A stretch of DNA of 64,000 bases from Spirochaetota bacterium (GTDB lineage: Bacteria > Spirochaetota > UBA4802 > UBA5550): positions 26,348-90,347 of the forward strand of contig JBNKTL010000016.1 in the NCBI GenBank assembly GCA_050298055.1, in the 5' to 3' direction. The first letter of the stretch is position 1, and every line of letters begins with the position of its first letter. The notes below the pieces were generated by a model. That model saw only the letters and a list, made by a program, of their open reading frames with translations. It was not told where the DNA came from and did no database searches. Positions 1 through 64,000 of this stretch are shown here, one piece after another. The position numbers and the translations under genes were made by a program.

Positions 1-941
1 TTGACCATCATATCATTGATCGTACTCAATTCATAATTCTTTATTATGGCAAGGATTATCCCAAGTCTTATATCTGAGAGCTTATCCATTGCCTCCATGT
101 AGGTAAGATTTCTCGAGTATTTCAAAACCCCGAAAGACCTCCATACCCTGTCTTCCAGTTCAATCCTGGATTCAGACATATACCTGTCCCGGGCGCTATC
201 TTCAAGTTCAATAAGCTTGTTTATGGCAGAATCAACATTTTCTATAATATCAATCTCGGAAAGCCCGAGAGATACCCTGTTAGAGACCTGGTAGATGGCG
301 CCTACTGTACGGTCGCTCTTATCTATTGTCCCCGATAGTATAACACCGGCTGTTTTAAGTTTATCTCTCAACGATCCGACACTGTTTTTCATTGTCAAAA
401 CCGGGAGATGGAGCATGACAGATACCTTCATTCCCGTGCCGATGTTTGAAGGACATGAAGTCAGGTATCCGTATTCCCGTGAAAAGGAATAGTTTACGAA
501 CCTGTTCAGTTCATCATCGATTTTATCGGCTGTCCTGTAAGTCTCTTCCAATTGAAGCCCGGGCCGTATTACCTGTATCCTGAAATGGTCCTCATCATTA
601 ACCATGATGGAAAAATCATCGGCCTCATTTAGCATAACAAGGCTGAAATCGGATATCTCCATTTCATAGGTAATCAGGTTCCTTTCACGAAGATACCTCC
701 TCTCGCCGGAACCGATGTTATTCAGATCAATTATTTTTATCTTTTTCCCAAAGGATGATTCTTCCGCAAACCTGCTGCATATACTTCTTATTTCTTCAGC
801 ATCTGACCTGGTGAGATTGCTGTGAAAAAAAAGCCCTTTCATGTTCCGGGCAAGTCTTATCCTGCTGGAAAGAACGATATCACTGTTCGGTCCGCTGGAT
901 AGCCAGAAACCCTGTTCCCTGTGTAAAATTTCCCTGAACAC
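1..941 (-). CDS. mcsB: Protein-arginine kinase McsB (ATP:guanido phosphotransferase), truncated by the window edge
   Basis: Not in the ORF track. Manual minus-strand translation from GTG at 941 gives MFREILHREQGFWLSSGPNSDIVLSSRIRLARN, later NDEDHFRIQ and LTSCPSNIGTG, which are guanido-kinase motifs. Lies directly downstream of mcsA. Confidence 0.92.
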   Translation of the reverse strand, partial: MFREILHREQGFWLSSGPNSDIVLSSRIRLARNMKGLFFHSNLTRSDAEEIRSICSRFAEESSFGKKIKIIDLNNIGSGERRYLRERNLITYEMEISDFSLVMLNEADDFSIMVNDEDHFRIQVIRPGLQLEETYRTADKIDDELNRFVNYSFSREYGYLTSCPSNIGTGMKVSVMLHLPVLTMKNSVGSLRDKLKTAGVILSGTIDKSDRTVGAIYQVSNRVSLGLSEIDIIENVDSAINKLIELEDSARDRYMSESRIELEDRVWRSFGVLKYSRNLTYMEAMDKLSDIRLGIILAIIKNYELSTINDMMV

Positions 942-951
942 TTTATCAGCC

Positions 952-1509
952 TTATTTGTTAATTAAATCGCGCAGGAGCGCAGCTTCCTCATACCGTTCT
1001 TCTGCTACAGCCTTATTAAGCTTTTTCTTTAAATTCATGAGAGATTCATTTTCTAACTCACTGAACTTATCTACCGGTTCTATATTTTCATCAGGATTCT
1101 CAATAATATCATGGATAATGTGCGGGATCTTACCAACATGCATCTTTTCTCCATGACATGCTGATATTACCGATGCCAGCGGCCTGTGCATGCTCTGAAA
1201 ACAGTGTTCGCATCCCAGCTTACCTGTCCGTTTAAAGTCCATAAAGGAACACCCGCAGTTTTTACAGATAAAGCTCTCACTATCATTATTGAGTAAATCA
1301 TTTCCCGGCTCACTCCTGTTTTCATAGAGTTCGCTCAGGTCCAGGAATGAGAGCATATCGGTTGCAGTCAGTGAGAAATTTGAGAGCTTTGAATTAAGTC
1401 CCATCTCCCGGGCACAGGCTTCACACAGGTGAACCTCCGACCTGTTGTCCCGGATTATTTCAGTAAGATGAATTGTTGCTTTTTTTTTCTTGCACCTGTC
1501 ACAGTTCAT
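952..1509 (-). CDS. mcsA: McsA activator (CxxC motifs plus UVR domain)
   Basis: CDRC...HLCEAC, CKNC...GKLGCEHC, H-G-K-P motif and C-terminal AVAEERYEEAALLRD. ATG at 1509 is preferred over the TTG at 1533. Confidence 0.92.
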   Translation of the reverse strand: MNCDRCKKKKATIHLTEIIRDNRSEVHLCEACAREMGLNSKLSNFSLTATDMLSFLDLSELYENRSEPGNDLLNNDSESFICKNCGCSFMDFKRTGKLGCEHCFQSMHRPLASVISACHGEKMHVGKIPHIIHDIIENPDENIEPVDKFSELENESLMNLKKKLNKAVAEERYEEAALLRDLINK

Positions 1510-1880
1510 TAGAGGACTTTTCTCTCTTTTCAAATATAAAGGTAATTGATAATAAAAATAATTCTCATTGAAATGTCAAATTTTAAATTAAGGGCTTTTT
1601 AGAATTATGACGAAAAGCCGCTTAATTTGTTACACTCATAAAATCCAGGTTTAGTTCACTTATCCCTCTATTAAAATACATCAATTATTGAAAAGTGTAA
1701 ACTACTATTTGGTAAAAATTTGAAATTGCATAACTCTTCATTTTAATTATCGGCAACAGGAAAGTGAAAAAAGTGGATCTGCTCCTTTTTTTACTCTGAA
1801 TTGGGAAATATTAATTGAATTTTCGCAGGTAAATTGCCCGATGTTTATATTGATTGGCGAAAAGATAAAAATCATGTCCC

Positions 1881-3107
1881 TTGAGAGAGATGTTTAAAAT
1901 AAAAGAAAATAATAGATTAATCAATTATTTCGTATCAATCGGTGCAGGAATCAATCAGCTTCCTTTGATAAACCATGCTAAACGCCTTGGTTTTAATATT
2001 ATTGGTGTGGATTTTAACCCTTGCGCATCAGGCTTTATTAAGTGTGACCTGAAGATTGTGGAATCAATCGAAAATTACAATGATATATATATAAAGTTGA
2101 GTGAACAGCTCTTTGAGGGGACAATCAGGGGAATTATGACACGGTCATATGGCAAGGCTGTAATTACCGCCAGCTTTCTTAATGAAAAATTCAGGATACC
2201 CTTTATTCCCTTTAACAGGAGCAGTGATTTTGTCATCAAAAAGAAAATGAAGGAAATCTTCATCAAAAACAATATTCTCACCCCGGATATATATAATTTT
2301 ACAAGCAGAACGAGGACCGAAAGGCTTAACTCTGATATTTTTCCCATAATAAAAAAACCTGTTGTGGGTCATGGGAAAACAGGAGTAAAAATTATTAATG
2401 ACAGTGATAATCTGAAAAACGACCTTCCCGTAAAAGGAGAGAATGAAAAATCTCTTTATGAAAAATATATCGAGGGTGATGAGATAATTGCCGTGGGAAT
2501 TGTCCACAACGGCAGGTATTACATTATTGATATTACTGATAAAATGAAGACACCGCATCCTTCATTTGTTGATGTTATGCACGTCTCACCTTCACGGTAT
2601 ATCAATAAGATCGATGAAATTTCAAATATCGGTCAGGCCGTTGCAGATTCATTTGAAATTACCACCTCTCCTCTTATCATGGAGATCATTGTCGATAGTA
2701 AAGGCAGGCTCTACCTCATTGAAGCCGTACCGGAATTTGGAGGTGAGTTCCTTTCTGATGTCCTTGTCCCCTTAAGAACAGGTTACAGCATGATCGACCA
2801 GTCAATCATGAGTACTACGGGGACCGGTTTTAAAATACCTTCCGGAAAGCAGAAAAGAGGTGCTGTTGTTGTAAAATATATCATAGGAGACAATGGGAAC
2901 CTCCTCTCCTTTAATCCAAACGGCCCCCTTCAATATAAAAGCACAATCTATTCAAGGATTTTTAAGGAAATTGGTTCAGAAATCAAAAAACCTGAAACGA
3001 ACCATGACAGGGTCGGTGTTGTTATAACGAAGGGTTCATCGGCGGAAAATGCGATTATGAACGCCGACAAGGCCATTGAGAGTTTTAATATTACAATTAA
3101 GGAATAA
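1881..3107 (+). CDS. ATP-grasp domain protein (amino-acid ligase/carboxylate-amine ligase-like)
   Basis: N-terminal IGAGINQLPLI, PIIKKPVVGHGKTGV, EKYIEGDE and LYLIEAVPEFGG. Exact start uncertain (TTG 1881 or ATG 1890). Confidence 0.8.
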   Translation: MREMFKIKENNRLINYFVSIGAGINQLPLINHAKRLGFNIIGVDFNPCASGFIKCDLKIVESIENYNDIYIKLSEQLFEGTIRGIMTRSYGKAVITASFLNEKFRIPFIPFNRSSDFVIKKKMKEIFIKNNILTPDIYNFTSRTRTERLNSDIFPIIKKPVVGHGKTGVKIINDSDNLKNDLPVKGENEKSLYEKYIEGDEIIAVGIVHNGRYYIIDITDKMKTPHPSFVDVMHVSPSRYINKIDEISNIGQAVADSFEITTSPLIMEIIVDSKGRLYLIEAVPEFGGEFLSDVLVPLRTGYSMIDQSIMSTTGTGFKIPSGKQKRGAVVVKYIIGDNGNLLSFNPNGPLQYKSTIYSRIFKEIGSEIKKPETNHDRVGVVITKGSSAENAIMNADKAIESFNITIKE

Positions 3108-3116
3108 TACTGACAG

Positions 3117-3758
3117 ATGAGTTCAAAGTGGGAAGAGCATTACAGGAGGGAAAAATCGGTTCTCTCATATCCTGATGAAAACCTCGTGAGGATACTTCAC
3201 CGCCACCTGAATAGTATCAAGAGACCCGGTCCATTGAAAGCCGTAGACCTCGGTTGCGGGAGCGGAAGGCACCTGAAGTTGCTTGGTGAATCGGGAATAT
3301 CCTCTGTTACCGGTATCGATGACAGCTATAATGCTCTCAGAATATGCATGAAGAACTACAACTGTTTCCTCCTTCAGTCGGATAATCTGGACCTGCCCAT
3401 AAAGGAAAACAGTACTGATATTACAGTTGCCTGGGGTTCACTCCACTACAACCATAAAAGGGAACTTCCCCGAATGATAGATGAAATTATCAGGATACTG
3501 AAACCGGGCGGTGTACTCCTTGCAACCCTCAGATCTGAGAGGGACACCCTGATGAAAAAAGGGAAGCATATTGAAAATGATGTCTGGCAGACAGAGCTTG
3601 ACGATATTAAAGGATCTATTGTCTCTTTTTACAGCGAAAAAGAACTCCATGAATATTTCTGCCGGTTTTCCTCGTTGAAATATGGAATCATGGAGAGAAG
3701 CATTGTAGGTGACACCGGTAAACTTGTCTCCCACTGGGTCATATTTGCAGAAAAGTAG
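3117..3758 (+). CDS. Class I SAM-dependent methyltransferase
   Basis: VDLGCGSGRH motif I and RILKPGG. Confidence 0.88.
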   Translation: MSSKWEEHYRREKSVLSYPDENLVRILHRHLNSIKRPGPLKAVDLGCGSGRHLKLLGESGISSVTGIDDSYNALRICMKNYNCFLLQSDNLDLPIKENSTDITVAWGSLHYNHKRELPRMIDEIIRILKPGGVLLATLRSERDTLMKKGKHIENDVWQTELDDIKGSIVSFYSEKELHEYFCRFSSLKYGIMERSIVGDTGKLVSHWVIFAEK

Positions 3759-3821
3759 ATAAAACCGGCTTGATTTATTCCGCACCTGAATTTTAACTGA
3801 AATCAACAGGAGTTGTGGCTT

Positions 3822-4868
3822 ATGAAAAATGCAGTAATAATCGGTGCAACGGGTTTTGGAGGTCTGGGGCTCATAGAGATTCTCTTAAAGCACCCGGGAT
3901 TTACTATTAAACAGCTCATTGCCAGGAAAGACTGCGGTAAAAGACTGAGTGATGTATTTCCCCATATGACGGGACACTGCGATATCATGGTTGATTCACC
4001 GGAAGCGATCGACTACAGCGGAATTGATATTGCTTTCTTCTCCACCCCTGACAGGGTCGGTATGACAATTATAAAGGATTTTTTTGAAAAGAAGATCCCC
4101 GTTATCGACTACAGCGGTGATTTCAGGTTTAACTGCATTCCTGATTATGAAGTCTATGCAAGGAACAAAGGTGTGGATGAGAAACATTATTCACCCGAAA
4201 TTCTTGAAAGTTCCGTCTACGGGCTCCCGGAGATATACAGGGATAATATTGCCCGGGCAAAAGTTGTTGGTAATCCCGGATGTTTTGCCATATGCATGAT
4301 CCTCGGACTTCTCCCTGCTGCTGCAAAGGGTATTATCTCATCCGATACTATCATCTGCGACGGGAAAACAGGTGTCTCCGGGGCAGGAAAAAATTCCGGT
4401 GAAGCAAACCTCTATCCGCAGCGATATGAAAACATCAATACCTATCGGGAAGGAGCGCATCAGCATCTTGTGGAAGCTGAAAATGTTATAAATGCTGTTT
4501 CTCAAAACAACAGGAAGATTCTCTTCATCCCTCAGATTGTCCCCATGAACAGGGGAATATTGATAAACTCCTATGCCGAACTTAACAGTAATATGAATAC
4601 GGATGATGTACAGAAACTCTATAGTGACTATTATGCTGATAAACCCTTCGTAACAGTCACCGGTGACTCTCTCCATACCGTACATGTAAGAGGCTCCAAC
4701 CAGTGCAGGGTGCGCCCGGTTGTTGATAAAAGGACCGGGAAACTCTTTATAACATCTGTTATCGACAATCTTCTCAAAGGACAGTCAGGTAATGCTGTGC
4801 AGAATGCAAATATTATAATGGGATATGATGAAACGGCCGGGCTGCTCAATCCGGCTTTCTATCCGTAA
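3822..4868 (+). CDS. argC: N-acetyl-gamma-glutamyl-phosphate reductase
   Basis: IIGATGFGG, VYGLPE, catalytic NPGCF, GVSGAG and IDNLLKGQSGNAVQNAN. Confidence 0.95.
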   Translation: MKNAVIIGATGFGGLGLIEILLKHPGFTIKQLIARKDCGKRLSDVFPHMTGHCDIMVDSPEAIDYSGIDIAFFSTPDRVGMTIIKDFFEKKIPVIDYSGDFRFNCIPDYEVYARNKGVDEKHYSPEILESSVYGLPEIYRDNIARAKVVGNPGCFAICMILGLLPAAAKGIISSDTIICDGKTGVSGAGKNSGEANLYPQRYENINTYREGAHQHLVEAENVINAVSQNNRKILFIPQIVPMNRGILINSYAELNSNMNTDDVQKLYSDYYADKPFVTVTGDSLHTVHVRGSNQCRVRPVVDKRTGKLFITSVIDNLLKGQSGNAVQNANIIMGYDETAGLLNPAFYP

Positions 4869-4984
4869 AAATAGAGCACCTGGATTCATCAATTTCCTTG
4901 ACAACATGTAAAGAATTTTAAAAAATTATTTTTACACATATTCATGAGAAGGGTATGATTAATTAATCAGAGGATAAAACAAAT

Positions 4985-6730
4985 ATGTCCACAACCTTAA
5001 CAAGCGGGACCAGTGTTTCTCCCGGAATAAAAATTGGGAAAGCGTATGTTTTCAGCAGCAGCAGAGTTATCATCCCGAAATATATGGTCAAGGACAACGA
5101 GATTAACGATGAGCTGAAAAGATTCAATGACGCGGTAAATCAGACCAAGAAAGATATATCAAAGATACAGAAACAGCTCTCCCAGGGACTTTCCAAAGAT
5201 CTGGCCGATATTTTTACCAGTCATCTCATGGTCCTCGAAGACCCCCTGATTGTTGAGAAGGCTAAAAATGAGATCATCCAGAAAAAGAGAAATGCGGAAT
5301 GGATCATAAATGATATCTCAGTGGACCTGGTCAACAGTCTTAATACAATCGAGGATGAATACCTGAGAGAGAGGATCATAGACATTACCGATATCTACAA
5401 AAGGCTTATCAGCAACCTTCAACAGACCGAAACACGGTCTCTCTCAGATATAGATGAAGAGGTGATCATTTTTGCCAACGATCTCACCCCGTCGGAAACA
5501 GCCCTCATGGACAAGAGATATATTCTGGCATTTGTTACTGACCGAGGCGGGAGGACTTCACATACATCAATCATGGCAAGGGCCCTGGAGATACCGGCAA
5601 TTGTCGGCACAAGAAACGGGACGTCCCTTGCCAAAACCGGCGATACTGTTATTGTTGACGCAATACACAGCCAGGTTATTATAAATCCAACCGATGATGA
5701 AATAATAGAGTATGAAAAGTATGAGAGGGATTTCAGGGAGCTGGAACTTGAACTGGCCAAACTCACGAGCCTCCCCTCCCTGACACTGGACAATGAAGAA
5801 ATATCAATCTACGGAAATATTGAGATCCCGGAAGAGAAAGTTGTAATCAGGGACCATGGGGCACAGGGGATAGGACTTTACCGTTCCGAGTTCCTTTTCC
5901 TTGAAAAATCACTCCCTGATGAGGAGAAACAATTCCAGGAATACAAAAAGGTTGTTGAATACTTCAACCCCCTGCCTGTTACAATCCGAACCATTGACAT
6001 GGGGGGAGATAAGATTTATACCGACACAAAACCGGAGAAGGAGAGAAATCCTTTCCTGGGATGCAGGGCAATCCGCTTCAGCCTTGAACACAGGGAAATC
6101 TTTAAAGTGCAGCTCCGTGCCATTCTCCGGGCCAGCCATTTTGGAAATACCCGGCTGATGTTCCCGATGATAACAACAATTGATGAGTTCCTGAAGGCAA
6201 AGTCCATAACACGGGAAGTAATGGATGAACTGAAAAAGGAAAGCATACCTTTCAATGAAAAGATACCCATAGGACTCATGATTGAAGTTCCATCAGCAGC
6301 AATAAATTCAGATGTTCTCTCAAAGTACGCGGACTTTTTCTCGGTTGGCACAAACGATCTTGTCCAGTATACTCTTGCAGTGGACCGGATATATGAAAAA
6401 ATTGCCTATCTCTATAATCCCCTGAACCTTTCAATTTTGAGGCTGCTGAAAAACGTCGTTGAAGTATCAAAAAAATTCAACATTCCCCTCTCTATCTGCG
6501 GGGAGATGGCCGGTGAGCCCCAGTATACCATGGTACTCATAGGTCTCGGATTCAGGCATTTCTCCATGGGTCCCGCTTATATGTACCAGATTAAAAAGAT
6601 CATCCGGTCTATAACCATCGAAGAATGCGAAAACCTGGTCAACACCCTTCTTGAACTGGAAAATACCGAGGAAATTGAGAAAAGGGTCAGAGCAATCTGC
6701 AAAGAAAAATTTCAAGAGATCCTTTTTTAA
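4985..6730 (+). CDS. ptsI: PEP-protein phosphotransferase (PTS enzyme I)
   Basis: GGRTSHTSIMAR phospho-His motif, GIGLYRSEFLF, NPFLGCRAIR, DFFSVGTNDL and CGEMAG. Confidence 0.96.
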   Translation: MSTTLTSGTSVSPGIKIGKAYVFSSSRVIIPKYMVKDNEINDELKRFNDAVNQTKKDISKIQKQLSQGLSKDLADIFTSHLMVLEDPLIVEKAKNEIIQKKRNAEWIINDISVDLVNSLNTIEDEYLRERIIDITDIYKRLISNLQQTETRSLSDIDEEVIIFANDLTPSETALMDKRYILAFVTDRGGRTSHTSIMARALEIPAIVGTRNGTSLAKTGDTVIVDAIHSQVIINPTDDEIIEYEKYERDFRELELELAKLTSLPSLTLDNEEISIYGNIEIPEEKVVIRDHGAQGIGLYRSEFLFLEKSLPDEEKQFQEYKKVVEYFNPLPVTIRTIDMGGDKIYTDTKPEKERNPFLGCRAIRFSLEHREIFKVQLRAILRASHFGNTRLMFPMITTIDEFLKAKSITREVMDELKKESIPFNEKIPIGLMIEVPSAAINSDVLSKYADFFSVGTNDLVQYTLAVDRIYEKIAYLYNPLNLSILRLLKNVVEVSKKFNIPLSICGEMAGEPQYTMVLIGLGFRHFSMGPAYMYQIKKIIRSITIEECENLVNTLLELENTEEIEKRVRAICKEKFQEILF

Positions 6731-6731
6731 A

Positions 6732-7484
6732 ATGATATTATACCACAGGCTGGCTGAATACTACTTCGCCATTGAAAATATCAACAGGGAGATTGAGAAC
6801 GATATATCCCTTGTGCGCTCATACCTTCACGGAATGAAATCCCCTTCTCTCCTTGACCTTGGCTGCGGGACCGGAGAACATCTTATACAGCTCTCCAGGT
6901 ATGGCATACACTGTGTTGGCCTGGACAGCAGCGAAGATATGCTGGAAATTGCCCGGGAGCGGTCCCCGGAAAAAATTGAATATATTAAGTGTGATGTAAC
7001 AGATTTTGATTATTATGATGATTTTGATATGATTATTTCCTTTTTCGGATCTCTGAACTACCTTCTTAACGACAGTGAAATCGACGCTGCCATGTGGAAT
7101 ACGTGGCGTGCCCTGAAGCCGGGGGGAATTGGGCTTTTTGAGATATGGAGTTCATACCCCATAGATAAAATACACGCAAAGGATATGGACCATGTTTCAA
7201 CAACCAGCTACGGAGATAAGAAAATAAAACGGAACAGGGGATTTGCCCGGATGGATCATCCTGATAAAACGATTGTGGAAGTGAATTACAGGTACGAGAT
7301 AAGTTCCGGAAGCAGTACCGAGTACATTGAGGACAGACATGTTATGAGGGCTTTCAGTAAAGATGAAATAAGCCGCTTCATGGAAGAAAACGGCTTATCA
7401 ATAATCTCAATATATTCAAATAACCTGAAAGAACCCTTTAAAAAGTATTCCAACAAGATGATGATTCATTTTACAAAGGATTGA
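6732..7484 (+). CDS. Class I SAM-dependent methyltransferase
   Basis: LLDLGCGTGEH and LKPGG. The ATG at 6732, just after the ptsI stop, is the likely start. Confidence 0.87.
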   Translation: MILYHRLAEYYFAIENINREIENDISLVRSYLHGMKSPSLLDLGCGTGEHLIQLSRYGIHCVGLDSSEDMLEIARERSPEKIEYIKCDVTDFDYYDDFDMIISFFGSLNYLLNDSEIDAAMWNTWRALKPGGIGLFEIWSSYPIDKIHAKDMDHVSTTSYGDKKIKRNRGFARMDHPDKTIVEVNYRYEISSGSSTEYIEDRHVMRAFSKDEISRFMEENGLSIISIYSNNLKEPFKKYSNKMMIHFTKD

Positions 7485-7490
7485 CCGGTT

Positions 7491-9956
7491 TCACATCTCC
7501 ATCCTCTTATCATCACCTTCCGACGGTATATCGGTCTTGTTCTTTTTAAAATCCGCTTTCCAGTCGTCAATTGTCTCTTTCCATTTATCGAAGAGTACCT
7601 TTGTTTTTTCCGAATCCTTAAAAAACTTCTCCGGATTTTTTAACGCCAGGAAGAGAACCTCTTCCATGGTTGATACCGGGTGAAAGACCATCTGCTTTTT
7701 TACATAATCGGGTATCTTTTCAAGGTCTTTCTCGTTTTCCTTGGGAATAATAACATGTTTGATATCTCCCCTGTGGGCCGCAAGGACCTTTTCTTTAAGA
7801 CCGCCGATCTGGAGGACCTTCCCCCTGAGTGTAATTTCTCCTGTCATTGCCAGATCACATCTTACGGGAATATCACTGAAAATCGATGCAACTACAACCG
7901 CCATTGTAATCCCGGCAGAGGGACCGTCCTTTGGGATACCCCCTTCAGGAACATGAAGGTGAACATCATAGTCACTCAGATATTCGTCTGCAAGGTTGAA
8001 GAACTGCTGGTTTGCTTTAATATAAGTCATTGCAGCCTGTCCCGACTCCTGCATAACTTCACCCAGTTTACCTGTCAGTGTCAGTTTTCCTTTCCCCTTT
8101 ATCAGCAGTGCTTCAACATTGAGCACTTCACCACCCACAGATGTCCATGCAAGTCCTTTGGCAAGCCCTATTTCATGCTCCAGTTCCTTAACGCCATACT
8201 TGAACTTTATGGCTCCAAGGTACTGGTGAAGGACTTCCTCATCAATGACCTTTTTAAAGTCTTCTCCCTGTTCTACCACTTCCCGAGCGGCTTTACGGCA
8301 GACTTTGGCAATAACACGTTCAATGTTTCTCACCCCGGCTTCCCGGGTATAATGCCGTATGGTATAGAGCATGGCCTCTTTGCCATATTCAATGTTTTTA
8401 TCCCGGAGGCCGTTTTCCTTTATCTGTTTTCCCAGGAGAAAATTAAGGGCGATATTCAGTTTTTCCGGCTCGGTATAACTTGTAATTTCAATTATCTCCA
8501 TCCTGTCCTGGAGCGGCAGGGGAATCTCATGCTGGACATTGGCAGTGGTAATAAACATGACATCGGTAAGATCATACGGAACTTCCATATAGTGATCAAC
8601 AAAGTTGAAATTCTGTTCCGGATCCAGCACTTCCAGAAGTGCAGATGAAGGATCACCCCTGAAGTCCATGGACATTTTGTCTATCTCATCGAGAAGGATC
8701 ACTGGATTTACAGTACCGGCTTTTTTCATCATCTGTATAATGCGCCCGGGAAGCGCTCCCACATAGGTTCTTCTGTGGCCCCTGATCTCGGCTTCATCCC
8801 TGACGCCGCCAAGTGACATCCTGACAAATTTCCTTCCCAGGGCCCTGGCTACCGATTTCCCCAGGGACGTTTTACCCACACCCGGGGGGCCGACAAAACA
8901 GAGTATTGGACCTTTCAGTTTTTTTGAGAGCTTGCTCACTGCGATATATTCTATTATCCTCTCCTTGACCTCTTCCAATCCGTAATGATCTTCATTGAGG
9001 ATATTCATGGACTGCTCTATCTTCTTGTTGTCCTTTGTTTTCTTCTTCCAGGGGACATCTCTCAACCACTCAATATATGTTCTGACGACCGCGGATTCCG
9101 CAGACATGGGGGGCATTTTTTCAAGTCTTTTGAGTTCCTGCAGGGCCTTCTGCTTTGCCTCTTTGCTCAGGCTCGTACTCTCGATGGATTTCCTCATTTC
9201 CTCAATTTCGTCACCCTCTTCACCGGATTGGCCAAGCTCTTTCTTGATAACCTTCATCTGTTCATTGAGGTAGTACTCTTTCTGGGTCTTTTCCATCTGC
9301 TTCCTGACCTGGCCCTGGATCTTCTTCTCAATATACATGACCTCGATTTCACCGTTGATCAACTCTATGAGCTTCTTAATCCTGTCATAAGGATTGCCAA
9401 GTTCAAGTATTGACTGCTTATACTCAATCCTCATCTCGATATGTGATGCGAGAACATCAACAAACTGCGATATATCATCTATCCCCGATGCTGTGGTAAG
9501 GGCTTCTTTGGGGACTTTTTTGTTCAGCTTAATGTACTTCTCAAACTCCTTCATGAGGGTGTTCTTGAGTGCGGCTATATCAGTTTCCGTGTCCGGTTCC
9601 CTTTCGATATCTTTGATTGAGACACTGTAAAATTCACCTTCGGTTTCAAGATCTGAAATATAGGCCCTCCGCTTCCCCTCTACAAGGACTTTTATTGTCC
9701 CATCGGGGAGCTTGAGAAGCTGAAGAATTTCTGAAACTGTTCCAACGTCATAGATGTCCTTCTTTTCAGGGACAGTAACATGCGCATCAATCTGTGTTGC
9801 AAGGATGATCAGCCTGTTCTCTTTCATCGCGCTGTCAAGGGCTTTAACAGACTTATCCCTCCCTACAAAAAGGGGAATGATCATATGGGGAAATACAACG
9901 ACATCTCTTAACGGTAACAGGGGATAGGGTTTATCAAATTCAATATTTTTTTTCAT
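7491..9956 (-). CDS. lon: ATP-dependent protease La
   Basis: [12 protein letters not shown], Walker [10 protein letters not shown], catalytic PKDGPSAG and IGGLKEK. Confidence 0.98.
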
Positions 9957-9995
9957 TTTACACTCTTTTTATATGGGTCATTAAAAAGAAGCAGT

Positions 9996-11252
9996 TTATG
10001 CTGACTTTTCTTCTTCACTGTATGTAATGAGAGGTTCATCTTCACCCTTAACCATTTTCCTGGTTATGGTGATCTTTTCAATATTGCTCACAGAAGGAAC
10101 ATCGTACATTAAATCGAGCATCACCTTTTCAAGAACTGCCCGTAAACCCCGGGCTCCCAGTTCCCTCTCCATGGCGATATTCGCTATTTCCTCTATTGCT
10201 TCGTTTTCAAAAACAAGCTCAATATCCTCAAAGGAAAATATTTTACCGTACTGCTTCACCAGGGCATTTTTCGGTTCGGATAAAATCCGTATAAGTGCGT
10301 CCGTATCCAGGCTGTTCAATACTGCTACAACCGGGAACCTGCCCACAAATTCGGGTATGAGGCCATACTTTATCAGGTCTTCCGGTGCCACCTGTTTGAT
10401 GATCTCTTCCCTGTTAACATCTTTTTTGGATTTAATCTCCGCGCCAAAACCGAGGGTTTTATTTCCTATCCTGTTTTCAACTATTGAATCCAGGGATATG
10501 AAAGCTCCGCCTACAATAAAGAGGATATTCCGGGTATCGATGGAGATAAACTCCTGGTGCGGGTGTTTCCTCCCCCCCTGGGGCGGAACATTTGCAACTG
10601 TGCCTTCAATAATTTTAAGAAGTGCCTGCTGCACTCCTTCACCGGATACGTCCCGGGTAATTGAAGGATTATCTGATTTTCTTGAAATTTTATCGATCTC
10701 ATCTATGTAAATAATTCCAATCTCGGCTTTCTTGATATCACCGTTGGCATTCTGTATCAGTCTGAGAAGGATATTCTCAACATCCTCGCCCACATACCCC
10801 GCTTCTGTGAGTGATGTGGCATCGACTATTGCGAAGGGCACCTTAAGGATCCTGGCCAGAGTCTGGGCGAGGAGTGTTTTCCCCGTCCCGGTTGGTCCTG
10901 TGAGAAGGATATTGCTCTTATCAAGTTCAACATCATTTTTTTTGAGTTTGTTGTTGCTGAATATCCTCTTGTAATGATTGTATACGGCAACAGAGAGAAT
11001 TTTCTTGGCTTCATCCTGCCCGATCACATACTCATTTAATATCTCATAAATATCCTTGGGCTTTGGCAGACTTTTGAAATCTCCGTCAAAATCAGAATCG
11101 TGCTCATCTGTTACAATTTCATTGCAAAGCTCGATACATTCATCGCAGATATATACATCAGGTCCTGCCACAAGCTTCTTCACAACTTCCTGACTTTTTC
11201 CGCAGAAAGAACAGAAGAGCTTTGTTTTCGTATCCTTCTTTTTAGATGTCAT
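9996..11252 (-). CDS. clpX: ATP-dependent Clp protease ATPase subunit ClpX
   Basis: CSFCGK zinc finger, [19 protein letters not shown] and the LGF loop. Confidence 0.98.
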
Positions 11253-11268
11253 ATAAGCCTCTCAATAA

Positions 11269-11850
11269 TCATTTTCTCTCTATTACCTTGTCAATTATCC
11301 CGTAATCCCGGGCTTCCTCTGCACTCATAAAATAATCTCTATCTACATCTTTGGCAATCTTTTCCACAGGTTTTCCCGTGTGCAGGGAATAAATTTCATT
11401 CAATTTGTGCTTAATCTTAATAATTTCCTTGGCCTGTATCTCAATATCGGAGGCCTGGCCCTGGAACCCCCCAGCCGGCTGGTGGATCATGATCCTTGAA
11501 TTGGGGAGTGCGGACCTCTTCCCCTTTGCTCCCGCGGAAAGAAGAAGTGATCCCATTGAAGCTGCCTGTCCTATACATATTGTGGCAACATCCGGCTTGA
11601 TATACTGCATGGTATCGTAGATAGCCATCCCTGATGTAACAACTCCCCCCGGTGAATTTATATAGAGAAAGATGTCCTTATCCGGATCTTCTGCTTCCAG
11701 AAAGAGAAACTGCGCAATAATCAGGCTCGAGATATGGTCATCAACCGCTTCTCCAAGAAATATTATCCTGTCCTTTAACAGCCTTGAATAAATATCATAA
11801 GACCTTTCACCCCTGCTTGTCTGTTCAACTACAATAGGAACTAAACTCAT
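11269..11850 (-). CDS. clpP: Clp protease proteolytic subunit
   Basis: [30 protein letters not shown] and MIHQP. Confidence 0.98.
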
Positions 11851-12136
11851 CGATTTCTCCTCATTTTTCTATTGATCAGTCTGGAATGACAGGCTTCCTG
11901 ATTTTTTACATAAGTATGCCGAAATGACTTTTATATTTTATGAGTGCTTCGTGCACCCGTTAAGGAACATCAGAAAAAATATTTATTGATGTTCCCCTCT
12001 ATAAATAGAATCGGCACTATCAGGCTGCCATCCTCATCCTTTTTTTACATTATGCTCAATTAAATACCCGGTCCTTATCAGCCGGATACTCTGACAATTC
12101 ACTTAATTATCTTTAATACTGACATTATATAATCTA

Positions 12137-13474
12137 TTATGTTACTTGTTCTTTGACAAGTTCTTCAAGTGATACCGGTTTCATCTTCTTTATTTTAGCA
12201 TTATCGTAAAGAAAATCCAGTGTTTTTTCTATAATAATATCACTTTCCACACTGCCCCGGGAATTGTTCTCATTGATGATCTTCTCCAGATCCTCAACTG
12301 TATTATTGTTTCTCAAAGCCATTTTTTCGAGAAAAGCCCTGTAATCTTCATCCGAAACCTTTACCTCTTCAACTTTGGAGATTTCGCTGAGGCATACTGA
12401 AGTTTTTACTGATTGTTCCGCATCATCCTTCAGCTTTTTCTTATAATCATCGGGATTCATACCGATCATCAGGGCAAACGCATCTATGCTTTCGGCATTG
12501 GAGCCTATTCTCTCCTGTGTTCTCTGGAATAACCTGTACATCTCATTGAGAACCATGGTTGAAGGAATGTCAAACTTTGATCCTTCCACAATTGTCTTGA
12601 GTATTTCACCCCTTACGTCACTTTTAATTTTCTCATCAGCATAGTTTTCCAGACTTTCTCTGTTCTTTTTCATCATTTCTTCAAAAGTATCAAAACCTGC
12701 TTTTTGTGCGAATTCATCATTTCTTTCAGGGGGGATAATCCGGTTGATGGTGTTTATCATCACCAGGTATTTCACTTTCTGGCCGGCAAGATCTTTTACC
12801 TGGTAATCCTTCGGATACCTGACCTCAATCTCTTTCTCTTCATCCTTTTTCATTCCAGGCAGGTATTTATCAAGAGCATGTTCATCCTGGCTCTTCCCCG
12901 CAACCACCGTATAATCTTTATATTCGAGACTTTCCCTTTCCGATTCATCAATATTGTCGACCCGCTTCATCTTGAAATTAACCAGGTCTCCTTTTTCAAT
13001 GGCACCATCCTCCTTTCCTTCAACAGTGGAGTAGCGTTCACTTATGGTATCAATCTCCCGTTCAACATCGGCATCCGTGACTTTGCATGACTTTTCACTG
13101 GCAGAAACCTGCTTGTACTTACCCAGTTCAACAGTGGGATAAACTTCAAATGTCGCCTTAAACCTGAAGGGCTCATCTCTGCTGATATGTTCATAATTAT
13201 ACTTTGGTTCCGATATGGGTTGAAGCTCCTTCTCCCTGATGGCTTCCACTACCATACTTTTGGCAAGATTGCCGGCAACATTCTGGTCAGCGTATTCCCG
13301 GTACTTTTTTTCAATCATCTGAATAGGGGCCTTCCCCTTTCTGAATCCATCTATTTTTGCTGATTTTTTTACATCGTTAAATACTGCTTTATATTCCTCT
13401 TCAACATTTTCCAGGGGAACTTCAATCTCAAGTTCTACAACAGCATTTTCCAGTTTTTTTTCATTTAATACCAA
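12137..13474 (-). CDS. tig: Trigger factor
   Basis: IDGFRKGKAP ribosome-binding motif and FKBP-like middle region. Canonical tig-clpP-clpX-lon order. TTG start. Confidence 0.95.
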   Translation of the reverse strand: MVLNEKKLENAVVELEIEVPLENVEEEYKAVFNDVKKSAKIDGFRKGKAPIQMIEKKYREYADQNVAGNLAKSMVVEAIREKELQPISEPKYNYEHISRDEPFRFKATFEVYPTVELGKYKQVSASEKSCKVTDADVEREIDTISERYSTVEGKEDGAIEKGDLVNFKMKRVDNIDESERESLEYKDYTVVAGKSQDEHALDKYLPGMKKDEEKEIEVRYPKDYQVKDLAGQKVKYLVMINTINRIIPPERNDEFAQKAGFDTFEEMMKKNRESLENYADEKIKSDVRGEILKTIVEGSKFDIPSTMVLNEMYRLFQRTQERIGSNAESIDAFALMIGMNPDDYKKKLKDDAEQSVKTSVCLSEISKVEEVKVSDEDYRAFLEKMALRNNNTVEDLEKIINENNSRGSVESDIIIEKTLDFLYDNAKIKKMKPVSLEELVKEQVT

Positions 13475-13698
13475 TTTACTTACACCTCTTTTATGATTTT
13501 ATCCAGATTCATTTTTTCTTCTCTCGACGGGTCCTTGTGTTTTTTATATGATCTGTTCGAAGTCGGGAAATTTCTGCTGGTCTCACTTAATACAGAATAT
13601 TCAAACCATGTGAGAGTCAAACATTTTTTCGTAACATGAATCCCTTACGCGTATGGATAAAAAAAAGGCCACAGGATTTTCTCCGTGCAGCCTCTCTG

Positions 13699-13770
<72 letters not shown>

Positions 13771-13775
13771 ACTAT

Positions 13776-13857
13776 TGCGAGCGAAGGGAGTCGAACCCCC
13801 ACACCCGAAGGTACTAGATCCTAAGTCTAGCGTGTCTGCCAGTTCCACCACGCTCGC
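13776..13857 (-). tRNA. tRNA-Leu(TAG)
   Basis: Reverse complement GCGAGCGTGGTGGAACTGGCAGACACGCTAGACTTAGGATCTAGT...GGTTCGACTCCCTTCGCTCGCA, with a long variable arm. Confidence 0.97.
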
Positions 13858-14031
13858 TAAACTCATTTAGTGGAACCAAGTATTTTTGCAGAAGGAAATA
13901 GTTCAAGCAATTTTCTTTAAAAAAAGATACTTTTTTGATGTGTGCGAATTATTTTTCGGGCAAAATAATTCGCGTCCATTTCGATTCATCTTTCGCTTGA
14001 CCGTTTGCACATGTTAACCTCTAAGTGTTAC

Positions 14032-14781
14032 ATGGACCTGAAAGTTATCTATGAAGACAATCACATCCTGGCCGTTGAGAAACCCGCAGGAGTTCTCACC
14101 CAGGGCGACCATTCAGGTCAGATACCTCTCCTCCATGAGGCAAAGGAGTATATCCGATTCAAATACAATAAACCGGGAGATGTCTTTCTTGGCCCGGTCC
14201 ACAGGCTGGACAGGAACGTCTCCGGGATTCTTCTCTTTGCAAGGACCTCCAAGGCGGCCAGGAGACTCCACCGGCAGTTTCTCACCGGTAGTGTCAAAAA
14301 ATATTACCTGGCTGTTGTCAGCGGCACTCCTTCACTTCCCATTAAACAACAGGAATGGATTGAACTGGTCCATCACCTGAGGAAACAGAGAGGTTTTACA
14401 GAGGTTTTCACCATTAAAACAGGGAATTCACAGGAAGGAAGATTGAAATTTATGGAGATTGCGGAGAATGGCGGGCAACGACTTCTTCTGGTCAGGCTGA
14501 TAACAGGCAGGAAACACCAGGTGAGGGCCCAGCTTTCTTCCATTGGTCTGCCCGTAGCAGGAGATACGAAGTACGGGTCCCGGGACGAATTCCCCCATGA
14601 GAGGATCTGCCTTCATTCTCTGGCTCTCTCATTCAAACACCCGGTAAAGGATGTCTGCCTGGAACTCTTCTCCCATATCCCGGATCTCTTTCTGAGCAGG
14701 GGATTTAATGAAAAAGAAATTATGAAAAGAACCAGGGAGCTGATATCCGAAGAGATCCGGGGAGAAAAGACATTGACATAA
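14032..14781 (+). CDS. RluA-family RNA pseudouridine synthase
   Basis: VEKPAGV, catalytic VHRLDRNVSG, TGRKHQVR and PVAGDTKYG. Confidence 0.93.
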   Translation: MDLKVIYEDNHILAVEKPAGVLTQGDHSGQIPLLHEAKEYIRFKYNKPGDVFLGPVHRLDRNVSGILLFARTSKAARRLHRQFLTGSVKKYYLAVVSGTPSLPIKQQEWIELVHHLRKQRGFTEVFTIKTGNSQEGRLKFMEIAENGGQRLLLVRLITGRKHQVRAQLSSIGLPVAGDTKYGSRDEFPHERICLHSLALSFKHPVKDVCLELFSHIPDLFLSRGFNEKEIMKRTRELISEEIRGEKTLT

Positions 14782-14868
14782 TTGCCGGTTTAAAATTCTG
14801 ATAACCTCTAGTACTTCGACTACGTGATTTTAAACTAATCATGGTTGGTTAACTGCTGGAGCATATTC

Positions 14869-15981
14869 ATGTACAGAAAAACCTATGCTGAGATAGACCT
14901 CGGGGCAATTGCAGACAATCTCAGGGCATTCAGAGAATTTACAGGGGGCGGTACCAGGATACTTCTGCCCGTTAAGGCAAATGCCTACGGACATGGAATC
15001 ATTGAAGTTTCAACATATGTGGAAGAGACAGGCACCGCGGATATTCTTGGCATAAGTTCACCTGATGAGGCAAAAATACTCCGGGAGGCCGGCATAACCC
15101 TCCCCCTTCTGAACATGGGAGTGATACTGCCTGCAGAAGACCAGGTTAAAGCAGTCCTCGACTATTCTATTACTCAGACTGTTGCAGATTACAGGATAGC
15201 AGAAATGATATCGGAAGAAGCTGCAGGTTCAGGTAAAGAAGCCTTGATTCATGTTAAGATTGATACCGGGATGGGCAGAATCGGGTGCAGTGCCGATGAT
15301 ACTGTTACTCTCATACAGCGAATAATGGCCCTGGACAATATTAACCTGGAAGGTATTTATACACACTTTCCCGTTGCAGATGAGCCAGAAAGAGATATGA
15401 GCAGGCAGCAGATCCGCAGGTTCAGGGAGATTATCCATGAACTTGTCAGACTGAAAATCGAGATCCCCCTGAAGCATATATCACACAGTGCAGGTACCAT
15501 GAATTTTTCCCATGATCTCTTTGATATGATTCGACCGGGCATCATGTCTTACGGCTACCAGCCATTATACGGAATGAAATCCGAAATAATGGTTACACCG
15601 GCCATGACTTTAAAAAGCTGCATAGTGTTTACCAAACGGGTAAAAAAAGGGACCGGCCTCTCCTATGGATTGACATATTTCACAAAAACCGATTCGAATA
15701 TTGCCACTGTAGCAATCGGGTATGGAGACGGATACAACAGGGCTCTCTCAAACAGGGCAAAAGTCATCATCCGGGAAAAAGAATACCCTGTTGTGGGCAG
15801 GGTGACCATGGACCAGATCCTTGTCAACCTTGGAGATGATAGTTACGAAACAGGAGAGGAGGTGATACTTTTCGGCAAGGAGAAGATTACAGCTGATGAT
15901 ATCGCTCATATCTATGATACAATCTCATACGAAGTTACCTGCCAGATCACATCACGTGTCCCCCGGATTTATATAAGATAG
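14869..15981 (+). CDS. alr: Alanine racemase
   Basis: PVKANAYGHG PLP-lysine motif, HVKIDTGMGRIG, GYGDG and GRVTMDQ. Confidence 0.96.
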   Translation: MYRKTYAEIDLGAIADNLRAFREFTGGGTRILLPVKANAYGHGIIEVSTYVEETGTADILGISSPDEAKILREAGITLPLLNMGVILPAEDQVKAVLDYSITQTVADYRIAEMISEEAAGSGKEALIHVKIDTGMGRIGCSADDTVTLIQRIMALDNINLEGIYTHFPVADEPERDMSRQQIRRFREIIHELVRLKIEIPLKHISHSAGTMNFSHDLFDMIRPGIMSYGYQPLYGMKSEIMVTPAMTLKSCIVFTKRVKKGTGLSYGLTYFTKTDSNIATVAIGYGDGYNRALSNRAKVIIREKEYPVVGRVTMDQILVNLGDDSYETGEEVILFGKEKITADDIAHIYDTISYEVTCQITSRVPRIYIR

Positions 15982-16119
15982 TTGTAAGTACACATTTTTC
16001 AATAGTGCCATTTTTGACAACAAAACGGGTAACAACCATTATTTTCAAATATGCCCTTTATTTGCCTAAATCGGGCTTGACATAAATATTTTATGATAAT
16101 ATGTATCCAGCAATCAACA

Positions 16120-16213
16120 CTAGTGCCGAGCCCGCGTGATTTTGCACCAATAAGATTTTGTAACAGTCGTTACATTTTGAAATGAGTTAAAAATCACGCA
16201 GTCGAAGTACCGG
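16120..16213. repeat. Short element with imperfect terminal inverted repeats; one end recurs at 14811-14836
   Basis: GCGTGATTTT...AAAATCACGC inverted repeat with an inner TGTAAC-N4-GTTACA. The reverse complement of 16185-16210 matches 14811-14836 at 24/26. Confidence 0.6.
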
Positions 16214-16283
16214 ATGAGTATCAATTCTCAAAATGATGTAATTTACTTTTTTTTATAATAAAGAACTTTCAAAGGTTTACACT

Positions 16284-17219
16284 ATGCCAGATGATGATTT
16301 TTCATCCCTTTTTGATGATGACGATAATATTTCTTCCCCTCCCGGGGAATCTGAAAAGGGCTTTTCCTCCCTGGACGATGAACTCAGCTCATTTATGGGA
16401 GAAGATGATAAGGCAGCTCCCCAAAAAACAGATTTGAATAAAAAGCTCTACGATGAAGTTGGTGATGAAGGAATTCATAAAACCGACAAAGTCAAGGTGG
16501 AAATACCTCCTGAAAAAAGAAGGTCATCTCAGGATTTCGAACCTGATATGGATGCTCTTCTCATTACTGCTCAGTCCCCCCTGATACTGGAAGGGATGAA
16601 ATGTCTTTCTGCCCGAAATTTTTCATCAAGCACACACCAGGTCTATTCCGAAGCGATTAAGGGGATAGATCTCTATATAAAGATACTGAACAGAAACCCA
16701 AACAACTATAAAAAACTGTCACAGATAATCAATCAGGACATAGACTGCAAGGAGGTTGAAAAAATGGCTTTTAACCTCTATACCATGACATATAACGACG
16801 GGCCTGTCACCGATGACCAGAAAGTTGTTGCCTTTGAAATACTCAGAGAGGGCCTGAACAACGGTCTGAAAAAAGTTTACATCAGTAAATCCATGATATA
16901 TATAAAAAAGTTTTTTCTCCAGTCAGGAAGCCTTGACGAATACCAGATCACGCAGCTTTATCAGAAAAACGATGCGCAGTTGAAGCGGGACATATCCGAT
17001 ATTAACCAGCTTCTGAAATATGCCATCAAACTTATTAAATCGGGAAAAGGGGAAATCGCCAAGGGAGTTAAGGGAAAGGACCTGAATATCTATATCATTA
17101 AGGCAAGTGAGATCCTCTACTATTATTGTAATATTTCGGGGAAGCTGCAGGAAGCCAAATACTTTAAACGTATCATGGAAACCCACAAGAACTATTTTGT
17201 CATAAGAGAAGACTCATAA
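16284..17219 (+). CDS. Hypothetical protein with acidic low-complexity N-terminus
   Basis: 311-aa ORF with a D/S-rich N-terminus and a helical-looking C-terminal part. No motif recognised. Confidence 0.75.
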   Translation: MPDDDFSSLFDDDDNISSPPGESEKGFSSLDDELSSFMGEDDKAAPQKTDLNKKLYDEVGDEGIHKTDKVKVEIPPEKRRSSQDFEPDMDALLITAQSPLILEGMKCLSARNFSSSTHQVYSEAIKGIDLYIKILNRNPNNYKKLSQIINQDIDCKEVEKMAFNLYTMTYNDGPVTDDQKVVAFEILREGLNNGLKKVYISKSMIYIKKFFLQSGSLDEYQITQLYQKNDAQLKRDISDINQLLKYAIKLIKSGKGEIAKGVKGKDLNIYIIKASEILYYYCNISGKLQEAKYFKRIMETHKNYFVIREDS

Positions 17220-18362
17220 AAGCGATTCAACCGCGTCAAAGATAACCGCATCAGCAAGGAGAATACCCCTCTCTGTAAGTTGTATCTGATGCTCACCGGT
17301 TCCTTTCTTTATCCTTACAAGGCCGTCTCTTTCAAGCTTATGAAATTTTTCGGAGACTTTTTCGGGGAGTCCAAATCCCGTCAACTTCTTCATCTTCTCC
17401 AGTGAAAAACCTTCTCTCAACCTGAGGCCTGTGAGGATATACTCAACCAGGGGAGCATATCCGCTCCTTACATCTTCTCCCAGTTCCAGGTCCACCGATT
17501 CAAGGTATTTTCCAATACTCATCCTGTTTATATATCTCCGGTTACGGATAAATGAATGTGCTCCGGGCCCTAAACCGATATATGGCTGAAATGTCCAGTA
17601 TTTCATGTTGTGTCGTGACGCGAACCCTTTGAGGGAGAAATTGGATATCTCGTAGTGGATATAGCTCTTCTCATTGAGATACTTCATTGCGGTTTCAAAT
17701 AAATCCCGTTGCAGTTCCTGGAAGGTGTCATCCGGATCAATCTTTTTATAAAGGGGGGTCTTTTTATCAAGAGTAAGGAGATAGACAGAGATGTGTTCCG
17801 GATTATACGATGTAATGGTTTCGAGATCTTCAGAGAGTTCCTCGGTACTCTGGCCGGGTATTCCGGTTATGAGGTCAAGGGAGTGGATTATCCCTTTTAC
17901 TCTGAAAAATTCATCAAGATGCTCTCTCTGTACCGGGTCTCCGCGTCTTCCGATCACCCGGTGGAGCCTCCTGTTTAACGTCTGCACGCCCAGTACTACC
18001 CTGTTAACACCTGCATCCCTGTATCCGTCAATTTTCCTTTTCGTTGCATCAGCGGGATTTACTTCAATTGTAATCTCAGAATCATCCGCAATCCTGAAAT
18101 TTCTTCTCAGGCTCTCAATGATACCGGATATTTCCACCGGTTCCAGAAGTGACGGCGTCCCTCCCCCAAAATAGACGGTATCAACCTCCACGTCACCGAA
18201 TCTCCGGAACCACCAGGACGCCTCATCTTTCAGCCTCCGGGTATACTTCCTCACAACATCTTCCTGTGAATTGTCAAATACTGAGAGAGGATAAGACCTG
18301 AAGCTGCAGTAATCACACTTCTCCCTGCAGAAAGGGATGTGCAGATAAAGACCGGTTTTCAT
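17214..18362 (-). CDS. hemW: Radical SAM heme chaperone HemW (HemN-like)
   Basis: LYLHIPFCREKCDYCSF, YFGGGTPS, YEISNF and the HemW-type HNMKYW. Confidence 0.9.
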   Translation of the reverse strand: MKTGLYLHIPFCREKCDYCSFRSYPLSVFDNSQEDVVRKYTRRLKDEASWWFRRFGDVEVDTVYFGGGTPSLLEPVEISGIIESLRRNFRIADDSEITIEVNPADATKRKIDGYRDAGVNRVVLGVQTLNRRLHRVIGRRGDPVQREHLDEFFRVKGIIHSLDLITGIPGQSTEELSEDLETITSYNPEHISVYLLTLDKKTPLYKKIDPDDTFQELQRDLFETAMKYLNEKSYIHYEISNFSLKGFASRHNMKYWTFQPYIGLGPGAHSFIRNRRYINRMSIGKYLESVDLELGEDVRSGYAPLVEYILTGLRLREGFSLEKMKKLTGFGLPEKVSEKFHKLERDGLVRIKKGTGEHQIQLTERGILLADAVIFDAVESLL

Positions 18363-18363
18363 T

Positions 18364-20016
18364 TCATCTTTTCAATCCAAGTTGCAGACTGCTCTTTGTC
18401 AGCGGAATAAAATTGCCGTTCAGACATTGGGCAAGCTGTTTTATGGACTCATCGGTATTGGAGAAAGATATAAGCATATTTTCCGCAAGTCCGGAACGTG
18501 CCACCGGAAAGGGATTACCGCTGGAAAGGACAAGCAGTTCAAGACGGTTTTTTGCGCTGTATTCTTTCAGAGCTTTAAGTTCTTTGATGTCCGGCTTCAG
18601 CCTGTTTATATGGTATAAAATGGTAACCCGTCCCTTCATCCTGCCCACTGAAATTCCCCGAATAAGTTCTGAGGCACTTTTAAGGAAAATATCCCCGCTC
18701 TTCGGTTTAATGTTCTTTTTAAGAAGTTTGCTCCCTCTGATAAAGATTCTTCTCTGATTTTTTCCGTTTATGAGCCCGGTCTCTTTTCCGGTGAAAAAGA
18801 TGGCCCCCCGGGAGATCTCCCTGTTCAGGGCCTCTGCGTGTTCAAGGATCCGCCTTTCACTTTTTGTGAAATAGAACCTCCCGGGAGTGACTTTTCTGTT
18901 AATAAATGAGATGATATTGTACCTGAGCTTCATGTTGATAATTCTTTTTACCGATTCATCAACTCTCTTCATCTCTATTTTCCCGCTCTTAATGCTCTTA
19001 TAAAGTGAATTGTAAATCCCAGCTGTGTTCTTTCCGAATGTACTGATGAGGATAATATCAGCCCCGGCACTGAAAGATTTCACTGCAGCTTCACCGATAT
19101 TCATTTTTTTTGATATGGCCTTCATCTCAAGGTCATCGGTAAAGATCACACCGTTGAATTTCATCTCACTTCTCAGGATGCCGGTGAGGAATCTCTTCGA
19201 GAGGGTTGCAGGTTCACTGCTTTTTAAAATACCAGGGTATGATATATGGGCCGTCATCATGCATTCTACGCCGCTGCCAATTGCCTTTTTAAAGGGGATA
19301 AATTCAAGCTTCCGGAGCCTCTCCAGCGAATGCCTGATGACCGGAAGAGTCAGGTGAGAGTCCTTATTGGTATCACCATGTCCGGGAAAGTGTTTCCCTA
19401 CGGCGATGCAGAGAGATGATTGGAGTCCCCTGATATAGCTGCTCCCCTGTTTCGCCACGAGAAGGGGGTCTGATCCGAATGACCTGAGGTTTATCACAGG
19501 ATTATCAGGGTTATTGTTTACGTCAAGGACAGGTGCCAGGTTCATATTGATACCCAGATCCCTGAGCTGCAGGCCGAGAATCTTTGCCATTTCATAGGTT
19601 TTCTCACTCCTGTTATAAATGCCTGCTGCCATGTTTCCCGGGAACTGCGTCACTTCGCTTTCAATCCTTTTTACCCTCCCCCCCTCCTGGTCAATTGAAA
19701 CGAAAAGGGGAATGCCTGAATTCCCCATGGATATTGACTGCATTTCATTGATATATTTTTTTACCCTGCTCCCCTTGTCAAGGTTGTAACCAAAAAGAAT
19801 AACCCCGCCGGGCCGGTACTCAGAGATAATTTTTTCGGTTTTTCTGTTCATCTTTTTTCCCGGTATGGCAACCATGATAAGCTGCCCCACTTTATCCTTG
19901 AGGTCCATTTTTTTCAGGATATGTTCGGCCTCCTCCTTTTCGATGTTGATTTTACAGGAGATGTTTGATGTAATTAACAAAAGTACGGAAAGAGAAAATA
20001 TTTTAAATTGTTTCAT
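18364..20016 (-). CDS. nagZ: GH3 beta-N-acetylhexosaminidase (probable lipoprotein)
   Basis: SIDQEGGRV, APVLDV, KHFPGHGDT..DSH and FTDDLEM, with an N-terminal signal peptide containing Cys. Confidence 0.9.
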   Translation of the reverse strand: MKQFKIFSLSVLLLITSNISCKINIEKEEAEHILKKMDLKDKVGQLIMVAIPGKKMNRKTEKIISEYRPGGVILFGYNLDKGSRVKKYINEMQSISMGNSGIPLFVSIDQEGGRVKRIESEVTQFPGNMAAGIYNRSEKTYEMAKILGLQLRDLGINMNLAPVLDVNNNPDNPVINLRSFGSDPLLVAKQGSSYIRGLQSSLCIAVGKHFPGHGDTNKDSHLTLPVIRHSLERLRKLEFIPFKKAIGSGVECMMTAHISYPGILKSSEPATLSKRFLTGILRSEMKFNGVIFTDDLEMKAISKKMNIGEAAVKSFSAGADIILISTFGKNTAGIYNSLYKSIKSGKIEMKRVDESVKRIINMKLRYNIISFINRKVTPGRFYFTKSERRILEHAEALNREISRGAIFFTGKETGLINGKNQRRIFIRGSKLLKKNIKPKSGDIFLKSASELIRGISVGRMKGRVTILYHINRLKPDIKELKALKEYSAKNRLELLVLSSGNPFPVARSGLAENMLISFSNTDESIKQLAQCLNGNFIPLTKSSLQLGLKR

Positions 20017-20052
20017 ATATAATCCTTAAGTTGAGTTATTCGTTGCCAGTTA

Positions 20053-20259
20053 AAAAGTTTTGAGTTAAAGTCATCATGAGGAGCAGCGCGACGCAATGAT
20101 CTGTTTATTCAATAAAAAATGTTTCTCTCAATACCGGGGATTTCATAAACAGACAGCTTCGCATTGCTCGTTAAAACAATAACAATCCGGAACAGATAGC
20201 CACGCTGCGCTCGCTATGACAATAATCCGAAGCCCAGGACTTCTTTACTCGCAACTTTT
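20053..20259. repeat. Degenerate nested palindromic element (GTCAT..GAGGAGC..GCGACG..ATC / GAT.GCCACGCTGCGCTCGC.ATGAC type)
   Basis: Left half at 20070-20106 and two tandem right halves at 20148-20190 and 20191-20230. Outer imperfect IR AAAAGTTTTGAGTTAAAG / CTTTACTCGCAACTTTT. Confidence 0.6.
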
Positions 20260-20343
20260 CTCCATAAATCTATTAGATCAAGTCTTTTATAGGGATCCGT
20301 GATAATTAAATTTTATCCTTAATAATAAACAACCTGTTTCCTG

Positions 20344-20443
20344 AAATATCAACAATATATCCCCGCCGCCGAAGGCGGCGGGGATATATCAGTTATCTTT
20401 TTTAATGGATATGATTATTCATATCATATAGCTGTGTAGTTAC
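20344..20443 (+). repeat. ~140-bp MITE/REP-like element copy 1 (left end degenerate)
   Basis: Perfect 16-bp stem ATATATCCCCGCCGCC-GAA-GGCGGCGGGGATATAT (20355-20389) and right end ATAGCTGTGTAGTTAC. Confidence 0.9.
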
Positions 20444-20568
20444 AAAAATAATTTATAAATGTTATTTATGAAATATTTATCTCTTTTAATAATTTCACCT
20501 TGATTTTTACGCTTAATTATCCAACTATAGTCAAGAACATTCTCGTTCAATGGCGGTTGTATAAAAAT

Positions 20569-21342
20569 ATGAAACCTTATAAATCTAAAAAAGCATTTGA
20601 AAATCATGAATTCCTCAATTCAAGGGAAGCAAGAACATTGAGAATCCTCAGTGAATACCTTGAACCAGAAAAACGATTTAAAGAACTGGATATAAAGCAT
20701 ACCGTTGTTTTTTTCGGATCAGCCCGTTTTAAACGGGATGAAGATGGGAGCGGGACATCAAAATATTACAGGGCAGCTGAACAATTTGCCGGGAAACTGG
20801 CAAATCTGAACAGGGAAATAAAAGAAGAAACCGGAAACACTTTTTATATCTGCACCGGCGGAGGACCGGGTATCATGGAAGCGGCAAACAGGGGTGCTTC
20901 GGAAGCAGGGGAACCGACCATAGGGCTTAACATTGAACTCCCCTTTGAACAGTTTTCTAATCCCTATATAACCAATGTACTGAATTTTGATTTTCACTAC
21001 TTTTTCATGAGAAAACTCTGGTTTTTGTTTCATGCCAAAGCGGTTGTTATTTTCCCGGGCGGTTTTGGCACAATGGATGAACTTTTTGAAACACTGACAC
21101 TGGTGCAGACAAAAAAAATGGAAAAACTCGACATACCCATTATGCTCTATGACAGGGAATTCTGGGAAGACCTGATAAATTTTAAAAAATTTGTTGATAT
21201 GGGTCTTATATCGCCGGAAGATATCGATCTTATGCATTTTTTTACTGATATCGACGAAGGAATTGAATATCTTAAGCCGAGGCTTATATCCAACATGATG
21301 AATCTTGACAATATACTCACCCGAAGGAAAATCCAGTTTTAA
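20569..21342 (+). CDS. LOG/SLOG family protein (TIGR00730-like)
   Basis: VFFGSAR, TGGGPGIMEAANRGA, GLNIELPFEQ, FFMRK and PGGFGTMDE. Confidence 0.92.
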   Translation: MKPYKSKKAFENHEFLNSREARTLRILSEYLEPEKRFKELDIKHTVVFFGSARFKRDEDGSGTSKYYRAAEQFAGKLANLNREIKEETGNTFYICTGGGPGIMEAANRGASEAGEPTIGLNIELPFEQFSNPYITNVLNFDFHYFFMRKLWFLFHAKAVVIFPGGFGTMDELFETLTLVQTKKMEKLDIPIMLYDREFWEDLINFKKFVDMGLISPEDIDLMHFFTDIDEGIEYLKPRLISNMMNLDNILTRRKIQF

Positions 21343-21344
21343 TC

Positions 21345-21857
21345 ATGAACAGAATAATAATAACATCTTTTATGGCTATCCTGCTGATTTCTGCGGAAGT
21401 TTTTCCTCTCACAGACTTCGTGAACTACAATAACAGCAGGTTTAACTACAGCTTTAACTATCCCGGAACATGGGAAAAAAAAGAAATTGACCTTGTCTAT
21501 AAACATCTTTTAACAATTTCTCTGGATAACTATACTGAGATTAAAGTTACGGCCTCAGAAGCTGATGACGAAGAAAAAGAAAAATGGCAAAGCATCGGGG
21601 AATGGTATTCAAAAGGAACCGGCTCAAAGATGAGGCTGATACTGGAGAAGAAGAATTTTAAACTGAACAAAAACATTGTTTCCCGGCTGCTGGTTTTCCA
21701 GTACCATCTTGATAAAAGAAAGATGCTGAAAAGGATGACTATCACCGACACGGGAAGGAGCATTATCGTCATAGAATGTTCCGCTCCTGTAAAAACTTTT
21801 TACAAATATGACAGCTTATTTAATGCGGTCCTGAGAAGTATCAGGATAAATCCCTGA
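21345..21857 (+). CDS. Exported protein, PsbP/Mog1-like fold possible
   Basis: Signal peptide, FNYSFNYPGTW, and C-terminal F..VLRSIRI pattern. Confidence 0.6.
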   Translation: MNRIIITSFMAILLISAEVFPLTDFVNYNNSRFNYSFNYPGTWEKKEIDLVYKHLLTISLDNYTEIKVTASEADDEEKEKWQSIGEWYSKGTGSKMRLILEKKNFKLNKNIVSRLLVFQYHLDKRKMLKRMTITDTGRSIIVIECSAPVKTFYKYDSLFNAVLRSIRINP

Positions 21858-21893
21858 TTGGGCTCATTAAATTCAAACCTCTTCTATTACACA

Positions 21894-22601
21894 ATGCTTC
21901 TTTTAAAAAAACAAAGTCTAAAAAAATTCATAAAATACCTGTTGAAAATTCTTGCAGTTCTTCACCTGATACTTTTTATCACCGGTCTCATACTCTGTTT
22001 TAGAATCTGGAAGAACAATCCTGAGAAGTCCGCACTGATGATTTACCGGAAGCACTACCAGAAGGTTATTCCGTCAGAAAGAGTACCGGTTCCCATTGAT
22101 GAAATTCCTGTAAATGTCAGAGACATGCTTATATTGGTTGAAGATCCCGGTTTTTACTCCCACCATGGAATTCACCCTGGAGCAATATTCAACGCATTAA
22201 AGCTTAACTACCAACTGGGGTACATTAAATGGGGAGGGAGTACAATAACACAGCAGATTACCAGGACTCTTTTCCTGGTCCCTGACAAAAGATACCTCCG
22301 CAAATATATTGAGATAGTATTTGCACTGGCAATGGAAGCGGCCCTCAGCAAAGAGAGGATACTTGAACTTTATTTTAATTATGTTGAGTTTGGACCGGGA
22401 ATATATGGTATCGGGCAGGCATCAATTTATCATTATGGAAGAGAATTTAAAGAACTTTCAATGGATGAAATAATGAGATTGATAACAATACTGCCAAACC
22501 CCATAAAATATAACACCTTTAACTTTAGAAAAAGCAGCCACCTTGCAAAGAGGTATTACATTCTTCTTGATAAATTTCAGAATTACGAATATAATGAATA
22601 G
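21894..22601 (+). CDS. Monofunctional peptidoglycan transglycosylase (GT51, MtgA-like)
   Basis: EDPGFYSHHG, GGSTITQQ, RKYIE, SKERILELYFNYVEFGPGIYG and LPNP. N-terminal TM segment and no transpeptidase domain. Confidence 0.88.
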   Translation: MLLLKKQSLKKFIKYLLKILAVLHLILFITGLILCFRIWKNNPEKSALMIYRKHYQKVIPSERVPVPIDEIPVNVRDMLILVEDPGFYSHHGIHPGAIFNALKLNYQLGYIKWGGSTITQQITRTLFLVPDKRYLRKYIEIVFALAMEAALSKERILELYFNYVEFGPGIYGIGQASIYHYGREFKELSMDEIMRLITILPNPIKYNTFNFRKSSHLAKRYYILLDKFQNYEYNE

Positions 22602-22784
22602 ATTGCGAAGGATTATTCTCCGCCCAGGACGCTGGACGAGGACACGCATAAATATCTTTTAACCCCATATCTTTCAAAGCACTTTTTTCTTCTGATATAT
22701 TACATGATACGGAAACCGGCAAACTACCAGTTTCTGATCGATCAGTTTTTGGTTAGAAGATTTTTTTAAAAATAATATTTTTAT

Positions 22785-22897
22785 TATCTACTCAACTATT
22801 TAATAAAATATCAACAATGTATCTACGCCGACTTCTGCAGCGGAGAGACATCAGTTATGTTTTAACATGCTAATTTTTATACATAGCTGAGTAGTTA
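22785..22897 (+). repeat. ~140-bp element copy 2 (degenerate hairpin, shortened left arm)
   Basis: TCTACTCAACTAT...AAATATCAACAA-TGTATCTACGCCGAC-TTC-TGCAGCGGAGAGACA-TCAGTTAT...TTATACATAGCTGAGTAGTTA. Confidence 0.8.
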
Positions 22898-22928
22898 ATA
22901 ATTTTATTTAGAAGGAGAGATTATTTCG

Positions 22929-23498
22929 ATGAAAGGAAAAGCAACAGGCATTGTATCAATTTTTGTATTAACATTACTGATAGCATGCAAACCTGACGTA
23001 AAAAACGAGACAGAAAAGTACAATAATAATCAAATTAGTTTAAAGAAATTTGCTGCAAAATACCCAGCATTTAATTCCCAGCTTGTCATCGTATCTCAGA
23101 GTGCTGCGAAACTTGTTGAAGAATCTAATAAGATCAAGGATGAAGAGCAAAAGGCAAAAAAAATGGCTGAAGCAAACAGTGTTTTTACTGACAGTGTTGT
23201 CTTCAGACAGTTAAATTCCTATGACGGCAGGAAGGAGAGGATTATCGATCTCAAAGTTAAACTCCAGTCATACAAGAAATTGAAATATCGCAGTACGGTA
23301 AAGAATGCTACTGATGCTGCCAACAGAGGATTGAGTGAGTCCGGGCAGATTATGAATGAAGCAAAACCTGCAACCAAAGAAGAAGCGGAAGAGATCCTTA
23401 AAAAAGCCAATGGAATTTTAATAAGCACTGAAGGAACTCTTGACAGGGCAATGAAAAAAATTAAAGGAAAAAAGAAAAAGTTTAAAAAGAAAAAGTAA
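22929..23498 (+). CDS. Hypothetical coiled-coil lipoprotein
   Basis: AAGGAG RBS, lipobox-like LLIAC and a Lys-rich C-terminus. Confidence 0.8.
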   Translation: MKGKATGIVSIFVLTLLIACKPDVKNETEKYNNNQISLKKFAAKYPAFNSQLVIVSQSAAKLVEESNKIKDEEQKAKKMAEANSVFTDSVVFRQLNSYDGRKERIIDLKVKLQSYKKLKYRSTVKNATDAANRGLSESGQIMNEAKPATKEEAEEILKKANGILISTEGTLDRAMKKIKGKKKKFKKKK

Positions 23499-23520
23499 TT
23501 ATTCAAATAATGACCAATAT

Positions 23521-23556
23521 AATAGGCGATGATAAAAATCATCGCCTATTTTTTTG
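23521..23556 (+). terminator. Rho-independent terminator
   Basis: AATAGGCGATGAT-AAAA-ATCATCGCCTATT followed by a T-tract, just after the lipoprotein gene. Confidence 0.85.
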
Positions 23557-23834
23557 TTTGATTTTTTTATTTCATCTCTTTGGAAGGTCTGCCCTCACGA
23601 TTTTGAATAAATTCATGAAAATGAATATGCACCCTCAACAAAAAGTGTTATTTTGATAATTTTTATGGACATCTAGTCCAATATACGCTATTATTTTACA
23701 CACGAGTTTAATTCATCCTTTATTGATTTGTTCACTATTTTTATCATAGTATTAACTGGTTTGCATAGGGAAATCTCGAGGATCACTACACACACCCATA
23801 CTATCGATAAAAAAATAAATGAAAGGAGGTTGAT

Positions 23835-24686
23835 ATGCTGTGGAATAGATGCAGGATATGTCTGATACTTGCCGTGTTTTTGCTTATGCCCTTACAGCCA
23901 CAAATTGTGACGGCGGACAAGGGAAAGGTTTATTACATCGGCATCATTCCTACCTGGCCCCCTGTAGTCACCCATACAAAATGGTCGCCGTTCGCTAAAC
24001 GGCTTTCCCATGTCACCGGTCTTACCTTCCGGCTAAAAGTATACGAAAAAATGCGTGATTTTGAGCGGGACATCATTTCACCGGAGGCCCCCGATTTCAT
24101 CTTCGCAAACGCCCTCCAGATCGTTGTGGCCCATAAGTTGCAGGGCTTTATCCCGCTGGTCCGGGGCGGTCCTACCGTCAAGGCAATCATCTTTGTGCGC
24201 CAGGACTCTCCCTTCAAGGTCATCGACGACCTTGCTGGCAAGCGAATCGCCTTTGTCGGAGAAAAGAACGTCTGAACCATCTTCCTCAGACACGTGTTGT
24301 CTGTGCAAAAAGGGAAATTGGCTTTCGATACGAGCTACAGCGGTTCGACGAAGAATGCGATCATACAGGTGTTGCTGGGTAAGGCAGACGCTGGAGTGAC
24401 CGTCGGCCCGGCGCTCGCCAGAGAGACGAAGAATATTCCCGGCAAGCTCCGGACTTTGCTTGAGTCGCCAGGACTCCCTTCTCATCCGCTCTGTGCTCAC
24501 CCTCGTATTCCGGAGACCGTCCGGGCGTCGGTCAGGAAGGGCATATTCACCATTGTGAAAACGCCCAAAGGTGAGGAACTCATGCGTCAGGTCAGAATGC
24601 CGGATCCGACAATCGCCAATTATAAAAGGGACTATAAATCACTGGAGAGTATTGATATAAAATTTCTGTCGAATTGGGGTAAATAA
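23835..24686 (+). CDS. PhnD/phosphonate-type substrate-binding protein with one in-frame TGA (24273-24275); candidate selenoprotein or pseudogene
   Basis: ORFs 23835..24275 and 24294..24686 share one frame (offset 459). Read-through gives 283 aa with a signal peptide, GIIP, PDFIFAN, IIFVRQDSP..DDLAGKRIAF, VLLGKADAG and LPSHPLCAHP. Strong AAAGGAGG RBS. Confidence 0.8.
24276..24315 (+). other. Candidate bacterial SECIS hairpin
   Basis: CAGACA(24287-24292)-CGTGT-TGTCTG(24298-24303) begins 11 nt after the TGA. The loop has G at position 2 followed by T. A TTCCT/GGGAA lower stem is possible. Confidence 0.55.
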
Positions 24687-24786
24687 GATGTCACTGTTGT
24701 TATTCCGTTTTTATGGATTCAGGAGATTTTACCCTAAAATCTCTGAAAGAAGAAGGAGATACAGCAAGGATCTTTATGAGAAACTC

Positions 24787-24871
24787 TGCCCAGGGCGGGA
24801 CTTGAACCCGCACGCCCCGAAGAGCAAGGGATTTTAAGTCCCTTGTGTCTACCAAATTCCACCACCTGGGC
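24787..24871 (-). tRNA. tRNA-Leu(TAA)
   Basis: Reverse complement GCCCAGGTGGTGGAATTTGGTAGACACAAGGGACTTAAAATCCCTT...GGTTCAAGTCCCGCCCTGGGCA. Confidence 0.97.
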
Positions 24872-25048
24872 TTTTATGCAGAAAACCGATCTATTGATAT
24901 AAGAGGACTTCAACTGCTCACGTTTCGCGAAAAAAACTATATTTGATGCCCCCTTGTGGGCACAAATACTGATAAAACCAGTAGTGAGAATATTTGATAA
25001 CCCGTTAACTACTGGTTTTGAGAGGTGCCCATAAAGACATGTGTTTAT

Positions 25049-25121
25049 AGGCGTCGAGCGGATTCGAACCGCTGAATAAAGGTTTTGCAGACCTCTCCCT
25101 TAGCCACTTGGGTACGACGCC
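25049..25121 (-). tRNA. tRNA-Cys(GCA)
   Basis: Reverse complement GGCGTCGTACCCAAGTGGCTAAGGGAGAGGTCTGCAAAACCTTTATTCAGCGGTTCGAATCCGCTCGACGCCT. Confidence 0.97.
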
Positions 25122-25497
25122 GCTATAGGAAAAACCATTAACGTATCATCTTTACTGTTGTCAACTTAATTTAGCAGGGGCTGTTTAAAATATATCCGGA
25201 TAGAGGTTATGAGTAATTTTTTATTTAATAGTATCTTATTTTTTTCTTAAACTGTGAGTAAATTTTCCCAATTTTATTGACCTTTAAATGTATGTAGTGT
25301 AATATTGAAACCTATAAGACTTCAAGCATTGCCCACAGAAAGAATACTATAACAACTATTATTAATTATAATTTTTTTTATTGATAGTAATATTTTTATC
25401 AATTTTCTATTGACAAATATGAATATATATAATTAAATTTAACTTGCTGTAAGATATACTACGTTAAAGTGCAGTTACTGCAAGGTTTATAGGAAAA

Positions 25498-26196
25498 TTG
25501 GATACTATTTTAAAAAAAGAAAGCTCTAATATCCCCAACAAAGCTGAAAAACGCAAAGAGCATATTATGAACTGTGCCGAGAAGGTCTTCGCACAGAAAG
25601 GCTACCAGGATGCAACAATATCAGATATTGCCAGGGAAGCAAAGCTATCCGATACAACTATTTACGAGTACTTCTCAACCAAGGAAGAACTTCTTTTTAC
25701 CATCCCGGAAGCAACAACAGAGAGATTTAAGGAACTTCTCGAGTTCAACCTCAAGTCAGTCCGGGATGCGGGAAACAAAATCAGATCATTCATCTATTTC
25801 TATCTCTGGTTCTATAAAAGTCACCCGGATTATGCATCACTTTATCTCCTGACACTGAAGAGCAGCCGGAAATTCAGGGAAACCAGGGCCTACCAGATAA
25901 TCAGGGGCGTATTCAGAAACCTGCTTACGATCATAAACCAGGGAATTGAGAGCGGTGAACTGAGAAAGGAGATCGATCCCTATCTCCTCAGGGCACAGAT
26001 CCTCGGTACAATTGAACATATAGTGGTCAGGTGGCTGCTGATTGATAACTCCAAAGACCTGATGGATAATGTGGACCCGGTCTATGAGATGATCATAAAT
26101 GGGGCAGGAAAGATTAACAGGTCCAGGGGACTTCGTCTCAGGGTAGAAGTTGAAGATGATGAATCTCCAGAGGGAACTGTTAAACATGATCTTTGA
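25498..26196 (+). CDS. TetR/AcrR-family regulator (FadR/YsiA-like)
   Basis: VFAQKGYQDATISDIAREAKLSDTTIYEYFSTKEELL HTH, upstream of beta-oxidation genes. TTG start. Confidence 0.92.
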   Translation: MDTILKKESSNIPNKAEKRKEHIMNCAEKVFAQKGYQDATISDIAREAKLSDTTIYEYFSTKEELLFTIPEATTERFKELLEFNLKSVRDAGNKIRSFIYFYLWFYKSHPDYASLYLLTLKSSRKFRETRAYQIIRGVFRNLLTIINQGIESGELRKEIDPYLLRAQILGTIEHIVVRWLLIDNSKDLMDNVDPVYEMIINGAGKINRSRGLRLRVEVEDDESPEGTVKHDL

Positions 26197-26300
26197 GAAT
26201 TGAAATACAAGTGGTAATCTTTGATAAGTTCGGATATTATCAGGACTACTGTTTTTGTGAAAATTATTGTATTAACCGGAATAAATATAAGGAGGCCTAA

Positions 26301-28709
26301 ATGAACAGACGAATTGAAAAAATGGCTGTAATCGGTTCGGGCATAATGGGAGGCGGAATTGCCGCCCTTTGCGCATCAGCCGGTATCAAGACAATACTTC
26401 TTGATATCGTTCCCTTCGACCTGAAGGATGAAGAAAAGGATGATCCTGCAGCACGAAACAGAATAGTAAATGCCGGTCTTGAAGGCGTTATCAAATCAAA
26501 ACCGCCGCTTCTGATGGATAAGTCTCATGATCTTGAGTTCCTCAGTACGGGTAATCTTGATGATAACCTTAAGGAACTTGAAGATTGTGACTGGATCGTG
26601 GAAGTTGTTGTAGAAAACCTGAAAATCAAACAGGAATTGTTCAAGAAGATAGAAAAAGTCAGAAAACCGGGATCAATTCTTTCTACAAATACATCGGGAC
26701 TTCCCCTCCATCTTATTTCTGAAAAGTTCAGCAAAGAGATGAAAGAGCATTTTATCGGAACACACTTTTTTAACCCCGTGAGATATATGCACCTTCTTGA
26801 GATCATTCCCGGCAAGGAAACAAAAAAGGATATTGTTCAGTTCATGGGACAGTTTGGCGAGAAGATCCTTGGCAAGGGGATTGTCTGGGCAAAGGATACA
26901 CCGAACTTTATCGGGAACAGGATCGGTATTCAGTCCATGGTCTACACAATGCAGGTGATGATGGAGATGAGCATAAGTATACCGGAAGTTGATGCTGTGT
27001 TCGGCTCCCCTATGGGAAGACCCAAGACGGCTGCATTCAAGACAGCTGACCTTGTGGGACTTGATACGTTTTTACATGTTGCTGATAACTGCTATGAACT
27101 CTGTCCCGATGATAAAATGAGGGATATGCTCAAGATACCCCAGTTTGTCAAAGATATGGTCGAGAAAAAGTTACTGGGCAACAAGACACAGGGCGGTTTC
27201 TACAAGAAGGAGATAACACCTGAGTGGAAGACCCTGAGGAAGGTCATGGACTATAAGACCATGGAATATATTGATCTCGAAAGACCTAATATACCGGTAC
27301 TCAACGATGCAAAAAAGAAAGAAACTCTGCCGGAGAAAATGAAGACCATTATTTACGGTGAAGATAAAATCTCCCAATTTGCCTGGAAAGTTATAGCAGG
27401 CTGCCTCCTCTACTCTGCCAGTATGATCCCTGAAATTTCCGATACTGTGGTTGAAATTGACAACGCGATGAAGTGGGGATACAACTGGGAATTGGGCCCC
27501 TTTGAGACCTGGGACGCCCTGGGTCTTAAAGAATCTGTGAAGAAGATGGAGAAGGAGGGGATGAAAATTCCCGCAAATATAAAGAAGATGCTCGATGATA
27601 AGATCAGCAGCTTCTACAAGATCACCAAAGGTGAGAAACAGTATTACGATTTCAAATCAAAGAGTTACAAGAATATTGAAACAAGTGACAACGCTATCAC
27701 CCTTGCTAACCTCAAGGCTCATAAGAAGACAGTTTTTTCCAATCCGTCATGTTCTCTTATTGATATTGGAGACGGAGTTTTCAATATTGAGTTTCACTCT
27801 AAGATGAATTCCCTGAACCAGGGAATCGTTGAAATGATAGCGAAATCTTTTGATTATGTGACAGATAACGGGATAGGTGTTGTCTACGGCAACCAGGCCC
27901 CCGGTATGCCGGGAGCATTTTCCGCAGGAGCAGACCTCAACCTTGTACTGGCTGCGGCAAAGGAAAAGAAGTGGGACGATGTTGACAGGATGATAGCGGA
28001 AGGACAAAAACTGATTCCAACTGCAAAATACAGGCCATTTCCTGTTGTTGCGGCTCCCTACGGACTTGTCCTTGGAGGTGGCTGCGAAATTTGCCTCGGC
28101 TCCGATAGGATTGTTGCACACCACGACCTTTTCATGGGACTTGTTGAGATAGGCGCAGGTCTTCTTCCCGGCTGGGGCGGAATTAGCGGTCTCTGGAGAA
28201 AATTCATTGAGAACAAACCGGGTATAGTGGAAATAAGCGACTATGGCGCATACTATGTTCCGGCAATGATGAATATTGCCCAGGCAAAGGTCTCATCCTC
28301 TGCTGCAGATGCACGGAGAAACGGGTTCCTGGGCCCCAGGGACAGGATTGTATTCAACAAAGATCACCTCATCGGCGAGGCAAAGAAGGAAGTCCTTCGA
28401 ATGGTAGAAGACGGGTATACGCCTCCTGCCAGGACAAAGATTCCGGTAATGGGAAGAGATGCCATGGGCATGGTCTATGCCAACATGCTTAATATGAGAG
28501 AGGGCGGATACGTGACTCCTCATATGAGTGAAATAGCCCTTAAGATAGCCTATGTTATGTCCGGCGGTGATGTCAGCCAGGGAACTCTGATAGATGACGA
28601 AGAGATGATGAAAATGGAAAGAGAGACATTCGTTGAACTGATTAAAACAGAGAACTCACAGAAAATGGCTGAGCATATAGTTACTACCGGAAAACCTTTG
28701 TTTATATAA
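26301..28709 (+). CDS. 3-hydroxyacyl-CoA dehydrogenase/enoyl-CoA hydratase (FadN-like)
   Basis: VIGSGIMGGGIA, EVVVENL, STNTSG, GTHFFNP and a C-terminal crotonase region (FSAGADL, LGGGCE). Confidence 0.94.
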   Translation: MNRRIEKMAVIGSGIMGGGIAALCASAGIKTILLDIVPFDLKDEEKDDPAARNRIVNAGLEGVIKSKPPLLMDKSHDLEFLSTGNLDDNLKELEDCDWIVEVVVENLKIKQELFKKIEKVRKPGSILSTNTSGLPLHLISEKFSKEMKEHFIGTHFFNPVRYMHLLEIIPGKETKKDIVQFMGQFGEKILGKGIVWAKDTPNFIGNRIGIQSMVYTMQVMMEMSISIPEVDAVFGSPMGRPKTAAFKTADLVGLDTFLHVADNCYELCPDDKMRDMLKIPQFVKDMVEKKLLGNKTQGGFYKKEITPEWKTLRKVMDYKTMEYIDLERPNIPVLNDAKKKETLPEKMKTIIYGEDKISQFAWKVIAGCLLYSASMIPEISDTVVEIDNAMKWGYNWELGPFETWDALGLKESVKKMEKEGMKIPANIKKMLDDKISSFYKITKGEKQYYDFKSKSYKNIETSDNAITLANLKAHKKTVFSNPSCSLIDIGDGVFNIEFHSKMNSLNQGIVEMIAKSFDYVTDNGIGVVYGNQAPGMPGAFSAGADLNLVLAAAKEKKWDDVDRMIAEGQKLIPTAKYRPFPVVAAPYGLVLGGGCEICLGSDRIVAHHDLFMGLVEIGAGLLPGWGGISGLWRKFIENKPGIVEISDYGAYYVPAMMNIAQAKVSSSAADARRNGFLGPRDRIVFNKDHLIGEAKKEVLRMVEDGYTPPARTKIPVMGRDAMGMVYANMLNMREGGYVTPHMSEIALKIAYVMSGGDVSQGTLIDDEEMMKMERETFVELIKTENSQKMAEHIVTTGKPLFI

Positions 28710-28759
28710 AAAGGAAAACGGAAAATGAGAATGAGAATTACAGAACAGGAGGCAATTAG

Positions 28760-29953
28760 ATGAGAGATGCATATATAGTTTCAGCAGTACGAACACCGGG
28801 CTGCAGAAGAAAAAAGGGCGCCCTGGCACAGACCAGGCCCGAAGACCTCATATCCTTCATACTTGGTGCTGCTGTTGACAAAGTTGAAGGACTTGAGAAG
28901 AAAGATGTGGAAGACATTATGATCGGCTGCGCTTTCCCCGAGGCAGAACAGGGCCTCAACATTGGAAGGATAGCCCCGCTCATGGCAGGTTTTCCTGACA
29001 CAGTAACAGGAGCCACCGTGAACAGGTTCTGTTCTTCAGGACTGGAATCAATAGCCCTCTCTTCACTCAGGGTTATGAGCGGTTGGTCTGAAGTCACCAT
29101 GGCGGGAGGAGTTGAATCCATGTCTAAAGTTCCCATGGGAGGAAACCTGCCCAGGCCTCACCCGGGCATGGGAAAGGACAATCCTGATGTCTACATATCC
29201 ATGGGGGTTACTGCTGAAAATGTCGCGAAGCGCTACAATGTTTCCCGGGAACAACAGGATGAGTTTGCCTATAATTCGCAGATGAAGGCGGCAGAAGCCC
29301 AGAAGAATGGTCTTTTTACCGAGATTGTACCAACTCCGGCCACCCGGTTTGGGAAAAACGGCTCTGAAACATTCCTGCAGGATTTTGATGATGGTGTACG
29401 TGATTCCACAACTGTAGAAGGGCTTGCAAAACTGAGGCCGGCATTCTCAACTACCGGATCAGTAACAGCGGGAAATTCTTCCCAGACCACTGACGGTGCA
29501 GCTGCGGTTGTTATTATGAGCGAAGATGCCCTGAAAAAATTTGGCGTTAAACCCATCGCAAAGTTCAGGTACTATACAACCGCAGGATGCAGGCCGGATG
29601 AGATGGGTATTGGACCGGCACTGGCTGTTCCCAAACTCCTTAAGATGGCAGGTCTCAGTATAGATGACATTGGGCTCTGGGAGATAAATGAAGCTTTTGC
29701 ATCACAGGCCATATACTCTGCAAATCAGATCGGGATAGGAGACAAGAAACTCTGGGCTTTTGACAGCCCTGATAAAAAGCTCAACATTAATGGCGGAGCA
29801 ATCGCCCTGGGACACCCCCTTGGATGTACCGGCGCAAAACTTGCATCCACTCTCCTTGCTAACATGAAACGACTCGGCGTTAAATACGGTGTCGAATCCA
29901 TGTGTATTGGCGGAGGAATGGGTGCAGCCGGATTATTTGAGCTGATAGATTAG
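28760..29953 (+). CDS. Acetyl-CoA acyltransferase (thiolase)
   Basis: NRFCSSG, INEAFA, GHPLG and MCIGGGMG. Confidence 0.95.
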   Translation: MRDAYIVSAVRTPGCRRKKGALAQTRPEDLISFILGAAVDKVEGLEKKDVEDIMIGCAFPEAEQGLNIGRIAPLMAGFPDTVTGATVNRFCSSGLESIALSSLRVMSGWSEVTMAGGVESMSKVPMGGNLPRPHPGMGKDNPDVYISMGVTAENVAKRYNVSREQQDEFAYNSQMKAAEAQKNGLFTEIVPTPATRFGKNGSETFLQDFDDGVRDSTTVEGLAKLRPAFSTTGSVTAGNSSQTTDGAAAVVIMSEDALKKFGVKPIAKFRYYTTAGCRPDEMGIGPALAVPKLLKMAGLSIDDIGLWEINEAFASQAIYSANQIGIGDKKLWAFDSPDKKLNINGGAIALGHPLGCTGAKLASTLLANMKRLGVKYGVESMCIGGGMGAAGLFELID

Positions 29954-29960
29954 CCCGTAT

Positions 29961-30017
29961 TTTCAGGTTTCGGGTTTCGAGTTACTGACATACAACTCGG
30001 AACCTGAAATCGGAAAC
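29961..30017. repeat. Inverted heptamer tandem arrays (TTTCRRG / AACTCGG type), possible terminator hairpin
   Basis: TTTCAGG TTTCGGG TTTCGAG TT ... AACTCGG AACCTGA AATCGGA AAC, directly after the thiolase stop. Confidence 0.7.
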
Positions 30018-30188
30018 AGGGAAATTTTTAAATACTGTTCCCCCCTCCCCTTTATCATTCAGCCACATGGATCTTAAAGTGATCTCGAAAAATTGCAGAC
30101 ACATTCGGGATCACTCTTATATTTCCTTATTGACATGGTTCAGGGAAAAAGCTACAATACGCTCAATCAATTTAAAGTATATAGAATT

Positions 30189-32624
30189 ATGGTGAAGATT
30201 AAATCTGCTGAAAAAAAGAAGGTATCGAGAATAAGTTCAACAATTGACATTCTCTCAGAAAAAAAATATTATAAGCTTCTTGTTTCTGTGGCATTCGGTT
30301 TAACCGGATTTATTATCAACTTTTTTCCTGTGAACTTTATCATACCCCCCTACAAAGCAAGTCTCGTAATGGGTCTTGTCTTTCCCATGCTTATATCAGT
30401 CTCATGGGGGTGGAAATACGGTTTTGTTTCTCTCGTACTTGGTCTTGGAGGGCAGACCATGTGGTTCCACTGGCTCCCTCAGAACGGATGGGCCCCTTTT
30501 GTTGCAATCCCTGTATATAATTTATGGGTAATATGGCATGGATGGAGTTCCGGTCAAAAGAAAAGCAAGCTGCTTTCAAATTTCTACTTTTCTGAAATCC
30601 CCTTTAGAATTTTCAATACACTGATCATTTACACTCTCTTTACCTGGTCATTCAGGTTTAATCCGAGTCCCTGGTCTCCTCACCTGACATTAACCGATCC
30701 GCCAACTCAGTTTATTAACTTTATCGCAATCAAACAGCTGGCAGAGGGCATAATGATTTTACTGCTCACTGATGTGTTGCTAAACTTCCACTTTGTCCGT
30801 AAAGGACTCCTTCTTGAAGAAAAAAGAAGAGGAAAAACCGGGCATATAATCAGCACATCTATTCTCTTCGGATTTATCTTCTGGTTGATATCCGGCCTTG
30901 CCGATTATCTTTTTTCCGAAAGCAAACAGGATTTTTTCATTAACAATCCCAATCCCCGTCTGGCTGACACCGTTGTATTGAATGTCCCGCCCTATGAAAT
31001 ATTTACCCGGCTCATGTTTCTCCTTGTCTGCCTTATAGCCGGGTTGATAATTTCAAGATATGTGATAAAATATAATGAAAGATCTGTTGATCTTGAAAAA
31101 TCGGAAGAAAAGTACCGCATGCTGATTGAATCAATGACTGATGGAATTACAATTGTTGACAGGAACGATGTTCTGATATATGCAAATCCCAGTCTTCTCA
31201 GAATGCTCGACTACGGAAGTGATGAGATGTGCGGTCAATCACTTCTTAATTTTTTCGACCAGAATGATTTATCCATAATGAAAAACAGAAAGGAAATAAT
31301 TGAGAAAGGAGAAAGTGAAAATTTCGAAATTGAATGGACAAAAAATAATGGCGAGAAAATCCTTTCGACAATTTCTCCGCAAACACTTTACGATGAAGAA
31401 AATAATTATAACGGGTTCTATTTAGTTGTGACTGATATCTCTTTAAGGAAGCAGGCAGAAATTGAGAAAGCAGAACTTGAAGACCAGCTCATGCACTCAC
31501 AAAAAATGGAAGCTATTGGCCGTCTTACCGGAGGTATCGCACATGATTTTAACAATATACTTTCAACAATTATCGGATACAGCCAGCTTGTATCCAGGGA
31601 CATACCGGATGACAGTCCATTAAAGGAGAAAATTGAAATGATCCAGTCAGCGGGAATAAAGGCAGGTGAACTTACCCGTCAGCTGCTTGCATTCAGCCGG
31701 AAGCAGGTTCTGGAATTTAAAGTCATAAACCTGAACAATCTCATAAATAACCTGGTTAAAATGCTTGAAAGACTGATCGGTGAAGATATCAAACTTGACT
31801 TTATCAGCAAACCGGGCAGCACCAATATCATGGCTGATTCTAGCCAGATTGAACAGATAATACTCAACCTCTCTGTTAATGCCAAGGATGCCATGCCTAA
31901 AGGAGGGAAGCTGATAATTGAGACAGACCAGGTCCATCTTGATGAACAGTTTTGCAGCGAAAGGGAAGGCCTGAGACCCGGCGACTATATTGTATTAAAT
32001 GTAATAGATACAGGGATTGGAATTCCCGATAAAATATCAGATAAAATATTTAATCCGTTTTTCACGACTAAAAAAAAGGGGAAAGGAACAGGTCTCGGAC
32101 TTGCTACGGTTTATGGGATCGTCAAACAGCATAAGGGCTATATAAGTGTATACAGTGAAAAAGACCTTGGGGCATGTTTCAAGATCTATCTCCCTGCTGT
32201 TTCAAAAAAACCATTTTCTCCCGAAGAGAGTACAAATGAATCCATGCCCGCGGGAAATGAAAAACTGATAATTGTTGATGATGAACCTGATGTTATCAGA
32301 CTGCTTACTGACCTGCTTCAACCCCTGGGATACACCGTAGAATCAGCCCCAAACGCGGAAAAAGCACTTGATTTTGTTCGTTCAGCGGGAGTAAAATTTG
32401 ATATGCTCATTACCGATACAATTATGCCCGGAATGAACGGTCAGGAACTTTCCAATTGTCTTCTCAAAATACTACCCGAACTTAAATGCATTTATATGTC
32501 CGGCTATACAGATGATGTCATAACAGAGAAAGGGATCCTTAAGCCTCACTTACACTTTATCCATAAACCTCTGATTCCCAGTTACGTTGCAAATAAAATA
32601 CGAAACATTCTCGATAACAAGTAG
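30189..32624 (+). CDS. Membrane hybrid sensor histidine kinase (TM-PAS-HisKA-HATPase-REC, CckA-like)
   Basis: Multiple TM segments, [28 protein letters not shown] and C-terminal VDDE...TDTIMP...KP. Start uncertain. Confidence 0.92.
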
Positions 32625-32756
32625 TGCACAAACATTATTTTTCTGTATCAAACCATAAAATGGTTAGACAAATGATATTTATTTTGAATATTGTGTAATT
32701 ATGCTATTTGGAAAATTGAAATTTTATTATAAAACAGGATTATATAAAGAGTATAT

Positions 32757-32895
32757 ATTACTATTCAGCTGAGTATAAGAAAAAACATATTTAACAAAAA
32801 AAGATAACCAATATGTCCCCGCCGCCTTCGGTGGCGGGGACATATTGTTGCTATTTATGAAATACGCAATTTTATTCAGATAGCTGAGTTGTTAC
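32757..32895 (-). repeat. ~140-bp element copy 3
   Basis: TTACTATTCAGCTGAGTATAAG...AATATGTCCCCGCCGCC-TTC-GGTGGCGGGGACATATT...ATAGCTGAGTTGTTAC. Confidence 0.9.
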
Positions 32896-32937
32896 TATAT
32901 TTTTTATACAAGCATTTCAATCTATGCATGAGAGATT

Positions 32938-33540
32938 ATGGGTAACAGTGAAGAATTTAAAGAGAGGGCGCTGAGAAAGATCCGGTCAAAAGAGAGCTTT
33001 AATGATACCCGCAGAAAAAGACGACTTTCCAAAATATTCCTGGTCGTAGACGCGGTAATCATACTGCTGGTGATGCTCTATTTTTATGACGGGGATGGGC
33101 CCGAAGAAGCCTATTATACCACTAAGCTTGATTACAAAAAAATGGAATTCAGGTTTTCTGTGGCCACCGTGAAAAAAAGTAAAAGCTACCTCTTTACACT
33201 TTCCATTAAGTCCAACAGGAAGAGGGAGAGTGAGATCAGTTTTAATAATTCTATTGCCCGGATTGAAATTTTCCAGGATAAAAATAAACTTCTGGAAAAG
33301 GGACTGGGAAACGGTGTAAACAGGTTAAGAATGCATCCCAGTGAAATAAAATCATTTGCAGAAAACATCGACTATCGGCTTATGGATAACTATATAAAGG
33401 AAAACAGTGATCTGCTTCAGGTGAGGAAAAAGTCACTGATCCGGTTCAGGAACCAGGAAGTAAACTTCACCGCAAAGATCACTTTAAATACTTCTGAAAA
33501 GATTACTGCAACTGTAGATTTTAAACACGGGGTAAAGTAG
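32938..33540 (+). CDS. Hypothetical membrane-anchored protein
   Basis: Basic N-terminus, a single TM segment and a beta-rich remainder. Overlaps the next start. Confidence 0.7.
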
Positions 33541-33995
33541 TGGAAGAGAGAATATCATGGGACAGGTATTTTATGATGATTGCCGAAGATGTTTCAACCA
33601 GGGCCACCTGCATAAGAAGAAGGGTCGGCACGGTCATCGTAAAGAACAAGAGAATACTCTCAACAGGTTATAACGGACCACCGTCAGGGATTTCACACTG
33701 TGATTCTGAAAAGTGTCTTCGTACGAAATTCAATGTCCCGTCGGGTGAAAGGCATGAACTCTGCAGGGGGCTTCACGCGGAGCAGAACGCGATTATTCAG
33801 GCAGCACAATACGGCGTCTCAATAAGTGACGCACAGATATACGTAACTCATCAGCCATGCTCCATTTGTACTAAAATGCTGATAAACAGCGGAATAAAGA
33901 AATTCACCTACAGGTCCCCCTATGATGACGAACTGGCAGCAGAAATGGTCAAAGAGGCCGGCGTCGAAATAATCATTCTTAATGAAAAGAATTAA
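33540..33995 (+). CDS. Cytidine/deoxycytidylate deaminase family (dCMP deaminase/ComEB-like)
   Basis: [15 protein letters not shown] and PCSIC zinc motifs. Confidence 0.93.
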
Positions 33996-34005
33996 TTTAT
34001 ATATT

Positions 34006-34139
34006 ATAACTATGTATAAGAGCAACCATTTTCATTAAAAAAGATAAGTGATATGTTCCCGCCGCCGAAGACTGCGGAAATATATTGTTGATATTTTAGT
34101 CAATATGTATATTTATAGCTATAAAGCTGAGTAAGTTAC
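34006..34139 (-). repeat. ~140-bp element copy 4
   Basis: AACTATGTATAAG...CATTAAAAAAGATAAGTGATATGTTCCCGCCGCC-GAA-GACTGCGGAAATATATTGTTGATATTT...AGCTGAGTAAGTTAC. Confidence 0.85.
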
Positions 34140-34216
34140 TATTTTATTATTGATTACTGCGGTATATATTAATATCTTATAGTCAGCAGCCGATATGAAT
34201 TAAGATTAACCCTTAA

Positions 34217-34942
34217 ATGAAAATAATGAGAGTATATAAAATAATTACAATACTTGCAGTAATCATCTGCTTTCTCCCAGAGGGAAACATTTTCTTAAAG
34301 GAAAAAAGTGAAAATGACCCGCTCTACCAAAAGGCTACCGGGTACTTTTTTCAGAAAAAGTTCGAGATGGCAGAACTTCTCCTTCAGGAGGTCATAAAGA
34401 GAAACCCGGAAAATGTCATGGCCTACTCCTACCTTGGTGATATCTTTCTTAAAAAGAAGAGATACGACGGCGCCCTCAACCTCTACAAAAAGGCACTTGA
34501 CCTGAATCCTGATATGGCGGAAAACCACTTCAGGATTGGGCAGATATACTACTATAAAAAAATGGGAGACCTGTCAATAGAGAGCTTCAGGAAATCACTT
34601 GAACTTGACAGTAAGATAAAGTACGCCTACTATCATATCGGCCTGAGCTATCTGATGCTTCTCCGCGATAAAAAGAATACAATTGAAAACTGGGAAACCT
34701 ATATCAAACTTGCACCCGAAGATCCCCAGTATGAGAAGATCAGGCGGGTTATAGAACTTCTAAAAGACCCGAACTTTATCATACCTCCCGTGGGAAGCGA
34801 TATATCCATCGAAGAGGCACTCCTCCTGGGAGGAGTGACACTCAATGAGGTTGAGAGGAAAGCAAGAGATAAAAAAGCCGGTCATGAGGTAAAAAAAACA
34901 AAGGAAAAGATAGAAGAGATCTATAAAGACGATGATCTTTAA
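34217..34942 (+). CDS. Exported tetratricopeptide-repeat protein
   Basis: Signal-like N-terminus and about four TPRs (AYSYLGDIF...ALDLNP). Confidence 0.88.
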   Translation: MKIMRVYKIITILAVIICFLPEGNIFLKEKSENDPLYQKATGYFFQKKFEMAELLLQEVIKRNPENVMAYSYLGDIFLKKKRYDGALNLYKKALDLNPDMAENHFRIGQIYYYKKMGDLSIESFRKSLELDSKIKYAYYHIGLSYLMLLRDKKNTIENWETYIKLAPEDPQYEKIRRVIELLKDPNFIIPPVGSDISIEEALLLGGVTLNEVERKARDKKAGHEVKKTKEKIEEIYKDDDL

Positions 34943-34971
34943 AGCACCTACTATCATTACCAGGAGGAGTT

Positions 34972-37374
34972 ATGCTTAATAATCTTGACAACAAAACGAT
35001 AATTGGCGGAGGAATCGGGATAATCCTGCTCCTCCTTCTTTCAGGTTATTTTTTCTTCGGTTCGGGAGATAAGCTGTCTGATATTGAAGACAAGCGGATG
35101 AAACAGATTGAACTCTATACCGAACTCCTTGAGACGGATCCTTCAAATATTGATACCCTCATAAAACTCGGGAACCTCTATAAGTCAATCGGTGAACTTG
35201 ACCGCGCCATTGATCTCTATAAAAAGGCCCTGAAGAATGATCCCGGGAACTACGATGTACTCAATGAACTGGGCCATGCCTACGCCCTTGCCGGTGACTA
35301 TGAAAATGCAATAAAAACATTCAGGCTTGCCCAAAAGTCCAAACCGAAATATCCGAAAGCATACAACAGGCTGGGAAATGTATTTGATGATCAGGAAAAG
35401 CACCGTAAAGCTTTAAAAGAATATGTTTCCGCCCGCAGGGTTGATCCGTCAGATCCCGACAGCTACAGAAACATCGCCCGTCAGAAATTCAGGAGGGGTG
35501 ATGTTAACGGGGCCATCTCTACCATTAAACGCGGGATAAGGGCAAATCCCCGGGAAGCGGAAGGATATTACAACCTGGGAAATATCTACTACGATCTTAA
35601 TAAGTACAAGGATGCTGAAAAATATCACAGAAAGGCCATTGCCCTGAATCCAAACAGGGCCAGGTATCACCGCGGCCTCGGGGAAGACCTCATCAGGCAG
35701 GGAAGAGACACCGAATCCATCAATGCCTTTAATAGGGCCGTTGCCTTAAACCCTGCCGACGCGAAGGCATCAGAGAGAATCGGTGACATCTATGGGAAAA
35801 ACAGAGATTACAGGAATGCGGCGGACAACTACAGGCGCGCGCTCCAGTATAACAGCAGAGACAAGAACCTCAGGAGAAAATACCTTGCCGCACTGAGCAA
35901 GCTGGGTGATGCCCGCAAAATCGCAGGTAACGGAGGAAGAGGTGATTCCGGGGACAGGGGAGATTCCGGAACAGGGAGAGGTACGGGAACAGGAAGAGAT
36001 ACCGGTGTTGCCGATACCGGCATGCAGGACACCGGAAGCGATATCTCCGACACAGGTACGGGAACTGCACCCCGGAAGGGCAAGGACCTGAAGAAGGAAG
36101 CTCTCAAGTGGAGAGAGATCGGTGACAAGAGGAGACGCAGCAAGGAGTACAAGGACGCTATAAGCGCATACAGAAACGCCGTAGATGCCGACAAGAACGA
36201 TGACTATTCACACTACTGGCTGGGCAGGCTCTATATGCACAGCAGGATGAACGATGAAGCCAAGGAGTCTTTTCATAATGCGGTTATTGCAAATCCAAAG
36301 AATGCGGATGCTCACTACAGGCTGGGACTCATATATTATATGGAGAAAAAATACAGTGCTGCCATAAAGTCATTCAGCAAGGCCATTCACATGAAGCCGG
36401 ACTTTCCCAAGGCCTATTATTCCCGGGGACTTTCTTACTACAAGCTTAATGACAGGGCAAGCGCCATCAAGAACCTGAAAAAATCCATACAGCAGGATTC
36501 AAAGCTTGACAGGGCATATTTCAACCTGGGCAATATCTACCTCAAGAGCAAGAACTACAGTGAAGCCATGAGATACTTTTCCAAAGACAGGGAACTTCGC
36601 CCCAACAATCCCGATACAAATTTCAAGGTTGCGGAAACCTATCATGAGATGAAGTCATTTAACAATGCAGTACAGTTTTACCAGAAAACAATCAGCCTTG
36701 ACCCGCAGTATCACCAGGCATATTTCAACCTCGCTCTCATCAAACATAAGAGAAAACATTATGCCGAAGCAATACAGCTCTTTAAAAAATCCGCATCGAT
36801 CAAAGGCAACGATTATGCATCCTATTATGAAATTGGAAAGGCATATGAGGGAGCCGGAGATGACAACAACGCAATTGAAAACTACAACAAGGCGATATCA
36901 CTCAACCCAAACTACACCAAGGCATATATAAACCTGGGCGAACTCTATGCAAAGAACAAACTTTATGACAAAGCCATGCAGCTTTACCGGAATGCGACAC
37001 TGAACAATCCGAAGTCTTTCATTGCCCATTTCAACCTTGCGAACGCATACAGGGAATCGAAGATGTACGACGATGCCATAGAGGAATACAAGACATGCAT
37101 AAACCTTAAACCTATTGACTACAAGTCCCACTTCTTCCTCGGCATGGCATACCGGGACAAGGGGAACTACACTGATGCCGTTAAATCTTTTGAGAGGTCC
37201 GCAAGCCTGAACAGAGGACTTGCCGATGCCCACGAAGAACTGGGGATGATCTATTACAGAAAGCTGAAAAATAATCAGAAAGCGGTTGAGCATTTCAAGA
37301 AGCTTCTTTCCCTGGAACCCAATCATCCCAAGGCGGACAATATCCAGAACATCATTAACATGCTTCAGAAGTAA
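34972..37374 (+). CDS. Large membrane-anchored TPR protein with G/D/T-rich linker
   Basis: AGGAGG RBS, N-terminal TM segment, about 20 TPRs and a central GRGDSGDRGDSGTG...DTG linker. Confidence 0.9.
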   Translation: MLNNLDNKTIIGGGIGIILLLLLSGYFFFGSGDKLSDIEDKRMKQIELYTELLETDPSNIDTLIKLGNLYKSIGELDRAIDLYKKALKNDPGNYDVLNELGHAYALAGDYENAIKTFRLAQKSKPKYPKAYNRLGNVFDDQEKHRKALKEYVSARRVDPSDPDSYRNIARQKFRRGDVNGAISTIKRGIRANPREAEGYYNLGNIYYDLNKYKDAEKYHRKAIALNPNRARYHRGLGEDLIRQGRDTESINAFNRAVALNPADAKASERIGDIYGKNRDYRNAADNYRRALQYNSRDKNLRRKYLAALSKLGDARKIAGNGGRGDSGDRGDSGTGRGTGTGRDTGVADTGMQDTGSDISDTGTGTAPRKGKDLKKEALKWREIGDKRRRSKEYKDAISAYRNAVDADKNDDYSHYWLGRLYMHSRMNDEAKESFHNAVIANPKNADAHYRLGLIYYMEKKYSAAIKSFSKAIHMKPDFPKAYYSRGLSYYKLNDRASAIKNLKKSIQQDSKLDRAYFNLGNIYLKSKNYSEAMRYFSKDRELRPNNPDTNFKVAETYHEMKSFNNAVQFYQKTISLDPQYHQAYFNLALIKHKRKHYAEAIQLFKKSASIKGNDYASYYEIGKAYEGAGDDNNAIENYNKAISLNPNYTKAYINLGELYAKNKLYDKAMQLYRNATLNNPKSFIAHFNLANAYRESKMYDDAIEEYKTCINLKPIDYKSHFFLGMAYRDKGNYTDAVKSFERSASLNRGLADAHEELGMIYYRKLKNNQKAVEHFKKLLSLEPNHPKADNIQNIINMLQK

Positions 37375-37386
37375 TAATAGCGGGTT

Positions 37387-37866
37387 GTGAAACTGCAGAT
37401 AAAAGTGATCAGAGTATTTTTATTTTATATACTTTTTTCCATTTTAACGGTATCGTGCACCTTTAAAAATAAAAGTATGGAGACCGTTGATTTTAATACC
37501 GAGGGTTTCCTGAACGGCAACTACTATCAGTATATTATAAAAAAATCCCCAGAGAAAAACACTTCAAGCCTTGTGGAGAAAAGGGAGAGCGCCTACCTTG
37601 AGGCAAAAAACAGTGCCGGGGAAATCGCACGGAAAAAACTTATCCGGTACTGCTACAGTTTCTATCTCTCAAAACACCCGGGATCAAAAACTGCTCTCTC
37701 TACATTTAATAGCCGTAAACGGGAAGAGAAGCTGATACCTTTTATCAAGAAAGCTTATCTCTACCAGGAGTATTATACCCATGAAGCCGAAGCTGTTCTT
37801 GTTTTCCGGATATATAAGCATGGCCTGAAAAGGGAGATAGATTCACTGGCTCTTTCTCCTGAATAA
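37387..37866 (+). CDS. Hypothetical lipoprotein
   Basis: Hydrophobic N-terminus ending LTVSC. GTG start. Confidence 0.65.
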   Translation: MKLQIKVIRVFLFYILFSILTVSCTFKNKSMETVDFNTEGFLNGNYYQYIIKKSPEKNTSSLVEKRESAYLEAKNSAGEIARKKLIRYCYSFYLSKHPGSKTALSTFNSRKREEKLIPFIKKAYLYQEYYTHEAEAVLVFRIYKHGLKREIDSLALSPE

Positions 37867-37879
37867 CTGCAGGAATCAA

Positions 37880-38908
37880 TCAGTTTTCAGCATACTTTTC
37901 CTTGATCCTGAGAATATCCGGCATGACATCTATAAACGCGTCTACCAGTTCCGGATCAAAGTGTTTTCCGCTTTCTTTTTTGATTAAATCAAGTGCCTTA
38001 TCAATTTCCCATGATTTCTTATAGGGCCTCTCACTGGTCAATGCATCGAAGACATCGGCAATAGCGGTTATTCTGCCGATAAGCGGAATTGTATCACCTT
38101 TGAGTCCTCTGGGATACCCCGTACCATTCCATTTCTCATGATGGCTCTGCGCTGCTGTCCCTGCATTTTTCAGTAAAACTGACGAGTGTTCGCCAATGAT
38201 TGTTATACCAAATTCACAATGCATTTTCATTAAGCCCCACTCGGCATCATCTAGCCTACCCGGCTTTAAAAGAATCCTGTCCGGGATACCTATCTTGCCC
38301 ACATCATGCATGGGTGCCGCATTGAGGATAAGCTCGGCGTCATCTTCACTCAGCCCATATGCAAGCGCGATCTTTTGGGAATATTTGCTCATTCGAATAA
38401 CATGAAGCCCTGTTTCATTGTCTTTGTATTCTGCCGCACGGCCGAGCCTCCTGATAATTTCAAGCCGTGTATCGTTCAGTTCGAATGTGCGTTCTTTTAC
38501 TTTTCTTTCAAGTTCCCTGTTCTGGTCATAAAGTGCAAGGTGTGTTTTTACTCTTGCTTTAACAATCGGGGGGCTGACCGGTTTTGTGATATAATCAACG
38601 GCACCAAGATCGAAACCTCTCTTCTCATCGATAACTTCATTTTTTGATGTCACAAAGATTACCGGAATGTTCTTTGTTCTGCTGTTGCTCTTTAAATGGC
38701 TGCAAATTTCATACCCGTTCATTTCAGGCATCATTATATCGAGAAGGATAAGATCGGGAGAATTATCTGATGCTGCAATTTTCAGAGCCATATCACCGCT
38801 TATAGCTGCCCTGATATTATACTCCCCGTTTAAAATAGTATCAAGAATATCAATATTATCGGGAACATCATCCACAACAAGGATTGTCATTTTTGATTGA
38901 TTATCCAT
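37880..38908 (-). CDS. Response regulator with HD-GYP c-di-GMP phosphodiesterase domain (RpfG-like)
   Basis: REC (VVDD, LLDIMMP, TKP) plus ETGLHVIR, MHDVGKIG and HHEKWNGTGYP. Confidence 0.94.
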   Translation of the reverse strand: MDNQSKMTILVVDDVPDNIDILDTILNGEYNIRAAISGDMALKIAASDNSPDLILLDIMMPEMNGYEICSHLKSNSRTKNIPVIFVTSKNEVIDEKRGFDLGAVDYITKPVSPPIVKARVKTHLALYDQNRELERKVKERTFELNDTRLEIIRRLGRAAEYKDNETGLHVIRMSKYSQKIALAYGLSEDDAELILNAAPMHDVGKIGIPDRILLKPGRLDDAEWGLMKMHCEFGITIIGEHSSVLLKNAGTAAQSHHEKWNGTGYPRGLKGDTIPLIGRITAIADVFDALTSERPYKKSWEIDKALDLIKKESGKHFDPELVDAFIDVMPDILRIKEKYAEN

Positions 38909-38910
38909 TC

Positions 38911-39291
38911 CTATCCCTCCAGATATTTCCTCACAATGGACAACACATCATTCGGTTCTACCGGTTTCATGATCGATTCAACGGGTCCAAATTTTTCATC
39001 GACTTTTTCAGCATCAACATCATCCTTTGCTGTCACAAAAATGACCGGAATTGTTCTTGTACTCTCATCCGTCTTTAGCTGTCTGTAAACTTCATACCCG
39101 TCCATCTCAGGCATCATTATATCCAGCAGTATCAGGTCAGGTTTATGCGATTTTGCAATTTTCAGGGCAATCTTTCCGCTTGTTGCAGCTTTAATCCTGT
39201 ACTCTGATTCCAGAATGCCATCAAGCACATCAATATTTTCCGGTGTATCATCCACAACCAGCACTGTTTGCTTTGCATGTATACCTTCCAT
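38911..39291 (-). CDS. Single-domain response regulator
   Basis: [22 protein letters not shown] and MKP. Confidence 0.9.
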
Positions 39292-42200
39292 CTATCCCTC
39301 CCTTTTTTCAATACCCAGAATATTAAGAATATTATTCAACTTGATGAGCGCATTTTCAAAATCATATCTGTTTAATAATATCTCAAGATCAATTAATGCA
39401 TGTTGGACTTTTAAGAGTCCGGGTTCTTCTTTTATCTCTTCAAAAAATCTTTTCGCTTCCGTATTGCTCTCTTCCAGGTAGTCCATTAACCTGAAAAGAC
39501 CCTCTTTGAGGCCGGTGCTGAGAAGATGACTCTCTTTTTTTTCTTTCTTTTTAACCGCTGACTCTCCACAGACGGCTGTTTGACTGTATTCTTTAATGGA
39601 ATTTATTACAGCATTTAAATTTCCTGACAAACTGTTCAGTATCACTGCAACTTCATCTCTGTCCCATATCTCATTTTTTAAAATGTCATTAAGTTTTCCT
39701 GACACCGCTTGAAGTTCATGCGCGCCGATATTCCCGGCAACTCCTTTCAGCGTATGGGCAATCCTCACTGCAAGTTCATGGTCATTATTTTCAACTGCGC
39801 TTTTAATCTCACTGACAACATTCTGATTATTGCGACAGAATGAAAGAAGCAGTTTCTCATAGAGATCATGGTTCAGGGATGCATGATAAAGCCCTTCATT
39901 CACATCAATCCCCTTAAGCCCGGCAAAGCTGCCTGTCACTCTTTTTTTTATTTCAACCGCTCCTTCCCGGATAAATTCGGTTTCGAATGAAGGTTTAATC
40001 CATTTTACAAGTGTTAAAAAGAGTTCCATTGGGTCAACCGGTTTGGTTATATAGTCATCAAAACCTGTTTGAGAAACCCTTTCCTGAACACCCGGAGCGG
40101 CATCGGCAGTCATGGCAATAACAGGAAGATCTTTGAAACGTTTATCTTTTTTAATTTCAGCAGTGGCTTCGTAACCATCCATTTCCGGCATATGGAGATC
40201 CATCAATACCGCGTTAAAAATTGTTTCCCCGTTCTTCACACTCTTTACCGCTTCATTTCCATTCCTGGCCGTAAAGACGTTGAAACTCTCTTTTTCAAGA
40301 AGCTCGGTTGCTACCTCAAGATTGATTTCATTGTCTTCCACAAGCAGGATCTTTGCTCCCCTGATAACATTGAGCCCGTCGTCCTTACTGCTCCTGTTCT
40401 TTGAAAACCATTTTCTCTTTTTATTTTTATATCCGAATAAATCCACTATTGTGTCAAACAGGATCGTGTTATTTACAGGTTTAACAACAGTTCTGTCGAT
40501 ATAGAGCGAATCACTGTATTGGGAAAACTCCCTGTTGCCGGAGTTTGCCAGAAGTGCAATGAGGGGAGTATCTATCTCATTCTTTATCTCCCTGAATGTC
40601 CTGATCCCGTCCATCCCGGACATATCGCAGTCAATAACCATTAAGTCATATTCAGTTTCGGATTTTGCAGATATCTTTCCTGCCTGCTCTAACATCTCAT
40701 CAACGGACGACACTGCCCTGACATCGAAAGTCAGGGATTCAAGATACCGGGAGAGTATTACACGGGCAGTACTGTTTTCAATTGCAACCAGAACTTTCAG
40801 ATTCAATAAATCTTCTGACGGGAGCCTGTATCTCCTCCTTTCCATTGACTGACGGTTTAATTTCAGGGTAAAAAAGAACCTGCTTCCCCTGCCCGGTTCA
40901 CTCTCAACATTGATCCCACCCCCCATTAATTCAACAAGACTTTTGCTTATGGCAAGACCAAGTCCGATACCTCCATACTTCCTTTTGGTGGATGTATCTT
41001 TCTGGGTAAAAGATTCAAATATACTGGATACAATATCCTGAGACAGACCGATACCCGTATCCCTTATGGAAAAGCACAGCTCCACTTCCCGGCCCCGGTC
41101 CTCAACTAAATCGACCGAAATGACGATTTCACCTGACTCCGTAAATTTGACCGCATTATCGGCCAGGTTGTTGAGAACCTGCCCAAGACGGAACGGGTCT
41201 CCTACGAGACAAACAGGAACCTCCTTTGAAATCTCGAAGATAAGTTCAAGTCCTTTTTCAAAGGCCTTTCCGCTCACCATATTGGAGAGATTATTGAAAA
41301 CATCATTAATATCAAAATCGATATTTTCAATCTTCATTCTCACAGCTTCGATTTTTGAAAAATCGAGAAGTTCATTTAAAAGAGACATCAGGCCCTTTGA
41401 TGCCCTCTCAATTTTTTCCGTATAATCTTTCTGTTTTAATGATAAATCTGTATTCATGAGCAGGTGGTTCATACCGATTATCGCATTCATGGGAGTTCGA
41501 ATCTCATGGCTCATATTGGCAAGGAATTCACTTTTAGCGCGGTTTGCAGTTTCCGCATCCTCTTTGGCCCGCTTCAATTCATCTTCCGCATTTTTTCTCT
41601 CTGTAATATCTCTGGCATTACCCACAATACCCTTAATGGCCGGATTATCGAGCATATTCAATCCTGTGGCCTCCAGCCACCTCCACGACCCGTTCTTGTG
41701 CAGATGACGGAAAACCACAGCATTAATTTCCTCAGGTCTTTCGATAACCTTCATGAATTTATTTTTAATCTCCTCATAATCATCCAGATGGACAAAATCA
41801 AGGAGTTTCCTGCCATAAAGATCATCATTTGAATATCCGAGGATTCGCTTATGGGAGGGGCTCGCATATCTATAGGTCCCGTCCGTATCGATAATGTATA
41901 TAATATCATTTGAATTCTGAACCAGTGCCCGGAAGCGCTCCTCACTCTCCTGCAGGGCATTTTCTGCTTCTTTCCTCCGGGTGATATCCTCCTGCAGGCC
42001 GATAAAATGCCTTATGACACCGTCATCCTCTTTGATTGCCTTTATGGATGTACTGGCCCAGTAATTTTCACCGTTCTTCCTCCTGTTGTGCAACTCCCCA
42101 CGCCATTCCTTTCCCGATTTTATGGTTTTCCAGAGATCTTCATATTCTCTCTTCGTGTTTTCCCCCGATCTTAAAATACTGACATTCTGCCCGACAACCT

Positions 42201-43920
42201 CATTAGCCGTATATCCCGTCATCTCTTCAAACTTAGGATTTACATACTCTATAACACCTTCTGAATCTGCAATAATCACCGAAGCAGGACTGAAACTTAC
42301 GGCCTGGGAAAGTACCCTGATATCTCTTGTTCGGTTTTCCACCAGCTCTTCCAGGTGTTTTTGATAGTGAGCAAGGTCTTCTTCGAATTTTTTCTGTTCA
42401 ATAACTTTACCGAGTCTTTCGGCAATTTCATCAAGCAGGTCCCTCTCCTCCTTGAGAAAAGGTCCCTGGTAGAGTTCAGCCTCCTCTTCAAGGTAGCAGA
42501 CATCTATGGTCCCCTTTTTTTTGCCGTTAACCATGATATCTGCCATGAGTATCCATTTGGTCAGTTTATAGTTCCCTGTTCTGTACTCTTTGTCATCAAG
42601 AATTATCCGGGTACAGGTTATCTCCGGATACTGCCAGGAAAGGGGCATCAGGTTAATCAGTCCTTCAAGTATTTCATCCAGGGATATTCCGGGCTGAGCA
42701 ACAAGCCGGGAAAACCCATAGAGACATTTGAGTTCCCTTACACGCTTTTTCATGTCATAGATAAGAGTTGTTTGTTTTCGCTCCAGAAACTTCCTCTTAG
42801 TGATATCCTTATCTACACCCCTGTAGCCCACAAGTTCACCTTCATTGATAATCGGGACCCCATTGGCAAGCAGGCAGACATCACTGCCGTCTTTTCTGAT
42901 ACTGTAGTATTCTAAATCGACAAGAGGTTCTTTTTTTTCAGAAATATCGTTGAATATCACTTCAGTCCGACCAGCTTCATCTCTGGACATTATCTGAAAA
43001 GGTGTTTTCCCGATCAACTCTTCCGGCTCATAACCGAGAATCTCTTTAACATTACCCGATACAAAGGTATAGACAGCGTTATTATCAACCTCCCATATCC
43101 AGTCCGCCATGCTGAGAGAAATATCCCTGAACCGTTTTTCACTCTTTTCCAGCTCACCAAGCATTTTTATCTGATCTGAGATATCTTCTTTTATTGCTAT
43201 GAAATTTTTAATCTTTCCCGACTCATCTTTCACCGAAGAAACATGTGACGAGTCCCAGTAGAGTTCACCATCCTTCTTCCTGTTACAGAACCTGCCCGAC
43301 CATTCCTTACCGGAAAGTATCCTCTCCCAGAACTTACGATAAAACTCATTACTCTGTTTTCCCGATTTAAGAATTCCCGGGGTTTCGCCAATCAGTCCTT
43401 TTAAGTCATAACCTGACATTTCAGTGAATTTCGGATTAACAAACTCTATCCGCCCACGAATATCAGTTATCATAATTGAAACAGGACTCTGCTCCACAAC
43501 TTTAAACAGCTTATAGAGCATTTCTTCAGACCATTTTTTGTCAGTTATATCATTAAATATAAGGAGAGAACCGGTAATGACGCCATTGACATCAGTTATC
43601 TCAGATTCAATTTTTTCAACAGGAGTAACAGGCCCGCTTTTTGAAAAGAGATAGAGATCATCCCTGTAAGGGAGAATCTCCCCTGCTTTGATAAAATCTT
43701 TATCTCCGCCACCCTTTTTCGCATTCTTATTGTTATATGATACATTAAAGACATCACTTCTTGGTTTTCCAATGGCCTCTTCCAGGCCCCATCCTGTGAG
43801 ACCCTGGGCATTTTTATTCATGTAAATAATATTCCCAATACTATCGGCGGCAATAAAGGCATCGTTGATATTGTCAAAAACATCATAATACCATTCTACT
43901 GGCAATTGTTCCTTTTTCAT
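39292..43920 (-). CDS. Cytoplasmic multi-PAS hybrid histidine kinase (PAS x5-HisKA-HATPase-REC-REC-Hpt)
   Basis: Repeated PAS/PAC segments, [28 protein letters not shown]...MDLHMP and Hpt AHTLKGVAGNIGA. Confidence 0.93.
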   Translation of the reverse strand: MKKEQLPVEWYYDVFDNINDAFIAADSIGNIIYMNKNAQGLTGWGLEEAIGKPRSDVFNVSYNNKNAKKGGGDKDFIKAGEILPYRDDLYLFSKSGPVTPVEKIESEITDVNGVITGSLLIFNDITDKKWSEEMLYKLFKVVEQSPVSIMITDIRGRIEFVNPKFTEMSGYDLKGLIGETPGILKSGKQSNEFYRKFWERILSGKEWSGRFCNRKKDGELYWDSSHVSSVKDESGKIKNFIAIKEDISDQIKMLGELEKSEKRFRDISLSMADWIWEVDNNAVYTFVSGNVKEILGYEPEELIGKTPFQIMSRDEAGRTEVIFNDISEKKEPLVDLEYYSIRKDGSDVCLLANGVPIINEGELVGYRGVDKDITKRKFLERKQTTLIYDMKKRVRELKCLYGFSRLVAQPGISLDEILEGLINLMPLSWQYPEITCTRIILDDKEYRTGNYKLTKWILMADIMVNGKKKGTIDVCYLEEEAELYQGPFLKEERDLLDEIAERLGKVIEQKKFEEDLAHYQKHLEELVENRTRDIRVLSQAVSFSPASVIIADSEGVIEYVNPKFEEMTGYTANEVVGQNVSILRSGENTKREYEDLWKTIKSGKEWRGELHNRRKNGENYWASTSIKAIKEDDGVIRHFIGLQEDITRRKEAENALQESEERFRALVQNSNDIIYIIDTDGTYRYASPSHKRILGYSNDDLYGRKLLDFVHLDDYEEIKNKFMKVIERPEEINAVVFRHLHKNGSWRWLEATGLNMLDNPAIKGIVGNARDITERKNAEDELKRAKEDAETANRAKSEFLANMSHEIRTPMNAIIGMNHLLMNTDLSLKQKDYTEKIERASKGLMSLLNELLDFSKIEAVRMKIENIDFDINDVFNNLSNMVSGKAFEKGLELIFEISKEVPVCLVGDPFRLGQVLNNLADNAVKFTESGEIVISVDLVEDRGREVELCFSIRDTGIGLSQDIVSSIFESFTQKDTSTKRKYGGIGLGLAISKSLVELMGGGINVESEPGRGSRFFFTLKLNRQSMERRRYRLPSEDLLNLKVLVAIENSTARVILSRYLESLTFDVRAVSSVDEMLEQAGKISAKSETEYDLMVIDCDMSGMDGIRTFREIKNEIDTPLIALLANSGNREFSQYSDSLYIDRTVVKPVNNTILFDTIVDLFGYKNKKRKWFSKNRSSKDDGLNVIRGAKILLVEDNEINLEVATELLEKESFNVFTARNGNEAVKSVKNGETIFNAVLMDLHMPEMDGYEATAEIKKDKRFKDLPVIAMTADAAPGVQERVSQTGFDDYITKPVDPMELFLTLVKWIKPSFETEFIREGAVEIKKRVTGSFAGLKGIDVNEGLYHASLNHDLYEKLLLSFCRNNQNVVSEIKSAVENNDHELAVRIAHTLKGVAGNIGAHELQAVSGKLNDILKNEIWDRDEVAVILNSLSGNLNAVINSIKEYSQTAVCGESAVKKKEKKESHLLSTGLKEGLFRLMDYLEESNTEAKRFFEEIKEEPGLLKVQHALIDLEILLNRYDFENALIKLNNILNILGIEKREG

Positions 43921-43929
43921 CCTTCTCTC

Positions 43930-46900
43930 TTAATGATCCAGGTTCTGCGTGATATTCCTGAGCTCTGCCAGCGCACTGTCAAAATCATATCTGCTGATAT
44001 GGCTTTCAAGCTCCCTCAGTTCTTTGTCATCCCCGGAAGGATTCAGAGCCAATTTTATCTTATGAAAATACCTTCCTGCTTCGGCATCATAGTTTTCAAG
44101 GAGAGACTTTAACTTCTCAAGAAGAGTCCCCACATCCCCGCTTATAAATCCCGAATTTTCCAAAGACTCTCCTTCCGCTTCTTCGGATGCGTTTCTGCTC
44201 TCCTCAATACCGGCTATTGCTTTCAGGACAACACTCAACTCTTTTGACAGAACTTCAAAAAATTTCATTTGATCTTCGGTTTTATCACCTTTCAGAACAG
44301 TTTCAAGATCACGGGCAGCTGCTTGCACTTTATGAGCCCCGATGCTCCCCGATGTGCTTTTCAGTGTATGGACAAGGAGGCGGGTTTGTTCCCTGTTGCC
44401 CTTATTCAGAAGTACTTTTATATCCTCACTCAACTTTTCATTCTCTTTTTGAAATTTGAAAATAAGTTTCATGTAGAGCTTCCTGTTTCCTCTCATTCTT
44501 TCCAGACCTTTATTGATATCTATCCCTTCGATCACACGGGGGATATCCGTATACTCTCGTCTCTTATTCATGGGAGTGCATTTTTTACCGGCATCCTTCC
44601 TTTTTGAAGGCCTGATCCATTTAATTAATGTATCAAACATCTGCTCAATATCTACAGGTTTGGAAATAAAATCATTCATCCCCTTATTTAAATACTTTTC
44701 CAGATCATCTTTTAATACATTTGCGGTCATGGCAATAATCGGAAGTTCATCAAAACAGGGATCATTGCGAATTATTTCAGTTGCTTCAAGCCCGTCCATC
44801 ACAGGCATATTTATATCCATAAGAACCCCGTCAAATCCCCCGGACTTTACAGCATGGATGGCCTCCTCGCCATTGCAGGCAGTCTCAACGGTTATTTCCT
44901 CCTCTTCGAGAAATTCCCGGGCAACCTGTTGATTTATCTCATTATCTTCAACAACCAGTATTTTTACTCCCCTCAGCCGGTTCCATTCACTTTTTAACGG
45001 AAATTCAAGGTTCCCCCGAATCTTTATTCTGCTCTCGAATTTACCAAATATATCCATCAATGTATTAAAGAGGAAGGAGGGGTTTACCGGTTTGATCAAA
45101 TATCCGTCAAGTTCCAGTTCTTCGGCTTCACTTGCCACAAATTCATCAGTATACCCGGTCACCATAATGATTTTTGGTATATGTAAAAGCCGCTTGCTTT
45201 TTTTAATTTTACGTGACGTTTCGAGACCATCAATTCCGGTCATATGCCAGTCCAATAAAACAAGCTTAAAGGGATTACCCGCTGAAGCCGACTCGAGTTT
45301 AGCAATACTCTCTTCACCGGATGCAGCCTGTGAAACTTCGAACCCGAACGATTCCAGCATTCTGCACAAAAGCATCCTGGTTGTCGCGTCATCATCTACA
45401 ACCAGTACTCTCAATCCCACCATATCGCCGGGAACAAGATACCTGTTTGCATAATGGTTTAACTTAAAGCTGGCAGTAAAACTGAAATCACTCCCAACTC
45501 CCGGTAAACTTTCCACAAAGATTTCTCCCCCCATCATCTGGACAAGCTGACTGCTGATGCTGAGTCCCAGACCTGTTCCTCCGTATTTTCTTGTGGTTGT
45601 AGTGTCTGCCTGGGTAAATGGTTTAAAGAGGCGCGCTTTCTGTTCCTCTGTAATTCCTATTCCCGTATCTTTTACGGAAAATTTTAAAACCACACTGGTT
45701 GTGTCAATACTGACTGTCCGGGTTGAAAGAGTAATTTCACCGTCACCGGTAAACTTGATCGCGTTATTCGCGAGATTCAACAGGATCTGTCCCAGCCGGA
45801 GAGGATCACCCACAATAAGGAGAGGAACATCTTCCGCTATAATGATATTTAAGCTGATACCTTTTTCTTCGGCCTTCTGTGAAATAAGTTCCGAGAGGTT
45901 GTCAAATATATCCTTAAGATTGAATTCATTTTCCTCCAGTTCGAGTTTTCCTGCCTCAATTTTTGAAAAGTCAAGGATGTCATTTATTATTCCAAGAAGT
46001 GACCTTGAGGAGCGAATGATCTTTCTCATATAGTCACTCTGTTTGTCTGTGAGATCTGTCCTCAGGCAGAGCTGAGCAAGGCCGCTTATTGCATTCATCG
46101 GCGTCCTGATCTCATGGCTCATACTTGCAAGAAAATGGCTTTTTGCCATGTTTGCCCTCTCTGCATTTTCCTTTGCTGTAATCAGTTCATTCTCGGCCCT
46201 GTATTTGGAAATATCAGCTTTAGATAATTTCCAGAAGATCATCCAGAGAATTATTCCTATGACTGACATAACAAGGGTAATGACTAACTTCCAGTAACTT
46301 CTTCTTACATAAAGAACTTTAGAGGGTATATATGAGATACATTTCCAAAAATACTTCCGGGCCAATCCCTCCTTGATTTTACTCTTATTATCAAGAGTGA
46401 ACCCGGTTTTATTACAGGCTTTAAGAGGATATAATGTCTTAAATGTAAAAAGGCCCTCGCCTGTTTCAACCTGTCCTTCCTCCTGAGACATGATGATTTT
46501 TCCTGCCAGGGGAAAATAATTTGTAATAGTAAAATCTTTCCCACTGTCAAACATGAATCCCCACTCAACGTCCTTTTCCGGGCCTTTCAGCCAGTAACCT
46601 CCGGAGTTTACCAGTAAACCGATTGAATCCCTTGTCCTGAACAGAGATTTAAACCTTGCAAGTGTTTTTTTGCCATAATAATTTAAGATCATTATTCCCT
46701 GTTTATGTCCCTTCTCATTAAAAACAGGTGTCCCAAAGCGTATCATTGGCTTTAAAGGATACTCGATTTTTTTATGTTCAAAATTCAGATCAAAAGGTGA
46801 GATGAATATCTCACCTTTTTTGAGTTTGATTGTTTCTGTAAAATAATATCTGTGCTTTTTATTCTGAAGCTCAGGCTTATTCACAATTTTAGGATTGTTT

Positions 46901-47310
46901 TTATTATAATTGATCCTGATTATTTCCATCCCCTCTGTATCAATGAACCTGATCTGGTCATAGAGCTTACGGGAAGAAGAAAATTTTAAGAAATCATTGG
47001 ACAGATCTCTCATTGCCCTCTGATCATAACTCTTGTCCGGTCTTATCATCTTTTTCATTTCATGATTCTTTGTCAGGTATATGAGGTCTGAAATAATATT
47101 GTCCATCTCCCCGATAATATTATTACCCTGCAGGTTTACTATTCTACTCTCGTTATTTTCAAGAGCGGCCCGTTCCGCTTCAAAGGTTGTGAAGTAAATA
47201 ACCATAAGGATAACTGTAATGAGTGAAAAAGTCAGAAAAAAATTGACGCTTGTGCGCAGCAGGAGAATTCTTTTTTCACCGGAACCTGTATCATGAAGAA
47301 TTTTAAACAT
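43930..47310 (-). CDS. Membrane hybrid histidine kinase (Cache-like sensor-HisKA-HATPase-REC-REC-Hpt)
   Basis: Two TM segments flanking [10 protein letters not shown]...[22 protein letters not shown], two intact RECs and [13 protein letters not shown]. Confidence 0.93.
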
Positions 47311-47518
47311 CTTTTAAGGCCTGTTGTTTGTTTAAAGGATCATTATAATGGAAAAACTGGATACACCTAAAAACACCAGATAATTATACTCTTACTAAAT
47401 CTTTATTATATATTAAAAATAATTTTAGTCAATTAAATTGCATTTTAGAATATTTTTTATTCCCTTAAAATAAATCTGCAAATATTTCCTTTACTTCTTT
47501 CGATAATTAATACAAATA

Positions 47519-47658
47519 ATAACAATTCAGCTGTGTATGAAATATTGTATTTCTAAGAAATATCAACAAGATATCCCCGCCGCCGAAGGCGGCGGGGATA
47601 TCTCAGTTTTGTTTTTTTAATGAATTAGGATGATTCTTATACATAGCTGAGTAATTAT
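47519..47658 (+). repeat. ~140-bp element copy 5 (well conserved)
   Basis: TAACAATTCAGCTGTGTAT...AAATATCAACA-AGATATCCCCGCCGCC-GAA-GGCGGCGGGGATATCT-CAGTT...TTATACATAGCTGAGTAATTA. Confidence 0.92.
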
Positions 47659-47713
47659 AACAGGTTTTTTAAATTCCTGAATTTACATTATCATTATAAA
47701 GACTGTTCTGAAT

Positions 47714-49513
47714 ATGAGATCATTAAAACTGATATTTATCCCCCTTTTTATCTTTTATACAACCGGCCTTTTCTCCCGGCAGGAGATAAAACAGCGCAAA
47801 ACAGACTCACAGACAATATCCCGCATCCTGAAAACTGAAAATAAATTACACAAACAAAGAAAAATTATTGAGATTGTCAATGAGATTGACAGGATATACG
47901 GCAGGCTCTTCGAAAACATGAAAGAGAGGAAAAAACTGGTTGTGTTCTTCGACCCGGCCCACGGAAAGCTCCCCAACGGGATGTGGCAGGGGGGAAGGAT
48001 CACGGGAAGGCTCAGTTGTACTAACCTGCCGGAAGAATATTACTCTGTCAAGATCTCACGGGAACTCTATAAACTGCTGGTAAAAAACCCATTCATCGAT
48101 GTAAAGAGCACTGATGATTATATGGAAGTTCTCAGGGGAAATGCGGATTCTTACAAAAACATCCCCTTTCCGGAAACAGTCAAGCTGGCAAAAGAAGCCG
48201 GCTCATTTATTATTATATCCGAGCACCTTAACAATGTCTCCATGTTTCACAAAGCGGACGGCCGGGTGAACCTTTCGGGACTCCACATTACCCGGAACAG
48301 GTACGGTCACAGGATCCTCCGCTATGTTTCGAAAACATATGAAGGATTCCTCACCCTCTACAACAGGCTTGATACTTCAGGATTTTCACGACTTTATGCC
48401 CTTAAACTGAAGAACAGGCTGATCGCCATGGGATTGGCAGTAAATAACTGGCAAAAGGGAGCTGTGGCAGATGACAGGTTCTGCTATTTCGCTGACTTTC
48501 CTATCTCCATAATCTATGAATCCGGCTTTATATCCAATCCCCATGAAGAAAAAAAACTGAAAGACCCACTTTATATAAAGAACCTTGTAACAGCCCAGTA
48601 TGAAACTCTCCTGGAAAACATAAAGGACACCTTTGGCGTTGATATTACCGGGGAAAAACCTGTAAAGGTAAATAAACCGGTTCACCACAGGCTCGAACTT
48701 CTCAAGCTTGCAAGAATTGCCGTAGATTACCTTAAAGACGGAAACACCGAAAGGTCCCTTTATACAATAAACAGGATGATCGAAAGATACGGGAAAACAG
48801 GTTACAGGTATTACATTGACTATTTTGCCTATATAAAAAATTCTCTTATCCGGGCGGAAAAATATTATGAACTGGGGAAAAAGTACAACAGCCTTTCCCG
48901 TAAATACAGGAAAAAAAGAAAATGGAAGCGTTCACGAAGATTCAGTTACCTTGCAAGAAAGTACTTTATATATGCGAAAAAATATACTTACAAACCTGTT
49001 TTTTTTACCTACAGGATTAAATATGCTAAAGCATTGAGACAGAGATACAGGATAACCGCAAGCAACACTTACTCTTCCAGCCCTTCAAGAAAAAAATACA
49101 CTCCCGGAAACCAAAATAAAGTTATTGCCCGAAAACAGGCTGCGAGGTGGACACCGATAATTCTGCCAATAGAAAATAACCAGATTCTTGAAGATGCCGT
49201 GATGCAGGCGCTCTCTCCTGATAAAAAAAACCTCGAAAAACTTTTAAAGTCATTGAGAAATGCAAAAATGACTCGCTGGGTTAAAAGGCGCTACTACTCA
49301 AAAAAAAGAAAGAGATGGGTGATAAGCTGGAAAAAGAAAACCTGGAAAGTCAACTTCAGAAAAGGGATCTACATTGTAAAACTTGACAGAAATCTCAATG
49401 TCATTCTGGCAAGGCGGGTAGACAGCGTAAGACTCTCGTCGGTCAAATACCAGAACCAGCAATATCTCAACAACTCATACTTTGCGCAGAGCAGTATGAT
49501 CAAATCACTCTGA
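47714..49513 (+). CDS. Exported protein with N-acetylmuramoyl-L-alanine amidase (Amidase_3)-like domain and very basic C-terminal half
   Basis: VVFFDPAHG, PEEYYS, IISEHLN and IIYESGFISNPHE match the H/E/H/E Zn-amidase pattern. Signal peptide present. Confidence 0.65.
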   Translation: MRSLKLIFIPLFIFYTTGLFSRQEIKQRKTDSQTISRILKTENKLHKQRKIIEIVNEIDRIYGRLFENMKERKKLVVFFDPAHGKLPNGMWQGGRITGRLSCTNLPEEYYSVKISRELYKLLVKNPFIDVKSTDDYMEVLRGNADSYKNIPFPETVKLAKEAGSFIIISEHLNNVSMFHKADGRVNLSGLHITRNRYGHRILRYVSKTYEGFLTLYNRLDTSGFSRLYALKLKNRLIAMGLAVNNWQKGAVADDRFCYFADFPISIIYESGFISNPHEEKKLKDPLYIKNLVTAQYETLLENIKDTFGVDITGEKPVKVNKPVHHRLELLKLARIAVDYLKDGNTERSLYTINRMIERYGKTGYRYYIDYFAYIKNSLIRAEKYYELGKKYNSLSRKYRKKRKWKRSRRFSYLARKYFIYAKKYTYKPVFFTYRIKYAKALRQRYRITASNTYSSSPSRKKYTPGNQNKVIARKQAARWTPIILPIENNQILEDAVMQALSPDKKNLEKLLKSLRNAKMTRWVKRRYYSKKRKRWVISWKKKTWKVNFRKGIYIVKLDRNLNVILARRVDSVRLSSVKYQNQQYLNNSYFAQSSMIKSL

Positions 49514-49533
49514 TTATTTGGCAGGGTATTATT

Positions 49534-50460
49534 ATGACTCCCCCCTACCGCTTTTTTGGCACTTACCTGCGGGAAAAATACGGATACCGGGTACTCAAGC
49601 TTTCAATAAATGCGGACCTTTCATGTCCCAACAGGGACGGGACACTGAGCAGCGATGGATGCATCTTCTGTTCCAGTGACGGTTCAGCTTCACCAACCGC
49701 TCTGGGAACTGCAGGCATCAGAAAACAGATGAATGCCGCACGGGAAAGCTTCAGAAGATCTGAACAGGAAACCCGGTATATAGCATATTTCCAGGCATAT
49801 ACAAACACCTACGGTACATGCGAAAATCTGAAAAAACTCTATGATGAGGCAGTTTCCGGAGAGGATATTATGGGCCTCATGGTGGGTACACGTCCCGACT
49901 GTATTAACGACGATGTCCTGGACCTTCTCGCATCTTATGACAGGCCCGGTTTCGAGGTCTGGCTTGAGATAGGCATGCAGAGCATGCACAATAAAAGCCT
50001 TGATTATCTTAACAGGCACCACCGCCATAAATCAACCCTTGATGCCGTGAAAAGGGCTTCGGAGAGAAACCTCAAGGTCTGTGTTCATATCATCCTGGGA
50101 ATTCCGGGAGAGACATGGAAAGAGATGATGGAAACAGCCGGGGAAGTCTCATCAATGCCGGTACAAGGCGTAAAATTCCACCACCTCCATGTAATACGGA
50201 ACACAGAGCTGGAAAGAATCTATAACGAAAACAAGTTCAAAACACTCTCATTGAAAGAATATACATCTACTGTATGTGATTTTGTCGAGAGGCTCCGGCC
50301 TGATATTATTGTCCACAGGCTCATGGGAGACAGGGAGGAGAGTACACTTGTTGCCCCCCTCTGGGGACTTCATAAGGGCACGGTTCTTAATTCTATTGAG
50401 AGTGAGTTTGAAAGACGGGGAAGTTACCAGGGGATGCTCTTCCGGGAAGGGGACTCCTAA
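49534..50460 (+). CDS. TIGR01212-family radical SAM protein (YhcC-like)
   Basis: CPNRDGT...GCIFC, YFQAYTNTY, GTRPDC and GVKFHHLH. Confidence 0.92.
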   Translation: MTPPYRFFGTYLREKYGYRVLKLSINADLSCPNRDGTLSSDGCIFCSSDGSASPTALGTAGIRKQMNAARESFRRSEQETRYIAYFQAYTNTYGTCENLKKLYDEAVSGEDIMGLMVGTRPDCINDDVLDLLASYDRPGFEVWLEIGMQSMHNKSLDYLNRHHRHKSTLDAVKRASERNLKVCVHIILGIPGETWKEMMETAGEVSSMPVQGVKFHHLHVIRNTELERIYNENKFKTLSLKEYTSTVCDFVERLRPDIIVHRLMGDREESTLVAPLWGLHKGTVLNSIESEFERRGSYQGMLFREGDS

Positions 50461-51404
50461 TCCTCTTTATCTGTCCGGGAATGGGGATGGCAGCTGTCAT
50501 AAATTCTCTTCAGCCGGGACCGGGTTGTATGGGTATAAACCTGAGTTGTGGAGAGACTGCTGTGCCCCAGCATCTCCTGAACGGCCCTTATATCCGCGCC
50601 CTGGTTAAGAAGTTCCGTGGCGAAACTGTGCCTGAATGTGTGGGGTGAGACCTTTTCCGGGACTTCACTCTCCCGGGACCTCCTTACAACCATATTGTAG
50701 ATTCCCTTTTCAGATAACCTTTTACCGTTTTTATTGATAAAAAGCGGGCCTTCCGGTTCCCCGAAACGTTCACTTCTCTTCTCAAGATAGATTTTTAATG
50801 ACTCAAGAGCATCGGGAGTAAGAAAGACAATCCTCTCCTTCCTTCCCTTTCCCTTCACCTTGAGCTGTCCGGGACCGGGTTTAAGGTCATTGAAGTCCGC
50901 TCCGGAAAGTTCCGACACCCGGCAGCCGCTGGCATACAGGGTCCTCAGAATAGCGGCGTCCCTATAGTCCAGGAAGCTGACCGTCTCAAACCCGATAATC
51001 TCATCAACCTGGTCCAGGTAGAGAAATTTCGGGAGCCTCTTCTCCTTTCGCGGGTACCTGATATTAAGAGCAGGATTGACCTCTATCTCACCGTTGTTAA
51101 AGAGATATTTGAAAAATGCTTTCAGGGTCGCGACTTTTCTTTCAATTGAGGACTTTTTGTAGTCTCTGTCGTAGAGATATTCAACAAATGCCGTCAGATC
51201 CTCACGGTCGATGCTCTTGACTTCAACATCCTCGCCGTCGGATTGAACATCCAGAAGGTAAAAATTGTCTTCTTCGGAATGACTCTGGGAAAGAAGAAAG
51301 TCGAGGAATAAACTGAGGTCGCCGCTGTATGAAGAAACCGTATGCTCCGAGGCATTCCTTTCAAACAGGAGGTAGCTCAGAAACAGGTCAATCTCATCAA
51401 GCAT
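50457..51404 (-). CDS. xerC: Tyrosine recombinase XerC/XerD family
   Basis: RDAAILRTLYASGCRVSEL, KGKGRKER, SPHTFRHSFAT and LGHSSLSTTQVYTH. Downstream of topA. Confidence 0.85.
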   Translation of the reverse strand: MLDEIDLFLSYLLFERNASEHTVSSYSGDLSLFLDFLLSQSHSEEDNFYLLDVQSDGEDVEVKSIDREDLTAFVEYLYDRDYKKSSIERKVATLKAFFKYLFNNGEIEVNPALNIRYPRKEKRLPKFLYLDQVDEIIGFETVSFLDYRDAAILRTLYASGCRVSELSGADFNDLKPGPGQLKVKGKGRKERIVFLTPDALESLKIYLEKRSERFGEPEGPLFINKNGKRLSEKGIYNMVVRRSRESEVPEKVSPHTFRHSFATELLNQGADIRAVQEMLGHSSLSTTQVYTHTTRSRLKRIYDSCHPHSRTDKED

Positions 51405-51412
51405 GGCGCCAG

Positions 51413-53569
51413 TTACTCGCTGTTGGAATCATCACCGGAGTTGCCGTTTTTCTCATCAAGGAGTTCCACGGTAAAACCGCATTCTTCATTGAGGCAGGTA
51501 AGCTTTTCACCTACACCCTTGATCCTCTTCTTGAAAAGGAGCTTCCCGCACCGGGGACAGCTCTTCTCCGCGGGTGTGTCCCTTGTGATAAAATCGCAGT
51601 CGGGATACCTGTTGCATGAATAGAATGATCCCCTTCCCTTACCGTTTTTGGCCTCTCTCTTTACAACATCACCTTCGCACTTGGGGCACTTTCCAATGGG
51701 GAGGGACTTCGCGTTTCTGCATTCGGGGAAACCGGAACAGGCCAGGAAAAATCCGAACCTTCCCAGGCGCTTGACCATTTTCCTGCCGCACTTTTCGCAC
51801 TCCAGATCAGTCTCTTCATCAAGGACGTTTTTCATCTCCTCTATATTTTCTTCCGCCTGGTCCATGACTTCCTTAAAGGGCCCGTAAAAATCACGGAGCA
51901 TCTTTTTCCATTCGAATTTCGATTCTTCAATCTGGTCAAGTTTTTCTTCCATATCCGCGGTGAAGTCTATTGAGACAAAATTTGAGAAGTGCTTGACCAT
52001 TATGGCATTAACCAGTTTCCCCAGCACGGTAGGAACAAGCTGTTTGCCCGACCGGGTAACATAGTATCTCTTCAGGATCGTATTTATGGTAGGCGCATAG
52101 GTCGAGGGCCGTCCAATACCGGAATCTTCAAGAAACTTTACCAGCGAAGCGTCATTGAACCGGGGGGGCGGAGACGTAAAATGCTGCTCGGGAACAAACT
52201 CTTCCACATCTACGTCATCTCCCACAGACATATCAGGCAGCTTTACTTTGTCGGATTTTCCCGGTTTTTCTACAACCGCAAAACCGTCAAAGAGGACTTT
52301 ACTTCCGCTGGCCCTGAAAAGGCAATCCCCCGCTTCAAGATTGACCGTAACGATCTCCGAGACCTCCGGGTTCATCTGCGAAGAAACAGCCCTCTTCCAT
52401 ATAAGACTGTAGAGCTTGAACTGGTCCCTGGTAAGGTCAGCCTTAATACCCGCAGGGTCCCTTCCGATCTCCGTTGGGCGTATTGCCTCGTGAGCATCCT
52501 GCGCCCCCTTCTTGTTCTTGTAGGTAACCGGGCTTTCGGGCAGGTATTCTTTATTGAAATGAGTGTGAATATATTCTCTGATGGAGTCCACGGCGTTTGG
52601 AGATATCCGTGTAGAATCTGTTCTCATATAGGTAATAAGCCCCACGGGGCCTTCTCCTGTGATATTGACCCCTTCGTAAAGCTGCTGGGCGATCATCATT
52701 GTTTTCTGAGATGTAAACCCCAGCCTGTTCGCGGCATCCTGCTGGAGCTTGCTTGTGATATAGGGCGCCTGCGGTTTCCTCCTTCTCTCCTTTTTTTTGA
52801 CATCGGCCACGGTGAGTTTTTTCCCCTCAAGGTCCTTGAGAATGGCATCCACTTCCTGCCTGTTCTTAATGTCAATCTTCTCCCCGGCGATTGAATGGAG
52901 TGAAGCGTCAAATTTTTTCTTTTTATAAAGACAGTGCGCGTCAAGGGACCAGTATTCCACAGGGATAAACTTATCTATCTCCTCTTCCCTGTTGCAGATC
53001 ACCATAAGTGCAACCGACTGGACCCTCCCCGCCGAAAGCCCTCTCTTTACCTTTTTCCAGAGGATAGGGCTGATATTATATCCTACAATGCGGTCCAGGA
53101 TACGCCGCGCCTGCTGGGCGTTGACCCGTGCGATATCGATATCCCGGGGATGTGATATTGCTTCATTTATTGCGTTTTTTGTAATTTCGTTGAATTCAAT
53201 TCTCTTGATATTGCTGTTTTTCCCGGACAGGGAGTTAGAGAGGTGCCATGAAATGGCTTCCCCTTCACGGTCGGGGTCAGTTGCCAGGAGGACCTGTTTT
53301 GTCTCGCCCGCGTATTTTTTCAACTCATTGAGTATCTTTGCCTTCCCCCTGATGGTTATATATTCAGGTGTGAAATCGTTCTCAACATCCACGGCAAGCC
53401 TCGACTTGGGGAGGTCTACAATATGGCCTACAGATGATGACACAATATAATCAGTGCCAAGATACTTGTTGATTGTCTTTGCTTTTGACGGTGACTCAAC
53501 AATGACAAGTATTTTATCTTTATTATTGACCTTCTTTGATGATTTTTTCTCTTTTTTGTTCATTCTCAT
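51413..53569 (-). CDS. topA: DNA topoisomerase I
   Basis: IVESPSKAKTI, ATDPDREGE, SAGRVQS, ITYMRTDS and C-terminal Zn ribbons. Confidence 0.97.
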   Translation of the reverse strand: MRMNKKEKKSSKKVNNKDKILVIVESPSKAKTINKYLGTDYIVSSSVGHIVDLPKSRLAVDVENDFTPEYITIRGKAKILNELKKYAGETKQVLLATDPDREGEAISWHLSNSLSGKNSNIKRIEFNEITKNAINEAISHPRDIDIARVNAQQARRILDRIVGYNISPILWKKVKRGLSAGRVQSVALMVICNREEEIDKFIPVEYWSLDAHCLYKKKKFDASLHSIAGEKIDIKNRQEVDAILKDLEGKKLTVADVKKKERRRKPQAPYITSKLQQDAANRLGFTSQKTMMIAQQLYEGVNITGEGPVGLITYMRTDSTRISPNAVDSIREYIHTHFNKEYLPESPVTYKNKKGAQDAHEAIRPTEIGRDPAGIKADLTRDQFKLYSLIWKRAVSSQMNPEVSEIVTVNLEAGDCLFRASGSKVLFDGFAVVEKPGKSDKVKLPDMSVGDDVDVEEFVPEQHFTSPPPRFNDASLVKFLEDSGIGRPSTYAPTINTILKRYYVTRSGKQLVPTVLGKLVNAIMVKHFSNFVSIDFTADMEEKLDQIEESKFEWKKMLRDFYGPFKEVMDQAEENIEEMKNVLDEETDLECEKCGRKMVKRLGRFGFFLACSGFPECRNAKSLPIGKCPKCEGDVVKREAKNGKGRGSFYSCNRYPDCDFITRDTPAEKSCPRCGKLLFKKRIKGVGEKLTCLNEECGFTVELLDEKNGNSGDDSNSE

Positions 53570-53614
53570 CCTTTTGTTTCGGCGGATTTTTCAAAAGTCA
53601 AACCCAACAGAGTA

Positions 53615-54229
53615 TTATGAATTGTCAAACATTTCTTTTATCTTTTTTTGCGGGTCCCATTTTACCAGGTAAAAGAGGAAAGCCGTAAGAATTATGGATA
53701 ACAGAAAAAATAACAGTATTCTTTCCGAGCTGTAGTAAATATGTGCATCATATTTTCTTCTGAAACCCATAGCACCCAGCAGGTCCCCCTGATTCATCCC
53801 CTTATGGCAGATAAGACATCTCTTCTCAGCAAGGAGAGGTACTATTGAAAAATATTCAGATCCGTTGATACCCGATTCGGGTGCGGGTTTATACGCCTTG
53901 ATAATAGATGCCGCATCCTTTTCTATCCCGCTTCCCCGGCTTCCCGGTTTCTCTATTACATAGCCGTTCCTGTCATAAATACGTGTCTCAATTCCCTCTC
54001 TTTCGGAAATTCTTTTCAGGAACAACCACCCGTAAACCGGCTCACTCTTTGATTTTATCTCAAGAAACGACTCCCTGATAATCTCAAACTCCCTGTCCAG
54101 TTCGGAAAAATACCCGGATTTATAAAAACTGAATATATCTCCCGAGTAAGGGGGTATTGAAAATACCTGCGAAACAGAAATTGAGAGTAAAACAAGTACA
54201 ACCACTATAAGGATATATTTAAGCTTCAT
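53615..54229 (-). CDS. Two-TM periplasmic protein with a single CxxCH heme-binding motif
   Basis: N- and C-terminal hydrophobic helices. The VPLLAEKRCLICHKG...GDLLGAM pattern is typical of heme-c sensor domains. Confidence 0.7.
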   Translation of the reverse strand: MKLKYILIVVVLVLLSISVSQVFSIPPYSGDIFSFYKSGYFSELDREFEIIRESFLEIKSKSEPVYGWLFLKRISEREGIETRIYDRNGYVIEKPGSRGSGIEKDAASIIKAYKPAPESGINGSEYFSIVPLLAEKRCLICHKGMNQGDLLGAMGFRRKYDAHIYYSSERILLFFLLSIILTAFLFYLVKWDPQKKIKEMFDNS

Positions 54230-54259
54230 ATTTTATTTCGCTTTCCGGTATATTTGAAA

Positions 54260-54302
54260 AAAAGCCAACAATCTGCCCCGCCGCCGAAGGCGGCGGGGAC
54301 AA
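54260..54302 (+). repeat. ~140-bp element copy 6 (core hairpin only)
   Basis: CCAACAATCTG-CCCCGCCGCC-GAA-GGCGGCGGGG-AC. Confidence 0.8.
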
Positions 54303-54382
54303 ACCATTTAATACTTATCTCTTTATATATCGTATTCATTTTATCTTCGGTTAAGGTTTTTAAGAGACCTGGTTGGATTATC

Positions 54383-54412
54383 TTGACAATTTTAAGGAAA
54401 TCATGTTAAGAT
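54383..54412 (+). promoter_or_regulatory. Putative sigma70 promoter
   Basis: TTGACA-18 nt-TAAGAT with a TGn extended -10, upstream of the TIGR01777 gene. Confidence 0.45.
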
Positions 54413-54427
54413 CTGTTCTAATAGTTA

Positions 54428-54458
54428 CACGAAACTTGTAACTCGAAACTTGAAACTA
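54428..54458. repeat. Heptamer tandem repeat (AACTYGA type)
   Basis: CACGAAA CTTGTAA CTCGAAA CTTGAAA CT. Confidence 0.6.
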
Positions 54459-54517
54459 TATTCTTATCACTGCACTTATTGGTCTCTGACATTTTTAAGA
54501 ACTGGGGGGTAGAGAGT

Positions 54518-55420
54518 ATGAGAATCTTCATAACAGGCGGTGGGGGATTTGTGGGGTCTTCACTGGCAAAAAAGCTCAGGGCAGATCATGTAGTTACACT
54601 TGCCGACAGGGGTTTCAGATCAAAACTTGAAGAGCCCAATATACGCTACGTTGAAGCAGACCTCCAGAAGAAGGGAGAGTGGCAGGAAGCACTCAGGGAA
54701 CAGGATACAATCATAAACCTGGCAGGTGTTCCCATTTTCAGCAGATGGACGAAGAGCATCAAGGAGGCAATATACAGGAGCAGGATAAGCATTACCCGTA
54801 ACCTCGTTGAAACACTGAAAGAGACGAGAGAAAAAGAGATATCTCTTCTCAGCGCATCGGCAACAGGTTATTACGGATTTCACGGTGATGAAACAATTAA
54901 TGAAACCTTTCCCCGGGGCACTGATTTTCTGGCAAAGGTAGCGGCTGACTGGGAAGAGGAGGCAAACAAAGCCTCGGAGTCCGGTGTAAGAGTGATAAAC
55001 TGCAGGTTCGGGGTTATTCTGGGCAGGGGTGGCGGAGCCATGAAGTCCATGGAACCGGTATACAGGTTCTTCCTGGGCAGCAGGCTGGGAAACGGGAGGC
55101 AGTGGTTCTCCTGGATCCATCTTAACGATCTTGTCAATGCCCTCATTCACATTATGGGAAACAGGAAAATCAGGGGCCCGGTAAACTGCACGTCCCCCAA
55201 TCCGGTGATGAACCGGGAACTCAACAGAAGCATGCTCAGGGCATTCAGGCGCCCTCCCCTTGTTCCCTTTACACCCGGATTTATCATTAAGATCGTTATG
55301 GGTGAGATGGGCTCAATTCTTCTCAAAGGGCAGAGGGCGGTACCGGAAGTCCTTCTTGAAAACGGGTATGAGTTCAGCTTCCCCCGCCTGGAAGATGCAC
55401 TGAAGAATATCTATGGATGA
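54518..55420 (+). CDS. TIGR01777-family NAD-dependent epimerase/oxidoreductase (YfcH-like)
   Basis: ITGGGGFVG, INLAG, SASATGYYG, RFGVILG and GNGRQWFSWIH. Confidence 0.92.
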   Translation: MRIFITGGGGFVGSSLAKKLRADHVVTLADRGFRSKLEEPNIRYVEADLQKKGEWQEALREQDTIINLAGVPIFSRWTKSIKEAIYRSRISITRNLVETLKETREKEISLLSASATGYYGFHGDETINETFPRGTDFLAKVAADWEEEANKASESGVRVINCRFGVILGRGGGAMKSMEPVYRFFLGSRLGNGRQWFSWIHLNDLVNALIHIMGNRKIRGPVNCTSPNPVMNRELNRSMLRAFRRPPLVPFTPGFIIKIVMGEMGSILLKGQRAVPEVLLENGYEFSFPRLEDALKNIYG

Positions 55421-56562
55421 GACAGGGAAACTCTGAGGAAATTCCCCTCCCGGCAAATGACTCCGTTAAATTCAAGGGCCATGATCGCTTCCATGACCTG
55501 TGAAGTACCGGTTTCCAGTTTTCTCACAACCGCGTCAATATCGGGCGCTCCATTTCGAACAAGGTCAAGGACCTTCTCTTCCAGGGGTGTGAGATTATCC
55601 GGAAGGGAAGCTGTCAGAATAACCTCCGGGAGATCCGGTGAAAAAGGAAGAGTGGGTGAAAAATTAAGGTCACATATCTCAACCCGCTCCCTTACCGAAT
55701 CGGGAAGCTCCGAGAGAATATCACCGGTTTCAAAAACAGGCACGGCGCCGTTCCTTATGAGGTTAATACACCCCTGGTATCCCCTGTCAAAGCTGTTTCC
55801 CGGGCAGACAAAGACCTCCCGTCCCTGTTCAACCGCATAGCCCGCGGTAATGAGTGCCCCGCTTTTTTTGCCCGCCTTAACAACAACTGTCCCTCCCGCC
55901 ATTCCGCTTATGATCCTGTTCCGTTGTACGAAGGTCCACTTTCCCGGACTAACGGAAGGGGGATATTCGGAGACAAGGGAAGAGTTCTCCGACTCCTCCA
56001 TCATTTTAAAAAGGTCCCTGTTCTTTGCCGGATAGATAATGTCCAGTCCGTTTGCCAGGACCCCCACCGTGCAGCCTCCCTTGTTAAGGGCACCCAAATG
56101 GGACGCCCTGTCTATTCCCACGGCCATTCCGCTGATTATCCCAAAACCCACCGTGGAGAGTTCCGCGGAAATTCGTGAAGCGATGTTCTCGGATACAGGG
56201 TCCGAATCCCTTGTACCCACAACCGCAACAAGCTTCGACTCGCTGAAACTGCCCCTCCGGTAGATTACGGGAGGCGGTGTGCCGATCTCCCTGAGAAGAG
56301 AGGGATAGTCGTTGTCAAAAAAAGTCAGGACATCAATACCCTTTTTTTCCGAGGCTTCCAGGATCTTCTCCGAGGCCTTCAGGGGATCGCTGCCATAAAC
56401 CGGCACAATATAATCCTGGACTGTGAGTTTTGTTCTTTGAGAGAGATAGCGGTAGTATTCATGGGCCGGGTACTCAGCCAGATTTTTCCAGATACCCAGT
56501 TTTCCCGGATGAGAGAGTATTGAGAGTGCTACAGGGTAGAGCCTGCTGTTTTCACCGGTCAT
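55411..56562 (-). CDS. dprA: DNA-processing protein DprA (canonical, with C-terminal winged helix)
   Basis: YPSLLREIGTPP, VAVVGTR, SGMAVGIDRASH, SEYPP, RNRIISG, SGALITA and a C-terminal LEFNG helix. Confidence 0.93.
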   Translation of the reverse strand: MTGENSRLYPVALSILSHPGKLGIWKNLAEYPAHEYYRYLSQRTKLTVQDYIVPVYGSDPLKASEKILEASEKKGIDVLTFFDNDYPSLLREIGTPPPVIYRRGSFSESKLVAVVGTRDSDPVSENIASRISAELSTVGFGIISGMAVGIDRASHLGALNKGGCTVGVLANGLDIIYPAKNRDLFKMMEESENSSLVSEYPPSVSPGKWTFVQRNRIISGMAGGTVVVKAGKKSGALITAGYAVEQGREVFVCPGNSFDRGYQGCINLIRNGAVPVFETGDILSELPDSVRERVEICDLNFSPTLPFSPDLPEVILTASLPDNLTPLEEKVLDLVRNGAPDIDAVVRKLETGTSQVMEAIMALEFNGVICREGNFLRVSLSHP

Positions 56563-57269
56563 TGTTTCCTGGACAGCTCCATCATGACCCGGGAGATATT
56601 CTCCTTTGCCTTTTTCCGGTATGCCTTAATAACAGGTGAATCTTTCTTTTTCTGGAGATCGGAATAGAGGTCTTCGTAGACAGAGAGAGACCGGCTCGTC
56701 TTCCCTGTTTCATAGTAGAACCTTCCCAGGGCAAAGCGTGCCGAATAGTATTCCCTGTCCCTGCTGACAATGGTTTTCATGATCTCTATACCTTTACCGG
56801 TATCCTTCCTGAGGTAAAAGGCCAGTATTCCCAGGCCGTAACGGGCACTGTTCATCTTGTCATTGAGCTCAATGGCCCGCCTGTAGTGGATTTCCGCCTT
56901 CTTTATATCATCCATGCTGGAGAGTTCCTTACCCCTGTTGGCATAGGCGGCCCCGAGAAGATAATGCACCCGTGCGCCTGAACTTCCATACTCAACGGCC
57001 TTGTTGAGGGCCTCAATACCCGGTGTCCAGTTCCTGTTCTGGAGATATTTCCTTCCAAGCTTCTCGTAGGATTTACCCACCTTGTCGGCCTTTTCCAGCT
57101 GTTTCTTGTAGCGCCCCTCCGCCTCCTCCGCATTTTTTACAAGCTTTTCAATATTCTTCTCACGGACTCTCTTTACTGCTCCGGGAGTAAAGAGTGTCCT
57201 TAAGCCGAACTTATAGATTCCCAGTGTAATTGCGGAAAGAAAGAGGATTCCAATAATAAACTTTTTCAT
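56559..57269 (-). CDS. Membrane-anchored TPR protein
   Basis: N-terminal TM segment and TPR-like repeats. Overlaps the dprA start by 4 nt. Confidence 0.8.
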   Translation of the reverse strand: MKKFIIGILFLSAITLGIYKFGLRTLFTPGAVKRVREKNIEKLVKNAEEAEGRYKKQLEKADKVGKSYEKLGRKYLQNRNWTPGIEALNKAVEYGSSGARVHYLLGAAYANRGKELSSMDDIKKAEIHYRRAIELNDKMNSARYGLGILAFYLRKDTGKGIEIMKTIVSRDREYYSARFALGRFYYETGKTSRSLSVYEDLYSDLQKKKDSPVIKAYRKKAKENISRVMMELSRKQ

Positions 57270-57383
57270 ACTGTTTTCCGGGTTTTAATTTAAGTTACGT
57301 TAATTACGCTCTTACTGTATTTATAAAATAACTCAGCGATGTATGTGAATTATATTATATATCGATATAAATGTCCTTTTAGT

Positions 57384-57408
57384 GTCATTCCCGTGAAAAT
57401 GGGAATCC
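57384..57408. repeat. ATTCCC-N8-GGGAAT palindrome (dRS3-like)
   Basis: GTC-ATTCCC-GTGAAAAT-GGGAAT-CC. Confidence 0.6.
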
Positions 57409-57459
57409 ATACAGGTTAAGAGATACACAAGACTCATTTTCTTTTAATTTCAAATATTA

Positions 57460-57599
57460 GCAACTGCTCAGCTATAGAGATAAAATAAACATTTATATAC
57501 CAGAACAATAACATGTCCCCGCCGCCTTCGGCGGCGGGGACATATCAGTAATCTTTTTATTGAATATGATTGTTCTTATACATAGCTGTGATTAGTTAC
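57460..57599 (+). repeat. ~140-bp element copy 7
   Basis: GCAACTGCTCAGCTAT...ATGTCCCCGCCGCC-TTC-GGCGGCGGGGACAT-ATCAGTAATCTTTTT...TTATACATAGCTGTGATTAGTTAC. Confidence 0.92.
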
Positions 57600-57694
57600 C
57601 TCATATTATTATATACGATTATAACTTCAACAATGTTAAATATTTTTTAAAAAAAACAAAAAAAAGAGGGGACAGTTTCTTTGGGGGATTTCAG

Positions 57695-57751
57695 TTGAAA
57701 TAAAATGAAGAATAATTCACCGGAGGCCCGTCATGATGACCGGGCCTCCGG
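57695..57751 (-). terminator. Probable terminator of the acyl-CoA dehydrogenase gene
   Basis: CCGGAGGCCCG-N10-CGGGCCTCCGG hairpin (57720-57751) followed on the minus strand by a T-rich tract. Confidence 0.6.
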
Positions 57752-57772
57752 GACTGTTTCCTGTTATATCAC

Positions 57773-59647
57773 CTACTCTTTGAGAGCTCCCGTAAAAGAG
57801 GGATCAGACGCCTTGAGTACGGCAGTCTCCCCAAAGAGAAGCGATTCAATCATCCCGAAGTATTTGGGGAACTCCGTTCCCAGATAGAACTGAGCAGAGA
57901 GGACCCTCCCGCTATAGAAGGCAGCTTCATTATTATCCTCAAGAAGCTTGTCCCTCTCTTCACCTTTCACATCACCGACGATCTCCTTCATCTTCGGTGT
58001 GGCAACAGTCAGCGCCCAGAGGTGGGTCCATGCCAGTGTCAGCTTAAACATTGCCTGCTGGAGCGGTGTTGCGTTCATGAAAAGGTGCATGAACTTGCCC
58101 CCGGCCATCTGCCCCTTCAGCATCTCGATGACCTCGTCAAGCTTCGCGAGCCCTCTTTCAACAAGATCAACATATTTATCGGCAACAACGCCCCTTGCTG
58201 CGGCGATAGTCTCTTCCATCCTCTTCTTCAAGACCGAGTAGTTATACTGGTTTTCGTTCATGAGTATTTTCCTCATGGTGAGGTCCATGGACTGGATCCC
58301 GTTGGTCCCCTCGTAGATGGCGGTGATCTTGGCATCCCTCAGGAACTGCTCTACCGGGTATTCCGATATATATCCGTACCCGCCGTAAACCTGAATGGCC
58401 TCCGAAGCAACCAGAACAGACGTGTCGGTATTACCCGCCTTGCATATGGGGATAAGGATCTCCACAATCCCCTGTGCCTCTTTCTGCTCCTCCCCTTCCG
58501 CAGCCTCTATAAGCGTCAGGTTTCTTCCCAGGAAGTAGGAGAGTATTCTCATTCCTTCCACATGGGACTTCATCCAGAGAAGCATCCTTTTCACATCGGG
58601 GTGCTGGCTGATATTGACTTTCGGCGCTTCGGGATTCAGCATCTGTGTAACATGAACGCCCTGGGTCCTGTTCTTCGCGTAGGTCACCGAGTGCATGTAA
58701 GCGGTGCTGGCAAGGGCAAGCCCCTGCATTGCCACTCCGAGCCGCGCTTCGTTCATCATCTGGAACATGATCTTCATTCCCTTTCGCTCTTCGCCCATGA
58801 GATACCCGGTACAATTGCCGTTATCTCCGAATGCCAGGGTACAGGTAGATGATCCCTTTATTCCCATCTTGTGCTCTATTCCCGCACAGGCTACATCGTT
58901 ATACTCACCCTTTGAGCCGTCTTCATTCAGCTTAAACTTGGGTACCACAAAAATTGAAATCCCCTTGGTCCCGGGAGGATCTCCTTCGATCCTTGCCAGA
59001 ACAAGATGGATCATATTGTCGTAATAGTTGTTATCACCGGATGAGATGAATATCTTCTGCCCGGTAATTGAAAAGGTCCCGTCATCATTTCTCACGGCCT
59101 TGGAGATAAGATTGCCCACATCAGACCCTGCTTCCGGTTCGGTGAGGCACATGGTCCCTCCCCACTCTCCGCTCATGAGTTTCTCAATATAGACAGATTT
59201 ATCGTCTCCCGTGTAGAAGTTGTACAGAAGAAGCATTGCCCCGTGACTCAGTCCCGGATACATCATTAAAGGAAGACTGGCAGAGCACATGATCTCAACA
59301 TGGCTTGCCGCCATTGAATAGGGCATACCCATTCCCCCTATTTCCGGATCGTCCGCGACACCCATAAAACCCGATTCATAGTATACGTCAAGGGGGGCTT
59401 TATACGCTTCAGGTATCCTGACCTCCTTGGTTTTTGGATCATAGACGCATCCTTCTTTGTCTCCGGGGACACTTGCGGGATAAATCTGCTCATAGGCGAT
59501 CCTTTCTGCCAGGTCAAGGAACTCTTCGTACGTATCCTTGTCAAAATCCCCGAACTGGGAGTATTTCTCTGAAAGTTTTTCAACCTCCAGCATTTCAAAA
59601 AGAACAAACCTGATATCTCTTGAATCAAAAAGCGGATTAAGGGCCAT
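57773..59647 (-). CDS. Acyl-CoA dehydrogenase (long FadE5/DmdC-like type)
   Basis: GTMCLTEPEAGSDVG, GQKIFIS, EHKMGIKGS, QVYGGYGY and IYEGTNGIQ. ATG 59647 follows a GAGGT RBS. Confidence 0.95.
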   Translation of the reverse strand: MALNPLFDSRDIRFVLFEMLEVEKLSEKYSQFGDFDKDTYEEFLDLAERIAYEQIYPASVPGDKEGCVYDPKTKEVRIPEAYKAPLDVYYESGFMGVADDPEIGGMGMPYSMAASHVEIMCSASLPLMMYPGLSHGAMLLLYNFYTGDDKSVYIEKLMSGEWGGTMCLTEPEAGSDVGNLISKAVRNDDGTFSITGQKIFISSGDNNYYDNMIHLVLARIEGDPPGTKGISIFVVPKFKLNEDGSKGEYNDVACAGIEHKMGIKGSSTCTLAFGDNGNCTGYLMGEERKGMKIMFQMMNEARLGVAMQGLALASTAYMHSVTYAKNRTQGVHVTQMLNPEAPKVNISQHPDVKRMLLWMKSHVEGMRILSYFLGRNLTLIEAAEGEEQKEAQGIVEILIPICKAGNTDTSVLVASEAIQVYGGYGYISEYPVEQFLRDAKITAIYEGTNGIQSMDLTMRKILMNENQYNYSVLKKRMEETIAAARGVVADKYVDLVERGLAKLDEVIEMLKGQMAGGKFMHLFMNATPLQQAMFKLTLAWTHLWALTVATPKMKEIVGDVKGEERDKLLEDNNEAAFYSGRVLSAQFYLGTEFPKYFGMIESLLFGETAVLKASDPSFTGALKE

Positions 59648-59699
59648 GGTTAACCACCTCATTTATTTGTATTATTATGTACATTCATTAGATACATAT

Positions 59700-59728
59700 A
59701 TACTAAATATTTAGTTGTCATTTGTCAA
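59700..59728 (-). promoter_or_regulatory. Putative sigma70 promoter with overlapping 14-bp palindrome
   Basis: Minus strand TTGACA-17 nt-TAGTAT, with the perfect palindrome ACTAAATATTTAGT at 59702-59715. Confidence 0.55.
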
Positions 59729-59894
59729 TATTTTTTAGATGAAATTATAGTGTTACTTAAAAAATTATCCTGTAATTAAAGCCTCACTCCTGAAATTTCA
59801 TAAAAATAATACTACTCATAATATAATGTAAATAATCGGTTCTCTCAAGAAATAATTATATCTATTGAAAATAAATTTGATATTTATAAAGTAT

Positions 59895-60015
59895 CCATTC
59901 TGAATAATCATACTCATTAATAAACTGATATCTCCACACCGCCCAGGGTGGTGATGAGATATTGTTGATATTTTTAGTAAATAGATTATTTTTGGCCAAA
60001 TAGCCGAAACGTTAC
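59895..60015 (-). repeat. ~140-bp element copy 8 (degenerate)
   Basis: CATTAATAAACTGATATCTCCACACCGCC-CA-GGGTGGTGATGAGATATTGTTGATATTT...ATAGCCGAAACGTTAC. Confidence 0.7.
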
Positions 60016-60108
60016 ATATTTTATACAGTTGATATAAAACTTTCAAGAAATAATTTCTATCGATAAAAAACTTTTACAATTGCAGCCAATCAACTCTATA
60101 AAAATAAA

Positions 60109-61038
60109 ATGAATATGAATTATACAAAATACTGGATCGCACTTGAACAGACAAAGGGAATGGGGCCCGCGCATCTCCGGGAGATACACAGGGAACTCCA
60201 AAAACAGGATTTATCAATTGTTGATATCATCGACCTGACCCCGGAAGAGATAAGCTCGGAACTCAAGCTGGGGCCCGGGATCGCGAAACTGATACCGGAG
60301 TCCAAAAAGGAACTTGAGAAGATCGAGGGGGAGTACCTTGACCTCCTTGACCGGGGATTTGACATCCTCCCCTTCTTTTCACCTGCATACCCGGAACGGC
60401 TTAAGGAACTTCTCGGAAACAGTTTTCCCCCTCTCCTCTATACAGCGGGGAATAAAGACCTTCTTGATAAGAGGGGAATAGCGCTTCTGGGAGAAAGCGG
60501 CATCAGTGAGAAGGGGACCCATATCTGCTTCATGGGGGCAAAGGCCCTGGCAAGGCACGGCATTACCGTGATAAGCGGTATGGCATCGGGGGCCGATAAT
60601 ACGGCACATAGATCGGCCCTGGAAAACGGGGGTGATACAATCGCGTTCATCCCCTCGGGAATAAACAGGATCAATCCCCCCGATTTTATACTCAGGATGC
60701 TCGAATCAAATAATCTTCTCATTGTTTCCCCCTTCTTTCCCGGAAAGGAAGCGGACAAATACAGTGCGTTTACACGGAACAGGATACTTATCGCCCTCTC
60801 CCACGCGGTCTACATTGTGGAAGCCCCCGCGGAGAGCGGGATCATGGAAGCGGCCCGGTCCGCGGAAAAACTGGGGATACCCCTTTTTACAACCGAATAC
60901 GCGGAGTACCCTGAAAGCGCCTCAGGGAACCGGCTGATCATAGAAAACCATGGGGGACTGCCCGTAAGGGGAAGGAGAGAGAACAATATCCTGGTCCCCA
61001 ACATGGACAGGATCATAGGAATAGCACGATATGAATAG
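60109..61038 (+). CDS. Second, divergent DprA/SMF-family (SLOG) protein
   Basis: YPERLKE...PPLLYTAGN, VISGMASGADNTAH, RNRILIALS and VEA...SG. Lacks the C-terminal winged helix. Confidence 0.85.
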   Translation: MNMNYTKYWIALEQTKGMGPAHLREIHRELQKQDLSIVDIIDLTPEEISSELKLGPGIAKLIPESKKELEKIEGEYLDLLDRGFDILPFFSPAYPERLKELLGNSFPPLLYTAGNKDLLDKRGIALLGESGISEKGTHICFMGAKALARHGITVISGMASGADNTAHRSALENGGDTIAFIPSGINRINPPDFILRMLESNNLLIVSPFFPGKEADKYSAFTRNRILIALSHAVYIVEAPAESGIMEAARSAEKLGIPLFTTEYAEYPESASGNRLIIENHGGLPVRGRRENNILVPNMDRIIGIARYE

Positions 61039-62251
61039 AAAGAAACCTGAAATTATCGCCCCCGCGGGGAACCTGGAAAAGCTGAAGTTTGCCGTCCATT
61101 ACGGGGCAGACGCGGTCTATTTCGGAGGTGACCGGTTCAACCTGCGGGTCCAGGCGGGAAATTTCAGCAATGACCATATTGAGGAAGCGCTTGATTTCTG
61201 CTCCCCCCGGGGGGTGAAGACCATCTTTCTCATGAACGCATACCTTCACCAGGACGACCTTCCTGTTGCCGAAGAATATATCAGAAATATAAGGAAATAC
61301 CCCTTCTCAGGGATAATGGTGTCCGATCCCGGCATGCTGACCCTTTTACAGGAGGCAGGTGTGGAAACAGACCTCCACCTCTCAACACAGATGAACACCC
61401 TCAACCACCTCTCCCTGAAGTTCTGGCACGACAGGGGGATAAAGAGGATCGTACTGGGCAGGGAGACCGGTCTTGAAGAGATAAAAAAGATAAGGGAGCT
61501 TACGGATATTGAGATCGAGGTATTCGCCCACGGTGCGCTCTGCATCGCCTATTCCGGAAGGTGTCTCCTCAGCAGGTTCCTCTCCGGAAGGGACGCCAAC
61601 CAGGGGGACTGCTCACAGCCCTGCAGGTGGAAATATTCTCTCATAGAGGAAAAGCGCCCCGGGAACCATATGGAGATAATCGAACACGCGAGAGGGACCG
61701 AGATTCTCTCATCCAAGGACCTCTGCCTCATTGAGAAACTGGAGGAATATATTGAGGCCGGGGTCAACGCCTTCAAGATTGAGGGGAGAATGAAATCCCT
61801 CTACCATGCCGCCAATACCGTCCGTGTCTACAAAGACGCTGTTGGAAAGGCGGGGACCCCCGGATTCAAAGAAAGGCTCCCCTTCTGGCTGGAGGAACTT
61901 GACCTTATCAATCACCGTCCCTATACCGACGACCTTTTCAACGAGTTTGGCGAGATGAGTTTTTCCGGGCTCCCCTACGTAAAGAAGGCAATGTTCCTGG
62001 GTTACAGGGAGTCCCGGGGAAAGGATGAAAACTCTGTGAACCTGAAGGTTTTCAATCCTGTCCGCTTAAACGAAGATATTGAAGCTATTTATCCTCTCGG
62101 GAAGGGAGGAGTGATGGACACACAACTCAGGGTCACAGAGATCCTTGACAGGGAAGGAAAGAATGACACCATGGCACGGCCCGGTGAAACGGTACCGGTA
62201 AGGTTTAACAAACCGGTGGGTGAGTTTGCCGTGTTCAGGAAAAGGTTATAA
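61031..62251 (+). CDS. Peptidase U32-family protein (TrhP-like tRNA hydroxylation candidate)
   Basis: EIIAPAG, GADAVYFG, HLSTQ, HGALCIAYSGRCLLS, CSQPCRW and KIEGRMK. Confidence 0.9.
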   Translation: MNRKKPEIIAPAGNLEKLKFAVHYGADAVYFGGDRFNLRVQAGNFSNDHIEEALDFCSPRGVKTIFLMNAYLHQDDLPVAEEYIRNIRKYPFSGIMVSDPGMLTLLQEAGVETDLHLSTQMNTLNHLSLKFWHDRGIKRIVLGRETGLEEIKKIRELTDIEIEVFAHGALCIAYSGRCLLSRFLSGRDANQGDCSQPCRWKYSLIEEKRPGNHMEIIEHARGTEILSSKDLCLIEKLEEYIEAGVNAFKIEGRMKSLYHAANTVRVYKDAVGKAGTPGFKERLPFWLEELDLINHRPYTDDLFNEFGEMSFSGLPYVKKAMFLGYRESRGKDENSVNLKVFNPVRLNEDIEAIYPLGKGGVMDTQLRVTEILDREGKNDTMARPGETVPVRFNKPVGEFAVFRKRL

Positions 62252-62257
62252 GAAAAA

Positions 62258-62403
62258 AGTTTCAAGTTCCGTGTTCCGAGTTCCAAGTTGAAGATGGAGT
62301 TTCTGATTACTTTTATAGCGAGCAGACCATAGCTATATGTATTGCTTGATAACGGTAATGGGTAAAAAAACATGGAACTTGGAACTCGAAACTCGAAACT
62401 ATA
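62258..62403. repeat. Inverted pair of heptamer tandem arrays
   Basis: AGTTTCA AGTTCCG TGTTCCG AGTTCCA AGTT ... AACATGG AACTTGG AACTCGA AACTCGA AACT. Confidence 0.8.
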
Positions 62404-62457
62404 GAATAGATTTTTTTAAAAATGATTTAAATATTGAGAAAAGTATGAGGAAAAAAG

Positions 62458-63711
62458 ATGATTAATAAACCCCCGGGTATTGAAGACATCTTTCCGGACA
62501 GGTCCCTGAAATGGAACCATATTCTGGAAACAGCCAAAAAGGCATTCGGCCTGCTGAACTACAGGGAGATCATTATCCCCGTAATGGAGTATACCGAGGT
62601 TTTTTCCCGGGGACTGGGGGATGACACCGATATTGTCACCAAGGAGATGTTCACCTTCGAGGACAGGGGCGGCAGGGACCTCACCCTCCGGCCCGAGGGT
62701 ACCGCACCGGTGGTGAGGGCATACGTTGAAAACGGTGAATATAACCGCCTGGCCACGTGCAAGCTTTTCTATACCGGTCCCATGTTCAGGGCCGAGCGTC
62801 CTCAAAAGGGAAGACTGCGGCAGTTCAACCAGTTCGGGGGGGAGTTTTTCGGCAGCAGCGATCCCTATTACGATTTTGAGGTCATCTATATCATGGACAT
62901 GATATCAAGGCTTCTGGAAATCAGTGACTACCGGATCCTCCTGAACTCCATAGGCTGCCCGGATTGCAGGGGCGGATATATCAGCGAGTTGAAGGAGTAT
63001 TTCACCCGGAAGAAAGACCAACTCTGTGACGACTGCAAAATACGTCTTGAGAAAAACCCCCTGAGGATACTGGACTGCAAAAATGAACCGTGCGGTGAGC
63101 TTAAAAAAGACGCGCCGGTGATTACCGGTTTCCTCTGCCAGGGATGCGCCGAACATCACCGGAAACTCACATCTTACCTTGAGAAGAACGGTGTCCGCTA
63201 TACCGAAGACCCCTTCCTGGTCCGGGGCCTGGACTACTATACCCGGACAACATTTGAGTTTGTCACGGAAAAACTGGGTGGCCAGAACGCCTTTGCGGCG
63301 GGAGGAAGGTACGACAACCTGGTGGAACAGTTCGGAGGTAAATCCACCCCTGCCGTGGGTTTTGCCGCGGGAATGGAGAGGATTTTCCTCATTACGGATG
63401 ATTTCGGCCTGAAGAAATCGGTTGATTTCTTCCTCATCCACTCCGGGGGAGAGAGCCTTGAGGCCGTCACGGGACTTATCCCCCTTTTCGCGGCCCGGAA
63501 CCTTTCCCTGGATATGGACCCCGAGAAGACCGGCTTCAAACCGCAGCTCAAGAGAGCCAACCGGGAAAATGCCCGCTACACCCTGATAATCGGTGATGAT
63601 GAACTGAAAGAGAAGACCTTCACCGTAAAAAACATGGAGAGCGGGGAACAGGAGTCACATAGCCTGGATAAAATCGAGGATTTTTTGGACAGCCTGTCAG
63701 GTACGGTCTGA
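62458..63711 (+). CDS. hisS: Histidine--tRNA ligase
   Basis: KEMFTFED, LRPEGTA, FRAERPQKGRLRQFNQ, LVRGLDYY and GGRYD. Confidence 0.97.
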   Translation: MINKPPGIEDIFPDRSLKWNHILETAKKAFGLLNYREIIIPVMEYTEVFSRGLGDDTDIVTKEMFTFEDRGGRDLTLRPEGTAPVVRAYVENGEYNRLATCKLFYTGPMFRAERPQKGRLRQFNQFGGEFFGSSDPYYDFEVIYIMDMISRLLEISDYRILLNSIGCPDCRGGYISELKEYFTRKKDQLCDDCKIRLEKNPLRILDCKNEPCGELKKDAPVITGFLCQGCAEHHRKLTSYLEKNGVRYTEDPFLVRGLDYYTRTTFEFVTEKLGGQNAFAAGGRYDNLVEQFGGKSTPAVGFAAGMERIFLITDDFGLKKSVDFFLIHSGGESLEAVTGLIPLFAARNLSLDMDPEKTGFKPQLKRANRENARYTLIIGDDELKEKTFTVKNMESGEQESHSLDKIEDFLDSLSGTV

Positions 63712-63770
63712 TGAAATTTCCATTTTCACGTATAATCCCCCTCCTGGCTGACTTTTTACTCACAAAGCCC

Positions 63771-63923
63771 CCCCTAAATCCCCCGGAGGGGGACTTTGAA
63801 GCTTTTTTGTAATATCAAATTAGTTCTTTCTCCATGAATATTTCCCTCAATTTCAATTGCAGGGTTGGTTTGATAGTATATTGTAAATTATTAATTACAA
63901 TCTTAAGTCCCCCTCAGGGGGAT
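63771..63923. repeat. REP-like inverted pair CCCCTAAATCCCCC..AGGGGGACTT / AAGTCCCCCT..GGGGGAT(TTAGGGG); right copy truncated
   Basis: The reverse complement of 63771-63796 (AAGTCCCCCTCCGGGGGATTTAGGGG) matches 63905-63923 until it is interrupted. Confidence 0.75.
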
Positions 63924-64000
63924 TGTATAGACCGGAAACATAGGTTACACATGTTCGGAGACATGGGTTACACTTTCATTATCCTTAAATCGATCCTTTT
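63924..64000. mobile_element. Probable IS481-family terminal end, continuing beyond the window
   Basis: Starts TGT, followed by two 18-bp direct repeats CGGAAACATAGGTTACAC (63933-63950) and CGGAGACATGGGTTACAC (63956-63973). No transposase is visible in the window. Confidence 0.6.

Follow-up and report, generated by a model that had tools for sequence, protein, structure and literature searches.

A candidate selenocysteine-containing family of periplasmic binding proteins encoded beside sensor kinases

Described relatives and the read-through gene

Several described systems come close to the gene reported here. AioX, ArxX and ArrX are binding proteins whose genes lie beside that of a sensor histidine kinase, and in three-component arsenic sensing of the AioXSR type AioX has been proposed to dock on AioS (PMC5908839). 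PhnD, PtxB and HtxB share the fold and the PF12974 domain of the present protein. SaoB (NF040727), SaoX (NF040735) and the CxxU selenoprotein BtuF are exported binding proteins whose cleft contains selenocysteine (Sec), as proposed here, and SaoB and SaoX, too, came to light through proteins truncated where a Cys is conserved (Haft and Gwadz, bioRxiv 10.1101/2022.07.06.499078). Lastly, members of the present family weakly match the N-terminal region of the tetrathionate sensor kinase TtrS (NF040750), with E-values of 2e-4 to 9e-3.

The differences are as clear as the likenesses. ArrX is the best sequence match among solved structures (E 1.9e-6; 5.5e-11 with a profile) and the pairing of binding-protein and histidine-kinase genes is true of the family, though not of the copy studied here, whereas identity to AioX, ArxX and ArrX is only ∼20% and their pocket residues are exchanged. 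In contrast with PhnD, PtxB and HtxB, the family lies far below the curated cut-offs, has no adjacent permease or ATPase gene and does not conserve the anion clamp. SaoB, SaoX and BtuF have CU, UxP or CxxU motifs, several Cys residues and a role in ABC transport, whereas here there is one Cys/Sec and a kinase. Matches to TtrS stay far under its cut-off, and a search for longer proteins at 1e-20 turned up no fused binding protein-sensor form, which is weak evidence. The family most probably works like AioX and ArrX, yet belongs neither to AioX/ArrX, nor to PhnD, nor to SaoB/SaoX.

Published lists of selenoproteins do not appear to contain it. Table 1 of a 2026 survey (PMC13188914) gives 119 prokaryotic families, including those of Haft and Tolstoy 2025; its binding-protein entries are SaoB, SaoX and BtuF, and the table has neither a PF12974 entry nor a Sec form of AioX or ArrX. 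To judge by their names, the 119 families are mostly redox enzymes, with a few transporter parts and some hypothetical proteins, and no sensor subunit of a kinase pathway is among them. The terms 'phosphonate', 'PhnD', 'PF12974' and 'ArrX' do not occur in the accessible part of Haft and Gwadz, deep-Sep reports nine other families in its Table 3 (PMC12013277), and the accessible text and Table S1 of BSepDB (PMC13326102) make no mention of the family. Full-text literature searches returned no description of it, and the candidate list of Deng et al. 2026 could include it. As far as these sources extend, the find is best regarded as a selenoprotein family that is new while its kind of recoding is known, its distinguishing feature being a proposed role in kinase-coupled periplasmic sensing that the published lists lack; the family would extend selenium into two-component signalling.

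In the window, that is, the whole analysed stretch of 64,000 nucleotides, the read-through gene occupies positions 23835..24686 of the forward strand. A Shine-Dalgarno-like AGGAGG (23824..23829, +) precedes its ATG, and its AAAGGAG stretch recurs in the homologous loci L018 and L026. The frame has one internal stop only, a TGA at codon 147 (24273..24275, +) in the context AFVGEKNV-TGA-TIFLRHVL, and read-through yields 283 aa with the periplasmic binding fold of PF12974 (133.9 bits; model pLDDT 92; structure comparison). The first ∼27 residues (23835..23915, +) are a probable signal peptide, on the grounds of hydrophobic residues 7-20 and low pLDDT. Residue 147 falls on the invariant Cys column of the family and, in the model, in the first turn of the cleft helix 146-157; 136 open codons follow it as the C-terminal half (24276..24686, +). 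The sequence-only reading had described a single TGA splitting two in-frame ORFs with a read-through of 283 aa, had placed Sec near the start of the helix after the KRIAF strand, and had expected gene callers to split the gene. All of this holds, and in the databases the two halves figure as separate entries.

Purifying selection acts on either half of the gene. Set against its two closest Sec homologues, the whole gene has a pairwise dN/dS of ∼0.2 (0.18-0.30 when the halves are taken apart) at a dS of ∼0.5; for the C-terminal half it is 0.20-0.30 against these two and 0.39 against a Cys homologue. Upstream, between a lipoprotein-like gene and the selenoprotein gene, lies a 13-bp inverted repeat with a T tail (23521-23550), a probable terminator. 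A promoter scan gave chance-level results, and only tRNAs were above the Rfam gathering scores.

The hairpin after the TGA

For the TGA to be read, SelB would bind a hairpin downstream of it and UGA147 would be decoded as Sec, giving a 283-aa exported type II periplasmic binding protein. A hairpin of the bacterial SECIS kind is present at 24287..24303 (+): stem strands CAGACA (24287-24292) and TGTCTG (24298-24303) enclose the loop CGTGT, the stem starting 11 nt after the TGA, as the sequence-only reading had it, and the loop 17 nt after the UGA. RNA folding of the window copy predicts a longer hairpin that includes a 5-bp lower stem (24282..24316, +), with a minimum free energy (MFE) of -9.8 kcal/mol. 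The bSECIS model provides for a loop of 3-9 nt, a stem of 4-16 bp, G within the first two loop positions, a spacing of 16-37 nt and an MFE of at most -7.5 kcal/mol (PMC13188914). With its 5-nt loop CGUGU, 6-bp stem, 17-nt spacing and MFE of -9.8, the window copy fits that model. The energy limit of -7.5 kcal/mol is reached by 12 of the 14 known TGA loci and missed by two, in a 45-nt window.

Taken alone, the stability of the window hairpin is unremarkable (z = -0.4 to -1.2 against shuffles), but its position is rare: only 512 of 41,472 synonymous recodings (1.2%) of its seven codons would yield this strict geometry. Across the host genome the strict geometry follows 6 of 4,468 TGA-ended six-frame ORFs of at least 100 aa, as against 9 of 3,627 ended by TAA and 2 of 1,787 ended by TAG. 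All six pairs form at the identical position in each of the 14 TGA loci and in none of 32 Cys loci, where the maximum is five pairs, and the pair probability of the stem is 0.68-1.0 in the former (0.97 in the window copy) vs 0-0.48 in the latter; the hairpin is absent from a Cys homologue at 76% identity. The stem occurs as CAGACA/TGTCTG, GAGACA/TGTCTC and GCGGCA/TGTCGC, with G-U wobbles. In this set 84 of 84 cells are paired, compared with 17-60% in slid controls, two pairs have changed on both sides, and the covariation score was reached by none of 500 shuffles; the changes amount to about two independent events, in related sequences.

These data bear on the objection that the TGA is a nonsense mutation or a sequencing error in a pseudogene or split gene. 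TGC or TGT turns into TGA by a single change, and the two separate database proteins would be expected of a broken gene. Across the TGA, contigs from runs X1 and X2 agree fully with this sequence, but the two runs are possibly the source of this DNA and hence not independent, and run X4, from another study, stops short of the TGA. It is the conservation of the TGA across genomes that argues against a sequencing error. A TGA in 14 loci of two deep lineages, never replaced by TAA or TAG, followed by a covarying hairpin and an open tail of 135-136 codons, and in this gene by a C-terminal half under purifying selection, makes error or decay of the frame an extremely improbable explanation. The window TGA is almost certainly decoded as selenocysteine, and the gene a selenoprotein gene, as judged from comparative sequence evidence.

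Cys forms, Sec forms and the genomes that carry them

Whether Cys or a conserved TGA occupies this column in homologues was the first test put forward by the sequence-only reading, and both are found. Among 85 homologues of similar length the residue is Cys in 76, Ala in seven and Ser in one, and one protein ends exactly there; Trp or Arg occurs in none of the 85, and the eight with Ala or Ser are distant (30-36% identity). TGA recurs in 14 distinct loci. In a 52-row alignment (A1), whose rows were picked as Cys-type, the Cys is invariant. Among 146 distant representatives assessed with a regular expression, the column is Cys in 15, the protein end in three and another residue in 55, and 73 could not be placed. 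The family has no second conserved Cys, only this single column in the motif G-x-K-N-L/V-U-S/T. A large sister subfamily has Ala in place of the Cys, in the motif P-N-A-x-A-A-S (L060-L062, L067-L069; P0078-P0086), and would serve as a natural non-reactive control.

Truncated proteins tell of the same column. Of 49 shorter database proteins, 45 are N-terminal halves ending on the residue just before it (39 recognised by a strict pattern and six by eye, including the window gene and its paralogue; their stop codons were mostly not seen), and the other four are C-terminal halves. Together with four from other searches, the 45 N-terminal halves make a set of 49, which forms 32 groups at 80% identity. 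The family explains dozens of database proteins cut at ∼145 aa, and it would mark the invariant Cys of a widespread subfamily, mis-annotated as 'phosphonate-binding', as chemically active.

At the DNA level, 14 distinct loci have a stop at the column, which is TGA in all 14, and their tails are open for 135-136 codons. Two are in the host genome, one is from an uncultured Desulfobacter, four are on metagenome contigs and seven come from the order of genome G371, these seven being all the TGA cases among 53 matches in 48 of its 239 genomes. The 32 Cys loci are 31 of the 46 stop-free matches from the same order plus L017. The four metagenome loci are the real homologues kept from 39 loci returned by a DNA-pattern scan, the other 35 having been dropped as chance matches; a protein scan of metagenome contigs found no relative. 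Haft and Gwadz look for at least 10 candidate examples, 100% TGA and similarity continuing through the site, in the accessible part of their account. Here all 14 DNA-checked stops are TGA with open tails, and the truncated proteins number 45.

The second host locus, on contig C67 (L009 / L099:8531-11548), encodes a Sec paralogue that is 55% identical and has a near-identical SECIS. In quick trees the Sec forms fall in two deep lineages, with at least five changes between Sec and Cys, the direction of which is not established, and a single Sec clade is rejected (p-AU 1e-47) on 35 rows: the complete set of 13 full-length TGA sequences plus 22 selected Cys sequences. Sec would be an interchangeable, more reactive version of Cys. 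Searches limited to a few scored candidates per genome recovered the family from 5 of the 401 genomes sampled in G061's phylum, where three of the five are of the distant Ala type, from 1 of 301 in G061's order and from 1 of 251 in G062's order. A plasmid search gave no match at 1e-30, and an ESM Atlas search gave PF12974 clusters only.

The host has the genes for inserting selenium. Its genome (98% complete) carries selA, selB and tRNA-Sec(TCA) clustered on one contig, together with a selD that has its own in-frame TGA (Sec-type) and, as in the window gene, a 6-bp stem with the loop beginning 17 nt past the UGA, so that selA, selB, selC and selD, for which the sequence-only reading had proposed a search, are all present. 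Of the eight other TGA genomes, seven carry both selA and selB, and the eighth, a 1.5-Mb assembly, has a TGA-type selD; the genome of the 76%-identical Cys homologue has no match to selA, selB, selC or selD. Co-occurrence with sel genes discriminates poorly, selA being found in 47 of 50 genomes tested, among them most Cys-form genomes. On host contig C22 there are also two long ORFs with an in-frame TGA within an R-x-U-H motif, stems of 6-7 bp and loops at 19 nt; named from the motif only, they are probably Sec formate dehydrogenase alpha subunits.

An alternative is decoding of the UGA as Cys or some other residue by a special tRNA, and the host does have a second tRNA of tRNA-Sec-like architecture. 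This 90-nt tRNA, on contig C17 (L007:1501-1591, +), has a 6-bp D stem and a long variable arm and scores above the cut-off of RF01852 (61 bits). Its anticodon, however, is GCA (Cys), which does not read UGA, and the TCA tRNA is the canonical tRNA-Sec clustered with selA and selB. TGA is moreover an ordinary stop genome-wide, ending 549 of 1,833 host ORFs of at least 300 aa and 12 of 40 ORFs of at least 200 aa in the 64-kb window. A special tRNA is very improbable on these counts; global recoding of TGA is rejected, and had already been discounted when the gene was first described. The GCA tRNA is similar to the selC*-type tRNA-Cys. After it comes a 432-aa gene that by eye resembles 2-hydroxyacyl-CoA dehydratase/double-cubane proteins.

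The window copy is 84% nucleotide-identical to the Desulfobacter copy, and of 251 genomes sampled in the host phylum, again with few candidates scored per genome, the host alone showed the family; because of this patchy distribution and this identity, the data point to horizontal transfer as its probable origin. Base composition was considered as proof of transfer and rejected: the gene has 52% GC vs 30-42% nearby, but 18% of long ORFs in the genome are equally GC-rich. The window copy is the sole locus of 46 without a sensor gene. Homology to related DNA ends about four codons into the kinase gene, leaving a probable remnant (M-S-L-L; 24688..24699, +) that is short and is recognised by its spacing of 1 nt from the stop, the spacing seen in homologues. 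Beyond it is the 3' end of a tRNA-Leu(TAA) (24787..24871, -; tRNA search), which faces the selenoprotein gene and may have been an integration site.

It may be that the family is a real selenoprotein family while the window copy is a decaying orphan, left by transfer and kinase loss, with only the C67 paralogue at work. The missing sensor speaks for this, as do the position of the host genome's one sensor of this family, which adjoins the paralogue on C67, and the departure of the window copy from consensus at 6 of 64 columns conserved at 90%. On the other side, the frame, the ribosome-binding site, the signal-like N-terminus and a perfect SECIS are all intact, and dN/dS against the closest Sec homologues is ∼0.2, though averaged over time before kinase loss. 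Decay of the window copy is on balance somewhat unlikely. Having no kinase of its own, a functional window copy would at most signal via the kinase of the C67 paralogue, with which it might otherwise compete.

The putative sensor partner, the cleft and the possible signal

In 45 of the 46 loci the next gene encodes a member of one conserved membrane-sensor family and starts within ∼35 nt of the stop. A profile of this partner was built from 18 of the 45; HisKA or HATPase domains were found in 16 of 18 scanned partners and PAS only, with no kinase domain, in the other two. The converse also holds: 61 genomes yielded 19 sensor matches, 17 of them behind a gene of the family, and one of the two exceptions lies at a contig end. 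On contig C67 the PAS/HisKA sensor gene comes immediately after that of the Sec paralogue and runs off the end of the contig, and branched-chain ABC-like genes lie ∼5 kb from the paralogue on the other strand. The periplasmic part of the partner weakly resembles CHASE8/Cache. Co-folding of a Cys homologue with its own sensor domain scored 0.44, against 0.00 for the best control, which is weak support: of 157 solved complexes 116 reach the mark, as do 2 of 215 mismatches, but just 18 of those complexes do so at 0.60 or below, where both mismatches lie. The co-folding runs agree in 100% of contacts, with a partner pLDDT of at least 88.

The family would form the periplasmic input of a three-component signalling system. 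A ligand or modification at the Sec/Cys would change the surface that docks on the sensor kinase, and the closed or modified binding protein would dock on the Cache-like periplasmic domain of the next gene's sensor, as AioX/ArrX may do with AioS/ArrS; the signal would then pass through a protein with two hydrophobic segments followed by PAS and/or histidine-kinase domains. It is very likely that the family acts with a sensor kinase rather than with a transporter, and likely, with a little less assurance, that this and the selenoprotein nature of the gene are both true. A conserved relay from Sec to a Cys of the kinase was considered and rejected: the partner Cys, a semi-conserved residue of the periplasmic helix (alignment A5, column 59), is present in 8 of 18 sensors, independent of the Sec/Cys state of the binding protein.

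The alternative to a sensor is a Sec-containing substrate-binding protein of an ABC transporter, either of the phosphonate/phosphate type or for SaoB-like metal uptake. The PF12974 match, the database names and a fold tied with PtxB and close to PhnD all suggest it, and Sec-bearing ABC binding proteins do exist (SaoB and SaoX; Haft and Gwadz). However, the protein reaches 47.9 bits with TIGR03431 (cut-off 261.1) and 52.3 with TIGR01098 (cut-off 112.05), both far below; none of the NCBIfam models, selenoprotein models included, passes its cut-off, and the SaoB and SaoX models NF040727 and NF040735 do not match. An ABC ATPase motif was found in 2 of 26 loci and is adjacent in neither. Gene context largely refutes the transporter reading, and with the pocket residues also replaced it is improbable. 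The initial description as a PhnD-like binding protein is right about the PF12974 fold, but not about a phosphonate or phosphate receptor. Within PF12974 the protein is better placed in a subfamily that has no name and whose cleft helix invariably carries Cys/Sec at its N-terminus, and not among the phosphonate ABC receptors.

The nearest structures are tied at Z ∼24: XAC2383 (Z 24.5, rmsd 2.6, 249 aligned), ArrX, which is the top Foldseek match, and PtxB (VIA Z 23.9, rmsd 4.1, 248 aligned). In sequence alignments to ArrX and PtxB, whose register is uncertain by one residue, the Tyr/Tyr/Ser-Thr-Ser/His anion clamp is replaced by Met73, Val115, Asn-Val-Sec and Thr172, so that the pocket Tyr, Tyr and His of AioX, ArxX and ArrX correspond to Met73, Val115 and Thr172. 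Asn145 is the equivalent of the first Ser of the ArrX S-x-S motif, and Sec147 aligns with the second, one residue earlier vs PtxB in an alignment of the same uncertainty; the site of that second Ser is listed among the ligand contacts in the accessible part of PMC5908839. The arsenite-binding Cys106 of AioX is matched by Asn92, and by Ser in 38 of 52 alignment rows, so the reactive residue of this family takes a different position in the cleft. The selenol would lie within the cleft, at the N-terminus of a helix; the corresponding residue of PhnD and ArrX is a Ser that binds oxyanions.

Exchange between Cys and Sec usually marks a redox- or metal-reactive residue. Since there is no second conserved Cys, the chemistry would take place at a single residue, and the lone Sec/Cys most likely serves as a nucleophile towards a thiol-reactive signal, with which it reacts or which it ligates. 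The sequence-only reading had conjectured a redox- or metal(loid)-reactive receptor. Sulfane-sulfur species or oxidants are the foremost candidates, at rather less than an even chance; a lead towards sulfur species comes from the weak match to the N-terminal domain of TtrS, and folds related to XAC2383 and that domain sense sulfur oxyanions (TtrS, ThsS). Non-covalent binding of a ligand is slightly less favoured. A soft metal(loid) is a more doubtful candidate, for which AioX makes arsenite a lead. In 25 loci of 5-18 kb, with 27 proteins Pfam-scanned, no ORF was recognised as an aio, arx or arr gene or as another gene for an arsenic oxidase or reductase, and the neighbourhoods of the loci have no conserved target genes that hint at the ligand. 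One LMWPc/ArsC-like gene is present in L104.

Put together, the family may be a class of selenoproteins for extracytoplasmic sensing, in which covalent reaction of the selenol with a signal of sulfur-redox or metalloid nature switches a cognate histidine kinase, and in which Sec and Cys have repeatedly been exchanged across anaerobic lineages; this full reading is put forward tentatively, its chances falling just short of even. If it is true, natural Sec/Cys pairs (76% identical) would be at hand for measuring what selenium contributes to sensing. As Sec and Cys versions that differ little come with cognate kinases, any gain of Sec over Cys, a question of long standing, is testable by a signalling read-out.

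In one lineage (L101-L105, L100, L108, L110) the binding-protein and kinase genes end a signalling operon that also encodes PAS proteins, a CheR-PAS-kinase hybrid and a single-domain response regulator. This operon is convergent with ETF and Fe-S/CCG genes, and the synteny is common to Sec and Cys forms.
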